Counted from the first letter of the stretch, positions 1 through 64,000 are shown. The stretch: 64,000 nt of DNA from an uncultured Candidatus Saccharibacteria bacterium (GCA_964592525.1 CAZQFB010000001.1:212413-276412); one strand, 5' to 3'. The notes: generated by a model not told the origin, from the sequence alone. Program-made: numbers and translations.

Positions 1-24
1 GCTTTAAATCTATAAACCTTTGGT

Positions 25-1740
25 TTACAGATTTACCTTGCTATCTTTAAGATCCACGTGTGCTTTTTCTTTATCCACGGCGGTTTTGGGGGTAAATAAA
101 TGAGTAAGTAACTTACCCCCCGCATTCTTCCAGAAAGCGAAGGATTTCATGTTGACCTTAGTTTGGTTGGGATCAAAATCCAACAGATGTCCCATTAATT
201 TCTTGGCGGCAATCAGTAGGAATTTCATATCTGCCAGGCTTCTAATGGCCATAAGTTCTCTGAAAATAAATTGGGGGGACATGAAAGAGCTGTAGAGCTC
301 CTGTTCCAATTCTAGTATTTTCTCATGGGCAAAAGGCATTTTCATTACCGGTTGACGCATATCAAAATCTTCATACTCCTCGGTTAACAACCAACCTTTT
401 TCTTTACACTCCTTGTAAAGTGGAGTGCCGGGGTAGGGGATGACCAGCGTGGCTTGCATAGTTTTGTAATAACCTTTTTTAAAAGCATACTTGGCAATAG
501 CGATAGTCCTTTTGGCATCTTCATAGCTTTCCCAGGGATAACCTAGCATGATCGTGACATGGGGGTGCAGACCGGCTTTAGTGGCCATTTTAGGACCGTT
601 AATGGCGTCGGCTTCCAAAGTGCCTTTATCAAGTTTATCCAAAGTTTTCTGGTTGCCAGATTCCATACCGTAGAGAATAAACCTAAACCCAGCCTTGCCC
701 ATCAGATCATAGTATTCTTGAGTGAGGGCATTAAAGCGCATATTAATGCCGTACTTAATCTTTTTGTGATAACCACTCTCAATCATAAGCTCGCAGAACT
801 TTTTGAGCCTTGGACCAATCATAAAAGTGCCGGCGTCATCAAATACTTCTTTCACACCATAGTTATCCACCACATGCTTAACTTCGGCAAAAAGACGCTC
901 GGGTGACATGGAGCGATAGGATCCTTTCGGGTAGAGAGTGTTGTCCCACACGCAAAAGGTGCACCTATTCCACCAGCAATCACGGCCAGAGTACATATAG
1001 GTACCGGGGAAGTATTTATAGTTGCCATTTTCGTAGGCATATAATTTCCATTTAGTGAGCTCTCTATCCACAAAAGGCAGGTCATCCAGATTGTGTTTAA
1101 GCGAAGCTGGGCCGCTATTGCAGATTTTCTCTCCGGATATTAAGGTGTCGGTGCCCAAGGGTGTGGCTTTGATCAAGGTGTCTTCTGCCCGCCAAAATAC
1201 TCCACCCTCCAGTGCCTCTCCTTGGTGGATATGGTTAAGAAGATTCACAATTACAAAATCGTAATCACCTCCGGTAATGGCGTAATCAACGGGTGAGTGT
1301 TCGAATATTTCCAGAGGAAGATAAGTGATATGATCTCCTACCCAGATAAGCTTGAGTTGCGGGAAGCGCTTTTTAAGATCCTTTATTTGCTCCCAGTGCT
1401 TTTTGACGATAGGGGATTTGGTTTCCACCATTAGGTAATCGGGGTTTAGGGAAGCAAGCTCGTTGGCCCACTGTTCATAATTCTTCCTCTCCGCAATCCC
1501 GTCTAGCCAGTAGACTTTGTAGCCATGTTCCTTTAGCAAGGAAGCGGCGTAAGCGGGAACCATGGGATAGATGTAGGTGGGGGCATTGAAGTACTGAAAC
1601 TGTCTGTTTTGAGATAGAAGTGCCGTACCTTTGTGGCTTTCAATGGGTGGATATCCTACTACAACCTTAATATCAGATAGTGGTTGCTGATCCCTCGCCT
1701 CGGTAGATAAATTGTTGCTGGTTAAATCTTTAGCGCTCAC
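25..1740 (-). CDS. B12-binding domain / radical SAM enzyme (class B rSAM, possible methyltransferase)
   Basis: The N-terminal ~150 aa are Rossmann-like (VVVGYPP...ITGGDYD), typical of a cobalamin-binding domain. A Cys cluster RDCWWNRCTFC (Cx4Cx2C) follows at the position where radical-SAM CxxxCxxC normally sits. A TIM-barrel-like region lies downstream (GMESGNQ, VIPYPGTPLY). Confidence 0.55.
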   Translation of the reverse strand: MSAKDLTSNNLSTEARDQQPLSDIKVVVGYPPIESHKGTALLSQNRQFQYFNAPTYIYPMVPAYAASLLKEHGYKVYWLDGIAERKNYEQWANELASLNPDYLMVETKSPIVKKHWEQIKDLKKRFPQLKLIWVGDHITYLPLEIFEHSPVDYAITGGDYDFVIVNLLNHIHQGEALEGGVFWRAEDTLIKATPLGTDTLISGEKICNSGPASLKHNLDDLPFVDRELTKWKLYAYENGNYKYFPGTYMYSGRDCWWNRCTFCVWDNTLYPKGSYRSMSPERLFAEVKHVVDNYGVKEVFDDAGTFMIGPRLKKFCELMIESGYHKKIKYGINMRFNALTQEYYDLMGKAGFRFILYGMESGNQKTLDKLDKGTLEADAINGPKMATKAGLHPHVTIMLGYPWESYEDAKRTIAIAKYAFKKGYYKTMQATLVIPYPGTPLYKECKEKGWLLTEEYEDFDMRQPVMKMPFAHEKILELEQELYSSFMSPQFIFRELMAIRSLADMKFLLIAAKKLMGHLLDFDPNQTKVNMKSFAFWKNAGGKLLTHLFTPKTAVDKEKAHVDLKDSKVNL

Positions 1741-1781
1741 AGAGTTTGATTTTAAGGGATTAACTAGGGAGGAGCAAATAA

Positions 1782-2069
1782 TTAGTGTTGGGGGTAGATT
1801 TTCTCTCCGTTTTGGTAGACCTCAATCGCAAAAACAGGACAGCTCTGCGCCCCAGCTATTATCTTTTCTAGTTTATCCCACTCGCCTTTTTTGATAATGG
1901 CTATACCCTCCTCATCAAGGTCAAAGGTGTTCGGTGAATACACGGTGCAGGTAGCCGCACTAATACATTTATCCCGCAGAATGTGGATCTCAAGATCACC
2001 TTTTTTTACTATTTCTATGTTAGTTGGATAAGGATTGCTCATTATTACCGTTAAAATATCATCTACCAC
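1782..2069 (-). CDS. small ferredoxin (single-cluster Fe-S protein)
   Basis: A 95 aa protein with CISAATC...SCPVFAIEV, i.e. Cxx(A)xxC...CP spacing typical of small ferredoxins. It is co-directional with and immediately downstream of the radical SAM gene. Confidence 0.5.
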   Translation of the reverse strand: MVDDILTVIMSNPYPTNIEIVKKGDLEIHILRDKCISAATCTVYSPNTFDLDEEGIAIIKKGEWDKLEKIIAGAQSCPVFAIEVYQNGEKIYPQH

Positions 2070-2090
2070 TAAAGGTGTTCAAGCTAGTTT

Positions 2091-3737
2091 TTAGTGGTTG
2101 TTTTGTGCCAACAGAAAAAGCCCGTATTTTTGATCAATTAGTTGCCAATCTCCCGTGGAGATTAGCTGCTGTAAATCGGCAGGTAGCGGAATGGTACCCA
2201 CAAAATTAGAGACTTCTTCAGTATCGTGTACTCCATTGACAGTATCTACTAATATATACTCTGCTTCTTTGTTTACGATAAAGGGATCAGCGGGTGAATA
2301 ATAAATCCATATCTTTTGTCTGGAGGAGAGAGCTCCTGTGAATTTATGATTAGTTGCAGTTGGTGCGTTTTTTGGAATTGAGGCGATCATTTGCCAAGCA
2401 ATTGTATCCCGGGGACTTAACTGGTAGCGAAAGCTGTCACTCTCGGTGAATAAGGCTTTGTATATTGGCGAGTACATATAAAAACCCCATAAGGTAGTTA
2501 TAAGAATTAGAAAAGGAATATAGCGAGCCTTTCTGAAGTATCTAGAAAGATTTGCATTTGCCTGGATAGCTCCAGTTATTAGGAAGGGAATAACGGCAGC
2601 AAAATAATATATCAATACGGGTAAGCGGAAATCCCGGGTTGATACATTGAGTAGAAAATTTCTTCCTATTGTCGGAAGTAGACCGATTAAGTATGTTGGG
2701 CTAAGAATGGGAATATACATAAATGGCTTAAGAAGTAAATTTTTCAAAAACTCTGTTTTTCTCACCTCAAAGAAGAAATCAATAAACGTATACCTGGTAT
2801 GTTCCCGCATATAGGCAATAATTTCATGAGCGTTACTTCCGAAATGACTGTAGTTATCCAAGGGACCATACCTGGGTATTTGCACCTGACTGTATTCAAG
2901 TAAATGTGCAGACCAGCGAGCTGAAATAATAAACCACAATAACCCAACAACTATTGGTACTAAACACCATTTGAATAAGTAGGTAAGCTGAATTTTAATT
3001 GTTTCTTTGTGGCTCGCAGTGAGGATTTTTTTCTTACTACTCTGCTTCCAAGTCAGCACAGTTTTCAAAATGAAGCTCCATTTATTGCCTCTCTTTAACA
3101 TCGGTAATAAGGTCTCAATTTTGTGACTTATTATCTGGAATATTCTGGCAATCAAGGTTAATAACCCAAAACTAGCAATCACTGGGGCGTTTGTTTCGTT
3201 ACACGAGAGAGCTAATACCATAGCTAACAGAAAAAGTTTGTATCTGCTCTGGATATAAAAGTAAATCATTAACAACAGGAAAAAGATTACATAAGTTTCA
3301 AATCTAAGATCAGAAAGCACAATCCAGTGTAATAAGGGGTTTAGCAGATATATTAGTGAAAACAGTACGGCTTGGTTTTTGTTTTTAAGAACTTTTTGCG
3401 CCATTAGAAATATCGGAATTGCTCCCAAGGAGAGAAAGAGAGTTTGTAAAAGTAGAAGCATAGTCACATCTGGCTTGAAGATATAAAAGGGCAGAATAAG
3501 AAACATAATTAGATCTACATGTTGACTAAAAAAGGGTAATCTTTCGTTGTTATATACTGTTTGGAAAAGAGGGTCTTTGCCATAACTTAGGTTATACATC
3601 GTCTGGTTTCTTTGACCAATGTCCATAGCCCACCAGGTTGAAAAAGACCTGTATTGATCGTTCGCCAGAGAGAAACCAATTAGTGTAAATATGGTTATCA
3701 CAGTGCCAAGTAATATCAAATAGTATCTTGATTTCAT
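2091..3737 (-). CDS. polytopic integral membrane protein, DUF2079-like (putative glycan-processing membrane protein)
   Basis: A 548 aa protein with more than 10 predicted TM segments, an N-terminal D-I-G-x-R-N-Q motif and a His-containing loop (SQHVDLIMFL). It sits at the edge of the glycosyltransferase island. Confidence 0.4.
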   Translation of the reverse strand: MKSRYYLILLGTVITIFTLIGFSLANDQYRSFSTWWAMDIGQRNQTMYNLSYGKDPLFQTVYNNERLPFFSQHVDLIMFLILPFYIFKPDVTMLLLLQTLFLSLGAIPIFLMAQKVLKNKNQAVLFSLIYLLNPLLHWIVLSDLRFETYVIFFLLLMIYFYIQSRYKLFLLAMVLALSCNETNAPVIASFGLLTLIARIFQIISHKIETLLPMLKRGNKWSFILKTVLTWKQSSKKKILTASHKETIKIQLTYLFKWCLVPIVVGLLWFIISARWSAHLLEYSQVQIPRYGPLDNYSHFGSNAHEIIAYMREHTRYTFIDFFFEVRKTEFLKNLLLKPFMYIPILSPTYLIGLLPTIGRNFLLNVSTRDFRLPVLIYYFAAVIPFLITGAIQANANLSRYFRKARYIPFLILITTLWGFYMYSPIYKALFTESDSFRYQLSPRDTIAWQMIASIPKNAPTATNHKFTGALSSRQKIWIYYSPADPFIVNKEAEYILVDTVNGVHDTEEVSNFVGTIPLPADLQQLISTGDWQLIDQKYGLFLLAQNNH

Positions 3738-3783
3738 TTTTTAGGGTAACATCTTTGATTATTATATCTGTTTATTGTAATTC

Positions 3784-4533
3784 ATGGTCAATAATAAAAC
3801 CATATCTGTAGTAATACCCTGTCACAATGAGGAGGAAAGTATTCTCCACACACTCTCCATGGTGCCAAAAGAGGTTGATGAGGTAATAGTAGTAGATAAT
3901 CTCTCAAGTGACAGGACTGCTTCTAATGCGCGTGAGGCTGGAGCTACTGTGGTTTTGGAAGAAAATAAGGGCTATGGTTATGCTATCAAGGCAGGTATCA
4001 GAAGCGCTTCCGGAGATGTGGTGATAGTCGCGGACGGTGATGGAACTTATCCTTTTGAGCTTGCGACTACTTTGGCTTCTCATCTTGTAACTAGTAACTT
4101 AGAGTTTATTTCCTGCTCAAGATTTCCTCTTACCACTAAAGAAAGTATGTCGCCGGTAAATGTGCTTGGAACAAAAATATTAAACCTCGTTGCCTTTATG
4201 TTGTATGGTGTTTGGTTTAGGGATATTCTCTCTGGAATGTGGGTTTTTAAAAGAGAGGCAGTAACGCAATTAGATTTGGTGAGTAATGATTGGAATCTTT
4301 CAGAAGAGATAAAGATAGAGGCGGCAAGGAAAACTAAATTTAAAGAGGTTCATATTAACCATAATGTTAGATTAGGTGAAACAAAATTGATGAAATGGTA
4401 CGTGGGTTTGGAAAATTTAGTTTTTCTTTTTTGGAAAAGGTTTTTCCCAACTCGCGCTTTACCAACCTGTTTTAGAATCACACAATATCAGAATAAGTTT
4501 GAACCTACACCAAATATAAAAAATGAAAAGTAA
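3784..4533 (+). CDS. GT2 family glycosyltransferase (polyprenol-phosphate sugar synthase-like)
   Basis: The N-terminal ISVVIPCHNEE...VIVVDNLSSDRT...GYGYAIKAGI...VVIVADGDGTYP is a classical GT-A/DPM-synthase DxD architecture. Confidence 0.75.
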   Translation: MVNNKTISVVIPCHNEEESILHTLSMVPKEVDEVIVVDNLSSDRTASNAREAGATVVLEENKGYGYAIKAGIRSASGDVVIVADGDGTYPFELATTLASHLVTSNLEFISCSRFPLTTKESMSPVNVLGTKILNLVAFMLYGVWFRDILSGMWVFKREAVTQLDLVSNDWNLSEEIKIEAARKTKFKEVHINHNVRLGETKLMKWYVGLENLVFLFWKRFFPTRALPTCFRITQYQNKFEPTPNIKNEK

Positions 4534-5971
4534 CCACACAAAAAATAGGCGAGTTGTTGTTATTGGTGCTGGTCCTACAGGACTCTCGGCGGCTTATTAT
4601 TTAGTCAATGGTGGTGGCGATGCAATTGTGCTTGAAAAGCAATCTGCTGTAGGTGGGATGGCTAAAACAATTAAGTACAAAGACATAAAGGTAGATTTTG
4701 GACCGCATCGTTTCACGCCCCACACTCAACAGGTTAAGGATCTGGTGTTTGACTTGATGGGTAGCAGTATTCTTATAAAACCACAGGTCTCAAAAATATA
4801 TCTTTGGGGAAACTACTTAAGTTACCCCTTAAAAATGACTTCTATACTTAGGTCTGTTAATCCCTTGATTCTTCTTAAGATCGGTTTTTCCTATCTACTC
4901 AAGCTTGTTAAGTCTGGTTTAAGGGGGGGTGCAATCAGAAATTATCGGGAGTATATGGAATATAATTTCGGACCATATTTAGCGCGAGAAGTATTTTGTC
5001 CAATAATTGAGAAGACTTGGAAGTTAGACCCTTCTGAAATTTCGCTTGATCTAGCGAAACAACGCGTAGCAATGGAGAGTTTGTTGAAGACATTTCTTAA
5101 TATTATTCTTAAAAGAAAACCAGCTGTATACGCTACGCAATTAATGCCAGCAGATCACTTCTATTACCCTCAAGGAGGTTTTGGGACTATTTCGGAGAAA
5201 CTAAAAGAAGAGATTCTAAAACAAGGAGGTCACCTTGAGTTGAAGGCAGAGTTAACCGGGATTATTTGTAAAAAGGGAAAGGCTACTGCTGTTACTTATA
5301 AACAAGAGGGTTTGACCAAAACAGTGCTCTGTGACTCGGTAATAGCTACTTGCCCCCTTACGGAAATAGTATCTAAGTTATCAGGTTGTGATATTCCAGC
5401 AGGGATAAAGCAGGCAAGTGAGCATCTTAAGTTTCGTCATCTGCGCATCCTTTTCTTAGTGCTTAATAGAAACAGGCTTAGTGAGGATATTTCTATATTT
5501 TATCCTGATTTGTCCTTGCCTTTTGGGCGATTGTTTGAGCAGAAGAATTACGATGAGCATATGGTGCCAGAGGGTAAAACTGTTCTGGGAGTGGAGTTGA
5601 CTTGTGCGGACGAAGACTATTACTGGTCTGTTTCGGATGAGGGATTAGGCAAGGAAATAATAAATTCGCTAGTAAAGGTGGGTCTTATTACTGCTGAAGA
5701 AGTGTTGGATTATTTCAGCCAGCGCAATTCTTTTTCGTATCCTGTTTATGATCTTGAGTATAAAGATAATTTAGAAAAATTAACCTTGTTTACCGATCAG
5801 ATAACTAATTTAATCATTGTAGGGCGAGCTGCCTCATTTTTATATAACAACACACACCACTCTCTGGAGATGGGTTATTTGGCTGCTAAGCAGGTGCTTT
5901 CAGGGGATGATACTATTAAAGAGTGGGCAAAAGACAGAGAACTTTTTCATTCGTATACGATAGTGGAGTAG
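4523..5971 (+). CDS. FAD/NAD(P)-binding oxidoreductase (amine-oxidase/CrtI/UGM-like fold)
   Basis: The N-terminal dinucleotide-binding motif is VVVIGAGPTGLSAAYYL...LEKQSAVGGMAKT (GxGxxG...E...GG). The protein is 482 aa. Its start overlaps the upstream GT2 stop by 11 nt, which suggests translational coupling. Confidence 0.65.
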   Translation: MKSNHTKNRRVVVIGAGPTGLSAAYYLVNGGGDAIVLEKQSAVGGMAKTIKYKDIKVDFGPHRFTPHTQQVKDLVFDLMGSSILIKPQVSKIYLWGNYLSYPLKMTSILRSVNPLILLKIGFSYLLKLVKSGLRGGAIRNYREYMEYNFGPYLAREVFCPIIEKTWKLDPSEISLDLAKQRVAMESLLKTFLNIILKRKPAVYATQLMPADHFYYPQGGFGTISEKLKEEILKQGGHLELKAELTGIICKKGKATAVTYKQEGLTKTVLCDSVIATCPLTEIVSKLSGCDIPAGIKQASEHLKFRHLRILFLVLNRNRLSEDISIFYPDLSLPFGRLFEQKNYDEHMVPEGKTVLGVELTCADEDYYWSVSDEGLGKEIINSLVKVGLITAEEVLDYFSQRNSFSYPVYDLEYKDNLEKLTLFTDQITNLIIVGRAASFLYNNTHHSLEMGYLAAKQVLSGDDTIKEWAKDRELFHSYTIVE

Positions 5972-5975
5972 ATCA

Positions 5976-6338
5976 ATGAACTCATCTTTCATCTTAATCC
6001 TTATTAACATTCTCCTAGCGGTGTCGGGGCAAACTTTTATTAAACAAGGTGTAGCTAAAGTTGGTGATTATTCGACAATGCCGGTAGTGTTGTTTTTCCA
6101 ACAGGCGCTCCTTTCTCCTTTTGTGATTTTAGGTGTGCTCTTATATATTTTATCTTCTTTTGTGTGGTTTCTTGTTCTTTCCAAATTAGATCTTAGTATA
6201 GCTTATCCAGCGTTAAGCTTAGGTTATATCCTGGTTTTGGCGATTGGTGTTTTTTATCTTAACGAACCACTGACATTTTACAAATTACTTGGTGTTATAT
6301 TTATTTGTTTGGGTACTTTTCTCGTTTTCCATAAATAA
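5976..6338 (+). CDS. small 4-TM SMR/EamA-like membrane protein (candidate lipid-linked sugar flippase subunit, ArnE/ArnF-like)
   Basis: A 120 aa protein with four hydrophobic segments. Its size and topology resemble SMR-type ArnE/F or GtrA-like flippases, and it lies immediately downstream of the GT2 and FAD-enzyme genes. Confidence 0.45.
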   Translation: MNSSFILILINILLAVSGQTFIKQGVAKVGDYSTMPVVLFFQQALLSPFVILGVLLYILSSFVWFLVLSKLDLSIAYPALSLGYILVLAIGVFYLNEPLTFYKLLGVIFICLGTFLVFHK

Positions 6339-6462
6339 TTCAATTTAACACCCAAGTTATTTTGAATGGTAAAAAGCTGAACGTATTTGACTGTTGCTAG
6401 AATACTGTTTATTACCTTGTGAATAAAAGGAGCTGAAGGCGCTTGCCTGAAACAGGTACAGG

Positions 6463-7500
6463 TTAGATTTTTCTTTGCGAATAGCCACTCTTGCCGGTAA
6501 AAAAGCCCTTGAGAAAGGCTACTCCGTAAGTAAGGTGCATTAGAAATAATACCACTGCGGATCTGAAAGCAGTAGTTATTTCTCCGCTTTTAAAAATAAT
6601 TTGGTAGATAAGATCAGATATTAGAATCAGGTAAAGCAATAAAGGCACGGAAAATATCGCCAAATAGTAGGAGGAGATCTTTGTCACCCCCAGATAGGTG
6701 CTACTTATCATTAGGAGTAAGGTGGCAAGGTAGACCACAAAAAGTGAGGGTACTAAATACCACCACCTTAGCGAGTTGGTGTCTCCCTGGGCAAAAAAAG
6801 CTCCTCGATGCTCTCCGTATTGAGCGTGCTGGTGCAAAAACTTGCGCAAGCTGTTTCTGCGGAAGTGATAAACCTGGATGGAAGGGTGATAGTAAATGCT
6901 ACCCCCTAGTATTTTGATTAGATCATTGCATAACTTGCTATCTTCACCCGGCCAGTATTTAACATCAAACCCATTGAGTTTGTTGAAAGCAGATTTCAAA
7001 ATAAAAAAATTCATGGTGGGAAAATCATCCACAAATCTGGGTTTTTCTTTTTGGAACCTGTAGCTCAACCCGCCACTCCCTAGCCAGGTACAAAGTAACG
7101 CGTCAAAGGCTTTTTCCCAAGGTTTGGCTTCTTTGGGCAACATGCCGGGTCCACAGATGGACATTACCTTTTGCTTTTTCAGATGATAACGAGCGGCTTC
7201 TAGCCAATCCGGTTCTGGATAGGCATCATCATCTATAAAGACTAGATATTTGCCTCTGGCTTGGCTGACACCAAGATTCCTTTTTTGTGAAGGGTGAGAA
7301 ATGTTTGGCGTCTCAATAATTTTGAGAAAGGGGTATTTTTTCTGAAGCCTTTTATCCCATTTAGTTGCTTTGTTTGGTAGCACGATGACCTCAAAAGAAT
7401 CTATCGTTTGCTTGGCTAAAGCAGGCAGGTTATATTTTTTAATAAAGGCATTTACCTTGAGGACAGGAATGATTATGGAGAAGGTTGGTTTCTTTTTCAT
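6463..7500 (-). CDS. GT2 family glycosyltransferase with C-terminal TM anchor
   Basis: FSIIIPV...EVIVLPN...YLVFIDDDAYPEPDWL is a GT-A fold with a DDD motif. The C-terminal ~80 aa are hydrophobic. Confidence 0.7.
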   Translation of the reverse strand: MKKKPTFSIIIPVLKVNAFIKKYNLPALAKQTIDSFEVIVLPNKATKWDKRLQKKYPFLKIIETPNISHPSQKRNLGVSQARGKYLVFIDDDAYPEPDWLEAARYHLKKQKVMSICGPGMLPKEAKPWEKAFDALLCTWLGSGGLSYRFQKEKPRFVDDFPTMNFFILKSAFNKLNGFDVKYWPGEDSKLCNDLIKILGGSIYYHPSIQVYHFRRNSLRKFLHQHAQYGEHRGAFFAQGDTNSLRWWYLVPSLFVVYLATLLLMISSTYLGVTKISSYYLAIFSVPLLLYLILISDLIYQIIFKSGEITTAFRSAVVLFLMHLTYGVAFLKGFFTGKSGYSQRKI

Positions 7501-7574
7501 AGTAATTACTATTGTGCGTCTTATATTACCTAATCATCGCCTAGTGTGCAAAAAATGCTATAGTATTTGCTGTT

Positions 7575-8441
7575 ATGGTAAAAGATGTTTCTATTGTCGT
7601 GCCGGTGTATAACGAAGAAAAAGGTATTTCTGCGGTTGTTACCGAAATTAGTCACAAAATCAAAGAGCTAGCACTTAACGCTGAAATTATCATTGTGAAT
7701 GATGGTTCTACGGATAACACGGCTTCCCTTCTGAACAAGTTAGTTAAAGAGCACCAAAATTTGCGGGTGTTAACTCATAAGGGCAATCGTGGTTACGGTG
7801 CGGCTTTAAAAACCGGTATTTTGCAGGCTAATCAGGAAACAATCGCGGTGATTGATGCTGATTGCACCTATCCTCTGGATCATTTTCAAGATCTGCTAGC
7901 GGGAATGGACGAAGCCGATATGGTCGTGGGAGCACGAACAGGAGACACGGTAGAAGTGGAAACTCTGCGCCGACCGGCTAAATGGTTCCTACGCAAATTG
8001 GCTGGCTATTTGGCTGAACGGGATATTCCCGATGTGAACTCGGGTTTTAGAGTGTTTAACCGTGAAATTGCGCTTAGCTATTTTCATATTCTCCCTAATA
8101 AGTTTTCTTTTACTACTACCATTACCTTAGCCATGTTTGCCGATGACTATACGGTGGCTTACGTGCCCATAAATTATTATGGTCGCAAAGGTGATTCCAA
8201 AATTAGACCCTTTGATGCCTGGAATTTTTTGGTGCTAATTCTGAAAACTATTTTTTACTTTAATCCGTTGAAGATAGTGTTACCGTTAGCCCTGATTACC
8301 GGTTTAGCGGGCTTAAGTAAATTGGGTTATGATGTTTTGGTCTTAGATAACCTAACCGATACTACTGTCTTGCTGATTCTCTTCTCCATCCAAATCCTAG
8401 GATTTGGTTTACTGGCCGACTTGATCGTGAGGCGAACGTGA
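7575..8441 (+). CDS. GT2 polyprenol-phosphate glycosyltransferase (DPM synthase / GtrB-like) with C-terminal TM helices
   Basis: VSIVVPVYNEE...IIIVNDGSTDNT...GNRGYGAALKTG...AVIDADCTYP, with two C-terminal TM segments. Confidence 0.75.
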   Translation: MVKDVSIVVPVYNEEKGISAVVTEISHKIKELALNAEIIIVNDGSTDNTASLLNKLVKEHQNLRVLTHKGNRGYGAALKTGILQANQETIAVIDADCTYPLDHFQDLLAGMDEADMVVGARTGDTVEVETLRRPAKWFLRKLAGYLAERDIPDVNSGFRVFNREIALSYFHILPNKFSFTTTITLAMFADDYTVAYVPINYYGRKGDSKIRPFDAWNFLVLILKTIFYFNPLKIVLPLALITGLAGLSKLGYDVLVLDNLTDTTVLLILFSIQILGFGLLADLIVRRT

Positions 8442-9421
8442 ACCCTACTTTAAAGAAATACCTGCTCCCCGCCATTCTGTCATTCGTATTTCTCTTCTTT
8501 CTTTTTAAATTGATTGGTGATCCAAAAGCCTTTATTGAAAACATCTTTAATCTCAACCCTTATTATTTGGGGTTGGCTTTTATCTTTTATACGATAGTCG
8601 CTATCGCTCGTTCCTTAAGAATCCAAGCAGTATACCCGGAGGAAAAGTATCCTTTGGGGAAACTGGTGGCAGTATCTAACCTACACACCTTTATCAGTAA
8701 TGTTTTCCCTTCCCGTTTGGGGGAGTTTTCTTTTATTTACCTGATGCGCAAAGTATTTGGTCAACATGCCGGCCGTAACACCATTGCTCTAATCTTTGTG
8801 CGCATTATGGATACTTTTACCGTCGCCTCTTTTTTCATTGTGTCCGCCGGTATTGTGGGGTTTACTCATGCTGGCATAGATCACCTGTGGGTTTTCTTTA
8901 TGCTAGTGGTCCTGCTCGGGTTAGCCTCTTTCTACCTTGATATTTTGGTTAATATTGGGGTGTCATTAGTAAAAGCTATCATCTCCCTAGTTAAGCTTGA
9001 AGGTGTTAGCCCTGTTCGCAAGCTATTGGATTTTTTAGATGCTTTGCTAGGTTTTAAGATGCTTCGTTCAAAGGGAGTTTATGGGCGAACCATGTTTCTT
9101 TCCTTTGTGGTGTGGACCTTTTTAATGCTGGCGAATAAAGCGATGACCATGGCCATGGGTCTGGATCTTACCTTTCCGGTGCTCTTTTTTGCATCCACTG
9201 GAGCGGTGCTCACCAGTTTAATACCGGTGACGACCTTTGCGGCGGTGGGTACCTATGAGTTGGGGTGGATTGGCGCCTTTGCTCTGATTGGGATGGGTAG
9301 GGAAGAGGCTATTATTACCGGTTTAACTATTCACACGATCAACTTTGTCTTCTCGGCAATTTTGGGTGGATTGGGGTTTTTGGTGATAAATAAAAGTACC
9401 CGACAACAAGAAACCCCATAG
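8438..9421 (+). CDS. UPF0104 / lysyl-PG-synthase-TM-like flippase-like membrane protein
   Basis: A 327 aa polytopic protein. The N-terminal KKYLLPAILSFVFLFFLFK...LNPYYLGLAFIFY...ARSLRIQ is typical of the flippase-like domain family that is often paired with GT2 enzymes. Its start overlaps the upstream GT2 stop. Confidence 0.55.
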   Translation: MNPTLKKYLLPAILSFVFLFFLFKLIGDPKAFIENIFNLNPYYLGLAFIFYTIVAIARSLRIQAVYPEEKYPLGKLVAVSNLHTFISNVFPSRLGEFSFIYLMRKVFGQHAGRNTIALIFVRIMDTFTVASFFIVSAGIVGFTHAGIDHLWVFFMLVVLLGLASFYLDILVNIGVSLVKAIISLVKLEGVSPVRKLLDFLDALLGFKMLRSKGVYGRTMFLSFVVWTFLMLANKAMTMAMGLDLTFPVLFFASTGAVLTSLIPVTTFAAVGTYELGWIGAFALIGMGREEAIITGLTIHTINFVFSAILGGLGFLVINKSTRQQETP

Positions 9422-10372
9422 TTGATTAAGTGTTTCCTCTTTTATATAATTCCTTGGCACTCGGAGTTCGCCGAAGTGTCTATCGCCTCGCTCCAAGGGA
9501 GTGAAGGTGCAGGAGGGATCGTTGTGAGCGACCCAACACTAGCCCAATTGAAGCAGTTTTTTGATCTGCTCGATGGGGTTCTGGATGCCAAGAGAACACT
9601 CCAAGGCATCATTGAGAAGTGGGGAGTAGTAAGATTGGTAGGCAATACTCCTCACACGCAGAAAGAGCTTCTTCAGCTTCTGCAGGACTACCTTGAGGGT
9701 AGGATTGTGCTTGATCGCTTTGCTCTCTTTAGTGAGCTTCTGCTGAGCCCGGCTGATCAGCTGGAGCGTCTCCGAGCATATGACGAGAAATACTGGGGAG
9801 GTGCAATCTGCGAGGAGCTAAAGGGTTTTCAGTTACCCGATGTAGGTCTTCACCCGCAAAGGGTGAAGGATTTGCGGGTTCTTCATGTGGAATTTGGCTC
9901 TCCGGGAGAGACCCTGGAGAGGTGGTGGCAGGTGATCTCAGCTACCCAGCCCGGGTCTTGGCGATCGGGAGATCTCCAGAGTGATTCTGCTCATCTGGGT
10001 CTCCACAGCCAGGCACGCCACTACCCTCCAGGAATCCATGTGGTTCGCCTAGACCTGGCGGCCCATTGGGAGCCGGAAGCGGGGAGAACCCTGGTGGATG
10101 TATACGCTAGGGTTAGGGAAGCTGGGGAGAAGCTTGCCCATGGTGAGATTCTCTCGGCCTGTGGGCTCCATCCTGATCTGGTAAGGGAGATGGATGGAGA
10201 GAATCTGCCTTTCGTGGATCTGGCAGGGTATCAGGTATTAATGCCTGGTTTACCGACCTGTCGGGCTGTTCCGTGTCTTTACTGGGATAGCCTCAGAGGC
10301 AAGGTCGCCCTCGACGTCGACTCCATTGACTATTTCCTTCCCTCTTGGGCGGCTCCGGTGCTCAGGGAGTAA
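9422..10372 (+). CDS. hypothetical protein encoded in an atypically GC-rich segment (possible horizontally acquired gene)
   Basis: The ORF is 316 aa with a TTG-initiated track start, and the true start is uncertain. The DNA is visibly GC-rich (~55%) against ~40% flanks. The codon pattern is coherent (gag/ctg/ggg rich), and no family was recognised. Confidence 0.35.
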   Translation: MIKCFLFYIIPWHSEFAEVSIASLQGSEGAGGIVVSDPTLAQLKQFFDLLDGVLDAKRTLQGIIEKWGVVRLVGNTPHTQKELLQLLQDYLEGRIVLDRFALFSELLLSPADQLERLRAYDEKYWGGAICEELKGFQLPDVGLHPQRVKDLRVLHVEFGSPGETLERWWQVISATQPGSWRSGDLQSDSAHLGLHSQARHYPPGIHVVRLDLAAHWEPEAGRTLVDVYARVREAGEKLAHGEILSACGLHPDLVREMDGENLPFVDLAGYQVLMPGLPTCRAVPCLYWDSLRGKVALDVDSIDYFLPSWAAPVLRE

Positions 10373-10439
10373 GTACTCCTACTTAGGGTCTTAGGGCTTT
10401 TGGTGATAAGTCCTTGGACCTTTGTTTGAGAGAAAGAGA

Positions 10440-10495
10440 AGGGGTGTCTTCTGAAATCTGCTTGCAGATTATGGAGGCACCCCTCTTTGTTTTAT
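10440..10495 (+). terminator. compound hairpin followed by T-tract (intrinsic terminator after GC-rich ORF)
   Basis: aggggtg (10440-10446) pairs with cacccct (10478-10484) around an inner AATCTGC-TT-GCAGATT hairpin, followed by ctttgtttt. Confidence 0.4.
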
Positions 10496-10646
10496 CCATA
10501 AGTAAGGGTATCAAAGGAATTGATTCTGATAATAAGGCGTTAGTGGAAAAGGTGTAGAATTTGGTTCCCCAGTAATCCTTTTACCTTGAGGTTACGTCTA
10601 AACCCATATGTTTACTGCCTGAACCAGGCCTGGCCTAGTTCAGCCT

Positions 10647-11372
10647 TTATTCTATTGGTTTTAGATAGAAGGGTTCGAGGATACCTATATAATTGGTATA
10701 GCCTTCGGGTTGTTGTAGCGTAGTGGCTGACAGGAACTTAAACTCCCTGCTCTCCCCACCAGTGGGGTCGTGAATGATAAGTGAATCAGCAGTACCTGTT
10801 TCGGCGTTATAGCCTTTGATCCCGGTAACTACCATACCATGACCCACCCACCCCATGTAGTTTTGCACGTTAATTATTACGGGGTAACCCTCTGTTAATG
10901 TTTGATAAATTGCCGAGGCATTACGTTCAATCTTAACTGCTTCAAAGTTGTAGATCTTAGCCCCCGAGTACAGATCGTAAAACATTACTCCCTTTACATA
11001 AACACTACTGGGTAGCTTATCAATTACGGTAATAAGATCAGTGTCCACGCCATGATATTGAAAGGACATCGTTAAAGCCGTAGGCCCACAAGCAGACCAC
11101 ATGATCTCACCTTGCCTAGCTTCGGGTAAATCGTAATATTGGTGAACATAAGGCACGTTAAGCTCAAGGTGATCGGTCTCATTGACCTTAAATTGCCCAG
11201 CATTCTCCACCCTTTCTGCAAGGATAAGCTCTGGGGCATTTGGTTGTAGTTGAGGCTCTTGTGGCGCGGTAATTAAAGATAATAGCGCGATTGAGCCAGT
11301 GATTAAGGCGTTCATAATGTACTCCTTAAAAAATAAGCGCCCCGGTTGGGACGCGACGCGGATTATACTCAA
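10647..11372 (-). CDS. secreted C39-like (papain-fold) cysteine peptidase domain protein
   Basis: There is a putative Cys-His-Asp arrangement: WSACGPTALTMS...GHGMVVTGI...IHDP. An internal Met (MNALITGSIALLSLITA) followed by a hydrophobic segment suggests the true start is near 11315 with a signal peptide. Confidence 0.45.
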   Translation of the reverse strand: MSIIRVASQPGRLFFKEYIMNALITGSIALLSLITAPQEPQLQPNAPELILAERVENAGQFKVNETDHLELNVPYVHQYYDLPEARQGEIMWSACGPTALTMSFQYHGVDTDLITVIDKLPSSVYVKGVMFYDLYSGAKIYNFEAVKIERNASAIYQTLTEGYPVIINVQNYMGWVGHGMVVTGIKGYNAETGTADSLIIHDPTGGESREFKFLSATTLQQPEGYTNYIGILEPFYLKPIE

Positions 11373-11408
11373 CTATAGGTTTGTTGTCAAATCACCTCTG
11401 GGTAGTTT

Positions 11409-12755
11409 ATGCTGTTAGTAATGCTCAAGAAAAAACTGTTAATTACGTTATCCCTAGCTGCGGTGGGTTGCTCAATGGTGCTTTTATACATAAGTCAGCA
11501 AACACCACAAGTTGGCGAAGTGGTTATTGGTAATCAATTGTCTCAAGGTACTCGGTTGGGGGAGGTTGATCTCTCTTATTTGACGGTACCAGAAGCGGTC
11601 AGCAAGTTACAGGAGTATGCTCATAAAACTACTCTCGTTGCTTTTCCTCATCGGGCACAAAGATTTAGCTATGCTGATTTAGGGGTGGGTTTTAATTATC
11701 AAGTGCTGGAGGATTATCGCCAGCAATGTACTAAAACCTGGTTTGGTTGTGAAGAACAAGCTTACCCCGTGCCTTTGGCTAACAGGATTATTTCTATTAA
11801 CGAGACTGAATTTAAAGAGTTTGTGAGTTTAATGAACACACAAGTTACTTCTCTTTTGTCAGCTAACGATGTTTCTTTTGAGGATTTAACTTTTCGGGCA
11901 CATGACCCTAATGGTCAAATTGTTGTGGATGAGGTTAAGCTACGGCAGCAATTAAATAGTCAGAAAATATTTAGCCAAAAGATCATTGCGGTGGAAACTA
12001 TGCTAAATCAGGTAAGAGATTTGTCGGCGCAAGAAGAAGCGACTGTTAGCTTAGTAGCGGCGGTAACGACCACTCCGTTATTGATTAAATATGGTCGGCA
12101 ACCAGTTAGCCTTGCTAGTGAAACGCTAACCACTTTTATTGATTTAGTCCCTCGGTCTGGTTTTACCACCGCACAAATTAACACGCTAGCCATCAAAGAT
12201 TATTTAGCCACCTTAGCAAAGCGATACCCTTTAGCGATTGAGTTGGAAGAAAAACAAGCGGTGTTAAGTATTGCTCGTGCGCTACTTTATCGTGCGGGAG
12301 GAGAAAGTCCCGCGACTGTCGTCATATTACCGCTTAAGGGTGAACCGACGACGGATGGTAGTTATGCCCCTAAATATTTGGAACTTATTAAAAGCCAACA
12401 ACGAATGTATGCCTTTGAAAACGGTGCGTTGGTAGATACCTATATTGTGGGCACAGGGTTGACTTGGGAAACCCCGTCGGGGAACTTCCAGATCATGCGC
12501 AAACCGGGGATGTCTATTTCCTATACTGGCGGGTGGTTTATGCCTTACTATATGCCGATTGGCACAATTAATGGTTATTTTTTTGGGTTGCATGAAATTC
12601 CCTACCGCCTGAATGCCTATGGCAATATTACCTCCAGGGACGTGAATACCATGGGATCTCCGGCTACTGGTGGTTGTATCCAGCTATACAGAGAAGATGC
12701 TATTCACTTGTTTGAGTGGGCAGATGTGGGTATGCCAGTACTGATTAGGGAGTGA
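11409..12755 (+). CDS. L,D-transpeptidase (YkuD domain) family protein
   Basis: The C-terminal catalytic domain has GLHEIPY...SPATGGCIQL (His...GGC, the Ldt active-site signature). There is an N-terminal TM/signal segment. Confidence 0.7.
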   Translation: MLLVMLKKKLLITLSLAAVGCSMVLLYISQQTPQVGEVVIGNQLSQGTRLGEVDLSYLTVPEAVSKLQEYAHKTTLVAFPHRAQRFSYADLGVGFNYQVLEDYRQQCTKTWFGCEEQAYPVPLANRIISINETEFKEFVSLMNTQVTSLLSANDVSFEDLTFRAHDPNGQIVVDEVKLRQQLNSQKIFSQKIIAVETMLNQVRDLSAQEEATVSLVAAVTTTPLLIKYGRQPVSLASETLTTFIDLVPRSGFTTAQINTLAIKDYLATLAKRYPLAIELEEKQAVLSIARALLYRAGGESPATVVILPLKGEPTTDGSYAPKYLELIKSQQRMYAFENGALVDTYIVGTGLTWETPSGNFQIMRKPGMSISYTGGWFMPYYMPIGTINGYFFGLHEIPYRLNAYGNITSRDVNTMGSPATGGCIQLYREDAIHLFEWADVGMPVLIRE

Positions 12756-12874
12756 TAAGTCAACCTTCAACTATCACCCGCCAACAACCGACTCAACAGG
12801 GATTTTGGTAAAGGTCCGTCCTTTGGGGAGCGGGGTTACACCAAAGAGCTTAGGTTAATGTATATTGTAAAGAT

Positions 12875-14038
12875 ATGGACAAACCAAAAATAGCCCACAT
12901 CAGCTCAACCTACCTTAGAGCTTCAGAGACATTTGCCTATGCTTATACCCAGAACCTAAAAAAGTATGAGCCGATTGTTTTGTGTGAAGCTACCGAAAAC
13001 TTAAACCGCTTTCCTGGACCAAAGGTTTATCAGATCCGGGAGCTTTCTTTACTAGATAGGGCGATTAATAGATTAGGTAGAGAACTGTTTACCCGGCCCC
13101 TCGTCACCGAAAAAGAATACTCCCAGATCATCAACAGGGAAAAGCCAGCTATCCTGCATGCCCATTTTGCTACCCAAGGGGTTTATACCATCCCTCTAAA
13201 AAATAAACACCAGCTACCCTTGGTGACTTCCGTTTATGGTTTTGATTTTTCTTATAAACGAATTACACAGGTGTTGACGGATTCGTTCGGAGGTGAGGGC
13301 TATTGGCAGAAGGCTTATCAGAAGCTGTTTCAGGAAGGCGATTTATTTCTTACTTACTATGAAAAAGGTAAACGGACCCTAGTGAGTATGGGATGTCCGG
13401 CAGAGAAAATCACCGTTTTTCCAAATGGGATCAATTTAGAAAAATTTCAATTTAAACCATCGGGGTGGGGGAGAGAGATCCAGATACTGATGGTTAATAG
13501 ATTAACGGAGAAAAAGGGAGTGGCATATGCTGTAAGAGCCTTGGCACTCCTCGTGGCTAAATATCCCAAGGTGACCCTCAAAATTTTAGGCGATGGTGAG
13601 CTGGAAAAAGACATCAAAGCATTAGTAAGAGAATTGCATCTTGAGGAAAAAGTTATTATGCCAGGCTTTGTCGGTGAAGAGGAAGTGTTGGCCGAATACG
13701 CAAAATCACACCTTTTCTTGGCACCTGGATTTACAGCTGTAGATGGAGATGACAATGGTGGTGGTAACGTGACTGTTCTGGAAGCAATGGCCACGGGTGT
13801 AGTGGTAATTGGTACCCAGGAGAGCAGTGAACAGTTTGTGGAGGATGGTGTAAACGGTCTTATCTGCAGGCAGAAAGATCCAGAAGACCTGGCGGTTAAA
13901 ATCACGAGTATTCTAGACAACCCAGCTCAAGTAGCGGGAATGGTTGAGAAATCAAGGAAGATGGTGGAAGAAAAGTATGATGCTCATAAACAGGCTAGGA
14001 AGCTGGAGGAGTATTACGATAGTTTGCTGGAGAGGTAA
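12875..14038 (+). CDS. GT4 family glycosyltransferase
   Basis: The C-terminal GT-B motif is VLEAMATGVVVIGTQESSEQFVEDGVNG (E-x7-E-like). Confidence 0.75.
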   Translation: MDKPKIAHISSTYLRASETFAYAYTQNLKKYEPIVLCEATENLNRFPGPKVYQIRELSLLDRAINRLGRELFTRPLVTEKEYSQIINREKPAILHAHFATQGVYTIPLKNKHQLPLVTSVYGFDFSYKRITQVLTDSFGGEGYWQKAYQKLFQEGDLFLTYYEKGKRTLVSMGCPAEKITVFPNGINLEKFQFKPSGWGREIQILMVNRLTEKKGVAYAVRALALLVAKYPKVTLKILGDGELEKDIKALVRELHLEEKVIMPGFVGEEEVLAEYAKSHLFLAPGFTAVDGDDNGGGNVTVLEAMATGVVVIGTQESSEQFVEDGVNGLICRQKDPEDLAVKITSILDNPAQVAGMVEKSRKMVEEKYDAHKQARKLEEYYDSLLER

Positions 14039-14044
14039 CTTTTT

Positions 14045-15265
14045 ATGTTAAGTTCATCTAAACATATTGTTATTTTTGTGCGTTCTTTGCCGCTACATGC
14101 AAGCTTTGGGGGTATGGAAACCCAAGCCCACCTATTAGCCGAAGGTTTGCTAGAAGAAGGTCACAAGGTTGATGTAATTACCAATCCTGCTTTCAAATCG
14201 GTACCAAGCACAAAGTATAAGATTCATTTCACAAGTAAGGGGGATCACACCAAATACACAAAGGAATATTTTTCACAAAGCGCCAATATTTTAAAAGAGA
14301 TTCATGAGCGGGATCCAGTAGATATGGTGATTAGTGAGAGTGCGGCTGGTTTTGGCTATAGCTTAAAACGTAAGGTAGAGTTGGGTATCCCCGTCATTCT
14401 TATTCAACACGGCTCTTTGTGGGGCGAAGTTCAAACCACTCAAGCCAAAGCAACTTCCTTCAAGGATTACCTAAGACTTATTCTGAAAATCTACCCCTAC
14501 GCTTTCAAGACCTACTTTATGCTTGATCTTAAACATATGAAAAAGGTGGATCAGATTATCGCGGTGAGCCAGAGTGTGAAAGAAGCTGTGGTTAAGGAGT
14601 ATCGGGTTGATGCCAGTAAGGTTAGCGTTGTTTATAACGGTATTGAGGTTAATAAATTTCAAGTTGCTAGTGAAGAGGAAAAGATGAACTTGCGTAATAA
14701 CTTAGGCATAGCGCCAAAAGACTTGGTGCTTTTATATGTGGGGAGAGTAATTGCAGAGAAAGGCTTGCAAGATGTAGTGCAAGTGCTCCCTCAACTGCCC
14801 ACAAGCGTCAAATTTATGGTGGTGGGGGCAGGGGATTTCCTCTCCACTCTTAAAGCCAAGATCTCAAAGCAGGGTCTTGAAGAAAGAGTAAGCTTCATGG
14901 GCCGGGTGGGTTATGAAGAGGTGGCTAAATATTACAAAGTAGCTGATGTTTTTGTGTTTCCTACCCATCGGGAGGAAGGTTTCCCCATGACTCTAATTGA
15001 AGCACAAGCTAGCGGGTTACCCGTGATAGTGGCGGATAAGGGTGGGGCTAAAGAGGCTATTGAGGAAGAAGTAACTGGTTGGAGTTACCCTGCGGGAGAT
15101 TTGAAGCAATTGACCCTGACTTTACAGCAAGCTGTTAATAACGCTGATCTTAAAACCATGTCGAGGGAGGCTGAGAGCAGGGCAGTCAAGCTTTTTAGCC
15201 AACGTAAAATGGTAATGGATACCTTAGCGGTGATGGCTAAAGTGCTAGAGAAACCCACTACCTAG
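14045..15265 (+). CDS. GT4 family glycosyltransferase
   Basis: FVFPTHREEGFPMTLIEAQASGLPVIVADKGGAKEAIEEEVTGW is the classical GT4 EX7E region. Confidence 0.75.
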   Translation: MLSSSKHIVIFVRSLPLHASFGGMETQAHLLAEGLLEEGHKVDVITNPAFKSVPSTKYKIHFTSKGDHTKYTKEYFSQSANILKEIHERDPVDMVISESAAGFGYSLKRKVELGIPVILIQHGSLWGEVQTTQAKATSFKDYLRLILKIYPYAFKTYFMLDLKHMKKVDQIIAVSQSVKEAVVKEYRVDASKVSVVYNGIEVNKFQVASEEEKMNLRNNLGIAPKDLVLLYVGRVIAEKGLQDVVQVLPQLPTSVKFMVVGAGDFLSTLKAKISKQGLEERVSFMGRVGYEEVAKYYKVADVFVFPTHREEGFPMTLIEAQASGLPVIVADKGGAKEAIEEEVTGWSYPAGDLKQLTLTLQQAVNNADLKTMSREAESRAVKLFSQRKMVMDTLAVMAKVLEKPTT

Positions 15266-15349
15266 GTTAGTGGGAGAGGCTCCAATTATCTAAAACCACA
15301 ACCCTATAGTTAGCTCTAATACCTATAAACAGTGGTGTAAAAAAGATAC

Positions 15350-15378
15350 TTGACAACCTGTAGTAAGCGGTGTACAAT
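15350..15378 (+). promoter_or_regulatory. sigma70-like promoter TTGACA-17-TACAAT
   Basis: TTGACA at 15350-15355, a 17 nt spacer, then TACAAT at 15373-15378. It lies in a 329 nt intergenic gap upstream of a GC-rich structured region. Confidence 0.5.
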
Positions 15379-15384
15379 TCGCAC

Positions 15385-15570
15385 CGTCCTTAGGGGATGT
15401 TCCCCTTATGAAGGAGGACTACGGGGGAAAGTGCCTGGCGAAAATTCCCCGACACAACTTCAAAGCCAGGAAAGGGGGAGCACAGGGTGACGGACCCTGT
15501 AAGCTTCTGATCTTTTGTGGTACCCGGGTGGGGGTAAACGTCCCCCACCCGGGGTTTGTCCCTCTTTTGC
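15385..15570 (+). ncRNA. GC-rich structured RNA element (candidate small RNA or riboswitch-like leader) ending in an intrinsic terminator
   Basis: The region downstream of the promoter is much more GC-rich than its surroundings and contains multiple perfect hairpins (AGGGGA/TCCCCT, CAGGGT-GACGG-ACCCTG, CCUGGC...GCCAGG). It ends with the 12 bp stem cccgggtggggg-taaacg-cccccacccggg (15523-15553) plus a U-tract. The overlapping 82 aa ORF (15408-15656) is probably spurious. Confidence 0.35.
15523..15570 (+). terminator. rho-independent terminator / attenuator hairpin
   Basis: A 12 bp perfect GC stem (15523-15534 / 15542-15553) with loop TAAACG, followed by gtttgtccctcttttgctt, about 25 nt upstream of the ATG at 15595. 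Confidence 0.55.
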
Positions 15571-15594
15571 TTATTTCCCTGATATACTCATTAC

Positions 15595-17079
15595 ATGCAA
15601 AAAAAGCGCACTTCTTTTGTTGTCTTTTTCATTTTTCTGTTTTCATTAAGTTTTAGGTTATGGGGTATAACCACCATGGGTGAGTATTGGGATGAGGCGC
15701 AAATTGCTGAAACTGGCAGTGAATACCTACGCAATGTTTCTCAATTAGATTTTTCTTCTCAAGCTTGGTCTGTTAATAAAGAACACCCTCCCGTGGCCAA
15801 GTATCTCTACGGTGCTTCCAAACTGGTACCAAAGTATATAACCGCGGTGGCTCGAATTGATAGCGAGTATGCGGTGGGTAAACAGTTAACCTTTGGGCGT
15901 TTGGTGAGTGCCGTGCTTGGTTCGTTGACGGTAGTCTTTTTGTTTCTGGTGGGTAAGACATTATACAACCCAAGAGTGGGTTTGGTGGGGGCTCTCTTTT
16001 TAAGTCTGCTCCCTCATGCTATCGGTCATAATCGGGTGGTGGGTTTGGAAACTCCCCTTTCTTTCTTTATTCTCCTTTCCCTATATTTATTTTTGGTGAA
16101 GAGAACACTATTAGCGAGTGCGGCTTTTGGCTTAGCTTTGGCGACTCGTTTTAACGCCATTTTAATGCTCCCCTTCTTTTTACTTGTACCCCTAGTCCAA
16201 GGAGATCCTGTCAAAAAGGCGGCAAAACAATTATTTTTCCTGGTTCTTGTTTCATTTATCTTGCTCCTTGTTACCTGGCCCTGGCTTTGGAGTAACCCTC
16301 TGGGCAATCTTATTGAGAGTCTGTCCATGTCCACCACCCACACAGACGCGGAGTACTTTTTAGGAAGACTTGGTAATTTGCCCTGGTTTTATTACTTGCT
16401 ATATACCTTAGCGACTCTTCCCTCTATTCTGCTCATTTTTTTGACTGCTTCTGCTGTGAAGTTGGTAAAAGACAGGGGAAAAGAGGATGTAATTCTTTTT
16501 AGTTACCTGCTTCTTCCTTTCGTGGCTTCGTTTTTGCCTCTCAAGCAAGATGGTTTGCGCTACATTTTTCAGGTTTTGCCCGCGCTGGCGCTCGTTTGCG
16601 CAGTGGGGTTTGATTACCTTGTTAAAGGTATTATTCGTCTAAGTCATTTGCCGAGCAAAATTTATTCCCTAAGTTTGGGTTTGGTGATGGTGTTATTACT
16701 AACGAGCTTTTTGCGGTTTAACCCTTATCAAATAGATTTTTACAATTATATGGTTGGGGGAACGAAGTATGTTTATGAGTATAGACTGTTTGAGGTTGGG
16801 TGGTGGGGGGAGGGTATCTATGAGGCTATGCAGTGGGTTAATGATAATGCCAAAGAGGGGGCTAGTATTAATATTGCCTACTCCCCCCAACATGTTGCAC
16901 CGGAACCTCGGAAGGATCTGCAAATTTTTGCTGGTGATTTTGGGCAAGATTATATTCTCTTGAACACCTATTCGCAGTGGTACAAAGAGGTTGGCTTGAG
17001 TCCTGATGATTATGAGTTGGTATATTCGGTAGAGGTGGCAGGGGCTCATTTAGCCGAGGTTTACAGAAGAAGTTATTAA
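15595..17079 (+). CDS. GT-C membrane glycosyltransferase, PMT/ArnT (GT39/GT83-like) family
   Basis: A 494 aa polytopic protein. The first extracytoplasmic loop carries WDE (the DE motif) and EHPPVAKYL (the HPPLxK-type PMT motif). Confidence 0.65.
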   Translation: MQKKRTSFVVFFIFLFSLSFRLWGITTMGEYWDEAQIAETGSEYLRNVSQLDFSSQAWSVNKEHPPVAKYLYGASKLVPKYITAVARIDSEYAVGKQLTFGRLVSAVLGSLTVVFLFLVGKTLYNPRVGLVGALFLSLLPHAIGHNRVVGLETPLSFFILLSLYLFLVKRTLLASAAFGLALATRFNAILMLPFFLLVPLVQGDPVKKAAKQLFFLVLVSFILLLVTWPWLWSNPLGNLIESLSMSTTHTDAEYFLGRLGNLPWFYYLLYTLATLPSILLIFLTASAVKLVKDRGKEDVILFSYLLLPFVASFLPLKQDGLRYIFQVLPALALVCAVGFDYLVKGIIRLSHLPSKIYSLSLGLVMVLLLTSFLRFNPYQIDFYNYMVGGTKYVYEYRLFEVGWWGEGIYEAMQWVNDNAKEGASINIAYSPQHVAPEPRKDLQIFAGDFGQDYILLNTYSQWYKEVGLSPDDYELVYSVEVAGAHLAEVYRRSY

Positions 17080-17121
17080 TAAGTAGTGTAAAGCCTGCCT
17101 GCGGCAGGCAGGTGAAAAGTT

Positions 17122-18792
17122 ATGAACTCTTTGATTAGATCTAAATCCAACCCGCGAAATATTCTTTTGCTGGTTGCTTTAATTGCTACGTTGTTTTTCT
17201 ACTACCTAAACCAGACCCAAGCAATTTGGCAAAACCCTTTCCCCAAAGGTGATGAGGTGGCTTATCTGGCGACGGCGGTAGCTATTCGTGAAGAAGGTGG
17301 GCTGGTGTCTTTAATCCCGCGGATGATAACGGGTGATTACAAGGAAGCCAACAGACACCCGTTCTATGTGGGTCTGCTCTCAATTTTTGCCCATCCGTCT
17401 TTGGATTTTTTTGCCAATGCTAAAGCTTTTAACCTGGTGCTAGGGGGAATCTATCTGCTTTTACTGTTTTGCCTGATGCGCAAACTCCTAGGTTGTTCCT
17501 TAGCTTTCTTGATGGTACTACTGTATGCGGGGAACTATTTTTTTCTCAACCAAGTAGCCAAAGTATCCACCGAACCTCTGTTATTTATTTTCGTTTTATT
17601 GAGTTGGTACTTAATTACTGAATATGGTCAGAAAACAGATAAAAAAATCGTACCTTCGGCAATGGTAGCCTCCTTGAGCTACTTGGCTAAAGTGACAGGG
17701 ATTTTTGTAATCCTTTCTTATCTGGCTACCAACTTAATTGCGGTGCTAACAAAAAAAACAGCCTTGTTCTCCAAAATTAAGCTCACTGCTCCCACACGTA
17801 AGGAAGTTGTTCTGTTTATTGCCACAGTACTCGTGGTAGCCTCCCCCCTTTTGTGGCGAAATACGCTGGTGTACAACAACCCGTTCCATAATTACAACAG
17901 TAAATTACTGTTTATCGCTAGGGGTGAGGAGCGGAGAACGGTGGAGATTTACAAAGGAGAATCACAGGGGTTAGTGGGGTTTATTAAGGAGCAATCTATT
18001 GATGGGACTGTGGGACGGCTCTTGAGAGGTATGGTCAATGAGAGTGTGGTTTTTACCCAAATGGTGTTTTTTGATTATGGGCGGATTAGAGGTTCTTTAA
18101 TTCTGTTTGGTTTGTTCTTGATGTCTATGTTAAGGGACAGGAATAGGTGGCGCGCGTTGTATTCAGTCTTCCTTTTTTCTGCCTTTTTTATCTTCTTCTC
18201 TTGGTATTACCCTATCAGCGGTCACTTTCGCTATGTTCTCCCCGTACTCTTTATTGTTTACTTCTATCTTTTTCTTCTTCTAAAAGATTTTGTAAAGTAC
18301 CTTTCTATGAAGTGGCGTTGGTTAGCAAAGTTTACCTTAGTAACACCGTTACTTCTTATGCTGCTAGGGTTCTACCTAATATATGAAGAACTTGATGAAC
18401 ACGAATATATTACCCCGGCGCATGCCCATAAAGTGACGACAGCTTATTTAGATCTTGCTTCGTGGATTGAAGACAATATTACCCCCGAAACTTTATACTT
18501 AAATGGGCCTGGTCATGAGTTTCAAGTTGAATGGCTCACGGGTACCTCTGAACAATCAATTGAAATGCCAATTGTTACTAGTCTGTCAGAACTTAATCAG
18601 TTTATTTCTGATTATGGCATAAAATATGTCATCCTCTCTCAACCAACTATTACTGGTCGCGAGCTTATTTTGAAGGATTATTTTATACTTAAAGGAGATG
18701 GGTTGCAGGAAGTATCAAAACCCCAAGGATGGGCATTAATTGCCCATGAGCACCGAAGTGACCCTCGCTATTTAATCTATGAAATTCAATAA
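17122..18792 (+). CDS. GT-C membrane glycosyltransferase, PMT/ArnT-like
   Basis: PFPKGDEVAYLA...ANRHPFYVGL gives DE and HP loop motifs. The N-terminal half is polytopic and there is a C-terminal soluble domain. Confidence 0.6.
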   Translation: MNSLIRSKSNPRNILLLVALIATLFFYYLNQTQAIWQNPFPKGDEVAYLATAVAIREEGGLVSLIPRMITGDYKEANRHPFYVGLLSIFAHPSLDFFANAKAFNLVLGGIYLLLLFCLMRKLLGCSLAFLMVLLYAGNYFFLNQVAKVSTEPLLFIFVLLSWYLITEYGQKTDKKIVPSAMVASLSYLAKVTGIFVILSYLATNLIAVLTKKTALFSKIKLTAPTRKEVVLFIATVLVVASPLLWRNTLVYNNPFHNYNSKLLFIARGEERRTVEIYKGESQGLVGFIKEQSIDGTVGRLLRGMVNESVVFTQMVFFDYGRIRGSLILFGLFLMSMLRDRNRWRALYSVFLFSAFFIFFSWYYPISGHFRYVLPVLFIVYFYLFLLLKDFVKYLSMKWRWLAKFTLVTPLLLMLLGFYLIYEELDEHEYITPAHAHKVTTAYLDLASWIEDNITPETLYLNGPGHEFQVEWLTGTSEQSIEMPIVTSLSELNQFISDYGIKYVILSQPTITGRELILKDYFILKGDGLQEVSKPQGWALIAHEHRSDPRYLIYEIQ

Positions 18793-20350
18793 TAAACCGG
18801 TCTTGCTAGTATTACTGTTAGTTGTCCTGGTACGTTTACTCCTGCTCAATGTTAATTTGGCTGAAATCGGCGATTCTTATAATCTCCTTACGGCTGGAGA
18901 GGCTCTAAAATCCTTGCAGTACCCTCTGGAGGAGAAGAGGTTACCTCTGCTGCCACTGCTTCTTTCTCTGAATCGTGTTATTGAACCGCTTTTGTTTGGT
19001 CGTTTATTGATGTTAGTGCTTAGCACTTTAAGCATAATTATCACTTTGAAGCTTTATTATCACTTATCTGCTGGTAAAAATTACGGGTGGTTTCTAGTGC
19101 TTCTATTGGCTACCCAACCACTTTGGTCTTACTGGTCTTTACGGATTATGACTGACGTGTTGTTTGCATTGCTGTTTATGCTTTTTGTCTATCTGACCAT
19201 GAGTAAAACACCTAGTCCGCGCCTAGCCATTTATCTTGGAGTAGTTACTGGGCTAGCAGCGCAAACTAGGTTTGAAGGGTTTTTGTTACTAGCTGCTTAT
19301 CTACTATTTCTGTTTATAAAAAATAAGTATCGGTATTTGGTTTACTTTTTAACGCCAGCCTTGCTGATTGTTTTGCCTTTTTTTATTCGTAACTGGCTGC
19401 ACTTTGGTAGTCTGTTTTATTCGTCTTATGCCCAAGAAGCTTCACAGTATCTTCCCGATTTAAGGTTAATAGCGATTTTTATTACTTATTTAGTTTTTTT
19501 AATGGGTCCTTTAACCACTTGGTTTGTCCGCTTGGGGGTCTCTCAAGTGGCGCGTTTGAAAGTGACCCAAATTTTGCCAACAGTGATTTATCTGTTTTTA
19601 TTTATGCCCTTAATTGGTGTTTGGACAGCAGCGGTACCGAGACTTTTCTACTCTCTAGTACCTCTTTTTGCCTTGTTAGTGGTACTCGGTTTTGAGCAAG
19701 CTTCTGGTAGAGGAAAAGAGGAGCTAAAACCAAGCGCCGTCTTATTTGGATTGTTCTTGGTGTTAGCTTGGTTTTTAAGAGTGGATTTTATCACCGGCAG
19801 TTTTTCTGCCATGGTCTTGGTAAGCTTTTTAAGTTTGTTGGGTTTAATTTCCCTTGGGCTGACTGCTAATTACCGACCTTGGTTAATGACGGTGATGCTT
19901 CTTTCTAATTTAATAGTTGCCACCTCGGTTATTTCCCAAGCTAAAGACAGAGCGAGTACGACATGGCAAGCAGTGCAATACGCTTCTAAATTGCCTGGTT
20001 TGATTGGTTATGCTGACGAAACTGGTGTGAGTTCATGGTATTTGCGCAAGACTGGTCGCTACTGGCGTGATGACCCTGGGTTTACAGAAGCGCTTAATTG
20101 GCTGCGGGATAATCAAATTAAATATGTGCTGCTTACTAACGAACACTACGAGGAAGGGGCGCAATTTTTGGTTGTTTATGACAGGCATGATGCCCATATG
20201 TTTAAATTGCTAACCAGATTTGAGCGGGTTGGTGATCAAGATCTCTTCAATCAATTGTTTGCAAAATTGGGTTGGAAAGACGCCAAACAATTAATACCAA
20301 AATATGCTGAAGTCTATGAAGTTATTTCGTACCGATCACCAAGCGATTAA
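18779..20350 (+). CDS. polytopic membrane protein, GT-C-like (putative glycosyltransferase)
   Basis: A 523 aa protein with about 12 TM segments and a GT-C-like architecture. The motifs are weaker. The start overlaps the upstream gene. Confidence 0.45.
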   Translation: MKFNNKPVLLVLLLVVLVRLLLLNVNLAEIGDSYNLLTAGEALKSLQYPLEEKRLPLLPLLLSLNRVIEPLLFGRLLMLVLSTLSIIITLKLYYHLSAGKNYGWFLVLLLATQPLWSYWSLRIMTDVLFALLFMLFVYLTMSKTPSPRLAIYLGVVTGLAAQTRFEGFLLLAAYLLFLFIKNKYRYLVYFLTPALLIVLPFFIRNWLHFGSLFYSSYAQEASQYLPDLRLIAIFITYLVFLMGPLTTWFVRLGVSQVARLKVTQILPTVIYLFLFMPLIGVWTAAVPRLFYSLVPLFALLVVLGFEQASGRGKEELKPSAVLFGLFLVLAWFLRVDFITGSFSAMVLVSFLSLLGLISLGLTANYRPWLMTVMLLSNLIVATSVISQAKDRASTTWQAVQYASKLPGLIGYADETGVSSWYLRKTGRYWRDDPGFTEALNWLRDNQIKYVLLTNEHYEEGAQFLVVYDRHDAHMFKLLTRFERVGDQDLFNQLFAKLGWKDAKQLIPKYAEVYEVISYRSPSD

Positions 20351-21731
20351 ACTTTTTTGGTTGGTCTTTTTTGTTTATACCCTTAGTTGGTTGTGTTTTT
20401 ATTTTAGCGGTATCAATCGGACGTTGCTTCCCAGTGAAGATGCTTTACCAGCCACTTATCTGCCAGTATCTTTGGTTAGCGAAGGTAATTTGGATTTGAA
20501 CGAATACTATGATTATTTAGTTAGTCACTATCCCAACCCAGACGATAAAGACGCCTTGCCCTTTTATGTGCGGTATATTAATGACAGGTATGTTTCCGGG
20601 TTTCCCGTGGTTAATGTACTAATGGTGGCCCCGATATATGCCTTTTTTATATGGGGTGCTTCACTCTTTTCAGGGCTCATGCCTTCTCTAGCCGACCTAA
20701 CCTCAAGTGTTGTTTTTATTCTCGCTTTAGGAAAAATAGCTTCGGCGATTATAGCGGCTTTTTCGGTGTTGGTTGTTTATTTGATAGGTAAGGAAATGTC
20801 AACTAGCAAGGTTGCGCTTGTGGTGAGTTTGATTTATGGATTAGCCACTTCTACTTTTAGTGTTTCTAGTCAGGGGATGTGGCAACATGGTTCAGTTGAG
20901 TTGTTTTTAAGTTTAGCTCTTCTTTTTCTGGTTAGAGGTGGCTCAAAAGCATACCTTTCTGCTCTCTTTTTATCTCTGGCTACTTTAACCAGACCGACTA
21001 TGGGTTTGGTGGCAATAATTTTTGCGGTGTATTTTATCTGGCAACACCAAGAGCAACTGCACAGATTTATCTTGCTCGCTCTGCTCCCTCTTGTGCCTTG
21101 GTTTATCTATAACCGCATTTATTTCGGTGCTTTTTTGTCTCATGCCTATAATACCGGGGTAGGCACTCAAGGTAACTGGACCGGTAGCTTTCCAGAAGGG
21201 TTCTTAGGTTTGTTGCTCTCGCCAAGCAAGGGCTTATTTATCTATTCACCCGTTCTGCTATTTGTATGGTGGGGGATAGGGTTGTTATTTAAACAAAGAA
21301 TTCAACCCAAACGCTTACTTAACTTCTATTATTTTGCCCTTTTTGCAGTGGTAGCTTATATCTTACTGATGGGAAGGTGGTATCACTGGTTTGGTGGTTG
21401 GTCTTTTAGTTACCGCATGATTGTGGATATTTTACCTTTAATAGTGCTGTTTTTAGTTCCGGTGATGGCGCACCAGCTCCTCTTTTGGTGGCGGTTTCTC
21501 TTTAGCCTATTATTTATTTATTCTTTTGGTATTCAGCTTCTTGGAGTCGCTTTTTTTGATGGCGAGTGGCATGCGCGCTATGATGATGGGCCTTATGATA
21601 CGAGGTGGTTATGGTCAATTGAGAATTCAGAGCTGTTGTACTACTCCAGAAAAATTAAATGCAAGCTAGGGACTAGTAGTGTGTCGGAATATCTTGAGTG
21701 TCAGGGTTTTAGAAAAGAGAGTGCAAACTAA
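20304..21731 (+). CDS. polytopic membrane protein, GT-C-like (putative glycosyltransferase)
   Basis: A 475 aa protein with an N-terminal loop (LPSEDALPATYLP...NEYYDYL) followed by multiple TM segments. The likely true start is an internal Met near 20316. Confidence 0.4.
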   Translation: MLKSMKLFRTDHQAIKLFWLVFFVYTLSWLCFYFSGINRTLLPSEDALPATYLPVSLVSEGNLDLNEYYDYLVSHYPNPDDKDALPFYVRYINDRYVSGFPVVNVLMVAPIYAFFIWGASLFSGLMPSLADLTSSVVFILALGKIASAIIAAFSVLVVYLIGKEMSTSKVALVVSLIYGLATSTFSVSSQGMWQHGSVELFLSLALLFLVRGGSKAYLSALFLSLATLTRPTMGLVAIIFAVYFIWQHQEQLHRFILLALLPLVPWFIYNRIYFGAFLSHAYNTGVGTQGNWTGSFPEGFLGLLLSPSKGLFIYSPVLLFVWWGIGLLFKQRIQPKRLLNFYYFALFAVVAYILLMGRWYHWFGGWSFSYRMIVDILPLIVLFLVPVMAHQLLFWWRFLFSLLFIYSFGIQLLGVAFFDGEWHARYDDGPYDTRWLWSIENSELLYYSRKIKCKLGTSSVSEYLECQGFRKESAN

Positions 21732-21755
21732 ATTGTCACTTGTTATTGTAGTTTT

Positions 21756-22460
21756 ATGTTTTTATCAGTAGTAATTCCTGTTTATAACGAAAGAAATACG
21801 ATTAGAGAGATTGTGGCTAAAGTGTATAACCTCAATATCAATAAAGAGATTATTTTGGTTGATGACGGCAGTACTGATGGTACTATCCAGGAACTTAAAA
21901 ATATTGAGCGTGAGTTTGACGAGGTGAGGGTGATCTTCCACAGCCGAAATCAGGGCAAAGGAGCGGCTTTGCGAACTGGTTTTGGCCAGGTGAAAGGTGA
22001 TTATGTTATTGTCCAAGATGCCGATTTGGAATATGATCCCGCAGATTTCCACAAACTTTTGGAAGTGGTAGAAAGTGGTGAGGCTGAAGTGGTTTATGGT
22101 TCCCGCTTTGTAGGCAAAACTAAGCGAGATATTTACCGCAAAGGCAACATGCATTGGCTGCATTTGATAGGTAATAAATTCCTGACCAAAGCGACCAACC
22201 TTTTATATGGAGTAAAGCTTACGGATATGGAAACATGTTACAAGTTAATACCCGCCAATTTGATTCGTCAGATTAAGATCAGGTCCGATCGGTTTAACTT
22301 TGAACCGGAAATTACCGCTAAAATTTTAAAAAGAGGCTACAAAATAAAAGAGGTGCCTATCCACTATTCTGGTAGGGAAATGAGTGAAGGTAAAAATATC
22401 TCTTGGCGAGATGGTCCTGCGGCGCTTTGGGCTCTGATCAAGTTTAGGTTTATGGAATAG
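21756..22460 (+). CDS. GT2 polyprenol-phosphate glycosyltransferase (DPM synthase-like, soluble form)
   Basis: LSVVIPVYNE...IILVDDGSTDGT...NQGKGAALRTG...VIVQDADLEYDP. Confidence 0.75.
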   Translation: MFLSVVIPVYNERNTIREIVAKVYNLNINKEIILVDDGSTDGTIQELKNIEREFDEVRVIFHSRNQGKGAALRTGFGQVKGDYVIVQDADLEYDPADFHKLLEVVESGEAEVVYGSRFVGKTKRDIYRKGNMHWLHLIGNKFLTKATNLLYGVKLTDMETCYKLIPANLIRQIKIRSDRFNFEPEITAKILKRGYKIKEVPIHYSGREMSEGKNISWRDGPAALWALIKFRFME

Positions 22461-22462
22461 CT

Positions 22463-24028
22463 ATGTCCGTTAATTCGCGTATTGCTGTAGATTCTATAAA
22501 AACAGCTATAGCCACTTTTGGTATGCAGGCTGTGGCTTTTGCGGTTTCTATTCTGGTAGCTCAATTTTACGGAGCTACTAAGGTTATGGATGCCTACTTT
22601 TTTGCTTTAGCAGTTCCGGCTCTTTTTACGGCGGCCTTGTTTGGTGCTCTGAAAGCTGTTTTTATTCCGGTTTACACTGATTATGTTAGTAAACATCCCA
22701 AACAGAAGCAAGCGGTTTTGGGGGCAGCTTATAGTAGTGTAACACTGCTGTCGGTGACGGCCGCGCTGCTGCTTTATTATCTCGCTCCCTTGCTCATGCC
22801 CTTAGTGGCTTCTGGACTAGAAGGGGAAGAAGCCAAGTTGTTGGTGGTCACACTCGCTCGGGAATTAATGCCTTTGGTAGTGCTCTCCTCAATCATTGGC
22901 TTGATGAATTCTATTTACCAAGCCGAGCAGCGATTTGTCATGCCCATTCTGACTCCTTTTGCTCGTAGTTTGGTGTTATTTATTTTTGTTGTTTTTTTCC
23001 GAGATCAATTGGGCATACACGCTTTAACCTATGGTTCGGTTTTGGGTGAGCTGTTAAACCTGTTGCTCATGTTTGGGGCGCTGAAAGTTCGCGGTATTTA
23101 CTTTGGCTTTAGATCCATGTTTCACCCAGTTATTAAAAGAATGGCTAGGTTGTCCATAGCTCCATTGGTAGGTAACCTGGTTCTCGAGTTTAATCCTTTG
23201 GTGGATAAGATTATGATCGCTTCTACGGCGGTTGGTTCGGTAACTGCTTTAAACATAGCTTATAAATGGAACGATATCCCTCTCATGCTTCTAAGCTCGG
23301 GTGGATTTATGTCGGTTATTCTTTCTCATTGGTCCAAACTCAAAGCTGAAGAAGATATGGATAAAGTGGTCCAAAGTTTGCATCAGTCTCTAACCATGGT
23401 GGTCTTTATCTTAATGCCTTTTCTAACTGCCTTTTTTGTTTTACGTTCAGAGATTATCACCTTTTTTTACCTTAGAAAGGAATTTAGTGTGGAAGCGGCA
23501 GATAATGTGGCTTTATTATGGGGTGTTTTGCTTTGGGGTGTTCTGCCCGTTCTCACCGGTCGTATTTTGGTGCGGGTGTATCATGTGATGCAAGATACCT
23601 CCACTCCATTTTGGATAGGTATCTCCCGTACCATTCTCAATATAGTCTTAAATTTCATTTTCAAGGCTATGTTTGGGTTGGTGGGGATAGCTATTTCAAG
23701 TATTGTGACCCAATACATCCTCACCACTATTAATTTTTACCTATTAAAGAAAAAACTTTTTCAGCTTGAGTTGAGATTTTTAACTCTTTCCTGGCTTAAG
23801 ATATTTTTATGTGCTCTGCCCATGGCTTTGGTGATGAGGTTTAGCTATCATCCTTTGCTCAATCTTGCTCAAATTATCATTAATCAAGAACTGCTTTATC
23901 CTGTGCTGGCCATAGGTGCCACTTCTTTTCTTGGGTTACTGATCTATTTATTAGTCTCAAGAGTAATTAAACTGGCTGAATTTGAGCTGCTCTTTTCCAA
24001 TATGAGTAAATTGCTGCGCAAATCTTAA
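22463..24028 (+). CDS. MurJ/MviN-family (MOP superfamily) lipid-linked glycan flippase
   Basis: The N-terminus SRIAVDSIKTAIATFGMQAVAFAVSILVAQFYGATKVMDAYFFALAVP matches the MurJ signature region. The protein is 521 aa with about 14 TM segments. Confidence 0.65.
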   Translation: MSVNSRIAVDSIKTAIATFGMQAVAFAVSILVAQFYGATKVMDAYFFALAVPALFTAALFGALKAVFIPVYTDYVSKHPKQKQAVLGAAYSSVTLLSVTAALLLYYLAPLLMPLVASGLEGEEAKLLVVTLARELMPLVVLSSIIGLMNSIYQAEQRFVMPILTPFARSLVLFIFVVFFRDQLGIHALTYGSVLGELLNLLLMFGALKVRGIYFGFRSMFHPVIKRMARLSIAPLVGNLVLEFNPLVDKIMIASTAVGSVTALNIAYKWNDIPLMLLSSGGFMSVILSHWSKLKAEEDMDKVVQSLHQSLTMVVFILMPFLTAFFVLRSEIITFFYLRKEFSVEAADNVALLWGVLLWGVLPVLTGRILVRVYHVMQDTSTPFWIGISRTILNIVLNFIFKAMFGLVGIAISSIVTQYILTTINFYLLKKKLFQLELRFLTLSWLKIFLCALPMALVMRFSYHPLLNLAQIIINQELLYPVLAIGATSFLGLLIYLLVSRVIKLAEFELLFSNMSKLLRKS

Positions 24029-24041
24029 TCTGGAGACCCCG

Positions 24042-24100
24042 CTCGGGGCACTCCTGCTGGGAATGCCCCGAGGCGAGGTTTAAGGAGTTCCCTCCTTTTG
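24042..24100. terminator. bidirectional terminator hairpins between convergent genes
   Basis: ctcggggca (24042-24050) pairs with tgccccgag (24064-24072) as a 9 bp stem. A second small hairpin ggag-ttcc-ctcc follows, then ttttg. The element lies between the MurJ (+) stop and the stop of the 109 aa (-) ORF. Confidence 0.45.
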
Positions 24101-24122
24101 CTGGAAAACCCAACCAACTAGA

Positions 24123-24452
24123 TTAAGATGAGTTATCATCCCACCACGTAAAAAAGCCGAAGTAACCTAATACTTCAACAGCTATTTGGATGGGGATGAA
24201 GATACCCGCCAAGCTACTTGGTAGTATTTCCATCGGAACCTCAACGATACTACCTTTCTCGTTACGCGCTTTGAGGTGCTCCTCCTGAACATTGCCCACG
24301 CAATAAGCGCAAACCTGGGTGATCTCTAGGGGGCTCCTTCCCACGGTCTTTTGCAGAGTTGCTACCAAATTGGAGAGGCGGACGAAGAAGCTAGGGCTGG
24401 GGAGTCCGGGATGCTTTGAGTACTCCCAGACACCAGGGTACTTCATTTTCAC
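24123..24452 (-). CDS. small hypothetical protein with C-terminal hydrophobic segment
   Basis: A 109 aa protein. No family was recognised. GGAGG lies 13 nt upstream of the ATG, and the local GC is slightly raised. Confidence 0.3.
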   Translation of the reverse strand: MKMKYPGVWEYSKHPGLPSPSFFVRLSNLVATLQKTVGRSPLEITQVCAYCVGNVQEEHLKARNEKGSIVEVPMEILPSSLAGIFIPIQIAVEVLGYFGFFTWWDDNSS

Positions 24453-24534
24453 GTTGGTACCTCCTCACTTGCACGGTTGTACCGAATAGGTACGGGAATT
24501 ATAGCAGAATATTAAGGTTATTTTGTTCAAACTG

Positions 24535-26130
24535 CTACTTGGGTTTTTTTACCACCCAAGCATAGGTAAAATCATTAAGCTTACTTTCAAAGATAATATT
24601 GTCTTCCTTAAAGTATTTATCGATCATGATGTTTTCTTTTTCCCTTTGCAGTTGGTTAACATAAAAGACGAGATAGGTAACGTCTTCTTCTTCGTATCTA
24701 AAGGTTGGTCTAACCTCGCATAAACAACCAGGGGCTACCGTAGCTTCGTACCAAGAAGATACTCTAATGTTTTCGGGGTCTTCCAGGGAGTTAAGATACT
24801 TGGTGACCTCTTTCATACCTTCTCCCCAGCCAACCCTAATAAACCGAACCGCGCTTTGTTGACCCCCAAGCAGAGGGTTGTAGTAGCCCAGGTATTGATT
24901 CTCCAAACCATTGGTGGACAAAATGAAAATAGTGATCACCGCTAAACCCAAGAAAGGTATTAACCAATTCTTTATTCGTGGCCACTTTTCCTCAAATTTA
25001 GTAAATAGCCAATAAAAAGAAACAGAGGCCACTAAATCAAGGAAAACAAGTGTTTCCAGGCTGTAGCGGTCTTCTTTTTTACTAGGTATGGCCAGGATCA
25101 CGATCCAATAGATGGCAAAAAGTAGGAAAATTAAGATTAGTCTTTTGATGTTTGTGTCCTTGATCTTTTTGGTGAGAAGAAGGATCAAGGTTAAAGGTAA
25201 CCCTATAAAGGTGAGTACGCTTTGTCTAAAAAGAATAGCCAAAAGGTAAAAGAGGCGTGGTTCTCCATTATCGTATAACCGTCCAAAGAAAAACTCATTA
25301 CCTTCAAACGCTCCTTTTAAGCCTTCCTCAAAGATTGATTTTCTGAAGGCCTCAATGGTGCCGGAGAAGTTGGTAACCCAAGAGGGTAAGAGCAGAATAG
25401 AAACGAGTAGGAAGGTCACTGTTAGTAACACACTATCTTTGATTATGGTTTGTGGTATTTTTTTGCTCCTCATCATTTCCCCCACGCTGTCCCAGGAGAG
25501 GATTAGCCAAACCAGGGGTAAAATACTTAGCCCGTATATTTTGGTCATGCCGTTTAGGGCTAATAGGACTCCCGTAGTAATTAACCAAATTCTCGTTTTT
25601 TGCCTTTGATACAGCAGGGCAGATAAAACAGAGCCTATGATAAAAGAAGTCTGGATAGCGTCCATTTGCACTACTCGAGAATGCGCTAGAAAGTAAACAT
25701 TGCTTAGGACCAAGAACGTTGCAATAGAAGCGAATTTGCTGTTGGTTAATTTTTGTAAGCTGTAAAAGATAAAGGCGATGAGTAAAGAGGTGATTAGAAT
25801 AATCGGAAGCTGATAAGCAAAGTGGACTCTGTTGAAAGTATGGGAGAGATAGGGATAATCTTGGTAATCAAAAGTAGGATCAAATTGGCGATAAATCAGC
25901 CTTAAAGTTCTTAAGGAAATAACTGATTGCCATGTAATGGTAGCTCCAGGGTGACCGGCTACCATGGCATCTTCCCATCTACCCTCTTTGACGACATGAT
26001 AAAAATCATTAGTTCTCTCATGCCAATGGTATTCATCTGGGTTAATGGCTTCAGCATTAATCTGCCAAAGTCTAAGCCCCAGCGCCAGTAGAAATATTGC
26101 TACAGTAAATAGAAAGGTTCTACGGTTCAT
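24535..26130 (-). CDS. GT-C membrane glycosyltransferase, PMT/ArnT-like
   Basis: NPDEYHWHERTND...AGHPGATITW gives a DE motif and an HP motif in the first loop. The protein is 531 aa and polytopic. Confidence 0.6.
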   Translation of the reverse strand: MNRRTFLFTVAIFLLALGLRLWQINAEAINPDEYHWHERTNDFYHVVKEGRWEDAMVAGHPGATITWQSVISLRTLRLIYRQFDPTFDYQDYPYLSHTFNRVHFAYQLPIILITSLLIAFIFYSLQKLTNSKFASIATFLVLSNVYFLAHSRVVQMDAIQTSFIIGSVLSALLYQRQKTRIWLITTGVLLALNGMTKIYGLSILPLVWLILSWDSVGEMMRSKKIPQTIIKDSVLLTVTFLLVSILLLPSWVTNFSGTIEAFRKSIFEEGLKGAFEGNEFFFGRLYDNGEPRLFYLLAILFRQSVLTFIGLPLTLILLLTKKIKDTNIKRLILIFLLFAIYWIVILAIPSKKEDRYSLETLVFLDLVASVSFYWLFTKFEEKWPRIKNWLIPFLGLAVITIFILSTNGLENQYLGYYNPLLGGQQSAVRFIRVGWGEGMKEVTKYLNSLEDPENIRVSSWYEATVAPGCLCEVRPTFRYEEEDVTYLVFYVNQLQREKENIMIDKYFKEDNIIFESKLNDFTYAWVVKKPK

Positions 26131-26241
26131 TAGTTCAGTATAGACTACGAGGAAATGTGTATAAAGTCTAAAATCTCTATAAAGGAGACTCCTTGCAAGG
26201 AGTCTCCTTAATTTATTTACGAGGTGAGGTAGAATAAGGTT

Positions 26242-27903
26242 GTGGCAAAGTACCTAAAGAGAAGTAATTCTATATTGATCGTAATTCTGATCGTTTCTTT
26301 TTTGTTGCGGGTATGGGGAATTAATTTTGGCTTTCCTTTCTTTTTGCATCCGGATGAAACTAAGATTGTGGAAAAAGCTATTACCATGGCCTTCGGTTTT
26401 AAAGAGGCTATCTTTGCCGGCGACCTTAAATTTTTTGATCCTAATTTTTATTTTTACCCCAGCTTCTTAACCTATTTGCTTATGTTTAATATTTTAGGCC
26501 TTAAGGTTATATTTCTAATTCTTAAATTCTTGACTCTGGGGAAAGTTACTTTTGCTCTGGTTTCCAAACCTCTTTTTTACTTCCTAGCTCGTTTGATTTC
26601 GGTTCTTTTTGGTACAGCTACTATTTACTTAACCTATCTATTGGGGAAAAGAATCTCTGGTAACACGGTGGGACTTATCGCGGCCTTGATTTTGGGTACC
26701 AACTTTTTCCACGCCCTTAACTCCCATTACTATACTGGTGATGTGGGGGCTACCTTTTTCACAGTCCTGTCGTTTCTATTTATTTTTATGTATTTGGATC
26801 GGGTAAAAATTATGAGAGCAGGATGGCGGAATGAATACTGGGTTTATTTAGCAGCTCTATCTATTGGTTTTGGTGCCGCTACAAAGTACTACCCAGTACT
26901 AATGCTTGCTATTTTGGTCATTAGTGTTTTTCTGGTAGAACCAGATTTTGCTGCACGCGTAAGAAAGGTAATTACTTCGGTACTAATATCTTTGGCAACC
27001 TTTATGCTGATAGTGCCTTTTAGCGTGTTTAATTTCTCGGCTTTTATTGATGAGCTGAAGGAGTCTAGTGCGCGGTCGGCTACGGGAGTGTTTGGTTTCA
27101 CTAGCGATAATTTTTTCCATTACCTGACCTCCACCGAGCCAACGTTTATTGAACCAATAGCACAAAATTCACTATTGCATGGTTTGGGCTTGGTTTTCAT
27201 GTTGCTTTTCCTTGCTTCTTTAGGGCTATTGCCGGCTAAAAAGAATAAGAAGGTTCTGCTACTGATAATTTATGTGTTGGGACACTATCTTTTCTTTGCG
27301 CACAACCTCACCAAAATTTTAAGGTGGCTCTTGCCGCTTGCTCCTCTTGGGTCTGTTTTGGTTGCTATTCTCATTGTCGAGCTGGGTAATAAGCTGGTTA
27401 GAATAAAGCTGTGGTTAGTGGGTGGTGTTTTACTCGCCATTATCATTCCTAACCTCTACAGAACTATTCTTGTTGATGATGCTTTTACCAAAGAAGATAC
27501 GAGAGTTCAGCTTTACCATTGGGTGGAGAATCATATTCCCGAAAACAGTCGAATCGTGTTTGAGTATTTCAACATCGCCCAGTTTACCAGAAGAGATCTT
27601 TATTATTTTGAATTTGATCATCCCCGCTATAACATTAATGGAGAGATAGCAGCTAGCCGACCACCTGATTACCTGTGGCTTAAAAATGTTTACCAGCCAG
27701 AGTATATTGTTATCAATGGGAGTTTGAGAGATCGCTATAAACAAAAGAGTATGCAAAAATTATTTCCGGAAACCTGCTCAGCCTGGCTTGAAATCTATGA
27801 TAATATTCACAAAGATTATCAGGTAGCCGTTAGGTTTAGGCCATCGTTTCCCGACAGAATCATGTCGGGGCCAGAGATGATTGTTTATGTGCCTAGAAAG
27901 TAA
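26242..27903 (+). CDS. GT-C membrane glycosyltransferase, PMT/ArnT-like (paralog set A)
   Basis: GFPFFLHPDETKIV. It shares the N-terminal RxWGI...GFPF(L)YHPDEP motif with the genes at 33355 and 34946. Confidence 0.6.
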   Translation: MAKYLKRSNSILIVILIVSFLLRVWGINFGFPFFLHPDETKIVEKAITMAFGFKEAIFAGDLKFFDPNFYFYPSFLTYLLMFNILGLKVIFLILKFLTLGKVTFALVSKPLFYFLARLISVLFGTATIYLTYLLGKRISGNTVGLIAALILGTNFFHALNSHYYTGDVGATFFTVLSFLFIFMYLDRVKIMRAGWRNEYWVYLAALSIGFGAATKYYPVLMLAILVISVFLVEPDFAARVRKVITSVLISLATFMLIVPFSVFNFSAFIDELKESSARSATGVFGFTSDNFFHYLTSTEPTFIEPIAQNSLLHGLGLVFMLLFLASLGLLPAKKNKKVLLLIIYVLGHYLFFAHNLTKILRWLLPLAPLGSVLVAILIVELGNKLVRIKLWLVGGVLLAIIIPNLYRTILVDDAFTKEDTRVQLYHWVENHIPENSRIVFEYFNIAQFTRRDLYYFEFDHPRYNINGEIAASRPPDYLWLKNVYQPEYIVINGSLRDRYKQKSMQKLFPETCSAWLEIYDNIHKDYQVAVRFRPSFPDRIMSGPEMIVYVPRK

Positions 27904-27926
27904 AAAGTGGAAAGCGAAAAATAAAT

Positions 27927-28913
27927 ATGATTGAGGATAGCCAACCAAGGGATAGTAGTAAGATTGATCTTTCTATTGTCATACCGCTTTACAACGAGGA
28001 GGAAAGTATTCCTTATCTCTATGAGGAAATTAAGGCGGTGATAGATAGTCAAAATTATAATGTTGAAGTGATAATTGTGGATGACGGGTCTTCGGATAAT
28101 TCTTTTGAAAAGCTAAGGAAAATTCATGACAAAGACAACAGGTTCAAAGTGATTTCTTTTAGAAGGAACTTTGGTCAAACTGCCGCCTTGCAAGCGGGTT
28201 TTGACAAAGCTAAAGGTGAGGTGATTGTTACCCTTGATGCTGATTTGGAGAATGATCCTAAAAACATACCAGATTTATTGGCTAAGTTAGATGAAGGTTA
28301 TGATATTGTTTCTGGCTTAAGAGCCGAACGATGGTCAGGTGGGTTGATGAGTTTAATCAAGAGGAAACTGCCTTCGGCTGCAGCAAACTATTTAATTTCT
28401 CGGACCTCACAAGTTCGTCTTCATGATACGGGTTGTACGCTGAAAGCTTATCGACGTGAGGTATTAAGTCAGATCAGGTTATATGGTGATTCTCACCGAT
28501 TTATCCCAGCAATGGCTAGTCAATATGGGGCTAGGGTTAGTGAGGTGGAAGTCAACTTCCGCCCCAGACGTTTTGGTACTTCCAAGTATGGGTTTTCTCG
28601 CACCATCAAAGTATTCTTAGACGTTATTCTGTTAAGGTTTATGTTAGAGTTTTCCACCCGACCGATGCAGTTTTTTGGGTTTTGGGGTTTACTCGCTGGT
28701 GGTTTGGGGTTTGTTTTTGGTTTGTATTTAACCCTTCTTAAGATCTTAGGTCATCAAAATATTGGTAGTCGACCACTTCTGCTCTTATCTGTACTCCTTC
28801 TTTTTCTGGGCGTTCAGTTGGTGATGATGGGACTTCTGGGTGAACTGCTCTCCCGCACCTACTTTGAATCACAAGGTAAAAAAACATACAGTATCAAAGA
28901 AGCCTTGCTTTAA
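27927..28913 (+). CDS. GT2 polyprenol-phosphate glycosyltransferase (ArnC/GtrB-like) with C-terminal double TM
   Basis: LSIVIPLYNEEESI...VIIVDDGSSDNS...RNFGQTAALQAGF...VTLDADLENDP, plus two C-terminal TM helices. This is a very typical ArnC/GtrB architecture. Confidence 0.8.
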   Translation: MIEDSQPRDSSKIDLSIVIPLYNEEESIPYLYEEIKAVIDSQNYNVEVIIVDDGSSDNSFEKLRKIHDKDNRFKVISFRRNFGQTAALQAGFDKAKGEVIVTLDADLENDPKNIPDLLAKLDEGYDIVSGLRAERWSGGLMSLIKRKLPSAAANYLISRTSQVRLHDTGCTLKAYRREVLSQIRLYGDSHRFIPAMASQYGARVSEVEVNFRPRRFGTSKYGFSRTIKVFLDVILLRFMLEFSTRPMQFFGFWGLLAGGLGFVFGLYLTLLKILGHQNIGSRPLLLLSVLLLFLGVQLVMMGLLGELLSRTYFESQGKKTYSIKEALL

Positions 28914-28918
28914 TTTGT

Positions 28919-30493
28919 ATGAAATTGATTTCCTTTGCTAAAAAAATAAGTGGCCAAGATTTTCGTTTGTTAATGGCTGTGTTTTTAATTGCTTTTCTAC
29001 CTCTTATTTATCAAATGGGTAATACGCATATTCAACCGACTGCTGATTTGTGGGTGCAAAGAAGTGTCAGTTTCATGACCGAGTTTAGACGGTTCAATTT
29101 TGCCGGTACTTTCCAGCAATACCACCCCGGGGTGATGGTGATGTGGCCGGTGGCGGTGGGTTCCTGGTTTTTTTACCACATTGTGCATGCTTCAAGCCCC
29201 GTAGTGCCTGATATCTTTAGCCCTCAATATTTCTCGGAATATGTTGTGTATGCCAAGATACCGCTGATGTTGCTGCAAGCGATCTTCATGGTCTTAATCT
29301 TTTTAATTCTTAGAAAAATTTCGGGAGTTAAAATAGCTTTGCTATCTACACTGCTTTTGGCACTAGAGCCTTTTTATCTGGCTAATGCTCGTACTATCCA
29401 TTTGGATACCATGCTGACTTTGACCATGTTTGCGGCTATATTAAGTATGTACCGGAGTTTGGGTACTAAGCTTAGTGCTATTAAAGCGTGGGATGTGCTC
29501 ACGGGGGCTTTATTTGGATTCAGTTGGCTCTCCAAGATTGTCACTGCCTATCTTATTCCCTTCAGTGCTTTGGCTTTATTGATCACTCCAGGTTCTATTA
29601 GGGATAAGTTCAAAAAGTTTGCTTTATACCTCTTAATTGGGTTGGGGATCTTTGTTATTTTTTATCCGGCGATGTGGGTAGCTCCTTATGAAACGTTGGT
29701 GGGCAAGATTATTCACGGTGGGGTTTTGGAGGTGGGTTTGGAAGATGTCAGTCGGGGTCTTTTGATTGGGAGTAACTCTGGTTTGTTCTATCATTTGTTT
29801 GGTTACCCTCTGACTATTATCTACAGGCTTTCTCCCCTTATTTCTCTTGGTTTAGCTGCCTTTATGGCGCAGTTATTATTTTTTAGAAAAAGTGATCCGG
29901 TCAATAAAAGATTTACTCTTTATCTTTTCCTTTTTGCCTTTTTTTATCTTGCCATGATGTCTTTTTCCACCAAGAAGATCTATCGGTATATGTTACCAGT
30001 CTTTCCGGTGTTGGCTGTTTATTCAGCTTATGGTTGGTTTTTTATCTCAACAGTCTTGAAGGAGAATTTGGCTTTCAATAAAGAAAGAGTTTTTACTTAC
30101 GTGGTTGCCTTTATTATGTTTGCTTATGCTGCTTGTTTTTTAAGGATAGCGCCCAATTTTTTTGCTTACTTTAATCCTCTTTTAGGCGGTATTACTGGCG
30201 CTAAGGAAATAGTTGATCTAAACCAGGATGCTACTGGGTATTATCTAGTGGCGGATTATTTAAACCAACTTGCTCCCGGGAAAGTGGTGGCTTGTTATGA
30301 TTGGAAAATATTAGGTTTGCTATATCAAGGTGAAACGCTCAGTATCCGCAGGGAGGAAAAGCCTATTACCGCTGATTTTATCTTGTTACCGCTCCAGCGA
30401 GGTTATGAGTGGTTAACGAATGAGTATAACCTGATCAAAACCTTTAAAGTTGCTGGTGTTGATTACTGGTATTTATATCAGCGAGCTAATTAA
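28919..30493 (+). CDS. polytopic membrane protein, GT-C-like (putative glycosyltransferase)
   Basis: A 524 aa protein. A YHPGV motif follows the first TM segment, and there are about 11 more TM segments. Confidence 0.45.
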   Translation: MKLISFAKKISGQDFRLLMAVFLIAFLPLIYQMGNTHIQPTADLWVQRSVSFMTEFRRFNFAGTFQQYHPGVMVMWPVAVGSWFFYHIVHASSPVVPDIFSPQYFSEYVVYAKIPLMLLQAIFMVLIFLILRKISGVKIALLSTLLLALEPFYLANARTIHLDTMLTLTMFAAILSMYRSLGTKLSAIKAWDVLTGALFGFSWLSKIVTAYLIPFSALALLITPGSIRDKFKKFALYLLIGLGIFVIFYPAMWVAPYETLVGKIIHGGVLEVGLEDVSRGLLIGSNSGLFYHLFGYPLTIIYRLSPLISLGLAAFMAQLLFFRKSDPVNKRFTLYLFLFAFFYLAMMSFSTKKIYRYMLPVFPVLAVYSAYGWFFISTVLKENLAFNKERVFTYVVAFIMFAYAACFLRIAPNFFAYFNPLLGGITGAKEIVDLNQDATGYYLVADYLNQLAPGKVVACYDWKILGLLYQGETLSIRREEKPITADFILLPLQRGYEWLTNEYNLIKTFKVAGVDYWYLYQRAN

Positions 30494-30540
30494 GACCTTC
30501 GCTGTTTCTTGTTTGATGCCTTAAGAGAGAGCTATTTTGC

Positions 30541-32175
30541 TTAGAGTTGGTAAAGATAAATGGTGTTGCCAATGATGGTGCTAGGTTTTTCTTTTCTTAG
30601 CCACGAGAAACAAGCTGCCTGTTCTTTGCTTAAACCCACCAAATGGTTGATGCTAATTCCAATAAATCCTGTCGTGGGGGTACAGGTTAACGGTTCACAA
30701 GTGATCTCTCGATACTCGCAGCGATCATAGCCAAAATAACTTAATTTGATGGCTTGTTGGTGATTTGTTTTCATGTAGTTGGCTAATTGTTTAAGGTCTT
30801 GCCCCCAATCTAGATTGGAATCAATTAAGATACGGTGTCCTTTGCTTGGTCCTCCGGCCAACTCATTAAAATAAGTCAAATAGTCCGGGTAAATACTCAA
30901 ATTAGCAAGGAGAAACCACAAAGGTAGACCAACTAGTAACGCTTTGGCAAGGTAATTTTGGCGTTTGAGCAAAATAAATTGACCTAAAAAGGTAAATAGA
31001 AATGGGTATATAGGAAGGATGTATCTTAAGCCAATATTAATGTGGGTGGTAAATGATAGGAGCACCGTAGCTAATATGGGAAGGAGAAGATAAACCTCTT
31101 TGTTGAAGAAGCTCTTCTTGCCCCTTTTCCTTGCACCCAGACCTACAATGATGAGCATGATGATTATGGCCAGAGGAGTTTTTACTAAAAAAGCAATTAA
31201 AAAATAGTACCACCAACCCTGCGTAGAGTGTTGACCTAGTAAATAACTGGGATGCCCATGTTGGTTATGGCTAAGTTGTATCAACAGTCCTTTAAAGAAG
31301 GTAGCTATTTCGGTAAAGTGATAAAGGGAAGCCAGAGCTAGCAAGGCAACGATCATTAAGCTTAAGCTGTATTTTTTTATCATTTTTTTGGCGTTTCTGA
31401 TTTCCGGTAGAGTGGGTCTTTCTTTTAAGAGGTAGTATTTTCTAAATTGGTGATTGAAGAGGAGAAAGTACGACACTAAGAAGAACAACAACCCGGAGTG
31501 TTTTGAGCCCACACACAGCCCCAGGCTTAGTCCGGCGAGCAGTAAATGTTTGTTTTTGCCCCCTTTTTCCAGGAACAGATATAAAAGAAAAATAGCCAGA
31601 TACGCAAAGATGGTTACCCCAAAATCAACCGAGACTAACTGGGTAAAAGAAAGTATTGTTGGTGAGAAAGTGTAAAGGAACAAAGAAAACAGTCCTGCTT
31701 TGGTGCCATACAGTGTAGAGCTAAAATGATAAATGATTAAACCTAGTAATAGACCAAGAAGGATCACCGGAACTCTACCAGCTAAAACGAGACGATCGGT
31801 ATTATTATTTTGGAAATACAACAGCTGGTGAGCAAAATTAATATCATCTGCCTCTAGCCAAGAAAGGTGATCAAGGGGTAGGTGGGGTTTGAGTAATAGT
31901 AAAGGTGCTCCGGCAATAAGTTTGATTAGCGGTGCGGTTTCGGGATTAAGTCGGTAATCTCCAGTAGTCAGATACGAGTAACCAGCGGGAATGTAGATTA
32001 TTTCATCCATGGTGACAGATTTTTGGCTAAGACTCGTTAGCGCTAAGATAAAAAAACATGTCAGCAGGATAAGAATTACGGAAAGGGTTAGCTTTTGTCC
32101 AGGGAACATAATCTTTGAGAGTGTGACTGATAATATCATATCAGGAAAGAGAGATCGTGCTAAAATGTGAAGCAA
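30541..32175 (-). CDS. GT-C membrane glycosyltransferase, PMT/ArnT-like
   Basis: VTMDEIIYIP...ETAPLIKLI gives a DE motif and a PPLxK-like motif. The protein is 544 aa. Confidence 0.6.
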   Translation of the reverse strand: MLHILARSLFPDMILSVTLSKIMFPGQKLTLSVILILLTCFFILALTSLSQKSVTMDEIIYIPAGYSYLTTGDYRLNPETAPLIKLIAGAPLLLLKPHLPLDHLSWLEADDINFAHQLLYFQNNNTDRLVLAGRVPVILLGLLLGLIIYHFSSTLYGTKAGLFSLFLYTFSPTILSFTQLVSVDFGVTIFAYLAIFLLYLFLEKGGKNKHLLLAGLSLGLCVGSKHSGLLFFLVSYFLLFNHQFRKYYLLKERPTLPEIRNAKKMIKKYSLSLMIVALLALASLYHFTEIATFFKGLLIQLSHNQHGHPSYLLGQHSTQGWWYYFLIAFLVKTPLAIIIMLIIVGLGARKRGKKSFFNKEVYLLLPILATVLLSFTTHINIGLRYILPIYPFLFTFLGQFILLKRQNYLAKALLVGLPLWFLLANLSIYPDYLTYFNELAGGPSKGHRILIDSNLDWGQDLKQLANYMKTNHQQAIKLSYFGYDRCEYREITCEPLTCTPTTGFIGISINHLVGLSKEQAACFSWLRKEKPSTIIGNTIYLYQL

Positions 32176-33368
32176 TGAAAATAGCCATTTTTTCCACGAC
32201 CTTTTTTCCTCAAACCGGTGGTGCGGAAAGGTTTATGCACGGTTTGGCGACAAGGTTGGTTAAGCAAGGTCATCAAGTGGTGGTTATTGCCCCGATTGCG
32301 AAAGAATTAAACACCCACTCTTTTAGTTATAAGGTTTTTCGTTTGAGATTGCTGGCTCTTTTTATCCCCAGCAGTGTTTTTTATAACCTGACGTTACTGC
32401 TTAATTTATTTGTCTGTTACTGGCGGCATCGTTTTGAGGTTTTACAGGTAGTGGGTTTATATCCAGCCGGTGAGGCAGCGCGCTGGTTGGTTCGCTTCTT
32501 GCCAAAGGTGACTTTGGTGGCTAGGGCAACTGGTTCTGATATCTTGATTTTTCCAACCATTAATTACGGCTTGCGACTTGATCCCAAGATGGATGCTCGG
32601 ATTAAAAATATTATTCATGCTGCAGATGCGCTGGTTGCCAACAGTAATTCTGTTAAAGAAGAGTACCTCAAAGTTACTCCCGAGTCAGATAAAATTGTGG
32701 TTATACCCAATGCTCTGGATCTGGATAAATTTGTTACCACTCAAGAAAGTAACAGAGTGGTACGGAGGAAATGGTGTGATAATGATAACGCTCGCATCGT
32801 TCTTTCTGTGGGTCGTAATGAAGAAAGAAAAAACTTTGCGCTTTTAATCCAAAGTATGGAAGAGATAATGGTTAAGGAAGAGTATGAAGATGTTTATTGT
32901 GTCATCGTGGGAGCGGAAACGAAAAAACTAAAATCTTTGGTGGAGGCTTCGGTGATTGAAAATAGGTTTATTTTTGCCGGTCCGTTGCCGGTAGAAGGCA
33001 CTATGGAATATGAGAATTATCCTCCCCCCGAACTGATCGAGTTGTATTTGGCAAGCTCTCTCTTTGCCTTACCTTCTACCATTGAAGGTCAACCCAATGT
33101 TCTTTTGGAGGCTATGGCTGCAGGTTTGCCCATGGTGGCTGGAAATGTGCCCGGTAGTAAAGATGTTATTGAACATGGCAAGACAGGTTTTCTAGTTGAT
33201 CTGGAGCATCCCGCCGAGTTTACCGCGGCTTTGGAAAGATTATTATTACAGCCCGAGCTTCATCAGCGAATGAGTTTAGAGGCAAAGAAAAAAGCACAGG
33301 ATTATAATTGGGATATAGTCGTTGATCAGTATTTAAGACTTTATCTAAGTTGTAATGAGCATAAGTAG
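32157..33368 (+). CDS. GT4 family glycosyltransferase
   Basis: VLLEAMAAGLPMVAGNVPGSKDVIEHGKTGFLV. Confidence 0.75.
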   Translation: MLKCEAMKIAIFSTTFFPQTGGAERFMHGLATRLVKQGHQVVVIAPIAKELNTHSFSYKVFRLRLLALFIPSSVFYNLTLLLNLFVCYWRHRFEVLQVVGLYPAGEAARWLVRFLPKVTLVARATGSDILIFPTINYGLRLDPKMDARIKNIIHAADALVANSNSVKEEYLKVTPESDKIVVIPNALDLDKFVTTQESNRVVRRKWCDNDNARIVLSVGRNEERKNFALLIQSMEEIMVKEEYEDVYCVIVGAETKKLKSLVEASVIENRFIFAGPLPVEGTMEYENYPPPELIELYLASSLFALPSTIEGQPNVLLEAMAAGLPMVAGNVPGSKDVIEHGKTGFLVDLEHPAEFTAALERLLLQPELHQRMSLEAKKKAQDYNWDIVVDQYLRLYLSCNEHK

Positions 33369-35013
33369 ACCACAAAAATTAAGCAGAGCTCTGGTGCTGA
33401 TATTATTGTTGTCCTTTATTTTAAGAATATGGGGCATTTGGCATGGTTTCCCGTTTCTTTATCACCCAGACGAACCAACAGTAGTGAATAGTGCCCTCAC
33501 TTTATGGGGTAAAGGTTTTAATCCCGGTCACTTTGATTGGCCGCATTTTCATTATTATCTAACCGCCTTGATTTATCTGCCCTTGGTTCTTTTATTGTGG
33601 TTTAAGAATGGAGGTATTGAGGGTTTACTTGCTAACCTGGTTCCTTTTTTTCTCCTAGCACGTTTACTTTCGGCGGGTATGGGTGTTGCTAGTGTATATT
33701 TAACCTATAAGATTGCCGAGAAGTTGTTTAATCACAAGACAGCTTATCTGGCGGCTCTTTTCCTGGCGATAAATACTACCCATGTTTTTAATTGCCAACA
33801 CGCTTTGATTGATGTCCCCATGACTTTTTGGCTTTTAGTGTCTTTTTACTTTTCTGTTCTTATCATTGCCCGCCCTACCCTAAGAACTTATGCCTTAGCG
33901 GGGTTTTTCCTTGGGTTGGCCACTTCCACAAAATACAACGCCGCTTTAGGACTCATGTTCATTTTAGGGGCTCATTGGTCTAGGCATCTTAATATTTTAG
34001 TACCTAGGAATTATCAGGAAGTGAGAAAGTTTGTTTTGAGTTTGGGTTCAATACTTCAGCCATTAAAACCTTTAGTTATTGGAGTTTTAGCCTCGCTATT
34101 GGGTTTCTTTCTAGGTACACCTTTTGCTCTTCTCGATTATAAAACCTTCCTGATGACAGATAACCCAGATGGAGCCCTATGGCAGTTTGTTCATGTTGGT
34201 AGTGGTGGGTTTAACACAGGTGTTCTGGAAAGGTTGCTTTCGGTGCTCTTTGGTGTTTTAGCTCAGGGAACGGGCATATTAATTATCCTGTTAGCTATAT
34301 ATGGATTATTTAAAATCCGAGCCTTCAAGAGGGAAGCAGCTTACCTTATTGTTCCTTTTGTTGTTTTTTATCTGATTTTTGTGGGGGCTTTTAGTTATTC
34401 TCCTGTTCATTTTTTTATCCCCCTAATTCCGTTCCTTTGTATTTTAGCTGGTATCGGTTTTGTATTAATCATCGATTTGATAAATTCTTTTTTTAACCTT
34501 AACAAGAGTAAACAGAAGGTAACCTTTTCAGCTATTTTAATATTGGTTTGTCTTTCTCCCCTGGCTAGATCTGCTTATTCTGACTTTGTGCTTACGCAAA
34601 AAGATACCAGAACCTTGGCTTATGAATGGGTGAGTGAAAATATTACCCCTGGCGCTGGTATTGTGATGGGTAACGATTACGAACCTTTGCTCGACGCGGC
34701 AAGGTATCAGCTTTATGACTTACACGAATTTTTGTTAGATGAAGATTTGTCCGAACCCATTTATCCCAAATTTGAGGACAAAGGAATTAAGTATGGGGTG
34801 TTAGGTAGTTATAATTTGCTGGATAATCTAACCCGGGCCAATTGGGATCCCCAAGAACCAGAGTTCACCGATTACCTACTAGATAATGCTAAGATAGTAG
34901 CAAGGTTTGAGCCCCAAGGTCATCCTGGTCCAGTAGTGATGATTTTTGAGATTGGTTATGACTATGAAGTTTTGCAAAAACACAAAATTTCTCCAGAAAC
35001 TGACAAGAGATAA
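33355..35013 (+). CDS. GT-C membrane glycosyltransferase, PMT/ArnT-like (paralog set A)
   Basis: GFPFLYHPDEPTVV, a paralog of the genes at 26242 and 34946. Confidence 0.6.
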   Translation: MSISRPQKLSRALVLILLLSFILRIWGIWHGFPFLYHPDEPTVVNSALTLWGKGFNPGHFDWPHFHYYLTALIYLPLVLLLWFKNGGIEGLLANLVPFFLLARLLSAGMGVASVYLTYKIAEKLFNHKTAYLAALFLAINTTHVFNCQHALIDVPMTFWLLVSFYFSVLIIARPTLRTYALAGFFLGLATSTKYNAALGLMFILGAHWSRHLNILVPRNYQEVRKFVLSLGSILQPLKPLVIGVLASLLGFFLGTPFALLDYKTFLMTDNPDGALWQFVHVGSGGFNTGVLERLLSVLFGVLAQGTGILIILLAIYGLFKIRAFKREAAYLIVPFVVFYLIFVGAFSYSPVHFFIPLIPFLCILAGIGFVLIIDLINSFFNLNKSKQKVTFSAILILVCLSPLARSAYSDFVLTQKDTRTLAYEWVSENITPGAGIVMGNDYEPLLDAARYQLYDLHEFLLDEDLSEPIYPKFEDKGIKYGVLGSYNLLDNLTRANWDPQEPEFTDYLLDNAKIVARFEPQGHPGPVVMIFEIGYDYEVLQKHKISPETDKR

Positions 35014-36598
35014 ACCATTTTTACTATTAGTATCAGTTTCATTTATTTTGAATCTATTTGGCGTTACTTGGGGGTTTCCCCATTTATACCATCCCGATGA
35101 ACCAGTCATTATCAGAGATGCTCTTGGTGTTTCCCAATATGAGGTCAAGTTAGAACATTTTGATTGGCCGCATCTGCAGACTTATCTTGATTCTTTCTCC
35201 TTTACTATTTTTATTAAGGGGAGGGGTTTTATTAGAGCCGTAGGACTAGAAGATTTTACCAGAACACAATTTCCATTGCTGTGGAATGACAATATTGTCT
35301 TTTATTTTTTGGGTAGACTTTGGACGGTGTTATACGGTGCTCTTACGGTTGGTCTTGTCTATCTAATAGGAAAGCATTTCTTTACCAAAAGAGCGGCTTT
35401 GTTCTCTGCCTTGCTTCTGCTACTTAACTCACTGTTTTTAACCAATACCCGACTTGCTACTATTGATATTCCCATGTTGTTCTGGCTTACCTTTTCTCTT
35501 TATTTCTGTTTTCGAGTAGTAACACTAGGATCATTAGCGAGTTATATGTTAGCTGGACTTTTAGCAGGCTTGGCTGCTTCTACCAAGTACAACGGTGGGT
35601 TTGCGGTGATCACCTTGTTGGTAGCCTTTATGTTATCCGTTTTGGTAAAGAAGAAAAATATCCTGGCGGAGTTTAGAAAACTTGTAATTTCGGGAGCAAC
35701 TAGTCTGTTTGGTTTCTTTCTCGGTACACCGAATGCTTTATTTGAATATCATACTTTTCTAAACACAGAAAACCCTTCTGGGGCAATGTGGCAGTTTACT
35801 AGACCCGGTAACTCGGGGGGGATAACTTACCTGGAAAAAATAAGAGGCAGGCTATTTGTATTGATGGACGCTATGGGGTTTTTGCCTCTAGTATCCGCTG
35901 TGGTGGGTGTGCTTAACGCTTTTATTAAGCGTCACTGGTCATTAATCCTCCTGTCGGTTTTCCCCACCGCATATTATTTATATGTGGGGGGGTTTGAGTA
36001 CTTTCAACCCCATTTTTTACTGCCAACCATGCCCTATCTTTCTTTGCTGGCGGGAGTAACCTTTTCTTCATTATTAGGTAAAGTTGAGCAGCATACTTCT
36101 TTGCGTACGGACAAAAGGAGGGTTATTAATGTCATTCTTTGTTTGTTGTTTTTTGTTGGCCCTCTTTATTTAGCTATGCTTAATAAACAAATTGTGCTGA
36201 AGAAAGATAGCAGAACCGTGGCTCTGGAGTGGATTAATGAGAACATCCCCGCTGGCTCAACAATTGCACAAGGTAGTGATTATGAGCCACCATTAGAAAG
36301 CCGAGAGGGACTAAAAGGTATTGATAACAGACCAGACAGATATTATCTAAAGTCGTTTTCTGAACTTGAACGTACGCATCATTTAGAGGCTTCTTTAGCA
36401 GAAAAGTTGAAGGCAGAGGGGGTTGAGTATCTTGTTTTCGGTACTTTTGGTATGGCTAAAGATTACGAAGAAGCGGTTTGGGATGAGGAGGTTCCTACTA
36501 GGTTGGGTTGGCTTAAGAAGTATGCGGAAATGATTTATCGCGTGGATGAAGAAGGTCGTTTAGGACCAACTATATTTGTGTTTAAAATAAAACCGTGA
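34946..36598 (+). CDS. GT-C membrane glycosyltransferase, PMT/ArnT-like (paralog set A)
   Basis: GFPHLYHPDEPVII. The probable start is at the internal Met (MKFCKN, about 34964), which leaves about 50 nt of overlap with the upstream paralog. Confidence 0.6.
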   Translation: MRLVMTMKFCKNTKFLQKLTRDKPFLLLVSVSFILNLFGVTWGFPHLYHPDEPVIIRDALGVSQYEVKLEHFDWPHLQTYLDSFSFTIFIKGRGFIRAVGLEDFTRTQFPLLWNDNIVFYFLGRLWTVLYGALTVGLVYLIGKHFFTKRAALFSALLLLLNSLFLTNTRLATIDIPMLFWLTFSLYFCFRVVTLGSLASYMLAGLLAGLAASTKYNGGFAVITLLVAFMLSVLVKKKNILAEFRKLVISGATSLFGFFLGTPNALFEYHTFLNTENPSGAMWQFTRPGNSGGITYLEKIRGRLFVLMDAMGFLPLVSAVVGVLNAFIKRHWSLILLSVFPTAYYLYVGGFEYFQPHFLLPTMPYLSLLAGVTFSSLLGKVEQHTSLRTDKRRVINVILCLLFFVGPLYLAMLNKQIVLKKDSRTVALEWINENIPAGSTIAQGSDYEPPLESREGLKGIDNRPDRYYLKSFSELERTHHLEASLAEKLKAEGVEYLVFGTFGMAKDYEEAVWDEEVPTRLGWLKKYAEMIYRVDEEGRLGPTIFVFKIKP

Positions 36599-38187
36599 CA
36601 GTTGTTAGTACTCTAATTAGAGTGGTTAAAACAGACAGAAGTTATCAGCTATTAATAGTGGTTCTGTTTTTGGCATCCTTTTTAAGGTTTTATCGAGTGG
36701 GTTCAGATATTTTTAATGATGACGCCCAGTTTTGGTTTGCGCGTTCAATTACTCATATTGAGGCTCTCAAGGAATTGGATTTTGAGGACACTTTTATCAA
36801 TACAAAACCGGGGGTGACTATTCAATGGTTAACCGGCTTGAGCTTGGATATTTTTCTCAATCTTTATAACAAGATTTTTCATTTCAAACCCCTTTTATAT
36901 ACAGCGGAAACTTTTAGGTGGGTTGATCTAGCGGCCAAATCTCCTCTTATTCTGCTTACAATATTATTTTTGCCCTTTTTATATGCGATTATCGAAAAAA
37001 ATCTGAATAGAGATATCGCTATTTTTACCACTATATTTTTAGCCTTTGAGCCTTTTTATATAGGTATAAGTAGGTGGTTGCACGTGGAGGGTATCTTGGC
37101 TGTTTTTATGCCTGTTTCAGTTTTTCTTTTTATTCAGTACTTATTTGATAAAAATAAAAAATGGTTGCTATTATCGGGCATAGCTTCTGGTTTGGCTCTG
37201 CTTACTAAATCCCCTGCTGTGTTTTTGTGGCTATTCATCCCTTTATCCTTTCTTGTCTATTCAACCATTTATAAAAGTACAAATATCTTTAAGCAAAAAA
37301 TCAAGTTTTTTGTCCGGGATTACCTTGCCTGGTTGTTAATTACTTTGGTTACCTTCATATTACTTTTTCCGGCTATGTGGGTTCAACCCGTTGAGGTTGT
37401 AGGAAGGATAATTGGGGATACGATCTATACCGGCTCGGTAGGTCGCAACAATATTGAGGGTCCCTTGTTTTATAGCTATGCCTTTTTTATGAGAACCTCT
37501 CCTTTGTTAATCTTATCTTTTTTGGGGGGGTTATTTGTACTTATCAAGAGGTATAAGAAGCTCCCTCAAAAGACAAGACTTGTGCTAGTGCTATCTGGTC
37601 TTTTTGTCTTTTTCTATTTCTTAATGATGAGTTTGGCGGCCCAAAAAATGGATCGTTATTTACTGACGATTTATCCTTTTATTGCCATAATCGCCTCTTT
37701 TGGGGTGGTTTCTTTATTAGCTAGTTTTGAGAGTAAACATGCTCTTGTGCTAGGGATGGTTATTATTTGCCAGTTTGCTTTCGCTTTATATTACACACCA
37801 TATTTCACTACTTACTACAACCCTCTGCTGGGGGGTAGAGAAACAGCCTCAAAATTATGGCGTGTAGAATCTACCGGTCAGCTTTACCCGGAAGTGGCTA
37901 AGTGGGTTAATTCCCATGATAATCCTTACGAGCTGAACACGGTGGTAAATTATACGGGGCATAGTTTAAGGCCTTACATTTTGGGTAAAGTTTTTAGTAA
38001 GAATGAAAACCTGCCCGAGGGTTTGGAGGCAGACTTTTTTATTGTGCCTTGGGACCAAACCTTGTCTTTGAGATGGCAACAATGTTTCCCAATGGATGAG
38101 ATTAGGTATCATGGTGATTTGTACTGGACTATTTATGGGTGTAATGAAAAGTGGAGGGGAGAGGTGAAGAGCGAGCAAACCTATTAG
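36595..38187 (+). CDS. polytopic membrane protein, GT-C-like (ArnT-like DD loop)
   Basis: A 530 aa protein. The first loop carries FNDDAQFW (an acidic pair), and there are about 12 TM segments. Confidence 0.45.
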   Translation: MTVVSTLIRVVKTDRSYQLLIVVLFLASFLRFYRVGSDIFNDDAQFWFARSITHIEALKELDFEDTFINTKPGVTIQWLTGLSLDIFLNLYNKIFHFKPLLYTAETFRWVDLAAKSPLILLTILFLPFLYAIIEKNLNRDIAIFTTIFLAFEPFYIGISRWLHVEGILAVFMPVSVFLFIQYLFDKNKKWLLLSGIASGLALLTKSPAVFLWLFIPLSFLVYSTIYKSTNIFKQKIKFFVRDYLAWLLITLVTFILLFPAMWVQPVEVVGRIIGDTIYTGSVGRNNIEGPLFYSYAFFMRTSPLLILSFLGGLFVLIKRYKKLPQKTRLVLVLSGLFVFFYFLMMSLAAQKMDRYLLTIYPFIAIIASFGVVSLLASFESKHALVLGMVIICQFAFALYYTPYFTTYYNPLLGGRETASKLWRVESTGQLYPEVAKWVNSHDNPYELNTVVNYTGHSLRPYILGKVFSKNENLPEGLEADFFIVPWDQTLSLRWQQCFPMDEIRYHGDLYWTIYGCNEKWRGEVKSEQTY

Positions 38188-38269
38188 TTCAGTACCGGTA
38201 GTTGCCAGCATATCATTAAACTAGCGTTTAGCTTCGCACTACCTACACTCTCGATCGGGGGGTAACAAA

Positions 38270-38797
38270 GTGATATTCTGTTTTTGGTTACACCTGATCT
38301 GCGAGAGTTACTTCACTAATGGTTTGCTCACTCTTAAGGAAAATAATTTAATGAAAGATTGTATTTTTTGCTCCATTGTTAAAGGTGACGTGCCTTGTCA
38401 TAAGGTGTGGGAGAGTAACACTCATCTGGCTTTTTTGGATATTTTCCCTAACACCGAGGGGGTAACAGTGGTGATAAGTAAAGACCACGAAGGAAGTGAT
38501 CCTTGTCAGGTGAATGAAAAAACATATGTGGCTTTAATGTTGGCGGCTTGGGAGGTTGGCAAGTTGCTGGTTGAAAAAATGGCTGATGTGGGGAGGGTGG
38601 GGATAATGATTGAAGGGACCGGGGTGGATCATTTACACGCTAAGCTATTTCCCATGCATGGTACGGTCGATGGTTCTTGGCAAGCAATGGAGGAGAAAAG
38701 ATTTTTTACCAAATATCCGGGGTTTATTTCCTCTAATACAGCAGAGCAAGCGACTGAAGATGAGTTAGCTTCCCTTGCACGTAAAATCCGCACCTAA
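38270..38797 (+). CDS. HIT (histidine triad)-like nucleotide hydrolase/transferase family protein
   Basis: CIFCSIVKGDVP...AFLDIFPNTEG has the HIT fold signature. The C-terminal GVDHLHAKLFPM is a partially degenerate HxHxH triad. The true start is probably the internal Met near 38351. Confidence 0.5.
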   Translation: MIFCFWLHLICESYFTNGLLTLKENNLMKDCIFCSIVKGDVPCHKVWESNTHLAFLDIFPNTEGVTVVISKDHEGSDPCQVNEKTYVALMLAAWEVGKLLVEKMADVGRVGIMIEGTGVDHLHAKLFPMHGTVDGSWQAMEEKRFFTKYPGFISSNTAEQATEDELASLARKIRT

Positions 38798-38873
38798 AAA
38801 GGTCGGACCTTTTTATCGCCTATAAATACTGGGGTTTAGCACGGCGGTGCTATACTACTGTTATAGGATATTG

Positions 38874-39998
38874 TCAAATGCGTTTGGAGAGGTTTTGCCA
38901 AGAGTAATAATTGGCAATGTACTCTCTATTTACAGGGGAGTTAATGTCTTCCTCTACAGCTAGCTTCAAGCTTAAAGGATCAACTTGCTTCAGAAGATGT
39001 AAACCCTCAAGATCTTGTTGGGGTTTGAAACCTGATGCCACTACAGGTACTCCACAAGCGAGAGCCTCCAGGACTACTTTGGGAAAACCCTCATACGAGG
39101 AGGGTAGGAGCAAAATATCCGCCGTGCGATAGTAGTCTGCCAAGGGGTATGGAACATAACCGGCAAAGCGTACTCTCTGCTCTAATCCTTTATCCTCCAC
39201 CAGGGTTTTGAGTTTCATTTCATAATCCTTGTTGCCACTACCCACGATGAGTAACTTGTAGTGGGGCTCAAGATCCGTGAGGGTTTCAAGTGCCACCTCC
39301 AGACCCTTTCTTTCGTTTAAAGTGCCCACATAAAGAAGGATGCGATCATTTTCCATATAACCCAGCTCTCGCTTTAAGTTTTTGCCCTGGGGGTTAAAGG
39401 TATGGGGATTGACACCATTTTCCAGCACGGTGATGTGCTCTTCCGTAACTTTGTAATAATTAATCGCTTCCTCTTTAATGTTTTCTCCGGTGACAAAGAT
39501 CTTATCTGCCACCTTGCAACCTAAACGGTCGGAAAGCTCGTGCAGAGGCCATTCAAACCACTTTTCCAGAAAAGAGACTCTATCTCCCTTGAGTTTGGCT
39601 TGTTCTTTTCTACCCCTAGCGGTGACGTGCAAAAAGAAATAGTAGGGGGTTTTCCTAAAAGGTCTAAATAGAAATCTAATTCGGTGGTAACAGGCAGGTA
39701 AATGGCCATGACCCTGGATTAGATCATAGTGACCAAAGAGCAGTTCTTTGATGATGATGATTAAAGCGAGGGGGGCGGTGGTGATGAGCATGGTATGAGG
39801 AATAATTTCCCTGGGGATTCTAATTAGTCTCAAGCCTTCAGGTAAAGGAGGAAGTTTGGGTTTGGCTTTTGGCCAGTGACCACAAATCACCGTGACCTGG
39901 TGCCCCTGCTCAACCTGGGCTAGTGAAAGCTCATATGGAAATGGCGCTAAACCATTCCAAGGAGGTGGGAAGTCATAAATTATTCTTAAAATCTTCAT
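38874..39998 (-). CDS. GT4 family glycosyltransferase
   Basis: LLLPSSYEGFPKVVLEALACGVPVVASGF. Confidence 0.7.
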   Translation of the reverse strand: MKILRIIYDFPPPWNGLAPFPYELSLAQVEQGHQVTVICGHWPKAKPKLPPLPEGLRLIRIPREIIPHTMLITTAPLALIIIIKELLFGHYDLIQGHGHLPACYHRIRFLFRPFRKTPYYFFLHVTARGRKEQAKLKGDRVSFLEKWFEWPLHELSDRLGCKVADKIFVTGENIKEEAINYYKVTEEHITVLENGVNPHTFNPQGKNLKRELGYMENDRILLYVGTLNERKGLEVALETLTDLEPHYKLLIVGSGNKDYEMKLKTLVEDKGLEQRVRFAGYVPYPLADYYRTADILLLPSSYEGFPKVVLEALACGVPVVASGFKPQQDLEGLHLLKQVDPLSLKLAVEEDINSPVNREYIANYYSWQNLSKRI

Positions 39999-40026
39999 CT
40001 ATTTGGCAGTATAGCATCCGCAAGGG

Positions 40027-41241
40027 ATGCTACAATATCTGTGTATGACTACGCACAACATAGTATGCCTTTCGACCCAGCTTTGGGATGATCCCATGTG
40101 GACCAACAAACAGCACGTCATGAGCCGTTTGGCCAAAAGGGGTCATAAAATTATGTATGTTGATCCTCTCATCAGGATTAGGATGCTAGCCAGTAACATG
40201 GTCTTCAAAAGGAGATATTCTCCTAAAAGGCTTTTCACCTTTAAAAAAGAAGTAGAGAATAATCTCACAGTTTTATCTCCCGTGAAGTTTCTCTTTTCAA
40301 AAGAGAGGGAAAGAAGATTTAATTTGAAATTGATTAATAGAACAATCAGTCAGTCTGCAATCAATAAACCCATTCTCTGGGTTTATGATCCCGATTTTGC
40401 TGATTATGTGGAGCAGATACCCCATCAACTACTTATATATGATTGTGTGGATGATTACTCAAACATGCCCCAGGAACGTTACCCCGATAACAAAAAAGCA
40501 GAGATCATTGAAAAGGAGAAGAAGCTTATTAAAAGAGCAGATTTGGTTTTTGCCACTTCGCCTTTTCTTTATAAATTAAGAAAAGAGCAAAACCCAAATA
40601 CTTACTACACTCCCAATGTGGCGGATTTTGAGCATAACAGCCAAGCTCTTAAAGAAACGTTAGCCGTACCTGAAGAAATCAAAGATTTAGCCAAACCAAT
40701 CATAGGTTTTCAAGGTAATCTTTCTGCCTATAAATTTGATTTTGATTTGCTTGAAGCCGTTATCGCTAGTCACCCAGAATGGTCCTTTGTGTTTATTGGG
40801 CCGGTGGAAACCAGTAAAACCCTGACCGATACCTCTCGTAACACTCAAGTAGCTAAGCTGGAAAAACATGAAAACACACACTTTTTAGGTGTCCAACCTT
40901 ATGAACGATTACCCGCCTTTTACAAAGCTTTTGATGTCGCTATCATGCCCAATAAACAAAATGATTATAACCGCAGTTCATTTCCGCTTAAATTTTTTGA
41001 GTTTCTAGGAGCTGGTTTACCGGTGGTAATGACAAAATTACCTGCTTTGGCAGAATTTTATAATACTTCTGGAGTCTATGTTTCCGTTAGTGTGCAAGAT
41101 TTTATTAGGAACTTAGAGGAAGCTGTAACTAAAGGTCGCGCTTTTAGTCAAGAGGATAGATTGGTGCTCGCTAAACAGTACTCCTGGGAAAGTAAGATAG
41201 ATACTATGATAGCTTTGATTGAGGAAAGACTTAATAAATGA
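40027..41241 (+). CDS. GT-B fold glycosyltransferase (GT4-like)
   Basis: The C-terminal FFEFLGAGLPVVMTKLPALAEFY has a GT-B architecture. Confidence 0.5.
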   Translation: MLQYLCMTTHNIVCLSTQLWDDPMWTNKQHVMSRLAKRGHKIMYVDPLIRIRMLASNMVFKRRYSPKRLFTFKKEVENNLTVLSPVKFLFSKERERRFNLKLINRTISQSAINKPILWVYDPDFADYVEQIPHQLLIYDCVDDYSNMPQERYPDNKKAEIIEKEKKLIKRADLVFATSPFLYKLRKEQNPNTYYTPNVADFEHNSQALKETLAVPEEIKDLAKPIIGFQGNLSAYKFDFDLLEAVIASHPEWSFVFIGPVETSKTLTDTSRNTQVAKLEKHENTHFLGVQPYERLPAFYKAFDVAIMPNKQNDYNRSSFPLKFFEFLGAGLPVVMTKLPALAEFYNTSGVYVSVSVQDFIRNLEEAVTKGRAFSQEDRLVLAKQYSWESKIDTMIALIEERLNK

Positions 41242-42470
41242 TTTCGGATAAAGTTCAAAAAATACTGGTCATACTGCTTCTTGTTATTATGGGCGTGTAC
41301 TTGTGTTGGATGATTTTGGCTGGCTTTTTAAACCAGGGGGTGTCGGACTTTGCCACTTATTATCATGCTACAACTTTCGCACTGGCAGAGGATTGGAGGA
41401 ATCCTTACAGCAATCTTGCTCCTTTTCCTCCTTACTATTACCCACCACCGTCAATTCTGCTCTTTGCACCACTTACTTGGATGGATCGGACCATAGCTAA
41501 AACCGTTTTCTCCTCATTATCTGTGGTGGTCATGTTTTTATCGGTGTGGTTGATCATTAAGTTGAGAGGCGAGTCTCTAAGTGATCTACAAAAAACTATC
41601 TGTTACGCGATACCTGTCTTTTTCTACCCCTTCTGGTTTACTGTGGACGATGGTCAAGTAAACGCCTATCTCCTGTTATTGATCACCCTAACCTACTATT
41701 TTTATGAAAAAAATCGGGGGGTACTATCCGGGATGTTCCTTTCCCTTGCTATTCTTTTCAAAATAACCCCAGCGCTGATGGCTGTTTATTTATTGTTTAA
41801 GAAAAAGTACAAGATCATTTTGGTGGGTGGCTTGGTGTTTATTGTGCTGACTGTTGCCTCCGAGATGAGGTTGAAACCAGGGATAAATTGGATGTATTGG
41901 CGGTACATTGTTAATGATGTTTCGGCGCAAGGCGGTCCTGGTTATCGAGATCAGTCTCTTAATTCTTTTATTATGGAAACTGGGATAGTTGAATATCTCT
42001 GGGAAAATAAATTAAGGTATTTGTCTTTGCCCTCAAAAGTTGATGAACACGTGGTGACCAACCTGGTTAATTATGCCATTGTGGGGGTACTTTCACTATT
42101 TATATTTTTCAAATCTATTAAAGAGAAGGTGACCGAAACTTCAACTATTATTTATGAGTATTCCTTGCTGACTATTATTGCTGTAGTTGGGTCTGGGTTA
42201 ACCTGGTATCACCAATATACCATGCTCCTATTTCCATTTTTAATAGCGGTGATTGCAGTGATGAGAATGATCCCGTCCAAGAGACGCGTGATTTTAACTT
42301 TTATTCTTGCCGTGGCTTATGTCTTAATGGCAGTTAGTTTAGAAAGGCAAATCAATGTTGCTGATAGGTTGGTTGATTTTCAAAGGGGTGTGATGTTTTA
42401 TGGGGCTGTTTTAACGGCTTTAGTTCTGGGGTACTTTAGATATAGCCCTAGTTTTAAGGAGAGAAAATGA
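41238..42470 (+). CDS. DUF2029 / GT87-like membrane glycosyltransferase
   Basis: The N-terminus VSDFATYYHATTFALAEDWRNPY...YPPPSILLFAPL matches the DUF2029 DF-x2-YY...NPY...YPP pattern. The protein is polytopic. Confidence 0.5.
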   Translation: MISDKVQKILVILLLVIMGVYLCWMILAGFLNQGVSDFATYYHATTFALAEDWRNPYSNLAPFPPYYYPPPSILLFAPLTWMDRTIAKTVFSSLSVVVMFLSVWLIIKLRGESLSDLQKTICYAIPVFFYPFWFTVDDGQVNAYLLLLITLTYYFYEKNRGVLSGMFLSLAILFKITPALMAVYLLFKKKYKIILVGGLVFIVLTVASEMRLKPGINWMYWRYIVNDVSAQGGPGYRDQSLNSFIMETGIVEYLWENKLRYLSLPSKVDEHVVTNLVNYAIVGVLSLFIFFKSIKEKVTETSTIIYEYSLLTIIAVVGSGLTWYHQYTMLLFPFLIAVIAVMRMIPSKRRVILTFILAVAYVLMAVSLERQINVADRLVDFQRGVMFYGAVLTALVLGYFRYSPSFKERK

Positions 42471-43615
42471 AAATTGCTTATGTCCTTAATTCCGGTAACG
42501 TAGGAGGTGCCGAGAAACATGTTTTGGATTTAGTTGAGGGATTTAGTCATGATAATGAGGTAGTGGTGGTATGTCCTGAAGGGGAGATGGTTAATAAATA
42601 TAAACTGGCTGGGGCGGATGTTATCATTGACAAACCCTCTTTTGACATTGATATCTTCTATATTTTCAGACTGAAGAGGTTACTTGTATCCAGGTCAATA
42701 GATATTGCTCATCTACATCAGCTCAAGACAGTAATAAATGGGTTGATCTCGGCTAGTCTAGCTCAAACTAAGGTTAAGATTGCACATATCCACTCTCCCC
42801 TTTCTAAGTGGCAAATCCCTTTATATAAAAAGATATTGGATCTATTGATGAACTTCCTGGTGGTAAATCTGCTGGCGGATGTTGTGATAGCCCTTACCGA
42901 GGAAACAAAGCAGGAAAGGATGCGGGGTGAACATATTCGCGAAGATTTGATCAGAGTCATTCCCAACGGAGTGACAATTGAAAAGATAAAGCCTCAAGCG
43001 CACGATATGGAAGAGGCAGGAGTGTGGTTGAGAAAGAAGTACCAGCTAAATAAAGAGTATTTAGTTGGTACCTTAAGTAGATTAACGGAAGAGAAAGGGA
43101 CGGATGTATTCATAAAGGCTATTTCAAGAATGCCTGCTTTGGATGAGAATCTGTATCGAAATTGTCATTTTTTTATTGCTGGGGAGGGTCATTTACGGGG
43201 TGAGTTGGAGAAGTTGGTCAAATCAACAAACCTTGAAAGTATGGTGACTTTTCTTGGCTTTCTTTCAGAGGATGACCATGCAAAGTATTTTAAGTCCTTG
43301 AATCTTTTTGTTTTTCCTACTCTCCATGAGGGTTTTGGGCTTGTTTTAGCCGAAGCGATGGCTTATGGGGTGGCTACCCTTTCCTCGGATCTCCCTGTCC
43401 TTAAGGAAATTACCAACGCTGGTCGATTTGGCAAACACTTTGCGCGGGGCAGTGAGGATGATTTGGCAGAAAAGATGATTTCACAGCTTAAGGGTGAAGA
43501 AGGCGATAGCGCTACGATCCTAGCGGCTCAACAATGGATCAAGCAAAACTACTCCAAAGAACTTTTTATAAGTAGGTATAGGAAGTTATATCAGGAGGCA
43601 TTGGGTAATAAATGA
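42467..43615 (+). CDS. GT4 family glycosyltransferase
   Basis: FVFPTLHEGFGLVLAEAMAYGVATLSSDLP. Confidence 0.75.
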   Translation: MKIAYVLNSGNVGGAEKHVLDLVEGFSHDNEVVVVCPEGEMVNKYKLAGADVIIDKPSFDIDIFYIFRLKRLLVSRSIDIAHLHQLKTVINGLISASLAQTKVKIAHIHSPLSKWQIPLYKKILDLLMNFLVVNLLADVVIALTEETKQERMRGEHIREDLIRVIPNGVTIEKIKPQAHDMEEAGVWLRKKYQLNKEYLVGTLSRLTEEKGTDVFIKAISRMPALDENLYRNCHFFIAGEGHLRGELEKLVKSTNLESMVTFLGFLSEDDHAKYFKSLNLFVFPTLHEGFGLVLAEAMAYGVATLSSDLPVLKEITNAGRFGKHFARGSEDDLAEKMISQLKGEEGDSATILAAQQWIKQNYSKELFISRYRKLYQEALGNK

Positions 43616-44754
43616 AGGTAGTTATTCCACTTAGAGTGGATGCTTATGATAAGCCAGGTGGTGATGTAGTTCACGCGGAAAAGATCATGGCTTCTTTAAC
43701 GAAACTAGGTGTTGAGGTGGCCATGACTACTGACTTAAAGCCAGATTTATCTGGGGTAGATCTGGTCCATCTTTTTAACATGGATTGGGTTAGAGATCCC
43801 TTAATGCAAGCTAGACATGCCTATCGGTACCAGGTGCCAATTGTGCTCACCCCAATCCACCACTCCTTTAGGGAGATAGATGGCTTTGAAAGACAGGAGA
43901 GATATGGTTTGAGAAGGCTGACTAATATTGTCCTAAGGTCTTATGAACAACGTGAAACAGCCAAAAACATTTACCGTGCCTTTGTTGAGTTGGATCGGCG
44001 CAAATGGTGGGGTACTCTTGGTCTACTTAAGCAGGGTCTAACAGCACAATATCAGGAGCTGTTATCTCTAGCTACGGTTGTCATGCCTAATACCTATTTG
44101 GAGGAGGCAGAGCTGGAGCGGGAATTTGGGGTGGAGATGGAGACAGTAGTAGTACCGGCAGGAGTTGATCCAAACTTTTTAAACGCTACGGCTGATTGGT
44201 TAAACCACAATTATCCCGAGGTACTTGCTCGCTTGGGTTCTGATTTTGTGGCGATGGTGGGACGGATTGAACCGCGTAAAAATCAATTAAGAGTGATTGA
44301 AGCCTTAGCGGTGGCAAAGATACCCTTGTTACTAGTAGGCGATTTCAACCCCCATCATTTTGAATATAGTTGGCGAGTTCAGCAGGCGTTGTTAAAAAAT
44401 AAGCAAACAGTACATTTGGAGAGTATTCCTCATCAGCATATCGGTTCGGTTTATGCCTCCTGCAAAGTCCATCTGTTAGCTAGTTGGTTTGAAACGACTG
44501 GTTTAGTTAATTTAGAAGCGGCTTTGGCTGGGGCAACGGTGGTGTCCACAAACAAAGGTTTTGGTAAAGAGTATCTGGCACAGCAAGCAATTTTAGTTGA
44601 TCCTGCTAGGTCTGAATCTATTTTGTGTGGGGTTGAAAAAGGGTTACGGGAGGGGCGTAATGACAAATTGCAGGCGCATATTTTGCAAAATTACACTTGG
44701 GATATTGTGGGCGAACAAACTTTAGCGGTGTACCAAAAAGTATTAAAGAAGTAG
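43612..44754 (+). CDS. GT-B fold glycosyltransferase (GT4-like)
   Basis: ETTGLVNLEAALAGATVVSTNKGFGKEYL. Confidence 0.6.
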   Translation: MKVVIPLRVDAYDKPGGDVVHAEKIMASLTKLGVEVAMTTDLKPDLSGVDLVHLFNMDWVRDPLMQARHAYRYQVPIVLTPIHHSFREIDGFERQERYGLRRLTNIVLRSYEQRETAKNIYRAFVELDRRKWWGTLGLLKQGLTAQYQELLSLATVVMPNTYLEEAELEREFGVEMETVVVPAGVDPNFLNATADWLNHNYPEVLARLGSDFVAMVGRIEPRKNQLRVIEALAVAKIPLLLVGDFNPHHFEYSWRVQQALLKNKQTVHLESIPHQHIGSVYASCKVHLLASWFETTGLVNLEAALAGATVVSTNKGFGKEYLAQQAILVDPARSESILCGVEKGLREGRNDKLQAHILQNYTWDIVGEQTLAVYQKVLKK

Positions 44755-44765
44755 TATAAAGAATA

Positions 44766-47555
44766 ATGGAACTAGCCTTTTTAACCTTACTTTTTTGTTG
44801 CCTAGCACTATACATTACCTCTCGTGATCTCAAGTGGGGGTTAGTGTTATTGGTGCTAACTCTCCCCTTAAATAATCGCTTGATGTTTGATTTATTTATT
44901 TCTCAACAACTATTACCGGTTAGGTTAGTTTTGGTAGCTGTGCTGATAGTGCTGCTTAAGAACACATGGCTTGCATACCACCCATTCTCTGTGAAAGAAA
45001 GGTGGTCTTCTCTACTTAAAATGGGGCGACAAGACCCATTTCTATTTTTACTGATAAGTTTGTTGGGGGTGCGGGTTTTGTCTTTAATCAATGTGATTAA
45101 CTTTAAATTTTCTTTAACCTTTATGGTTTTTTATCTGGCGATGATTGGCATGTATTTGGTGATGAAGTATGTTTATGCTCGTGAGGGGCGCGAATTTTTC
45201 TACCAACTTTTCCAACTTCATGCTGGGGTGGTGGTAGCTACGAGTTTGTTTAGTGTGGTGCAATTTTTCTTTTTTAAAGGTATTGGTAGAGTGTTGCCGG
45301 GAGTCTGGCCTTCCACCACCGAACCGACTAGGTTTGGGTCAACTTTTTGGGATATTAATCACTATGCTCCCTATGTAGGTAGTGTGATTCCTTATTTCTT
45401 GATAAGGCTGATTGCTGCTAAGACTAATAAGGAACGAGTATTATTTGGTTTTTGTTTTGGGCTGACTAATATCAGCTTGCTGATGACGTTGTCTCGAAGT
45501 GGTTGGTTAGGTTATGCTTTTGGGCTCGGTGTCTTTGGTTTGTTGCTGATAATCAGAAAGATGTGGCGTGGTTTTTCTTGGTATTTAGCTGCCATGATAT
45601 TGATTATGCTAGCCGCTTTAGCAGGGGATATGTACTTCAACCATCCGATCTCAAGAAGGATAAAATCCTTAGGTACTAATGTTTACAACGAATCTTTTAA
45701 TGCGCACCAAATTCTGAATAAAGGTCATTTTGAGTTGTTCTCTAGACATCCGGTGATTGGTTCTGGGTATGGTAACTTTAGTGACCAGTTTAGAACTACC
45801 CCACATGCGGCTAAATATTTTGAGATTGATCCGGTTGCAGAAGTGCGTTTGCCTTCTCATAGTGTCTGGTTAGAAATAATGTCTGAAACAGGGATGCTGG
45901 GATTAACCACATTTTTGGTCTTAGTGGCTTATGTTTTTAGACGGTTATTTTTAGCGATGAACACTAGTGAAGAGAAGTGGCGCTATCTAGGTGTAGCGCT
46001 GTTTGCCTCAATTGCTGGCATGTTATTTTCTTCTCTTTTTTACCACTATAACCTGGAGTATTTCTGGCTGATAATTTTCCTAGCGGTCTTTGTGGCGCGC
46101 AGTGTGTTGCCCACCGAACAGTATCAACCTCAAGATTACTTGGTCACCTTTTTACTGGTTGGTTTAGCCACTGCCATGATTTTTCCACAGCTGGGTAAGA
46201 ACGCTCTTATTGACTGGGATGAATCCATTTATGCACAAGTCGCCAAAAATATTGCTCGCTTTCGTGATCCGATCACCCTGCGTTGGCATTTAGAGAAATA
46301 TTGGTTTGAAAAGCCTCCGCTCTATTTTTGGTTCACAGCAGCGCTTTACTTGGTTCATGAGGTGTCTGAATTTTCAGCTCGCTTTTGGTCCGCACTGTCT
46401 GGTGTTTTGGGGGTAGTGCTCGTCTATTTTTTTGGTCGTGACTTAGCAGGTAGAGCTGTTGGGTTGGCTTCGGCACTGACCTTGCTCTCTACTGTTCATT
46501 GGTTGTTCCAGTCAAGAAATGGCACTTTAGATGTGATGGCAGCAACTTGTATAGTGGCCACACTTTGGTTGTTTTACCGAGCACGGACGCGGTTGAGGGA
46601 CTGGTGGTTGGTGGGAGTTGGTTTGGGTCTGACCTTGATGGTTAAAGGAGCCGTGGCAGCGGTTCCTTTATTGATTATGGTTATATTTGGGGGATATGAA
46701 TATTTTCTGCAGCAGAAAAAAAATTACTACCCCTGCCGACAGCTTTTTGTAAGAATACTGGTGCCTTTCAGTGTGCTTGTCTTACCCTGGCATATCGCTG
46801 TTATCTGGCTTCATGGTCGGCAATTTATTGATTCGTACTTTTTTTATCATGTTCTGCAACGATCAACCACTGGTATTGAGCAACATGGTCATTCTTTTTT
46901 CTGGTATTTGATTGTCATTAAAGTGTGGGCTAGACATAATTTTGTACTGCTGCTTGGCTCTTTAGCCTTACTGTTTACAAGTTGGCTGAAAAAAAGGCGC
47001 CGTGGTCTAAAAGCAAATACGCCAGAAGTGTTTTTGATTTTATATTTACTAGTAGCGTGGCTGATATTTTCCCTTTCGGCTTCAAAGATTCAGTGGTACA
47101 TTATGCCCTTGTATCCAGCGATGTCTTTAATTGTGGGTTATAGTTTGGTAATACTGTTTAGGTGGTTACCTTTGAAAAGGTTTATACCCATATTATTAAT
47201 GGTCTTGACTTTAAGTGTGCCTTTTTTTAAAGATCGTTATCAGTCACTATGGAATCTGGAAGATGCTTGGCGAGGCGTTGCCGAAGTTGTGCCTCATCTT
47301 AAGTATGAAGCGCGAAAAGTCTCCTCGCCGCGACTGTTAATAATTGATATGTCTCCAGGTCCGGCAATGTTTTACAGCCCCCATCCAACGGAAACAGGTA
47401 ACTTTTCAACGTTGGTTAAAGCGGCGGAAAGTGAGAACTCTTTCTTTGCCGTTGCTAGAGTAGGGCAAGCCGAAGATCTGATAAAGCTTTATCCGGAAAG
47501 GAAGGTTAAAATATATAAACAGTCTGAAGATTTTGCGCTGCTGGGTAGATGGTAA
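44766..47555 (+). CDS. fusion protein: N-terminal O-antigen ligase/polymerase-like (Wzy_C) domain + C-terminal PMT/ArnT-like GT-C domain
   Basis: The 929 aa protein has a first half containing LMTLSRSGWLGYAFGLGVFGLLL (Wzy_C/O-antigen ligase motif) and a long periplasmic loop. The second half contains IDWDESIYAQVAKNI...FEKPPLYFWF (DE motif plus KPPL, the ArnT/PMT signature). Confidence 0.55.
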   Translation: MELAFLTLLFCCLALYITSRDLKWGLVLLVLTLPLNNRLMFDLFISQQLLPVRLVLVAVLIVLLKNTWLAYHPFSVKERWSSLLKMGRQDPFLFLLISLLGVRVLSLINVINFKFSLTFMVFYLAMIGMYLVMKYVYAREGREFFYQLFQLHAGVVVATSLFSVVQFFFFKGIGRVLPGVWPSTTEPTRFGSTFWDINHYAPYVGSVIPYFLIRLIAAKTNKERVLFGFCFGLTNISLLMTLSRSGWLGYAFGLGVFGLLLIIRKMWRGFSWYLAAMILIMLAALAGDMYFNHPISRRIKSLGTNVYNESFNAHQILNKGHFELFSRHPVIGSGYGNFSDQFRTTPHAAKYFEIDPVAEVRLPSHSVWLEIMSETGMLGLTTFLVLVAYVFRRLFLAMNTSEEKWRYLGVALFASIAGMLFSSLFYHYNLEYFWLIIFLAVFVARSVLPTEQYQPQDYLVTFLLVGLATAMIFPQLGKNALIDWDESIYAQVAKNIARFRDPITLRWHLEKYWFEKPPLYFWFTAALYLVHEVSEFSARFWSALSGVLGVVLVYFFGRDLAGRAVGLASALTLLSTVHWLFQSRNGTLDVMAATCIVATLWLFYRARTRLRDWWLVGVGLGLTLMVKGAVAAVPLLIMVIFGGYEYFLQQKKNYYPCRQLFVRILVPFSVLVLPWHIAVIWLHGRQFIDSYFFYHVLQRSTTGIEQHGHSFFWYLIVIKVWARHNFVLLLGSLALLFTSWLKKRRRGLKANTPEVFLILYLLVAWLIFSLSASKIQWYIMPLYPAMSLIVGYSLVILFRWLPLKRFIPILLMVLTLSVPFFKDRYQSLWNLEDAWRGVAEVVPHLKYEARKVSSPRLLIIDMSPGPAMFYSPHPTETGNFSTLVKAAESENSFFAVARVGQAEDLIKLYPERKVKIYKQSEDFALLGRW

Positions 47556-47588
47556 GTTGGTTATAAGTTATTAGGTGTTAACTAGAGG

Positions 47589-48467
47589 ATGAAATTAAGT
47601 ATTATCACAGTTACCTACAACGTAGAAAGTGTGCTTGACGGTTATCTTAAATCGCTGGAGCAGAGTGAAGTCGGCTTAGGTCTATTGGCGGGGGAAGTGC
47701 TTGTAGTGGATAATGCCTCCGAGGATAATACGGTTGCACAGCTTAAAAAGTCTGCTGTACCGATAAAGATAATATGTTCAAAAGAAAATTTGGGTTTTTC
47801 CGCCGCTAATAATTTAGGGTTAAAAGAAGCTTGTGGCGAAAACCTCCTTTTCTTGAATCCAGATACGGAGTTTAAAGCAGGGGTGCTCACTACTCTCCTT
47901 GAGTACCTTGATGCTCACGAAGAGGTGGGTGCTGTTACACCACGAGTTTTGCTCCCCGATGGTCAAGATGACTTAAATACGCGTCGTAATTTTCCTACCC
48001 CCCTGTCAGCCCTTCAGCACTTTTTACATTTACCAGGCAGTGATTACTACATCACTAAAGAGCCAACACAAGAACAAGCGGTACCAGCTATTGGGGGTGC
48101 TTTTTTAATGGCTAAACAAGCGGTGGTGACAAAAGTTGGCTCCTGGGATGAGGATTTTTTCCTGTACGGAGAGGATTTGGATTATTGTTATCGTATCAAT
48201 GAAGCGGGTTATAAAATTATGTATGTACCTGCAGTGCAAATAACCCATTTGGGTGGGGTTAGTACGGGGATCAAAAAGAGTGGGGAGCGTTGGTCAAAAG
48301 CAAGCAAAAAACAAAAAAGAGCGATGGCTAAGTACTCTGTGGAGGCAATGGCGCTTTTTTACCAAAAACATCTAGCTAATAAACACAACTTGATCATCAA
48401 TGCTTTAGTGGCGTTTGGTTTTCGCGTTCTGTGTATGGTGCGTGTTCTTCAATTTTCTCTGAAGTGA
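47589..48467 (+). CDS. GT2 family glycosyltransferase (rhamnosyltransferase-like)
   Basis: LSIITVTYNVE...LVVDNASEDNT...FLNPDTEF...GGAFLMAK. Confidence 0.7.
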   Translation: MKLSIITVTYNVESVLDGYLKSLEQSEVGLGLLAGEVLVVDNASEDNTVAQLKKSAVPIKIICSKENLGFSAANNLGLKEACGENLLFLNPDTEFKAGVLTTLLEYLDAHEEVGAVTPRVLLPDGQDDLNTRRNFPTPLSALQHFLHLPGSDYYITKEPTQEQAVPAIGGAFLMAKQAVVTKVGSWDEDFFLYGEDLDYCYRINEAGYKIMYVPAVQITHLGGVSTGIKKSGERWSKASKKQKRAMAKYSVEAMALFYQKHLANKHNLIINALVAFGFRVLCMVRVLQFSLK

Positions 48468-48678
48468 ACCAGACAAAATTACTACTACTTGAGGAAAAGC
48501 ATCCTCTCTCTAGTGTCGCTTCTGTTAGCGCGTATGGGGATTTTGGTAAGGTTAGAGCTCGGGTGCGCAAGTAATATTTGCGTCGGGGTGTTTAGCTAGG
48601 CTGCTAAGCCAAGACAGCTCTTGTACGGTGAGGTTATGCAACTGCTTAAACAAATGTGTCATGTAAGTATGACAGCTA

Positions 48679-49821
48679 ATGTCTTATAATAACCCCATGA
48701 AGATTGCGATTGATGCTAGGTTCTGGGGACCTCGCCAGACCGGTTTGGGTCGTTATACGGAAAATCTGGTTCGGGCGCTTGCCAAACTGAAAAGCGACCA
48801 CCAATTTACTCTTTTTGTAGAACAGGACACCTTGGCTGAAATAACAGCTTTACCAGCTAACTTTCAGTTAGCCAAACTGACAGTTAAGCACCATACCGCT
48901 AGGGAGCAATTAAGTGTTTCGATGGCGATTAATCAGGGTCACTATGATCTAGTACACTTTCCTCATTATATTGTGCCTTTGCTTAACCTCCGCACTCCCT
49001 TTGTAATTACGATGCATGATCTAATTAAATTGAAATATCCCGGTTCAGCAGCTACCACCTTACCACCTTTAATGTACCACCTTAAAAATGTTTTTTATCG
49101 TTTGGATAACTGGTGGGCAGTCAACCATAGCCAGCATATCATTACTGATACCCAAGTAGTTAAAAATGATTTAATCTCTTTTTTCTCCATACCCCCCGAA
49201 AAAATCACCCCAATCCCCCTTGGCATTGATGATAGTATTAAATTATCTACTGCCAGGGAGGTTGTTTTGGCTAAATATGCTCTGCACGCGAAAAAGTATT
49301 TGTTATTTGTGGGTAATGCCTATCCTTATAAAAATGTGGAGACCTTGATTTTGGCTGTTAAAAACTGCCCCGCTGATTTAGAACTAGTGTTAGTGGGGGC
49401 GAGAGATAGTTTTCAAGAACGTTTGTCTGTTTTAGCTAAGGAAACTGGGGTAAGTCATAAGGTTAAACAGCTTGGTTTTGTTAGTGATGGGGAGCTGGCG
49501 GTTTTGTATTCAGCTGCTTATGCCTATGTCTCTTTAAGTTTGGAAGAAGGGTTTGGTCTACAACCTTTAGAAGCTATGCTTCATGGTTGTCCCGTAATTT
49601 TATCTGATATTCCGGTATACCGGGAAGTTTGTGGCGAGGCAGCACTTTATGCACCCCCACAAAACGCACGCGCTTTTTTAGTACAAGTGCAAATCTTAGC
49701 TGATCCCGCGGTCAGAAAAAAACTAATCACTAAAGGGGCTGAACAAGTGAAGCAGTACCGCTGGAGCAAAACCGCAGCGGCGACTTTAGCTGTTTATAAC
49801 GACATTCTGCAATGCGTATAG
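48679..49821 (+). CDS. GT4 family glycosyltransferase
   Basis: EEGFGLQPLEAMLHGCPVILSDIPVYREV. The probable true start is the ATG at 48697. Confidence 0.75.
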   Translation: MSYNNPMKIAIDARFWGPRQTGLGRYTENLVRALAKLKSDHQFTLFVEQDTLAEITALPANFQLAKLTVKHHTAREQLSVSMAINQGHYDLVHFPHYIVPLLNLRTPFVITMHDLIKLKYPGSAATTLPPLMYHLKNVFYRLDNWWAVNHSQHIITDTQVVKNDLISFFSIPPEKITPIPLGIDDSIKLSTAREVVLAKYALHAKKYLLFVGNAYPYKNVETLILAVKNCPADLELVLVGARDSFQERLSVLAKETGVSHKVKQLGFVSDGELAVLYSAAYAYVSLSLEEGFGLQPLEAMLHGCPVILSDIPVYREVCGEAALYAPPQNARAFLVQVQILADPAVRKKLITKGAEQVKQYRWSKTAAATLAVYNDILQCV

Positions 49822-50897
49822 CTATTGTCCATGATGATTTTGTGCAGTGGGGTGGTGCGGAGCGTTTAGTTAAAGCTTGGGCTGAAGTATGGCCCCAAGC
49901 CGATATCTATACCGTCCAGTATGCACCTTTAGTAGGTGAGCTTAGCTGGTTGCAGCAACGTCGGTTGGTAGCTAGTTTTGTTCAACGTATTCCAGGCCAC
50001 ATTAAGTTGTATAAAACTTTGTTTTGGCTATACCCTTTGGCGGTAGAAAGCTTTGATCTTCGTGGTTATGATGTGGTGCTATCTTCGTCAGCACGTTTTG
50101 CCCATGGCGTGATAACTGCACCAGAAACCTTACATATTGCCTATATCAATTCTCCTCCCCGCATGCTTTGGGAGGAGTACTCCTACTTTGCGCATTCCTG
50201 GTTAAGACTGGGGTTAGCCCCACTGTTACACCTACTTAGATTGTGGGATTTTGTGGCTGGGCAAAGACCAGACTGGTTAATTGCTAATTCTCATTATGTG
50301 GCAGCTAAAATTGAGAAGCGCTACCATCGCCAAGTTACTAAAGTTATTCATCCTTTTACAGAAATTGCTCAATTGTATGAGTCTACAGAGCCTTGTAGAG
50401 AGGAAGTTGGCTTTTTAGTGGTCTCCCGTTTATTAGCTTGGAAACAATTAGCTCTGGTGATAAAAGTCTTTAATGATTTAGGGCTACCGTTGACTATTAT
50501 TGGGCAAGGTCCCGATTATCATCGGTTGCATAAATTAGCTGGTCCCACCATAAATTTCAAACAAGGTTTGACAGACGAAGAAGTGGCTAGCTATTATCTT
50601 AAGAGTATCGCTTTGCTCCATCCGCAGGAGGAGGATTTTGGCTTGACGCCACTGGAGGCTATGGCTCTGGGTAAGGGCGTGATAGCGTACCAAGCCGGAG
50701 GCGCTTTGGAAACAGTGGTCGCTGGTGTTACGGGGGAGTTTTTTAAGCCTCAAACAGCAGCCGCCTTAAAGAAAGTGATACTGGCTTATCAACCGCAAAA
50801 ATATCACCCGGAGACTTGTCGGGCGGTGGCAAGAAAGTTTAGCAAGGATAAATTTATATTAGCATTTCAGGAGTTGCTTAAAGGAAAAAATACGTGA
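49812..50897 (+). CDS. GT-B fold glycosyltransferase (GT4-like)
   Basis: EEDFGLTPLEAMALGKGVIAYQAGGALETV. Confidence 0.65.
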   Translation: MRIAIVHDDFVQWGGAERLVKAWAEVWPQADIYTVQYAPLVGELSWLQQRRLVASFVQRIPGHIKLYKTLFWLYPLAVESFDLRGYDVVLSSSARFAHGVITAPETLHIAYINSPPRMLWEEYSYFAHSWLRLGLAPLLHLLRLWDFVAGQRPDWLIANSHYVAAKIEKRYHRQVTKVIHPFTEIAQLYESTEPCREEVGFLVVSRLLAWKQLALVIKVFNDLGLPLTIIGQGPDYHRLHKLAGPTINFKQGLTDEEVASYYLKSIALLHPQEEDFGLTPLEAMALGKGVIAYQAGGALETVVAGVTGEFFKPQTAAALKKVILAYQPQKYHPETCRAVARKFSKDKFILAFQELLKGKNT

Positions 50898-51523
50898 GTT
50901 ATCAAACACAAAAGCGAATTGTAGATTTAGTGGGCGGTTTTTTTGGTGTGCTTCTTTTTTCTCCCCTGCTGCTATTTTTAGCAGTTTACATATTTATGGT
51001 CTCTCCTGGTCCGGTATTAGCAGATACACCCAAAAGGGTAGGTAAAAACAACCGTCTTTTTCGGATGTACAAGTTTAGAACGATGATTCTGAATGCCCAT
51101 CAATATTTACTTGAACACCCTGATTTATATGAAGAATACAAAAATAATGATTACAAATTAGATAACGATCCACGCTGGATTCCGGGAGCACAGGTTATTA
51201 GAAAGTTCAGCCTTGATGAGTTCCCGCAGTTTTTTAATGTGCTAAAAGGAGAAATGAGTTTGGTGGGACCACGGGCTTACTACCCGTTTGAACTTAAGAG
51301 TCAGCAAGAAGTCTACCCGGAAGCAAGTCCTTATATTAAAAAACTGCTGCAAAGCAAACCAGGTTTAACTGGTCCGTGGCAAGTGGGTGGTAGGTCCGAA
51401 TTAAATTTTGTAGAGAGAGTGAAGCTAGATGCTACTTATGCTGATAATCAGTCTATCTGGTATGATCTGCAAATTATCTTTAAAACGCCTTTAGCAGTAA
51501 TCAGTGGAAAAGGAGCTTTGTGA
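50894..51523 (+). CDS. initiating sugar-phosphate transferase (bacterial sugar transferase family, PglC/WbaP C-terminal-domain type)
   Basis: One N-terminal TM segment, then MYKFRTM...DEFPQFFNVLKGEMSLVGPR, the classical Bac_transf motifs. Confidence 0.8.
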   Translation: MSYQTQKRIVDLVGGFFGVLLFSPLLLFLAVYIFMVSPGPVLADTPKRVGKNNRLFRMYKFRTMILNAHQYLLEHPDLYEEYKNNDYKLDNDPRWIPGAQVIRKFSLDEFPQFFNVLKGEMSLVGPRAYYPFELKSQQEVYPEASPYIKKLLQSKPGLTGPWQVGGRSELNFVERVKLDATYADNQSIWYDLQIIFKTPLAVISGKGAL

Positions 51524-53394
51524 AGAAAAGAAAGTATTATGCTCCTTCCCACATTGGTAAACTGGCTTGGCGGCGGAATTCGCGCCAGCCTAAATTTTCC
51601 CCCGCTAAATTTTTAACCCGGAAGAGAAAAACGATCATTGCTGTATTAACCCTAGTATTAGTGATTAGTTATTTTGCCTTGTTAAGACCTGTGGTGGTAG
51701 CTTACGCGACGGCGTCTAGTTTTAAAAAGAGTGCTCATAAGATAGCTGAAGAAATGAGGGAGCAAGATTTTGAAGCAATCTTGAAGGAGCTAGGCAAGAT
51801 GGAAAAAAAGATGGTTAAGCTTAATGATGTGGTGGGTCAATACCAGTATCTCTCTTTTATTCCCGGTACTGCAGTTTATTTTAAGGACTCGGAACATTTA
51901 ACGACAGCAGGGGTTCATGGCTTAAAGGCTTTAAGGATTGGCTTTGAAGCCTTAGAGCCGTATAAAGAAATTTTGGGGTTTAAGGATGATGTTGGTAGTA
52001 ATAAAGAACAGGACGTAAATAAATTAGTGGCAGCGGTAAACGTGTTACCGAAACTTGAGCCCCGCTATGACGAAATTGCGGTGGAAGTACATGCTGTTAG
52101 GTTGGCCTTAGATCAGGTAAAGCCAGCTGACTACCCCCAGCAACTAAAGGGTATTAAGGTCCAAGAGCAGCTATATTTTGCGCAAGAAATGTTACATCGT
52201 TTTGATGATGGTGCGCCCACAATTAAAGCATTCTTATCTAAACTACCTTCGGTTATGGGTGATCCGGCGTTTGGGGATAAGAAATATTTGATTTTAATGC
52301 AAAACGACAAAGAGCTTAGGGCTTCAGGAGGTTTTTTGACTTCTTATGCCATATTAACCTTGCGTGAGGGTAGTGTGGCTGATGTTGTGGCTGCCGATAC
52401 TTATGATTTAGATCAGCGGATCGGTTTGGTAACCGAACCCCACCCGGTGTTATCAAAATATCTGCAATTAGACCACTGGTTTGCCCGAGATGCTAACTTT
52501 TCCCCTGATTATGTGGAATCAGCCAAAACATTTTATGAGTTTTGGCAGATGGTGCCAAATGAAAATATTGACGGTATCTTTGCCATTGACACTGAAGTAC
52601 CGGCTGGGTTTTTGGAAGTGTTAGGCCCTGTCACTATTGAAGGCTATGAGGAGAAGTTTGATAGTGGAAATATTATTGAATTAATGAGTGACCAGGCTCG
52701 TGAATTGAGGGAGCATCGTGATCGTAAAGCCCTTATTGGGTTGTTGTTAGCTTCTTTGGAAAGCAAGGTTTTTGATGCTCCCCAAGAGCAATGGGCGCCT
52801 TTGTTTAAAAAGGTGCTGGAATTGCTATATGAAAAACATTTGTTACTCTATGCATTTGATCCGGAAGTGCAGAGTTTTTTTGAGGCCTTTAATTTTGCTG
52901 GTCGGGTAGTTGAATACCCCAACGATTATCTCTATGTTAATGACACAAATTTAGCTGGTGGTAAAGCCAACTTTTATATTGAGCAAACTATTACTAAAGA
53001 GGTGTACCCAGAGGGTGATAGCCTGGTATCAAGGGTTGCTGTAAAGTACCACAACCAGGGTGAGTATGAAGCGGAGATTAACCCGGGGTATCAGAGTTAC
53101 GTGCGGGTCCATGTGCCTCTGGGTTCAGAGTTGCTGGCTTCTTCAGGCTCCCTGGAGGCGGTCAAAACCGATACTGATTTAGGTAAAACTGTCTTTATCG
53201 CTCTTAATTTAACTCCGCCCAAGGAAGAGTCAGAATTAATATTCCGTTATAAATTACCTTCTCACCTCACTTTGGCTAATTATTCACTCTTGCTGCAAAA
53301 ACAGCCGGGTAAACCAAATGATCCTTATCGCGTGGTGGTTGGTGATTTTGTTGAGGAATTTGAGTTACGAACTGATAAGGAAATCAAGCTCTAG
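51520..53394 (+). CDS. large secreted/anchored protein, DUF4012-like
   Basis: The 624 aa protein has an N-terminal TM anchor and is hydrophilic thereafter. The DUF4012 assignment rests only on size, topology and location after the initiating transferase; no motif was matched. Confidence 0.3.
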   Translation: MKKRKYYAPSHIGKLAWRRNSRQPKFSPAKFLTRKRKTIIAVLTLVLVISYFALLRPVVVAYATASSFKKSAHKIAEEMREQDFEAILKELGKMEKKMVKLNDVVGQYQYLSFIPGTAVYFKDSEHLTTAGVHGLKALRIGFEALEPYKEILGFKDDVGSNKEQDVNKLVAAVNVLPKLEPRYDEIAVEVHAVRLALDQVKPADYPQQLKGIKVQEQLYFAQEMLHRFDDGAPTIKAFLSKLPSVMGDPAFGDKKYLILMQNDKELRASGGFLTSYAILTLREGSVADVVAADTYDLDQRIGLVTEPHPVLSKYLQLDHWFARDANFSPDYVESAKTFYEFWQMVPNENIDGIFAIDTEVPAGFLEVLGPVTIEGYEEKFDSGNIIELMSDQARELREHRDRKALIGLLLASLESKVFDAPQEQWAPLFKKVLELLYEKHLLLYAFDPEVQSFFEAFNFAGRVVEYPNDYLYVNDTNLAGGKANFYIEQTITKEVYPEGDSLVSRVAVKYHNQGEYEAEINPGYQSYVRVHVPLGSELLASSGSLEAVKTDTDLGKTVFIALNLTPPKEESELIFRYKLPSHLTLANYSLLLQKQPGKPNDPYRVVVGDFVEEFELRTDKEIKL

Positions 53395-54158
53395 TGTCCA
53401 CTATCAGAATTGAGGGGGTGGTGGTTAAAGTACGGAAATATGGAGAGAAAGATCGCCTGCTCACCATTTTTACCAGGGAACGGGGGAAAATTACAGCTTT
53501 AGCAAAAGGTTCTCGTTCTTTATGTAGCAAACGTTCACCTCATCTTGATTTGTTGTGCCACAATGAATTTATTTTAGCTACTGGATATGCTTGGGACATA
53601 GTGTTGGATACTTTTCCCATCCCCGGTAAGCGCCGAGATACGCCAACTCTTTCCCACATCGCGCAACTGTATTATTCAGGTGAGTTACTGGATTTATTTT
53701 TAGCGGATAAGCAAGCTAATGCTTTAATTTACGATGCTTTGGTAAACTTTCTCAATTCGCTAGTGAGATACCCAAGCCATGGGAATTTGTATACACAATT
53801 TCTCCTTCGTTATCAGTTGGCGGTACTAGAAGCGAGTGGTTTTAGTCCAGAGCTCCATAAATGTTTAGTATGCCAGCAACCCCTTTCTCCCACGACAGTC
53901 TATTTTAGCCCCCAAAAAGGTGGGGTGATATGTGCATCTTGTGCCGGTCAGGTACTAGATTCAGTTGTGATGAGTTTAGAGGCGCTTAAAGTAATGCGCT
54001 TTCTCAAAAAAGCGAGTGATGATGAAATAGCTTTATTGCTATTGCGACAGAAATTGCTGGCCGAGGTTCAAACGCAACTTAATCGGCATATTGAGTGGGT
54101 GGGCGAACGAAAAATGAGGACAACTTCACTATTTAATGAACTTAATAAGTTTAGCTAA
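53394..54158 (+). CDS. recO: DNA repair protein RecO
   Basis: The N-terminal OB fold is IEGVVVKVRKYGEKDRLLTIFTRERGKITALAKGSRS. A C-terminal Cys4 zinc finger is present (CLVCQQ...CASC). Confidence 0.75.
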   Translation: MSTIRIEGVVVKVRKYGEKDRLLTIFTRERGKITALAKGSRSLCSKRSPHLDLLCHNEFILATGYAWDIVLDTFPIPGKRRDTPTLSHIAQLYYSGELLDLFLADKQANALIYDALVNFLNSLVRYPSHGNLYTQFLLRYQLAVLEASGFSPELHKCLVCQQPLSPTTVYFSPQKGGVICASCAGQVLDSVVMSLEALKVMRFLKKASDDEIALLLLRQKLLAEVQTQLNRHIEWVGERKMRTTSLFNELNKFS

Positions 54159-54312
54159 CGTTAGGGATATGAGAAGTTGCGACCAACGGGAGCAATTTGG
54201 GTGGAGAAGTCTGCAAGACTTCGTAACCTCATATCCCTTGTTATATTCCCCGAAGGGCTGAAATTTAGTGCAACGTCCCGAAGGGAAATTTCAGAGTTGC
54301 TCGGCGGCGGCG
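54158..54312. repeat. repeat element A (imperfect palindrome GGGATATGAG...CTCATATCCC, a duplicated CCCGAAGGG motif and the IR arm ttgctcggcggc)
   Basis: The inverted-repeat arms lie at 54158-54167 and 54208-54217. A CTAACGTTAG palindrome overlaps the recO stop. ttgctcggcggc at 54297-54308 is the reverse complement of 55152-55163. Confidence 0.5.
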
Positions 54313-55125
54313 TTAAACTTTAATCTCCATTCCATCAAAGACAAAATCAAAATCCATATCAGAATATTGTTTTTTCATTTTTTGGAGATGCTTCTCTCCC
54401 CAAATATTGATTTCAACTTCTTCAATGTGGGTTATAAGGGTTCTTTTTGGTCTAATCTCTCTCAATCTTTGCATCAAGGCATCGAAAGAAATTTCAGAAG
54501 GAATATCGGAAAATAAACCGCATTCATTTATCAATAAATCTAAATCTCTGAAATTTTTGTAATTATCGAAACTAATAGTATCACAAGGAGCATATAAAAC
54601 TTTTTTGCCGTTACTTTCAATCAAGAAGGCATAAGTTTCGGATTCTTTTCCCTTATAACCCACAACAGTTATAGAAACATCTCCGATTTTGATTTTGTCT
54701 CCATCTTCGATAAGGTGCAATGCCCCTGTTTTCTGGACATTGATATAGTATTCAATAACAGGAAATCTTTGCTTAAGGGTCTCGAAAACTTTTTTTGCAA
54801 CATAAATATTAACAGTTCTATCTGCTTTGCCTGTTCTGAAATTATAATACGATTCAAGAAGATGTCTTAAACCGAATGTATGATCTGGATGCCAATGAGT
54901 AATAAATAGATTATCTACTTGTTTTATATTTCTTCGGTTTAAAGAATCCGCAATATCTTCACCGCAATCAATAACTGTATTTATCTCATTGATAAAGATA
55001 GAACTGCTGTTTCGTTTGAATGGTTCTCCAAGTTTTCGAGCTTTCTTGCAAATTGTACATTGGCAGTATGGTCTTGGTGTGGGCATTGCACCGCCAGAAC
55101 CTAAAATCGTAAGTTTCATACTCAT
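54313..55125 (-). CDS. MBL-fold metallo-hydrolase (PhnP/PqqB-like phosphodiesterase type)
   Basis: ILGSGGAMPTPRPYCQCTIC...ITHWHPDHTFGL has the HxHxDH motif plus the N-terminal Cys cluster typical of PhnP-like enzymes. It lies in an AT-rich segment. Confidence 0.65.
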   Translation of the reverse strand: MSMKLTILGSGGAMPTPRPYCQCTICKKARKLGEPFKRNSSSIFINEINTVIDCGEDIADSLNRRNIKQVDNLFITHWHPDHTFGLRHLLESYYNFRTGKADRTVNIYVAKKVFETLKQRFPVIEYYINVQKTGALHLIEDGDKIKIGDVSITVVGYKGKESETYAFLIESNGKKVLYAPCDTISFDNYKNFRDLDLLINECGLFSDIPSEISFDALMQRLREIRPKRTLITHIEEVEINIWGEKHLQKMKKQYSDMDFDFVFDGMEIKV

Positions 55126-55300
55126 ACTATTTTCCTTAAAGTTTATAATTGTTTTGATTTAGCCGCCGAGCAATTGAATATAACGTCTGCGTGTATGAGA
55201 AGTTTCGCCGACTTCTCTATTATCTATAAAATGGAGGCGAAATTTGGGTGAAAGAAAAAGTGCAACCCTTGAAAATCATTAACGCACTTTTTCTTGAATC
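55126..55300. repeat. repeat element B (degenerate copy of element A: GTGTATGAGA...TCTCATACAC palindrome, atgagaagtt / aatttgggtg / agtgcaac blocks)
   Basis: The inverted-repeat arms lie at 55181-55190 and 55290-55299. It shares ordered sequence blocks with element A, and gccgccgagcaa at 55152-55163 is inverted relative to A. Confidence 0.5.
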
Positions 55301-55326
55301 TCATACACACTGTTATCGGATGTAAT

Positions 55327-55809
55327 TTAATAATTTTTTGGTATAAGCGAGATAATCTCCTCTACTGTTTCTTCTGGCGTTTGGTCAGTGTTATCAATAA
55401 TTTTGCCAAAAGCAGGCTGCGATATTCCAATATCATAATGATGCTTAATGCGATCGCGTTCCCATTGTGTCAATACTCTATCATTTGTATCGCTTTGCGC
55501 CTTTTTGATATCCGGCGATAGCGTGAAGAAATGTAATTCACTCCCCGTAAGTGCTGTTTTTAAATACTCATAGTTTTTTTGAGATAAGGGATAAGTAATC
55601 ACAACGTTATATCCATGTTTGGCAAAATTATTGATAACTAACACAGCATTTTCTAGGTTAATCGGAATCGCTTTATCTATTTCCAGCCAATGGATAAATT
55701 CGCGAAAACTATCAATCTCCACATTTGCTGTGTTTGGTATTTTACTGGTAAGTATTTTGGCTACCGTAGATTTTCCAGCGTTTATTGAGCCATTAATAAA
55801 GATGATCAT
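55327..55809 (-). CDS. P-loop kinase, chloramphenicol-phosphotransferase (CPT)-like / zeta-toxin-like small NTP-binding protein
   Basis: A Walker A motif sits at the extreme N-terminus (MIIFINGSINAGKST). The protein is 160 aa and lies in an AT-rich segment. Confidence 0.5.
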   Translation of the reverse strand: MIIFINGSINAGKSTVAKILTSKIPNTANVEIDSFREFIHWLEIDKAIPINLENAVLVINNFAKHGYNVVITYPLSQKNYEYLKTALTGSELHFFTLSPDIKKAQSDTNDRVLTQWERDRIKHHYDIGISQPAFGKIIDNTDQTPEETVEEIISLIPKNY

Positions 55810-55884
55810 TTAAAAAAAATTATTAAATTATTTCCGATAACTGGTAATTATGCAATTATTATAATATAACATATACCATATTAT

Positions 55885-56733
55885 GTGTATTATGCATACT
55901 TATGTTATTTTGTTAATATGCAAAACATATTAAATAATACCGATAGAGCTTTGCGCTTGCGAAACTATTCCCCAAGAACAAAAAGCGCATATTTGCTTTA
56001 TATTAAGGACTATATCACCTTCTCAAAGCGTGCTGAATTCAAGAACAAACAACAAGCTGTTGAAGACTTTTTGCTTGATAAGCACAAACAAGGAAAATCC
56101 CCGCAAACAATTAATCTCGCCCTCAATGCTATAAAATTCTTGTACCATGAGGTAATAAAAGATCCGCAGAAAATTGATGTGAGGTATGCAAAAAGAAGTA
56201 AGAAACTGCCCATTGTATTGTCCCGAGCAGAAATTAATAAAATTATTGAGGCTACAGAAAACCCTAAATACAGACTGATGATTTCACTTAGCTATGGCTG
56301 TGGTATGAGAGTGAGTGAAGTTGTTAATCTAAAAGTTGCTGATTTGGATATTGACGATCTTGTGGTGCATATCAAAGGAGCAAAAGGCAGAAAAGATAGA
56401 ATTAGCGTGTTGCCCGAAAAGTTGCAGAACGACTTGCGAAACAGCATTGCTGGCAAATATATGAGCGAGTTTGTCTTTGCTTCCAATCGCGGGGGTAACC
56501 TAACAACCACATCATTGCAAAAAATGTTCCGCCAAAGTCTGACCAAGGCAAAGGTGCATAAACCCGCTACTTTTCACTCACTCCGACATTCTTTCGCAAC
56601 ACATCTACTTGAAAACGGTGTTGATGTTCGCTATGTGCAGGAGCTTCTTGGTCATCAAAATATTCGGACTACGCAAATATACACGCAAGTTACAAACCCA
56701 AGCCTTAAAAATATCAGCAGCCCCCTTTGTTAA
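55885..56733 (+). CDS. tyrosine-type site-specific recombinase (XerC/XerD-IntI superfamily integrase)
   Basis: The C-terminal catalytic region is HSLRHSFATHLLENGVDVRYVQELLGHQNIRTTQIYTQV (R-H-R-Y). An upstream box I is present (GMRVSEVVNLKVADLD). It is divergent from the two AT-rich cassette-like genes. Confidence 0.8.
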   Translation: MYYAYLCYFVNMQNILNNTDRALRLRNYSPRTKSAYLLYIKDYITFSKRAEFKNKQQAVEDFLLDKHKQGKSPQTINLALNAIKFLYHEVIKDPQKIDVRYAKRSKKLPIVLSRAEINKIIEATENPKYRLMISLSYGCGMRVSEVVNLKVADLDIDDLVVHIKGAKGRKDRISVLPEKLQNDLRNSIAGKYMSEFVFASNRGGNLTTTSLQKMFRQSLTKAKVHKPATFHSLRHSFATHLLENGVDVRYVQELLGHQNIRTTQIYTQVTNPSLKNISSPLC

Positions 56734-56785
56734 AGCTTGTTCTACTGAATGATAGATTGTATTGTAATTTTGCTATACTCAGACT

Positions 56786-58141
56786 ATGGCGACTTTGGAG
56801 CAGATAGTTTCTTTATGCAAAAGACGTGGGTTTGTTTTTCAATCTTCTGAAATCTATGGCGGTTTCTCCGCTGTATATGACTATGGCCCCTATGGTGTGG
56901 AGCTGGCTAGAAACATTACCCACCATTGGTGGAAAGCCATGGTTCAGGATCATGAGAATATCGTGGGTTTAGATGCGGCTATTTTTATGCATCCCAAGGT
57001 GTGGGAAGCCTCTGGTCATATGAGTGGGTTCTCCGACCCTTTGGTGGAATGCAAGAGTACGGGTGAAAGATTGCGGGTAGATCTTCTTTTGGAGGAGGTT
57101 GGGGTAAGGGCCGATGAAAAAATGAGCCTTTCCGAAATCCAACAACTCTTTGATGAAAACTTTGAGCAACTCAACCTGCCTTCCCAAGACAGAGCAGACT
57201 ACTCACCAGTTCGCGCCTTCAATCTACTCGTAAAATCAAATCTTGGTGACTTCACTCAAGAAGGAGACGAGGTTTCTTATTTAAGAGGAGAAACCGCACA
57301 AGGAATCTATGTCAATTTTAAAAATGTGGTGGATTCCACTAGGCAAAAAGTACCTTTTGGCATCGCTCAAGTGGGTAAAGCTTTTAGAAACGAAGTAACC
57401 GCTCGTCAGTTTATCTTTCGCACCCGTGAGTTTGAGCAAATGGAGATGCAATATTTTGTGCACCCTGATTTGGAGATGAAAGAATATGAGGGTTGGAAAG
57501 AAAGAAGAATGCAGTACTACCAAGATTTAGGCATTGCCGAGAATAAACTACGTTGGGCTAAGCATGAAAACTTGGTTTTTTATGCTAAAGAGGCTTTTGA
57601 TATTGAATATGAATTTCCCTTTGGGTTTAAAGAAGTTGAGGGGTTACATGCCAGGGGTGATTATGACCTTTCCCAGCATAGTAAATATTCCGGGGTGGAT
57701 TTGACTTACTTTGACCCCCACACCGAGGAGAAATATATACCTCATGTGGTGGAAACTTCCACGGGAGTGGCTCGCAATCTGCTGATGCATTTGTGTAATG
57801 CGTACGCGGAAGAAGAAGAACGGGTTGTGCTTAAGCTTCCCTATCAATTGGCTCCCGTTAAAGTGGCTGTTTTTCCTCTGCTTAGGAACAAGCCAGAGCT
57901 GGTGACTCGTGCCAGGGAAATATTTAACAACTTAAAAGTCAGTTATATGTGCGAGTTTGATGATAACGGCAACATCGGTAAGCGTTACCGTCGTCAAGAT
58001 GAGATCGGCACTCCCTTTTGTGTCACTGTAGATTTTGATTCCCTTCAGCAAGGTGATGTGACAGTCAGAGAAAGAGACTCAATGAAGCAGGAGCGGTTGA
58101 GTGCTGACGCACTGCTTGCATATTTATCACCAAAACTTTAG
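56786..58141 (+). CDS. glyQS: glycine--tRNA ligase (dimeric class II GlyQS type)
   Basis: The N-terminus LCKRRGFVFQSSEIYGGFSAVYDYGPYG is very characteristic. The FRNE motif and a C-terminal anticodon-binding domain are present. Confidence 0.85.
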   Translation: MATLEQIVSLCKRRGFVFQSSEIYGGFSAVYDYGPYGVELARNITHHWWKAMVQDHENIVGLDAAIFMHPKVWEASGHMSGFSDPLVECKSTGERLRVDLLLEEVGVRADEKMSLSEIQQLFDENFEQLNLPSQDRADYSPVRAFNLLVKSNLGDFTQEGDEVSYLRGETAQGIYVNFKNVVDSTRQKVPFGIAQVGKAFRNEVTARQFIFRTREFEQMEMQYFVHPDLEMKEYEGWKERRMQYYQDLGIAENKLRWAKHENLVFYAKEAFDIEYEFPFGFKEVEGLHARGDYDLSQHSKYSGVDLTYFDPHTEEKYIPHVVETSTGVARNLLMHLCNAYAEEEERVVLKLPYQLAPVKVAVFPLLRNKPELVTRAREIFNNLKVSYMCEFDDNGNIGKRYRRQDEIGTPFCVTVDFDSLQQGDVTVRERDSMKQERLSADALLAYLSPKL

Positions 58142-58329
58142 TAATCACCCCAAAAACAAATATAAAACACGGTATTTTAACCACTTACTCTTGCTCCTTC
58201 TACTTTGCATCTGCAAACTAAAGTATTGAGTAAATCCAACCTTATTTTGAGTCACTTACCCTTTGTTTATCCTGCGCTAAATCTTGGTAGAGCAGGTACT
58301 GCGGAGGCTAATTAACTTGCATTACTATA

Positions 58330-58359
58330 TTGACACCACCATATAGTTAAAGGTAGTAT
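58330..58359 (+). promoter_or_regulatory. sigma70-like promoter of the mraZ/dcw operon (TTGACA-18-TAGTAT)
   Basis: TTGACA at 58330-58335 and TAGTAT at 58354-58359, upstream of mraZ. Confidence 0.5.
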
Positions 58360-58384
58360 GGTGATTAGTGGTGAATTATGGTGA
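58359..58384 (+). promoter_or_regulatory. three direct TGGTGA repeats at 10 bp periodicity (candidate MraZ operator)
   Basis: TGGTGA occurs at 58359-58364, 58369-58374 and 58379-58384, immediately downstream of the -10 element. Confidence 0.45.
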
Positions 58385-58917
58385 TTTACCACCCTGTCCT
58401 GCCCAACCTTTTTATTTGGACAGGAGTATGCACTTTAATAACCTGTCCGCCAAAACACCATCCTATGCTTATTGGGGAATATACTAGTCAAATTACCTCT
58501 GGAAACAGAACTGCCCTGCCCAAAAAGCTAAGAAGTGAACTTGGTAACTCAATTCTGCTTACGCGTGGCTATGAAAAATCTTTGCTGATTCTTTCTACGC
58601 TGGCTTGGCGGGAGCTAATCAGTAGTACGGCACGTGGTCCCTTTACCTCGCAAGCAGTTCGTGATACCGCTCGGTTTTTACTAGGTGGGGCGCATGAGGT
58701 CAGTCTTGATGGGCAAGGGCGCTTTGTCGTACCACCAGCCTTAGTTGAGTATGCTCAATTGCACAATGAAGTAATCTTTTTGGGTTTGGAGCGTTGGGTA
58801 GAATTATGGGATAAACAGCAGTGGCGCGAACGAGAAAAATATCTGGTTAAACATAGTGCGGTGATTGGGGAAGTGCTAACTAAGCTACAAGGAGATAATG
58901 AACAACCCGAATTTTAA
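58378..58917 (+). CDS. mraZ: transcriptional regulator MraZ
   Basis: The tandem MraZ halves are GEYTSQITSGNRTALPKKLRSEL and LDGQGRFVVPPALVEYAQL. The true start is probably the internal Met near 58465, since the ORF's 5' end overlaps the operator repeats. Confidence 0.7.
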   Translation: MVIYHPVLPNLFIWTGVCTLITCPPKHHPMLIGEYTSQITSGNRTALPKKLRSELGNSILLTRGYEKSLLILSTLAWRELISSTARGPFTSQAVRDTARFLLGGAHEVSLDGQGRFVVPPALVEYAQLHNEVIFLGLERWVELWDKQQWREREKYLVKHSAVIGEVLTKLQGDNEQPEF

Positions 58918-59767
58918 ACACACGAGTGTTATGGCTCAAGAAGCAATAGAGTATCTAAATGTTCAGCCAGGTTGTTGGTATGTTGATGCTACTTTAGGAG
59001 GGGGAGGTCATGCCCAGAAGATTCTTGCCTTGGGAGGAAAAGTGCTCGGTTTGGATCAAGACCCCAATGCTTGTGCGTATGTGGCTTCATTAACTTTAAA
59101 AAATCTTAGCGTGAAGCAAGCTAATTTTAGGGAGCTGGAGAGAGTGGTTGCGGAGGAAGGGCTTGATCAGGTGATGGGAGTGCTTTTTGACTTGGGTATG
59201 AGTAGCTATCAATTGGAGCAATCGGGTTTGGGTTTTTCCTTTCAAAAAGATGAACCTTTAGATATGCGTATGGCTCCTACCATGGGAGTTACCGCTGCCG
59301 ATTTAGTTAATGGTTTAACGAAAAAAGAACTTAGTGAATTATTTAGTAAATATGGGGAAGAAAAGTTGGCTCGTTTGTATAGCGCGGCTATTGTTGAAGC
59401 CCGTTTAAAAAAACCGATAATGACTACTGCCGAATTAGTCACGATTTTAAAGAGTGTTTCAAGGTTTAGATTTTCGGGCTCTAAACATCCGGCGACTAGG
59501 GTTTTTCAAGCCTTACGCATAGCCGTCAATGATGAAATTAATGCCCTTAACCAAGGCTTAGCTGCGACCTTTCAGGTTTTGGCTGTGGGGGGTAGGTTAG
59601 TGGTGATTTCGTTTCATTCACTGGAGGATCGGGTGGTTAAAAACCTGCGCCAGGACAATCGCTGGCAGGAGCTTTCCGGGGTGATAACACCGACGGTTGA
59701 GGAAAGTAAAGCTAATCGTCGCTCGTCAAGTGCAAAATTAAGAGCTTATGAAAAAAGAAGTAACTAA
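58898..59767 (+). CDS. rsmH: 16S rRNA (cytosine1402-N4)-methyltransferase RsmH (MraW)
   Basis: HTSVMAQEAIEYL...YVDATLGGGGHAQKIL...FDLGMSSYQLE matches the RsmH signature. Confidence 0.85.
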   Translation: MNNPNFKHTSVMAQEAIEYLNVQPGCWYVDATLGGGGHAQKILALGGKVLGLDQDPNACAYVASLTLKNLSVKQANFRELERVVAEEGLDQVMGVLFDLGMSSYQLEQSGLGFSFQKDEPLDMRMAPTMGVTAADLVNGLTKKELSELFSKYGEEKLARLYSAAIVEARLKKPIMTTAELVTILKSVSRFRFSGSKHPATRVFQALRIAVNDEINALNQGLAATFQVLAVGGRLVVISFHSLEDRVVKNLRQDNRWQELSGVITPTVEESKANRRSSSAKLRAYEKRSN

Positions 59768-60107
59768 TCATAATTTTAGGGGAAACCCGCAGGCTGATAA
59801 TAGGTTAACTAAGCTATCAAAATACCGTCGTCTTTTGGTATTAATGGTGATGTTTATTGGGGTATTGGGTTCTTTCTTTATCCAATTGGTATTTGCCAAT
59901 GGTTTAGCGACTAGAAGTGGGGAAATTAATAGTTTAGAGCGGGAAAAGAGTGCTTTGCATAAGGAGCTTGCCTTGCTTAATGAGGAGCGAAATCAGTTGT
60001 GTGCTGTGGACAGAATCATCAAACTGGCGACGGAAGAGCTGGGTCTTTCTTACCAGACCTCTCAATTTGAGTATCTCACTAATAAAGAATACGCTTATGA
60101 AGAATGA
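59748..60107 (+). CDS. ftsL: FtsL-like cell division protein (small bitopic, coiled coil)
   Basis: A 119 aa protein with a single TM segment (LVLMVMFIGVLGSFFIQLVF) followed by a coiled-coil (LEREKSALHKELALLNEERNQL). It sits between rsmH and ftsI. Confidence 0.45.
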   Translation: MKKEVTNHNFRGNPQADNRLTKLSKYRRLLVLMVMFIGVLGSFFIQLVFANGLATRSGEINSLEREKSALHKELALLNEERNQLCAVDRIIKLATEELGLSYQTSQFEYLTNKEYAYEE

Positions 60108-61930
60108 AGCATTTCTTAGTTGGTACTGATCGAATTAGTGTCCTGCTCTTTTTTGCTCTTATCTACTCGTCTTTGCTAATTTTAGGTTTATTTAATATTC
60201 AAGTTGTACAGGGAGAAAAATATGCCGTTGCTGCCGATAGACAGCATTGGGCTGGCTCAACAGTGTTGGCGAAGCGGGGAGAAATTTACTCCCGAGATGG
60301 TTACGTGTTAGCGACTAATAAAATATCTTATGAATTATATGCCGAACCGCTAAAAATTGTTTCTCCAATTGAAACAGCTGAAAAGATAATTAGTATTTTA
60401 GGTTTGGAGAAAACAGCCGAAACAGTTAATTTTGATGAGCACCAGTCAGAGAGGACTCCTTCCGAAAAGGAAGCTGTGGTTTTGGGTCACTTGACGGAGG
60501 TGTTGTCAACCAAACTGGATTGGGTTTCTTTATATCACCGAATTACTGAAGAACAACAGCTAACTTTTAAGCAGCAGCAAATTGATGGTTTGGGTTTTAG
60601 AGAAGAGACACATCGGTATTACCCCGAGGGATCATTAGCTGCGCATGTTTTGGGTTTTGTGGGTTCTGATTATCGGGGTGGGACGCAAGGTTATTATGGG
60701 ATTGAAGGTTATTACGATGGTGATTTAAGGGGTGCAGATGGCGAAATTTATCAGGAACAAACTGCTCGCGGCGAGCCTCTTTTAGTTGGTGGCTATCGCA
60801 GAGTGCCTGCTGTGGATGGGCGGGAATTACATCTTACGCTAGACAGGACGATCCAAGCTATCATTGAAAAGCATCTGCAAGCCGGTGTCGAACATTACGA
60901 TGCTTTGTCTGGTTCGGTGGTGGTGTTGGATCCCCAAACAGGGGCGCTTTTAGCCTTAGCTAATTACCCAGCCTTTGATCCTAACAATCCCTTTTTGGAA
61001 GAGAAAAAGCAGTTGGTATCTCCTCAAGAGGAGGATGTTGCGGTTTTGACCATTGAACCTAAAAGACCTAGCCAAGAAAGACGTAATCTGGCCATCGCCG
61101 CTACTTACGAGCCTGGTTCTATTATTAAGCCTTTCACTGTGGCAGCGGCTTTAGCGCTGCAAAAAGTGACACCCACGACTACAGTTTATGATAATGGTAA
61201 GATTTTTACCGCTGGGTACGAAATAGATAACTGGGATGGGGTTCATCACGGCGAAATCAGTGTGGTAGATATCTTAATCCTTTCTGATAATGTCGGTTCC
61301 GCCCAGATAGGCAAAATGGTTGGGGCAGTGTCATTATATGACTATTTTAGTAACTTTGGCTTAGGTACGATTACGGGTGTTGATCTTGAAGGTGAAGATA
61401 CCGGTTTGTTAAAAGACCCTTCGGTGTGGCGTGAACTTGATCTTATGACGGCGGCATTTGGTCAGGGTTTTTCGGCTACGCCCTTACAGCTGACTACTGC
61501 CTTTGGTGTATTTGCCAATCGTGGTGTATTAATGAAACCGTATGTAGTGGAGTCGGTGGTGGAGAGTGGTCTGGCGACGGAGTTTCCACCAGAAGAAATT
61601 ACGCGAGTACTCCCCGAAGAAATTGCGTTAACAGTGCAGGATATGTTGGTAAAAGCGGCCGAGGCGGGGGAGGCTAAGTTTTATAACATTCGTAATTACA
61701 CGATTGCGGGTAAAACCGGTACAGCGCAAATAGCCGAGGCTGGTAAATACCTTAAAGATAAAACTAATGCTTCTTTTGTCGGTTACTTGCCTAAGGAGCC
61801 GAAGTTTGTGCTTTTGGTTAAATTAGAAAAACCAACAGCTAGTGTTTATGCTGCTGAAACAGCAGTACCTTTGTGGATGGATATTACTAAGGATTTAATT
61901 ATTTATTTTGGCATTAGACCCGATAAATAA
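60104..61930 (+). CDS. ftsI: penicillin-binding protein 2 / FtsI-type class B transpeptidase
   Basis: The SxxK (SIIKPF), SxN (SDNVGS) and KTG (KTGTA) motifs are present, with an N-terminal TM segment. Confidence 0.8.
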   Translation: MKHFLVGTDRISVLLFFALIYSSLLILGLFNIQVVQGEKYAVAADRQHWAGSTVLAKRGEIYSRDGYVLATNKISYELYAEPLKIVSPIETAEKIISILGLEKTAETVNFDEHQSERTPSEKEAVVLGHLTEVLSTKLDWVSLYHRITEEQQLTFKQQQIDGLGFREETHRYYPEGSLAAHVLGFVGSDYRGGTQGYYGIEGYYDGDLRGADGEIYQEQTARGEPLLVGGYRRVPAVDGRELHLTLDRTIQAIIEKHLQAGVEHYDALSGSVVVLDPQTGALLALANYPAFDPNNPFLEEKKQLVSPQEEDVAVLTIEPKRPSQERRNLAIAATYEPGSIIKPFTVAAALALQKVTPTTTVYDNGKIFTAGYEIDNWDGVHHGEISVVDILILSDNVGSAQIGKMVGAVSLYDYFSNFGLGTITGVDLEGEDTGLLKDPSVWRELDLMTAAFGQGFSATPLQLTTAFGVFANRGVLMKPYVVESVVESGLATEFPPEEITRVLPEEIALTVQDMLVKAAEAGEAKFYNIRNYTIAGKTGTAQIAEAGKYLKDKTNASFVGYLPKEPKFVLLVKLEKPTASVYAAETAVPLWMDITKDLIIYFGIRPDK

Positions 61931-61995
61931 ATTTAGTGGCGTGATAATATCTTTTTATGAAGAAGTATTTCCAGCATATTGTCAATTGAGCTATC

Positions 61996-63237
61996 TTGGC
62001 CATGTCACAAATATTTAAGCGTATTTATCATAGGTTCATAGCGGTTTTGGCGACGGTCCGCTTTGGTTTTCCCGCGCGAAAATTAAAGTTGATTGGCGTT
62101 ACTGGTACTGATGGTAAAACTACTACTGCCCATTTAATTTATTTATTACTTTCTGCTGCGGGTAAAAAGGTGGGTCTTGTGACTACGGTTGATGCTCGTA
62201 TTGGTGGTCAGATCTATGATACTGGTTTTCATACTACCTCACCAGATGCTTGGCACTTACAGAAGTATCTGCACCAAATGGTAGAGGCGGGTGAAGAATA
62301 TGCTGTGTTGGAAACGACTTCTCATGGTCTAGCTCAAGATCGCTTTTGGGGGTTATCTTTTGCTGTGGGAGTGGTTACTAATTTGACCCACGAGCATTTA
62401 GATTACCACGGTTCGATAGCTAATTATCGAAAAGCGAAAGCTATTTTGTTTAGAAACTCAAAAGTGGCAGTCTTAAATGCTGATGATGAGTCGGTTGATT
62501 ATTTTAAAAGCGTGACTAAGGGTAAAGTGTTAACTTATGCGCTAAAAAACATAGCCGAGATTACTCCTCAAGCAGTCACTTATGATCAGGCAGGGCAAGA
62601 GCTTAAGATCGGCGATCAGTTATGGCGGGTACCTTTATATGGTGTATACAACACTTATAATTTATTAGCTGCTTGGGGAGTGGCGAATCTAGTAGGGGTT
62701 ACTAGTCAGGTTGCTCAAGAAGCTTTAAATAATTACCAGCCTTTGCCGGGTAGGTTTGAGCTAATTGATGAGGGGCAGGATTATCAAGTAGTGGTTGATT
62801 TTGCGCATACGCCAAATGCCTTAGAAAAATTATTATCATTAGCGCGTTCTCTGGTTAAGGATAAAAGAATTGTTGTTGTTTTTGGGTGTGCGGGTTTGAG
62901 AGATACCGAAAAACGTCCTCTGATGGGGCGAATAGCGGTTACCTTAGCTGATTTAAGTGTTTTTACCTCGGAGGACCCACGTACCGAAGATGAAGATACT
63001 ATTATCAGCGAAATAGTCAGTGGAGCTGTTGCGGTTGGTGGTGTGGAGGGGGTCCATTTTTTTCGCAAACCGGATAGAGGAGAGGCGATTGCCTTTGCCA
63101 TTCAGGAGTTAATGATGACTGGTGATATGCTTATAGTAACCGGTAAAGGTCATGAACACACTATGTGTTATGGTTCTCAAGAGGTGCCTTGGAGCGACCA
63201 AGAGTTTATTAGGCAAACTTTACGTAGCGCCCAATGA
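61996..63237 (+). CDS. murE: Mur ligase, probably UDP-MurNAc-L-Ala-D-Glu:2,6-diaminopimelate (or L-Lys) ligase MurE, short form
   Basis: GVTGTDGKTTT (P-loop), ETTSHGL and NLTHEHLDYHGS motifs are present. It occupies the murE position after ftsI. The 413 aa length means it lacks most of the usual N-terminal domain. Confidence 0.7.
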   Translation: MAMSQIFKRIYHRFIAVLATVRFGFPARKLKLIGVTGTDGKTTTAHLIYLLLSAAGKKVGLVTTVDARIGGQIYDTGFHTTSPDAWHLQKYLHQMVEAGEEYAVLETTSHGLAQDRFWGLSFAVGVVTNLTHEHLDYHGSIANYRKAKAILFRNSKVAVLNADDESVDYFKSVTKGKVLTYALKNIAEITPQAVTYDQAGQELKIGDQLWRVPLYGVYNTYNLLAAWGVANLVGVTSQVAQEALNNYQPLPGRFELIDEGQDYQVVVDFAHTPNALEKLLSLARSLVKDKRIVVVFGCAGLRDTEKRPLMGRIAVTLADLSVFTSEDPRTEDEDTIISEIVSGAVAVGGVEGVHFFRKPDRGEAIAFAIQELMMTGDMLIVTGKGHEHTMCYGSQEVPWSDQEFIRQTLRSAQ

Positions 63238-64000
63238 AGAAAAAAGCATATATCATTGGTATTGCCGGTAAAGCGACTGCTTCTCTAGCGGAGATGTTTA
63301 TTAAAATGGGTTGGGAAGTAGAAGGTTCAGATCAAGGTTGTTACCCCCCCGCCAGCACCTTTTTGGATACTTTGGGAGTTAAGTACCACATCCCATACTC
63401 CGCCGATAATTTGAAAGCAGAGCCCGATTTGGTTGTGGTTGGTGGTAATGCTTTAATTGTTGATAAAAACAACCCAGAATTCTTTAAAGCCAAAGAGCTG
63501 GGTCTTAAGGTGGTAGGTTTCCCAGAGGTTCTGCGGGAGTTTGTAGTAAAAAAGAACTCTATTGTGTCTGTCGGCAACTACGGAAAAACCAGTACTGTTG
63601 GGATTCTTTCTTGGGTTCTTTACCAGAACGGGTTTGATCCCAGCTTCATGATCGGGGCTATTCCCTTAAACTTCAACTCGGGTATTCGTATCTCTGCTGG
63701 TAACTGGAGTGTGCTTGAAGGAGATGAACATCCTACTATTGGGTATAGTCCCAAACCAAAATTTTATTGGTACGACCCCACCATTCTCCTTTTTACCTCG
63801 GCGCAATGGGATCATATCAATGTTTATCCGACCGAAGAAGCTTATGTTCAAGTCTATAAAGAGCAAGTGAAAACGATGCCGAAAGATGGGGTTATTGTTG
63901 CTTGTCTTGATGGACAGCATGTTTCAGAGGTTATTAAAGAAGCCAGTTGTGAGGTGGTTACTTATTCGGTTCATGATACCAGCGCGGACTATTATGTAGA
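63234..64000 (+). CDS. Mur ligase family protein, partial (MurC/Mpl-like N-terminus), runs off window end
   Basis: The ATG at 63234 overlaps the murE stop (ATGA). The N-terminal domain is KKAYIIGIAGKATASLAEMF...EGSD, followed by the central P-loop SVGNYGKTST. The frame remains open to position 64000. Confidence 0.5.
   Translation, partial: MKKKAYIIGIAGKATASLAEMFIKMGWEVEGSDQGCYPPASTFLDTLGVKYHIPYSADNLKAEPDLVVVGGNALIVDKNNPEFFKAKELGLKVVGFPEVLREFVVKKNSIVSVGNYGKTSTVGILSWVLYQNGFDPSFMIGAIPLNFNSGIRISAGNWSVLEGDEHPTIGYSPKPKFYWYDPTILLFTSAQWDHINVYPTEEAYVQVYKEQVKTMPKDGVIVACLDGQHVSEVIKEASCEVVTYSVHDTSADYYV

What the first reader, a model, noticed from the sequence alone, without database searches (positions are those of the whole stretch)
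54158..55300. Repeat architecture bracketing the MBL gene: degenerate direct copies and a 12 bp inverted pair
The intergenic regions on each side of the MBL gene carry degenerate copies of one element. Each copy has an imperfect palindrome (GGGATATGAG...CTCATATCCC in copy A, GTGTATGAGA...TCTCATACAC in copy B) and shared ordered blocks (atgagaagtt-cg-c, aatttgggtg, agtgcaac). Copy A also has a duplicated CCCGAAGGG motif. A 12 bp inverted pair (ttgctcggcggc at 54297-54308, gccgccgagcaa at 55152-55163) directly brackets the MBL gene. A GTTTAAC/GTTAAAC site sits next to the A-side arm, and GCTAAC-GTTAGGG overlaps the recO stop. Both fit the integron RYYYAAC/GTTRRRY core pattern only imperfectly. 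These could be attC-like recombination sites, MITE/REP-type elements or regulatory sites.
Basis: seen in the sequence. Interest (0 to 1): 0.5.

Follow-up and report, generated by a model that had tools for sequence, protein, structure and literature searches.

The report
Integron-like gene cassette recombination sites
The repeats on either side of the metallo-beta-lactamase-fold gene are the recombination sites of a tiny two-cassette gene-capture element (integron-like) in an ultra-small CPR bacterium, and its neighbouring integrase lacks the extra domain that defines all known integron integrases.

Summary
The two "degenerate copies" are two homologous, structured recombination sites on the minus strand (54148-54251 and 55173-55323). 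Each lies just 3' of a minus-strand ORF.

Its best matches are integron integrases (TIGR02249; VchIntIA, PDB 2a3v), but it lacks the IntI-specific domain.

The layout is that of an integron: integrase, then an attI-like site (ACCAG|TTATCGG), a kinase-like cassette, site B, an MBL (Apyc1-like) cassette, site A, then the recO stop codon.

Main evidence:
- **Structure:** the hairpin stems covary (25 and 148 sites; 0/500 shuffles reach the observed score).
- **Cassette ends:** each cassette's 5' end is complementary to its own 3' R'' arm. This explains the 12-nt and 28-nt inverted pairs.
- **Distribution:** no other copy exists in the 64 kb window.
- **Link to the integrase:** in metagenomes such sites form co-oriented arrays, and 19 of 21 co-occurring integrases sit upstream on the opposite strand.
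- **Gain and loss:** two near-identical genomes differ by cassettes next to the integrase.
- **Mobility:** the MBL cassette recurs at about 92% nucleotide identity in an unrelated contig, and homology starts and stops at the GTT boxes.

Verdict: an integron-like platform of a new variant. The REP/MITE and regulatory readings are rejected.

The parts
55918..56733 (+). Tyrosine recombinase (271 aa), IntI-related but lacking the IntI-specific additional domain. The catalytic R131, K156/K159, H220, R223, H246 and Y255 are conserved.
   Evidence: Pfam SAM_4 plus Phage_integrase. Best NCBIfam hit is TIGR02249 integron integrase, 230 bits against a cut-off of 265, matched in two stretches. Best PDB hit is VchIntIA 2a3v, E 1e-49, skipping chain residues about 212-241. 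An alignment with five canonical IntIs shows insertions of 31 and about 11 aa that are absent here.
55830..55862 (-). attI-like site. Cassette-sense sequence GCATAATTACCAG|TTATCGGAAAT, with the inferred crossover between G55841 and T55840.
   Evidence: The same motif (G-Y-ATAA-N6-7-A|GTT...) lies next to the integrase in L004, L009, L011, L018, L023, L035 and L049. L008 and L009 are identical up to ...GCGCGCGTTAT and diverge after it.
55184..55840 (-). Cassette 1: 5' arm TTATCGGAAATAATTTAATAATTTTTT, the P-loop kinase-like ORF (55327-55809) and attC-like site B.
   Evidence: ORF, with weak CPT / zeta-toxin / AAA matches. Its 5' end and its own R''-proximal 3' end form the 28-nt, 93% inverted pair 55814-55841 / 55312-55339 (pair I1, 18/20).
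R'' CCGATAAC (AAC at 55314-55312), L'' GTGTATGAGA (55308-55299), two internal hairpins around TCACCCAAATTT, L' TCTCATACAC (55200-55191), spacer GCAGAC, R' GTT (55184-55182).
   Evidence: CM R1 gives 82.3 bits, E 3e-17. Fold z-scores are -5.6 and -4.4. A homologous site lies behind a different ORF in L009 (nhmmer E 2e-16).
54159..55183 (-). Cassette 2: 5' arm TTATATTCAATTGCTCGGCGGC, the MBL-fold (Apyc1-like) ORF (54313-55125), the 3' outer-stem arm, a 47-nt module and attC-like site A.
   Evidence: The same cassette occurs at about 92% nucleotide identity in L091/L092. Homology begins at GA(C/T)|GTTATATTC and ends at ...GTTA|. Both of its flanks in L091 are CM hits.
55162..55173 (.). 12-nt arm GCCGCCGAGCAA on the + strand. 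This is the 5' outer-stem arm of cassette 2 and the partner of 54297-54308.
   Evidence: pair I22. The arm is conserved, with a 3-nt insertion, in L091.
54297..54308 (.). 12-nt arm TTGCTCGGCGGC on the + strand. This is the 3' outer-stem arm of cassette 2.
   Evidence: pair I22; conserved in L091.
54249..54295 (-). 47-nt conserved module CTCTGAAATTTCCCTTCGGGACGTTGCACTAAATTTCAGCCCTTCGGG, inserted between the outer-stem arm and R''. It holds the duplicated CCCTTCGGG mini-hairpins. Its role is unknown.
   Evidence: It is identical in L039, behind a different ORF, and about 95% identical in L091. L097 has a version without the duplication.
R'' GAATATAAC (AAC at 54242-54240), L'' GGATATGAGG, hairpin, CCACCCAAATT, hairpin, L' CTCATATCC (54173-54165), spacer CTAAC, R' GTT (54159-54157). 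The R' overlaps the recO stop codon TAA (54156-54158).
   Evidence: CM R1 gives 64 bits, E 7e-13. Fold z-scores are -4.2 and -3.6. Sequence read directly.
53394..54158 (+). recO, the chromosomal gene that abuts the last cassette junction. It is not part of the element.
   Evidence: Pfam RecO_N and RecO_C.

Best explanation
Window 54159-56733 is a small chromosomal integron-like element in a CPR (Patescibacteria) genome.

**Layout.** A tyrosine recombinase related to integron integrases is transcribed rightwards. Two promoter-less cassettes are transcribed leftwards from the shared intergenic region. Each cassette is one ORF followed by a structured attC-like site.

**Site architecture (cassette-sense strand).** Each site reads: R'' arm (ACATC-nnn-YAAC), 1-3 unpaired nt, L'' stem (G-Y-ATAT-nn-G-GTT), one or two variable hairpins around a C.CCCAAATT junction, L' stem (AAC, two bulged nt, C-nn-ATAT-R-C), 4-6 unpaired nt (..NAC), then the R' arm (GTTA-nnn-GAAAT).

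**Proposed mechanism (inferred).** The recombinase cuts and rejoins at G|TT of R'. Recombination between two successive R' boxes releases a circular cassette. In the circle, the cassette's 5' end (TTA-nnn-GAAAT...) closes onto its own R'' arm, which gives one long hairpin. Re-insertion happens at the attI-like site (ACCAG|TT) next to the integrase, where the AT-rich region can supply a promoter.

**Shown here.** The layout, the covarying hairpin, the own-end complementarity, cassette boundaries at GTT in two contexts, cassette gain or loss next to the integrase, and the statistical link to this recombinase family.

**Inferred only.** That this recombinase catalyses the reaction. That the site acts as a folded single strand with one-strand exchange, as in integrons. 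Which strand is used.

The palindromes are the L stems. GCTAAC/GTTAGGG is the last R' box. The 12-nt pair is the outer stem of the MBL cassette.
For: 1. **Integron geometry.** Both ORFs lie on the strand opposite the integrase, and each is followed by a site.
2. **Integrase affinity.** It scores higher against the IntI model than against Xer models (TIGR02249 230 bits; XerC/XerD about 180 bits). Its best solved relative is VchIntIA.
3. **Structure under selection.**
   - On 25 sites from integrase-anchored loci, 92% of cells pair, 13 of 18 pairs show double changes, and 0/500 shuffles reach the score.
   - This includes pairs 15/245 and 16/244, which my site picker did not impose (CG12/GC9/AU2 and CG9/AU6/GC4/UA2).
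   - The result repeats on 148 metagenomic sites.
4. **Own-end rule.** In 22 of 28 sites, the 20-mer ending in R'' AAC has its best reverse-complement partner (15-18 of 20) exactly at the GTT of the preceding site or attI. It matches its own R' only about 9 of 20.
5. **Cassette mobility.** Window and L091 are unrelated up to GA(C/T)|GTTATATTC. They are then about 92% identical through the ORF and attC up to GTTA|, and unrelated again after that.
6. **Gain and loss at attI.** L008 and L009 are 99.7-99.9% identical. They differ by a 2.6-kb block of integrase-proximal ORFs flanked by a 23-nt L'-spacer-R' repeat.
7. **Not dispersed.** There is no further copy in the 64 kb window with filters off.
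8. **Integrase-independent sampling (metagenome pattern scan).**
   - 19 of 21 site-integrase co-occurrences have the integrase upstream on the opposite strand.
   - 11 of 23 sites with at least 5 kb of upstream flank have such an integrase.
   - 38 loci hold two or more sites and none has mixed strands. Median spacing is 1138 nt.
9. **Composition.** GC is 30-36% across the element against 41-46% in the flanks.
Against: - **Missing domain.** The integrase lacks the IntI-specific domain. That domain is reported as necessary for integron recombination (Messier & Roy 2001, as cited in PMC9668308), and in VchIntIA it contacts the extrahelical bases (my knowledge of 2a3v).
- **Non-canonical core boxes.** CGATAAC / GTTATAT do not fit RYYYAAC / GTTRRRY. 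The spacer geometry (1-3 vs 4-6 nt) and the bulge on the L' side also differ from canonical attC.
- **Extended arms.** The arms are long and sequence-conserved, and L'-6 nt-R' looks like an ordinary double-stranded core site. Double-stranded recombination is therefore not excluded.
- **Strand undecided.** Wobble counts do not decide which strand folds (GT 66 vs AC 121, of which 42 are at one pair).
- **No promoter shown.** Promoter-like matches are not enriched (12 vs 7.6 +/- 3.0).
- **No circles seen.** No circular cassette or recombination event was observed for this organism. L001-L003 are the same allele.
- **Some homologues lack sites.** Several MBL homologues (L093-L096, L098) sit without any detectable site.
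Confidence: 0.85

Rival explanations
1. The recombinase is the cell's chromosome-dimer resolvase, a single Xer like XerS, XerH or XerA. The site beside it would be dif. The 'cassettes' would be small integrative elements that exploit Xer (IMEX-like) and have piled up at dif.
For: The family has been classed as Xer-related 'Cand' recombinases, presumed to replace Xer (PMC8138268). No second tyrosine recombinase exists in the 64 kb window. L'-6 nt-R' resembles a dif-type core with arms of about 11 bp. xerS/difSL adjacency and folded-hairpin CTX-phi integration are precedents (my knowledge).
Against: GC skew stays positive across the whole window, with no switch at 54-56 kb. In L008/L009 the array lies next to parA/parB, which usually sit near the origin. 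Arrays reach at least 7-8 co-oriented sites. The protein scores higher against the IntI model than against XerC/D. Central spacers differ between sites (GCAGAC, CTAAC, GCGGAC ...), which argues against homology-dependent two-strand Xer exchange. A dual role is not excluded.
Confidence: 0.08
2. The copies are REP- or MITE-type dispersed repeats. They would have no dedicated recombinase and happen to flank the MBL gene.
For: They are imperfect palindromes of 85-135 nt in intergenic DNA. Related sequences occur in many genomes.
Against: Only two copies exist in 64 kb, both beside the integrase. In other loci they form same-strand arrays at gene-length spacing, never mixed strands. The linkage to the integrase is strongly directional (19 of 21). 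Cassette boundaries fall at GTT. There are no terminal inverted repeat plus target-site duplication signatures.
Confidence: 0.03
3. The hairpins are primarily regulatory RNA or DNA structures, such as transcription terminators, attenuators or protein-binding operators for the two ORFs.
For: They lie directly 3' of ORFs and fold stably. Integron attC sites are known to influence downstream expression (my knowledge), so a secondary role is possible.
Against: No T-tract follows the stems on the cassette-sense strand. The only terminator-like match in site B is on the antisense strand, and the count is at background (2 vs 1.3). There is no Rfam family match. A terminator reading does not explain why the same site type follows unrelated ORFs in different phyla. 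It also does not explain the complementarity between a cassette's 5' end and its own 3' arm.
Confidence: 0.03
4. The inverted repeats that flank each ORF (28 nt around the kinase-like gene, 12 nt around the MBL gene) are substrates for inversion switches of the shufflon or fim type.
For: Each ORF is bracketed by inverted arms next to a tyrosine recombinase.
Against: All ORFs in all arrays examined point the same way relative to the integrase. All sites within a locus share one strand. The variants observed are insertions and deletions, not inversions.
Confidence: 0.01

Closest known systems
Canonical integrons (class 1; Vibrio chromosomal integron with VchIntIA and VCR/attC sites)
   Same: The integrase is divergent from an array of co-oriented, promoter-less ORFs. 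Each ORF is followed by an imperfect palindromic site with outer ..AAC / GTT.. boxes, an unpaired spacer, an inner stem with bulged bases and a variable tip. The crossover is at G|TT. The R' box is chimeric, so each cassette's own R' is at its 5' end. Insertion occurs at an attI beside the integrase. Structure is conserved more than sequence.
   Different: The integrase is about 50 aa shorter and lacks the IntI-specific domain. The boxes do not fit RYYYAAC/GTTRRRY. The arms extend to about 12 nt with conserved ACATC / GAAAT and a fixed 2-nt mismatch. The unpaired spacer is 1-3 vs 4-6 nt, and the bulge sits on the L' side. A conserved C.CCCAAATT junction is present. Complementarity continues 10-20 nt beyond the R boxes into the cassette. 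The CM built from these sites finds nothing beside canonical IntI genes in L064, L082, L086 and L090.
Archaeal integrons (Ghaly et al. 2022, PMC9668308)
   Same: These are cassette arrays in uncultivated lineages, including DPANN (Nanoarchaeota). Most arrays have no detectable IntI ('CALINs'). attC types are shared across domains. Here, a 57-nt stretch of site A (the 47-nt module plus the R'' arm) is identical in a Pacearchaeota-labelled MAG, beside a 44%-identical short integrase.
   Different: The six archaeal IntIs reported there carry the IntI-specific domain, because that domain is IntegronFinder's criterion. The recombinase here does not. CPR bacteria are not mentioned in that paper or in the IntegronFinder 2.0 paper.
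'Cand' subgroup of Xer-related simple tyrosine recombinases (Smyshlyaev et al. 2021, PMC8138268)
   Same: Short, two-domain, Xer-like recombinases typical of candidate phyla. This protein very probably belongs to that group.
   Different: That paper presents the group as a likely substitute for Xer. Here the family sits next to variable cassette arrays and structured sites.
Xer/dif with IMEX elements (CTX-phi, pdif modules of Acinetobacter plasmids)
   Same: A simple tyrosine recombinase acts on short core sites. CTX-phi uses a folded single-stranded hairpin with one-strand exchange. pdif modules are genes bracketed by recombinase sites (my knowledge).
   Different: The locus is not at a skew switch. 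The units are single promoter-less ORFs in long co-oriented arrays next to the recombinase gene. Each site is a covarying hairpin, not a fixed dif sequence.

Membership tests
Integron (canonical, as defined for IntegronFinder) | Integrase carries the IntI-specific additional domain around patch III | tested here: not met
   HMMER alignment to VchIntIA skips chain residues about 212-241. In an alignment with five canonical IntIs, insertions of 31 and about 11 aa are absent from the window protein and from its CPR, archaeal, Flavobacteriia, Paenibacillaceae and Spirochaetota relatives.
Integron (canonical, as defined for IntegronFinder) | Integrase passes the curated integron-integrase model (TIGR02249) | tested here: not met
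   It is the best-scoring family, but at 230.3 bits against a cut-off of 265, matched in two stretches.
Integron (canonical, as defined for IntegronFinder) | attI insertion site next to intI, with insertion at G|TT | tested here: met
   A conserved G-Y-ATAA-N6-7-A|GTT motif lies at the integrase-proximal end of arrays. L008 and L009 diverge immediately after ...CGTTAT. Window site: ACCAG|TTATCGG at 55841/55840.
Integron (canonical, as defined for IntegronFinder) | Array of co-oriented cassettes, each one ORF plus one attC at its 3' end | tested here: met
   Window: two ORFs and two sites on the minus strand. Other loci: arrays of up to 7-8 sites, never mixed strands, median spacing 1138 nt.
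Integron (canonical, as defined for IntegronFinder) | attC is an imperfect palindrome R''-L''...L'-R' whose structure, not sequence, is conserved | tested here: met
   Fold z-scores are -3.6 to -5.6. Covariation: 13 of 18 pairs show double changes and 0/500 shuffles reach the score, on 25 and on 148 sites. These sites also keep more primary sequence than canonical attC.
Integron (canonical, as defined for IntegronFinder) | Core consensus RYYYAAC / GTTRRRY with about 5/6-nt spacers and extrahelical bases on the L'' side | tested here: not met
   Observed boxes are CGATAAC, ATATAAC / GTTATAT, GTTAGCT. The unpaired spacer is 1-3 vs 4-6 nt, and two bulged nt sit on the L' side. The canonical values are from my knowledge of attC (aadA7, VCR).
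Integron (canonical, as defined for IntegronFinder) | Cassettes are mobile units bounded at the R' crossover | tested here: met
   The MBL cassette occurs in two unrelated contexts, with homology starting and ending at GTT. The own-end rule holds in 22 of 28 sites.
Integron (canonical, as defined for IntegronFinder) | Sites detected by the IntegronFinder attC covariance model | not testable with these tools
   That model is not in Rfam. Rfam gave no match.
Integron (canonical, as defined for IntegronFinder) | Pc promoter drives the cassettes | tested here: inconclusive
   Promoter-like hexamers on the cassette strand lie at 55916-55889, 55908-55880, 55889-55861 and 55847-55819. The count is not above shuffles (12 vs 7.6 +/- 3.0).
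Integron (canonical, as defined for IntegronFinder) | Recombination of the folded bottom strand with single-strand exchange | not testable with these tools
   Counts of mispairs do not decide the strand.
REP / MITE dispersed repeats | Many copies scattered through the genome, independent of a neighbouring recombinase | tested here: not met
   There is no further copy in 64 kb with filters off. In metagenomes, 19 of 21 co-occurrences have the integrase upstream on the opposite strand. The rest of this genome could not be searched.
Xer/dif | Single site at the replication terminus (GC-skew switch) | tested here: not met
   GC skew is positive in all sixteen 4-kb bins of the window. The L008/L009 array is beside parAB. 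Sites are multiple.
Intrinsic terminators | GC-rich stem followed by a T-run on the transcribed strand | tested here: not met
   No terminator-like site on the minus strand lies within either copy. The total count is at background.

The most novel reading that the evidence does not exclude
CPR bacteria and DPANN archaea may carry a widespread, so far unrecognised branch of integrons, with related arrays in Flavobacteriia, Paenibacillaceae and Spirochaetota. Its integrase is IntI-related but lacks the hallmark additional domain. It would instead recognise longer, partly sequence-specific arms on a hairpin site.

This would explain many 'integrase-less' cassette arrays (CALINs). It would give a route for cassette exchange between ultra-small bacteria and archaea; the MBL/Apyc1-like cassette and the 47-nt site module are shared between a CPR bacterium and a contig or MAG that may be archaeal. 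It would also show that the extra domain is not required for structure-specific cassette recombination.
Probability: 0.5. Interest if true: 0.85.

Novelty: new variant of a known kind. Interest (0 to 1): 0.72.

Why it matters
- **Definition of an integron.** In practice integrons are defined by an integrase domain that this system lacks, so tools such as IntegronFinder would not call this integrase. If the short recombinase really runs these arrays, the additional domain is not essential for cassette capture.
- **Missing diversity.** A large slice of integron diversity in the most abundant uncultivated lineages would have been missed or filed as integrase-less arrays.
- **Gene flow in CPR and DPANN.** It also gives a concrete mechanism for gene flow in CPR/DPANN episymbionts with tiny genomes. 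This includes a cassette related to anti-defence cyclic-nucleotide nucleases.
- **Annotation.** It reassigns a recombinase family that has been presumed to be a Xer substitute.

Tried and rejected
- **Loose hairpin scanner.** A scanner with an 8-nt stem and variable spacers was too noisy to use. Stricter versions gave 88 hits against 21 in shuffled sequence. I used them only to pick candidates, and covariation was then judged on pairs the scanner did not impose.
- **C.CCCAAAT junction as a signature.** This motif is present only in a subset of sites, so I dropped it.
- **Rfam.** The scan of 53900-56000 at E<=1 gave only a chance snoRNA hit.
- **Literature.** Searches for integrons in CPR, Patescibacteria or DPANN, or for attC-like sites with domain-less integrases, found nothing relevant. 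Subscription-only papers were not covered.
- **Other MBL homologues.** L093-L096 and L098 have no detectable site. L097 has only the downstream site and an eroded 5' boundary.
- **Kinase-like ORF.** No homologue exists in any held locus. I ran no further search on it.
- **Archaeal origin of L039.** A Pfam scan of its neighbours was not diagnostic, so the label rests on the depositor's binning. L091's archaeal origin is inferred only from an archaeal-type AdoMet synthase.
- **Folding strand.** Wobble versus A-C counts were inconclusive.
- **GTTTAAC/GTTAAAC.** Rejected as a core site because it is the MBL stop-codon region.
- **'agtgcaac'.** Rejected as a homologous block.
Full report
**What is there**

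The interval lies between recO (53394-54158, +) and a glycyl-tRNA synthetase gene (56786-58141, +). Between them are two minus-strand ORFs:
- an MBL-fold protein at 54313-55125;
- a small P-loop kinase-like protein at 55327-55809.

There is also a plus-strand tyrosine recombinase at 55918-56733. GC is 30-36% from about 54200 to 56200, against 41-46% on both sides.

- The second 12-nt arm is at 55162-55173, ten bases from the stated position.
- 'agtgcaac' is not in a homologous position in the two copies.
- GTTAAAC at 54312 is only the MBL stop region.
- A longer inverted pair (28 nt, 93%) brackets the kinase-like ORF (55312-55339 / 55814-55841).

**The neighbouring recombinase**

It has the SAM_4 and Phage_integrase domains. 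Its best curated family is the integron integrase model TIGR02249, at 230 bits against a cut-off of 265. XerC and XerD models give about 180 bits.

Its best solved relative is VchIntIA (2a3v, E 1e-49). The match comes in two pieces that skip chain residues about 212-241. The catalytic R, K, H-x-x-R, H and Y residues are all kept.

The protein is therefore IntI-related but lacks the IntI-specific additional domain.

Homologues of 270-271 aa at 76-81% identity occur in many CPR lineages (Kerfeldbacteria, Vogelbacteria, Moraniibacteriota, Saccharibacteria, Magasanikbacteria).

**Anatomy of the two copies**

Read on the cassette-sense (minus) strand, both copies share one architecture:

1. R'' arm ...YAAC.
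2. A short unpaired spacer.
3. L'' stem.
4. One or two variable hairpins around C.CCCAAATT.
5. L' stem.
6. A longer unpaired spacer.
7. R' arm GTTA....

For site B the elements are CCGATAAC-AGT-GTGTATGAGA ... TCTCATACAC-GCAGAC-GTTATATTC. For site A they are GAATATAAC-AAG-GGATATGAGG ... CTCATATCC-CTAAC-GTTAGC. The final GTT of site A (54159-54157) overlaps the recO stop codon.

Both strands of both copies fold much better than shuffles (z -3.6 to -5.6).

**The same architecture elsewhere**

In loci fetched through the integrase, the recombinase is again divergent from runs of small, mostly uncharacterised ORFs. The spacers between those ORFs carry the same architecture.

I aligned 25 such sites (A2):
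- 92% of cells pair.
- 13 of 18 pairs show changes on both sides.
- No shuffle out of 500 reaches the observed covariation.
- Sliding the partner by 1-3 columns destroys the signal.

Pairs 15/245 and 16/244 were not required by my site picker, yet they covary freely (CG, GC, AU and UA types).

A covariance model built from A2 (R1) finds only the two known sites in the 64 kb window with filters off. It finds further sites in CPR loci, always upstream of the integrase and on the opposite strand.

**Evidence that the sites bound mobile cassettes**

- **Own-end rule.** For 22 of 28 sites, the 20 nt ending in the R'' AAC have their best reverse-complement match in the whole upstream region (15-18 of 20). 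That match sits exactly at the GTT of the preceding site, or of the integrase-proximal attI-like motif. The match to the same site's own R' is at chance, about 9 of 20. This is the expected pattern if crossover is at G|TT, because each cassette then carries its own R' remainder at its 5' end. The rule explains both inverted pairs in the window. The kinase cassette starts GTTATCGGAAATAATTTAAT... and ends ...ATTAAATTACATCCGATAAC. The MBL cassette starts GTTATATTC-AA-TTGCTCGGCGGC and ends GCCGCCGAGCAA-[47-nt module]-GAATATAAC.
- **A conserved mismatch.** A 2-nt mismatch (GAAAT against ACATC) recurs in almost all sites.
- **Cassette gain or loss.** Two assemblies with the same integrase (L008, L009) are 99.7-99.9% identical. 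L009 has an extra 2.6 kb of integrase-proximal ORFs, flanked by a 23-nt repeat of L'-spacer-R' (GGATTATCCGCGC[G/A]CGTTAT), and a further 0.5-kb cassette.
- **The MBL cassette recurs.** In contigs L091/L092 the protein is 94% identical and the DNA about 92% identical. The context is unrelated: a restriction-modification system, a radical-SAM gene, an archaeal-type AdoMet synthase, and no integrase within 8 kb. R1 hits lie on both sides. Alignments show no similarity up to GA(C/T)|GTTATATTC. Near-identity then runs through the 5' arm, ORF, outer stem, 47-nt module and site. Similarity is lost again right after GTTA|.

**Link to the recombinase, tested without using it as bait**

I scanned metagenome contigs for the 5' signature ACATCNNNTAACANNGYATATNNGG. 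The scan gave 131 sites in 120 loci.
- Of 21 site-integrase co-occurrences, 19 have the integrase upstream on the opposite strand.
- Of 23 sites with at least 5 kb of upstream flank, 11 have such an integrase within 5 kb.
- R1 finds 201 hits (E <= 1e-3) in the first 100 of these loci.
- Among the 150 best hits, 38 loci hold two or more sites and none mixes strands. Median spacing is 1138 nt.
- Covariation holds on 148 distinct sites.

More copies do exist, but they sit in arrays tied to this recombinase family, not scattered.

**Mechanism**

The best-supported reading is an integron-type cycle:
1. The recombinase exchanges strands at G|TT of R'.
2. Adjacent R' boxes recombine to excise a circular cassette.
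3. The cassette's ends then close into one long hairpin (outer stem, R box, asymmetric bubble, L box with two bulged bases, variable tip).
4. Insertion occurs at the attI-like site ACCAG|TTATCGG (55841/55840), beside an AT-rich region with promoter-like hexamers pointing into the cassettes (not significant).

Shown: geometry, structure conservation, boundaries, gain and loss, linkage. Inferred: catalysis by this protein, use of a folded single strand, and which strand is used.

The central spacers differ between sites. This argues against homology-dependent two-strand exchange, but a double-stranded L'-6 nt-R' core site cannot be excluded. Mispair counts do not settle the strand.

**Rivals**

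- **Xer/dif with piled-up IMEX elements.** This is the most serious rival, because the family has been classed as a Xer-like 'Cand' group (PMC8138268) and no other recombinase is in the window. Against it: GC skew does not switch here, the L008/L009 array is beside parAB, the arrays are long, and the protein is closer to the IntI model.
- **REP/MITE, terminator and inversion-switch readings.** These fail on distribution, strand consistency, the absence of T-tracts and the absence of inverted variants.

**Comparison with known systems**

The element works like an integron, but it fails two defining membership tests:
- The IntI-specific domain is absent.
- The canonical RYYYAAC/GTTRRRY geometry, with L''-side extrahelical bases, is not met.

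The published archaeal integrons (PMC9668308) report 539 attC sites but only six IntIs, all with the extra domain, and most arrays there are 'CALINs'. Neither that paper nor the IntegronFinder 2.0 paper mentions CPR. My full-text searches found no description of such a system. I therefore rate it a new variant of a known kind. The caveat is that the literature library is incomplete.

**Limits**

- Only 64 kb of this genome was available.
- L001-L003 are the same allele, so no polymorphism was seen in this organism.
- The archaeal labels of L039 and L091 rest on the depositor's binning and on one marker gene.
- E-values from the shortened CM calibration are rough.
- The A6 alignment is fitted to the model and was partly selected by the search pattern.

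Noticed in passing
window 54313-55125 (-): Close homologues of the MBL-fold cassette protein (94% identity, P0121) carry the precomputed Pfam family PF23023 Anti-Pycsar_Apyc1. Related proteins occur in Patescibacteria, Nanoarchaeota and other archaeal MAGs. This could be a cyclic-nucleotide-degrading, anti-defence-type enzyme carried as a mobile cassette by an episymbiont. My own Pfam scan reported only the Lactamase_B families.
   Followed up: partly
L052, L054, L056, L057, L059, L061, L071, L078, L088, L089 (integrase at about 10001; sites at 11-20 kb, + strand): Integrase relatives at 36-40% identity, also without the IntI extra domain, occur in Flavobacteriia, Paenibacillaceae and Spirochaetota. 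They have arrays of R1-type sites downstream on the same strand as the integrase. L057 has more than ten sites between ORFs of 144-339 aa. The Flavobacterium protein has an extra N-terminal extension of about 90 aa.
   Followed up: partly
window 54249-54295 (-); L039 190-136 (-); L091 about 3915-3962: The 47-nt module CTCTGAAATTTCCCTTCGGGACGTTGCACTAAATTTCAGCCCTTCGGG lies between the outer-stem arm and R''. It is identical in a Pacearchaeota-labelled MAG behind a different ORF. L097 has a shorter version without the duplication. It contains an R'-like GGGACGTTGCAC. Its role is unknown.
   Followed up: partly
L004 6606..6029 (-); L009 5574..5086 (-); window 55143..54272 (-): Some ORFs sit inside an attC-like hairpin, between C.CCCAAATTGCTC and G.TCGCAACTTC. 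Examples are a DpnI-like 145-aa ORF in L004 and a small ORF in L009. In the window, AAGGAAAAT (the MBL ribosome-binding region) and ATTTCCCTT-CGGGAC-GTTGCAC bracket the MBL ORF in the same way. This could be nested insertion at a secondary site, or chance.
   Followed up: no
L012, L014-L017, L020, L022, L024-L028 (integrase within 600 nt of a contig end); L001-L003: Many contigs end just upstream of the integrase. The three Logan contigs from this organism end inside site B. This is what strain-variable or hairpin-rich cassette arrays would do to short-read assemblies.
   Followed up: no
L009 7960-7760 (-); L011 9050-8990 (-); L049 8250-8200 (-): ORF-less mini-cassettes consist only of the outer stem closed by a conserved loop: GTTATNCAAAAT-TCCGCTCCGCTCC-ATTTTGNATAAC.
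   Followed up: no
window 55918-56733 and P0002-P0120: The integrase is 76-81% identical across CPR lineages that are otherwise deeply divergent (labels from Saccharibacteria to Vogelbacteria and Kerfeldbacteria). This suggests horizontal spread or very strong constraint.
   Followed up: no
L009 4242-4761 vs L008 7387-7392: The second indel between L008 and L009 (a 0.52-kb cassette with a 132-aa ORF) has its junction in the shared ACATCA of the R'' arm, not at a GTT. One flanking site is a hairpin-less R''-TTT-R' junction (ACATCATATAC-TTT-GTTATGTGG). So not every event maps to the canonical crossover point.
   Followed up: partly
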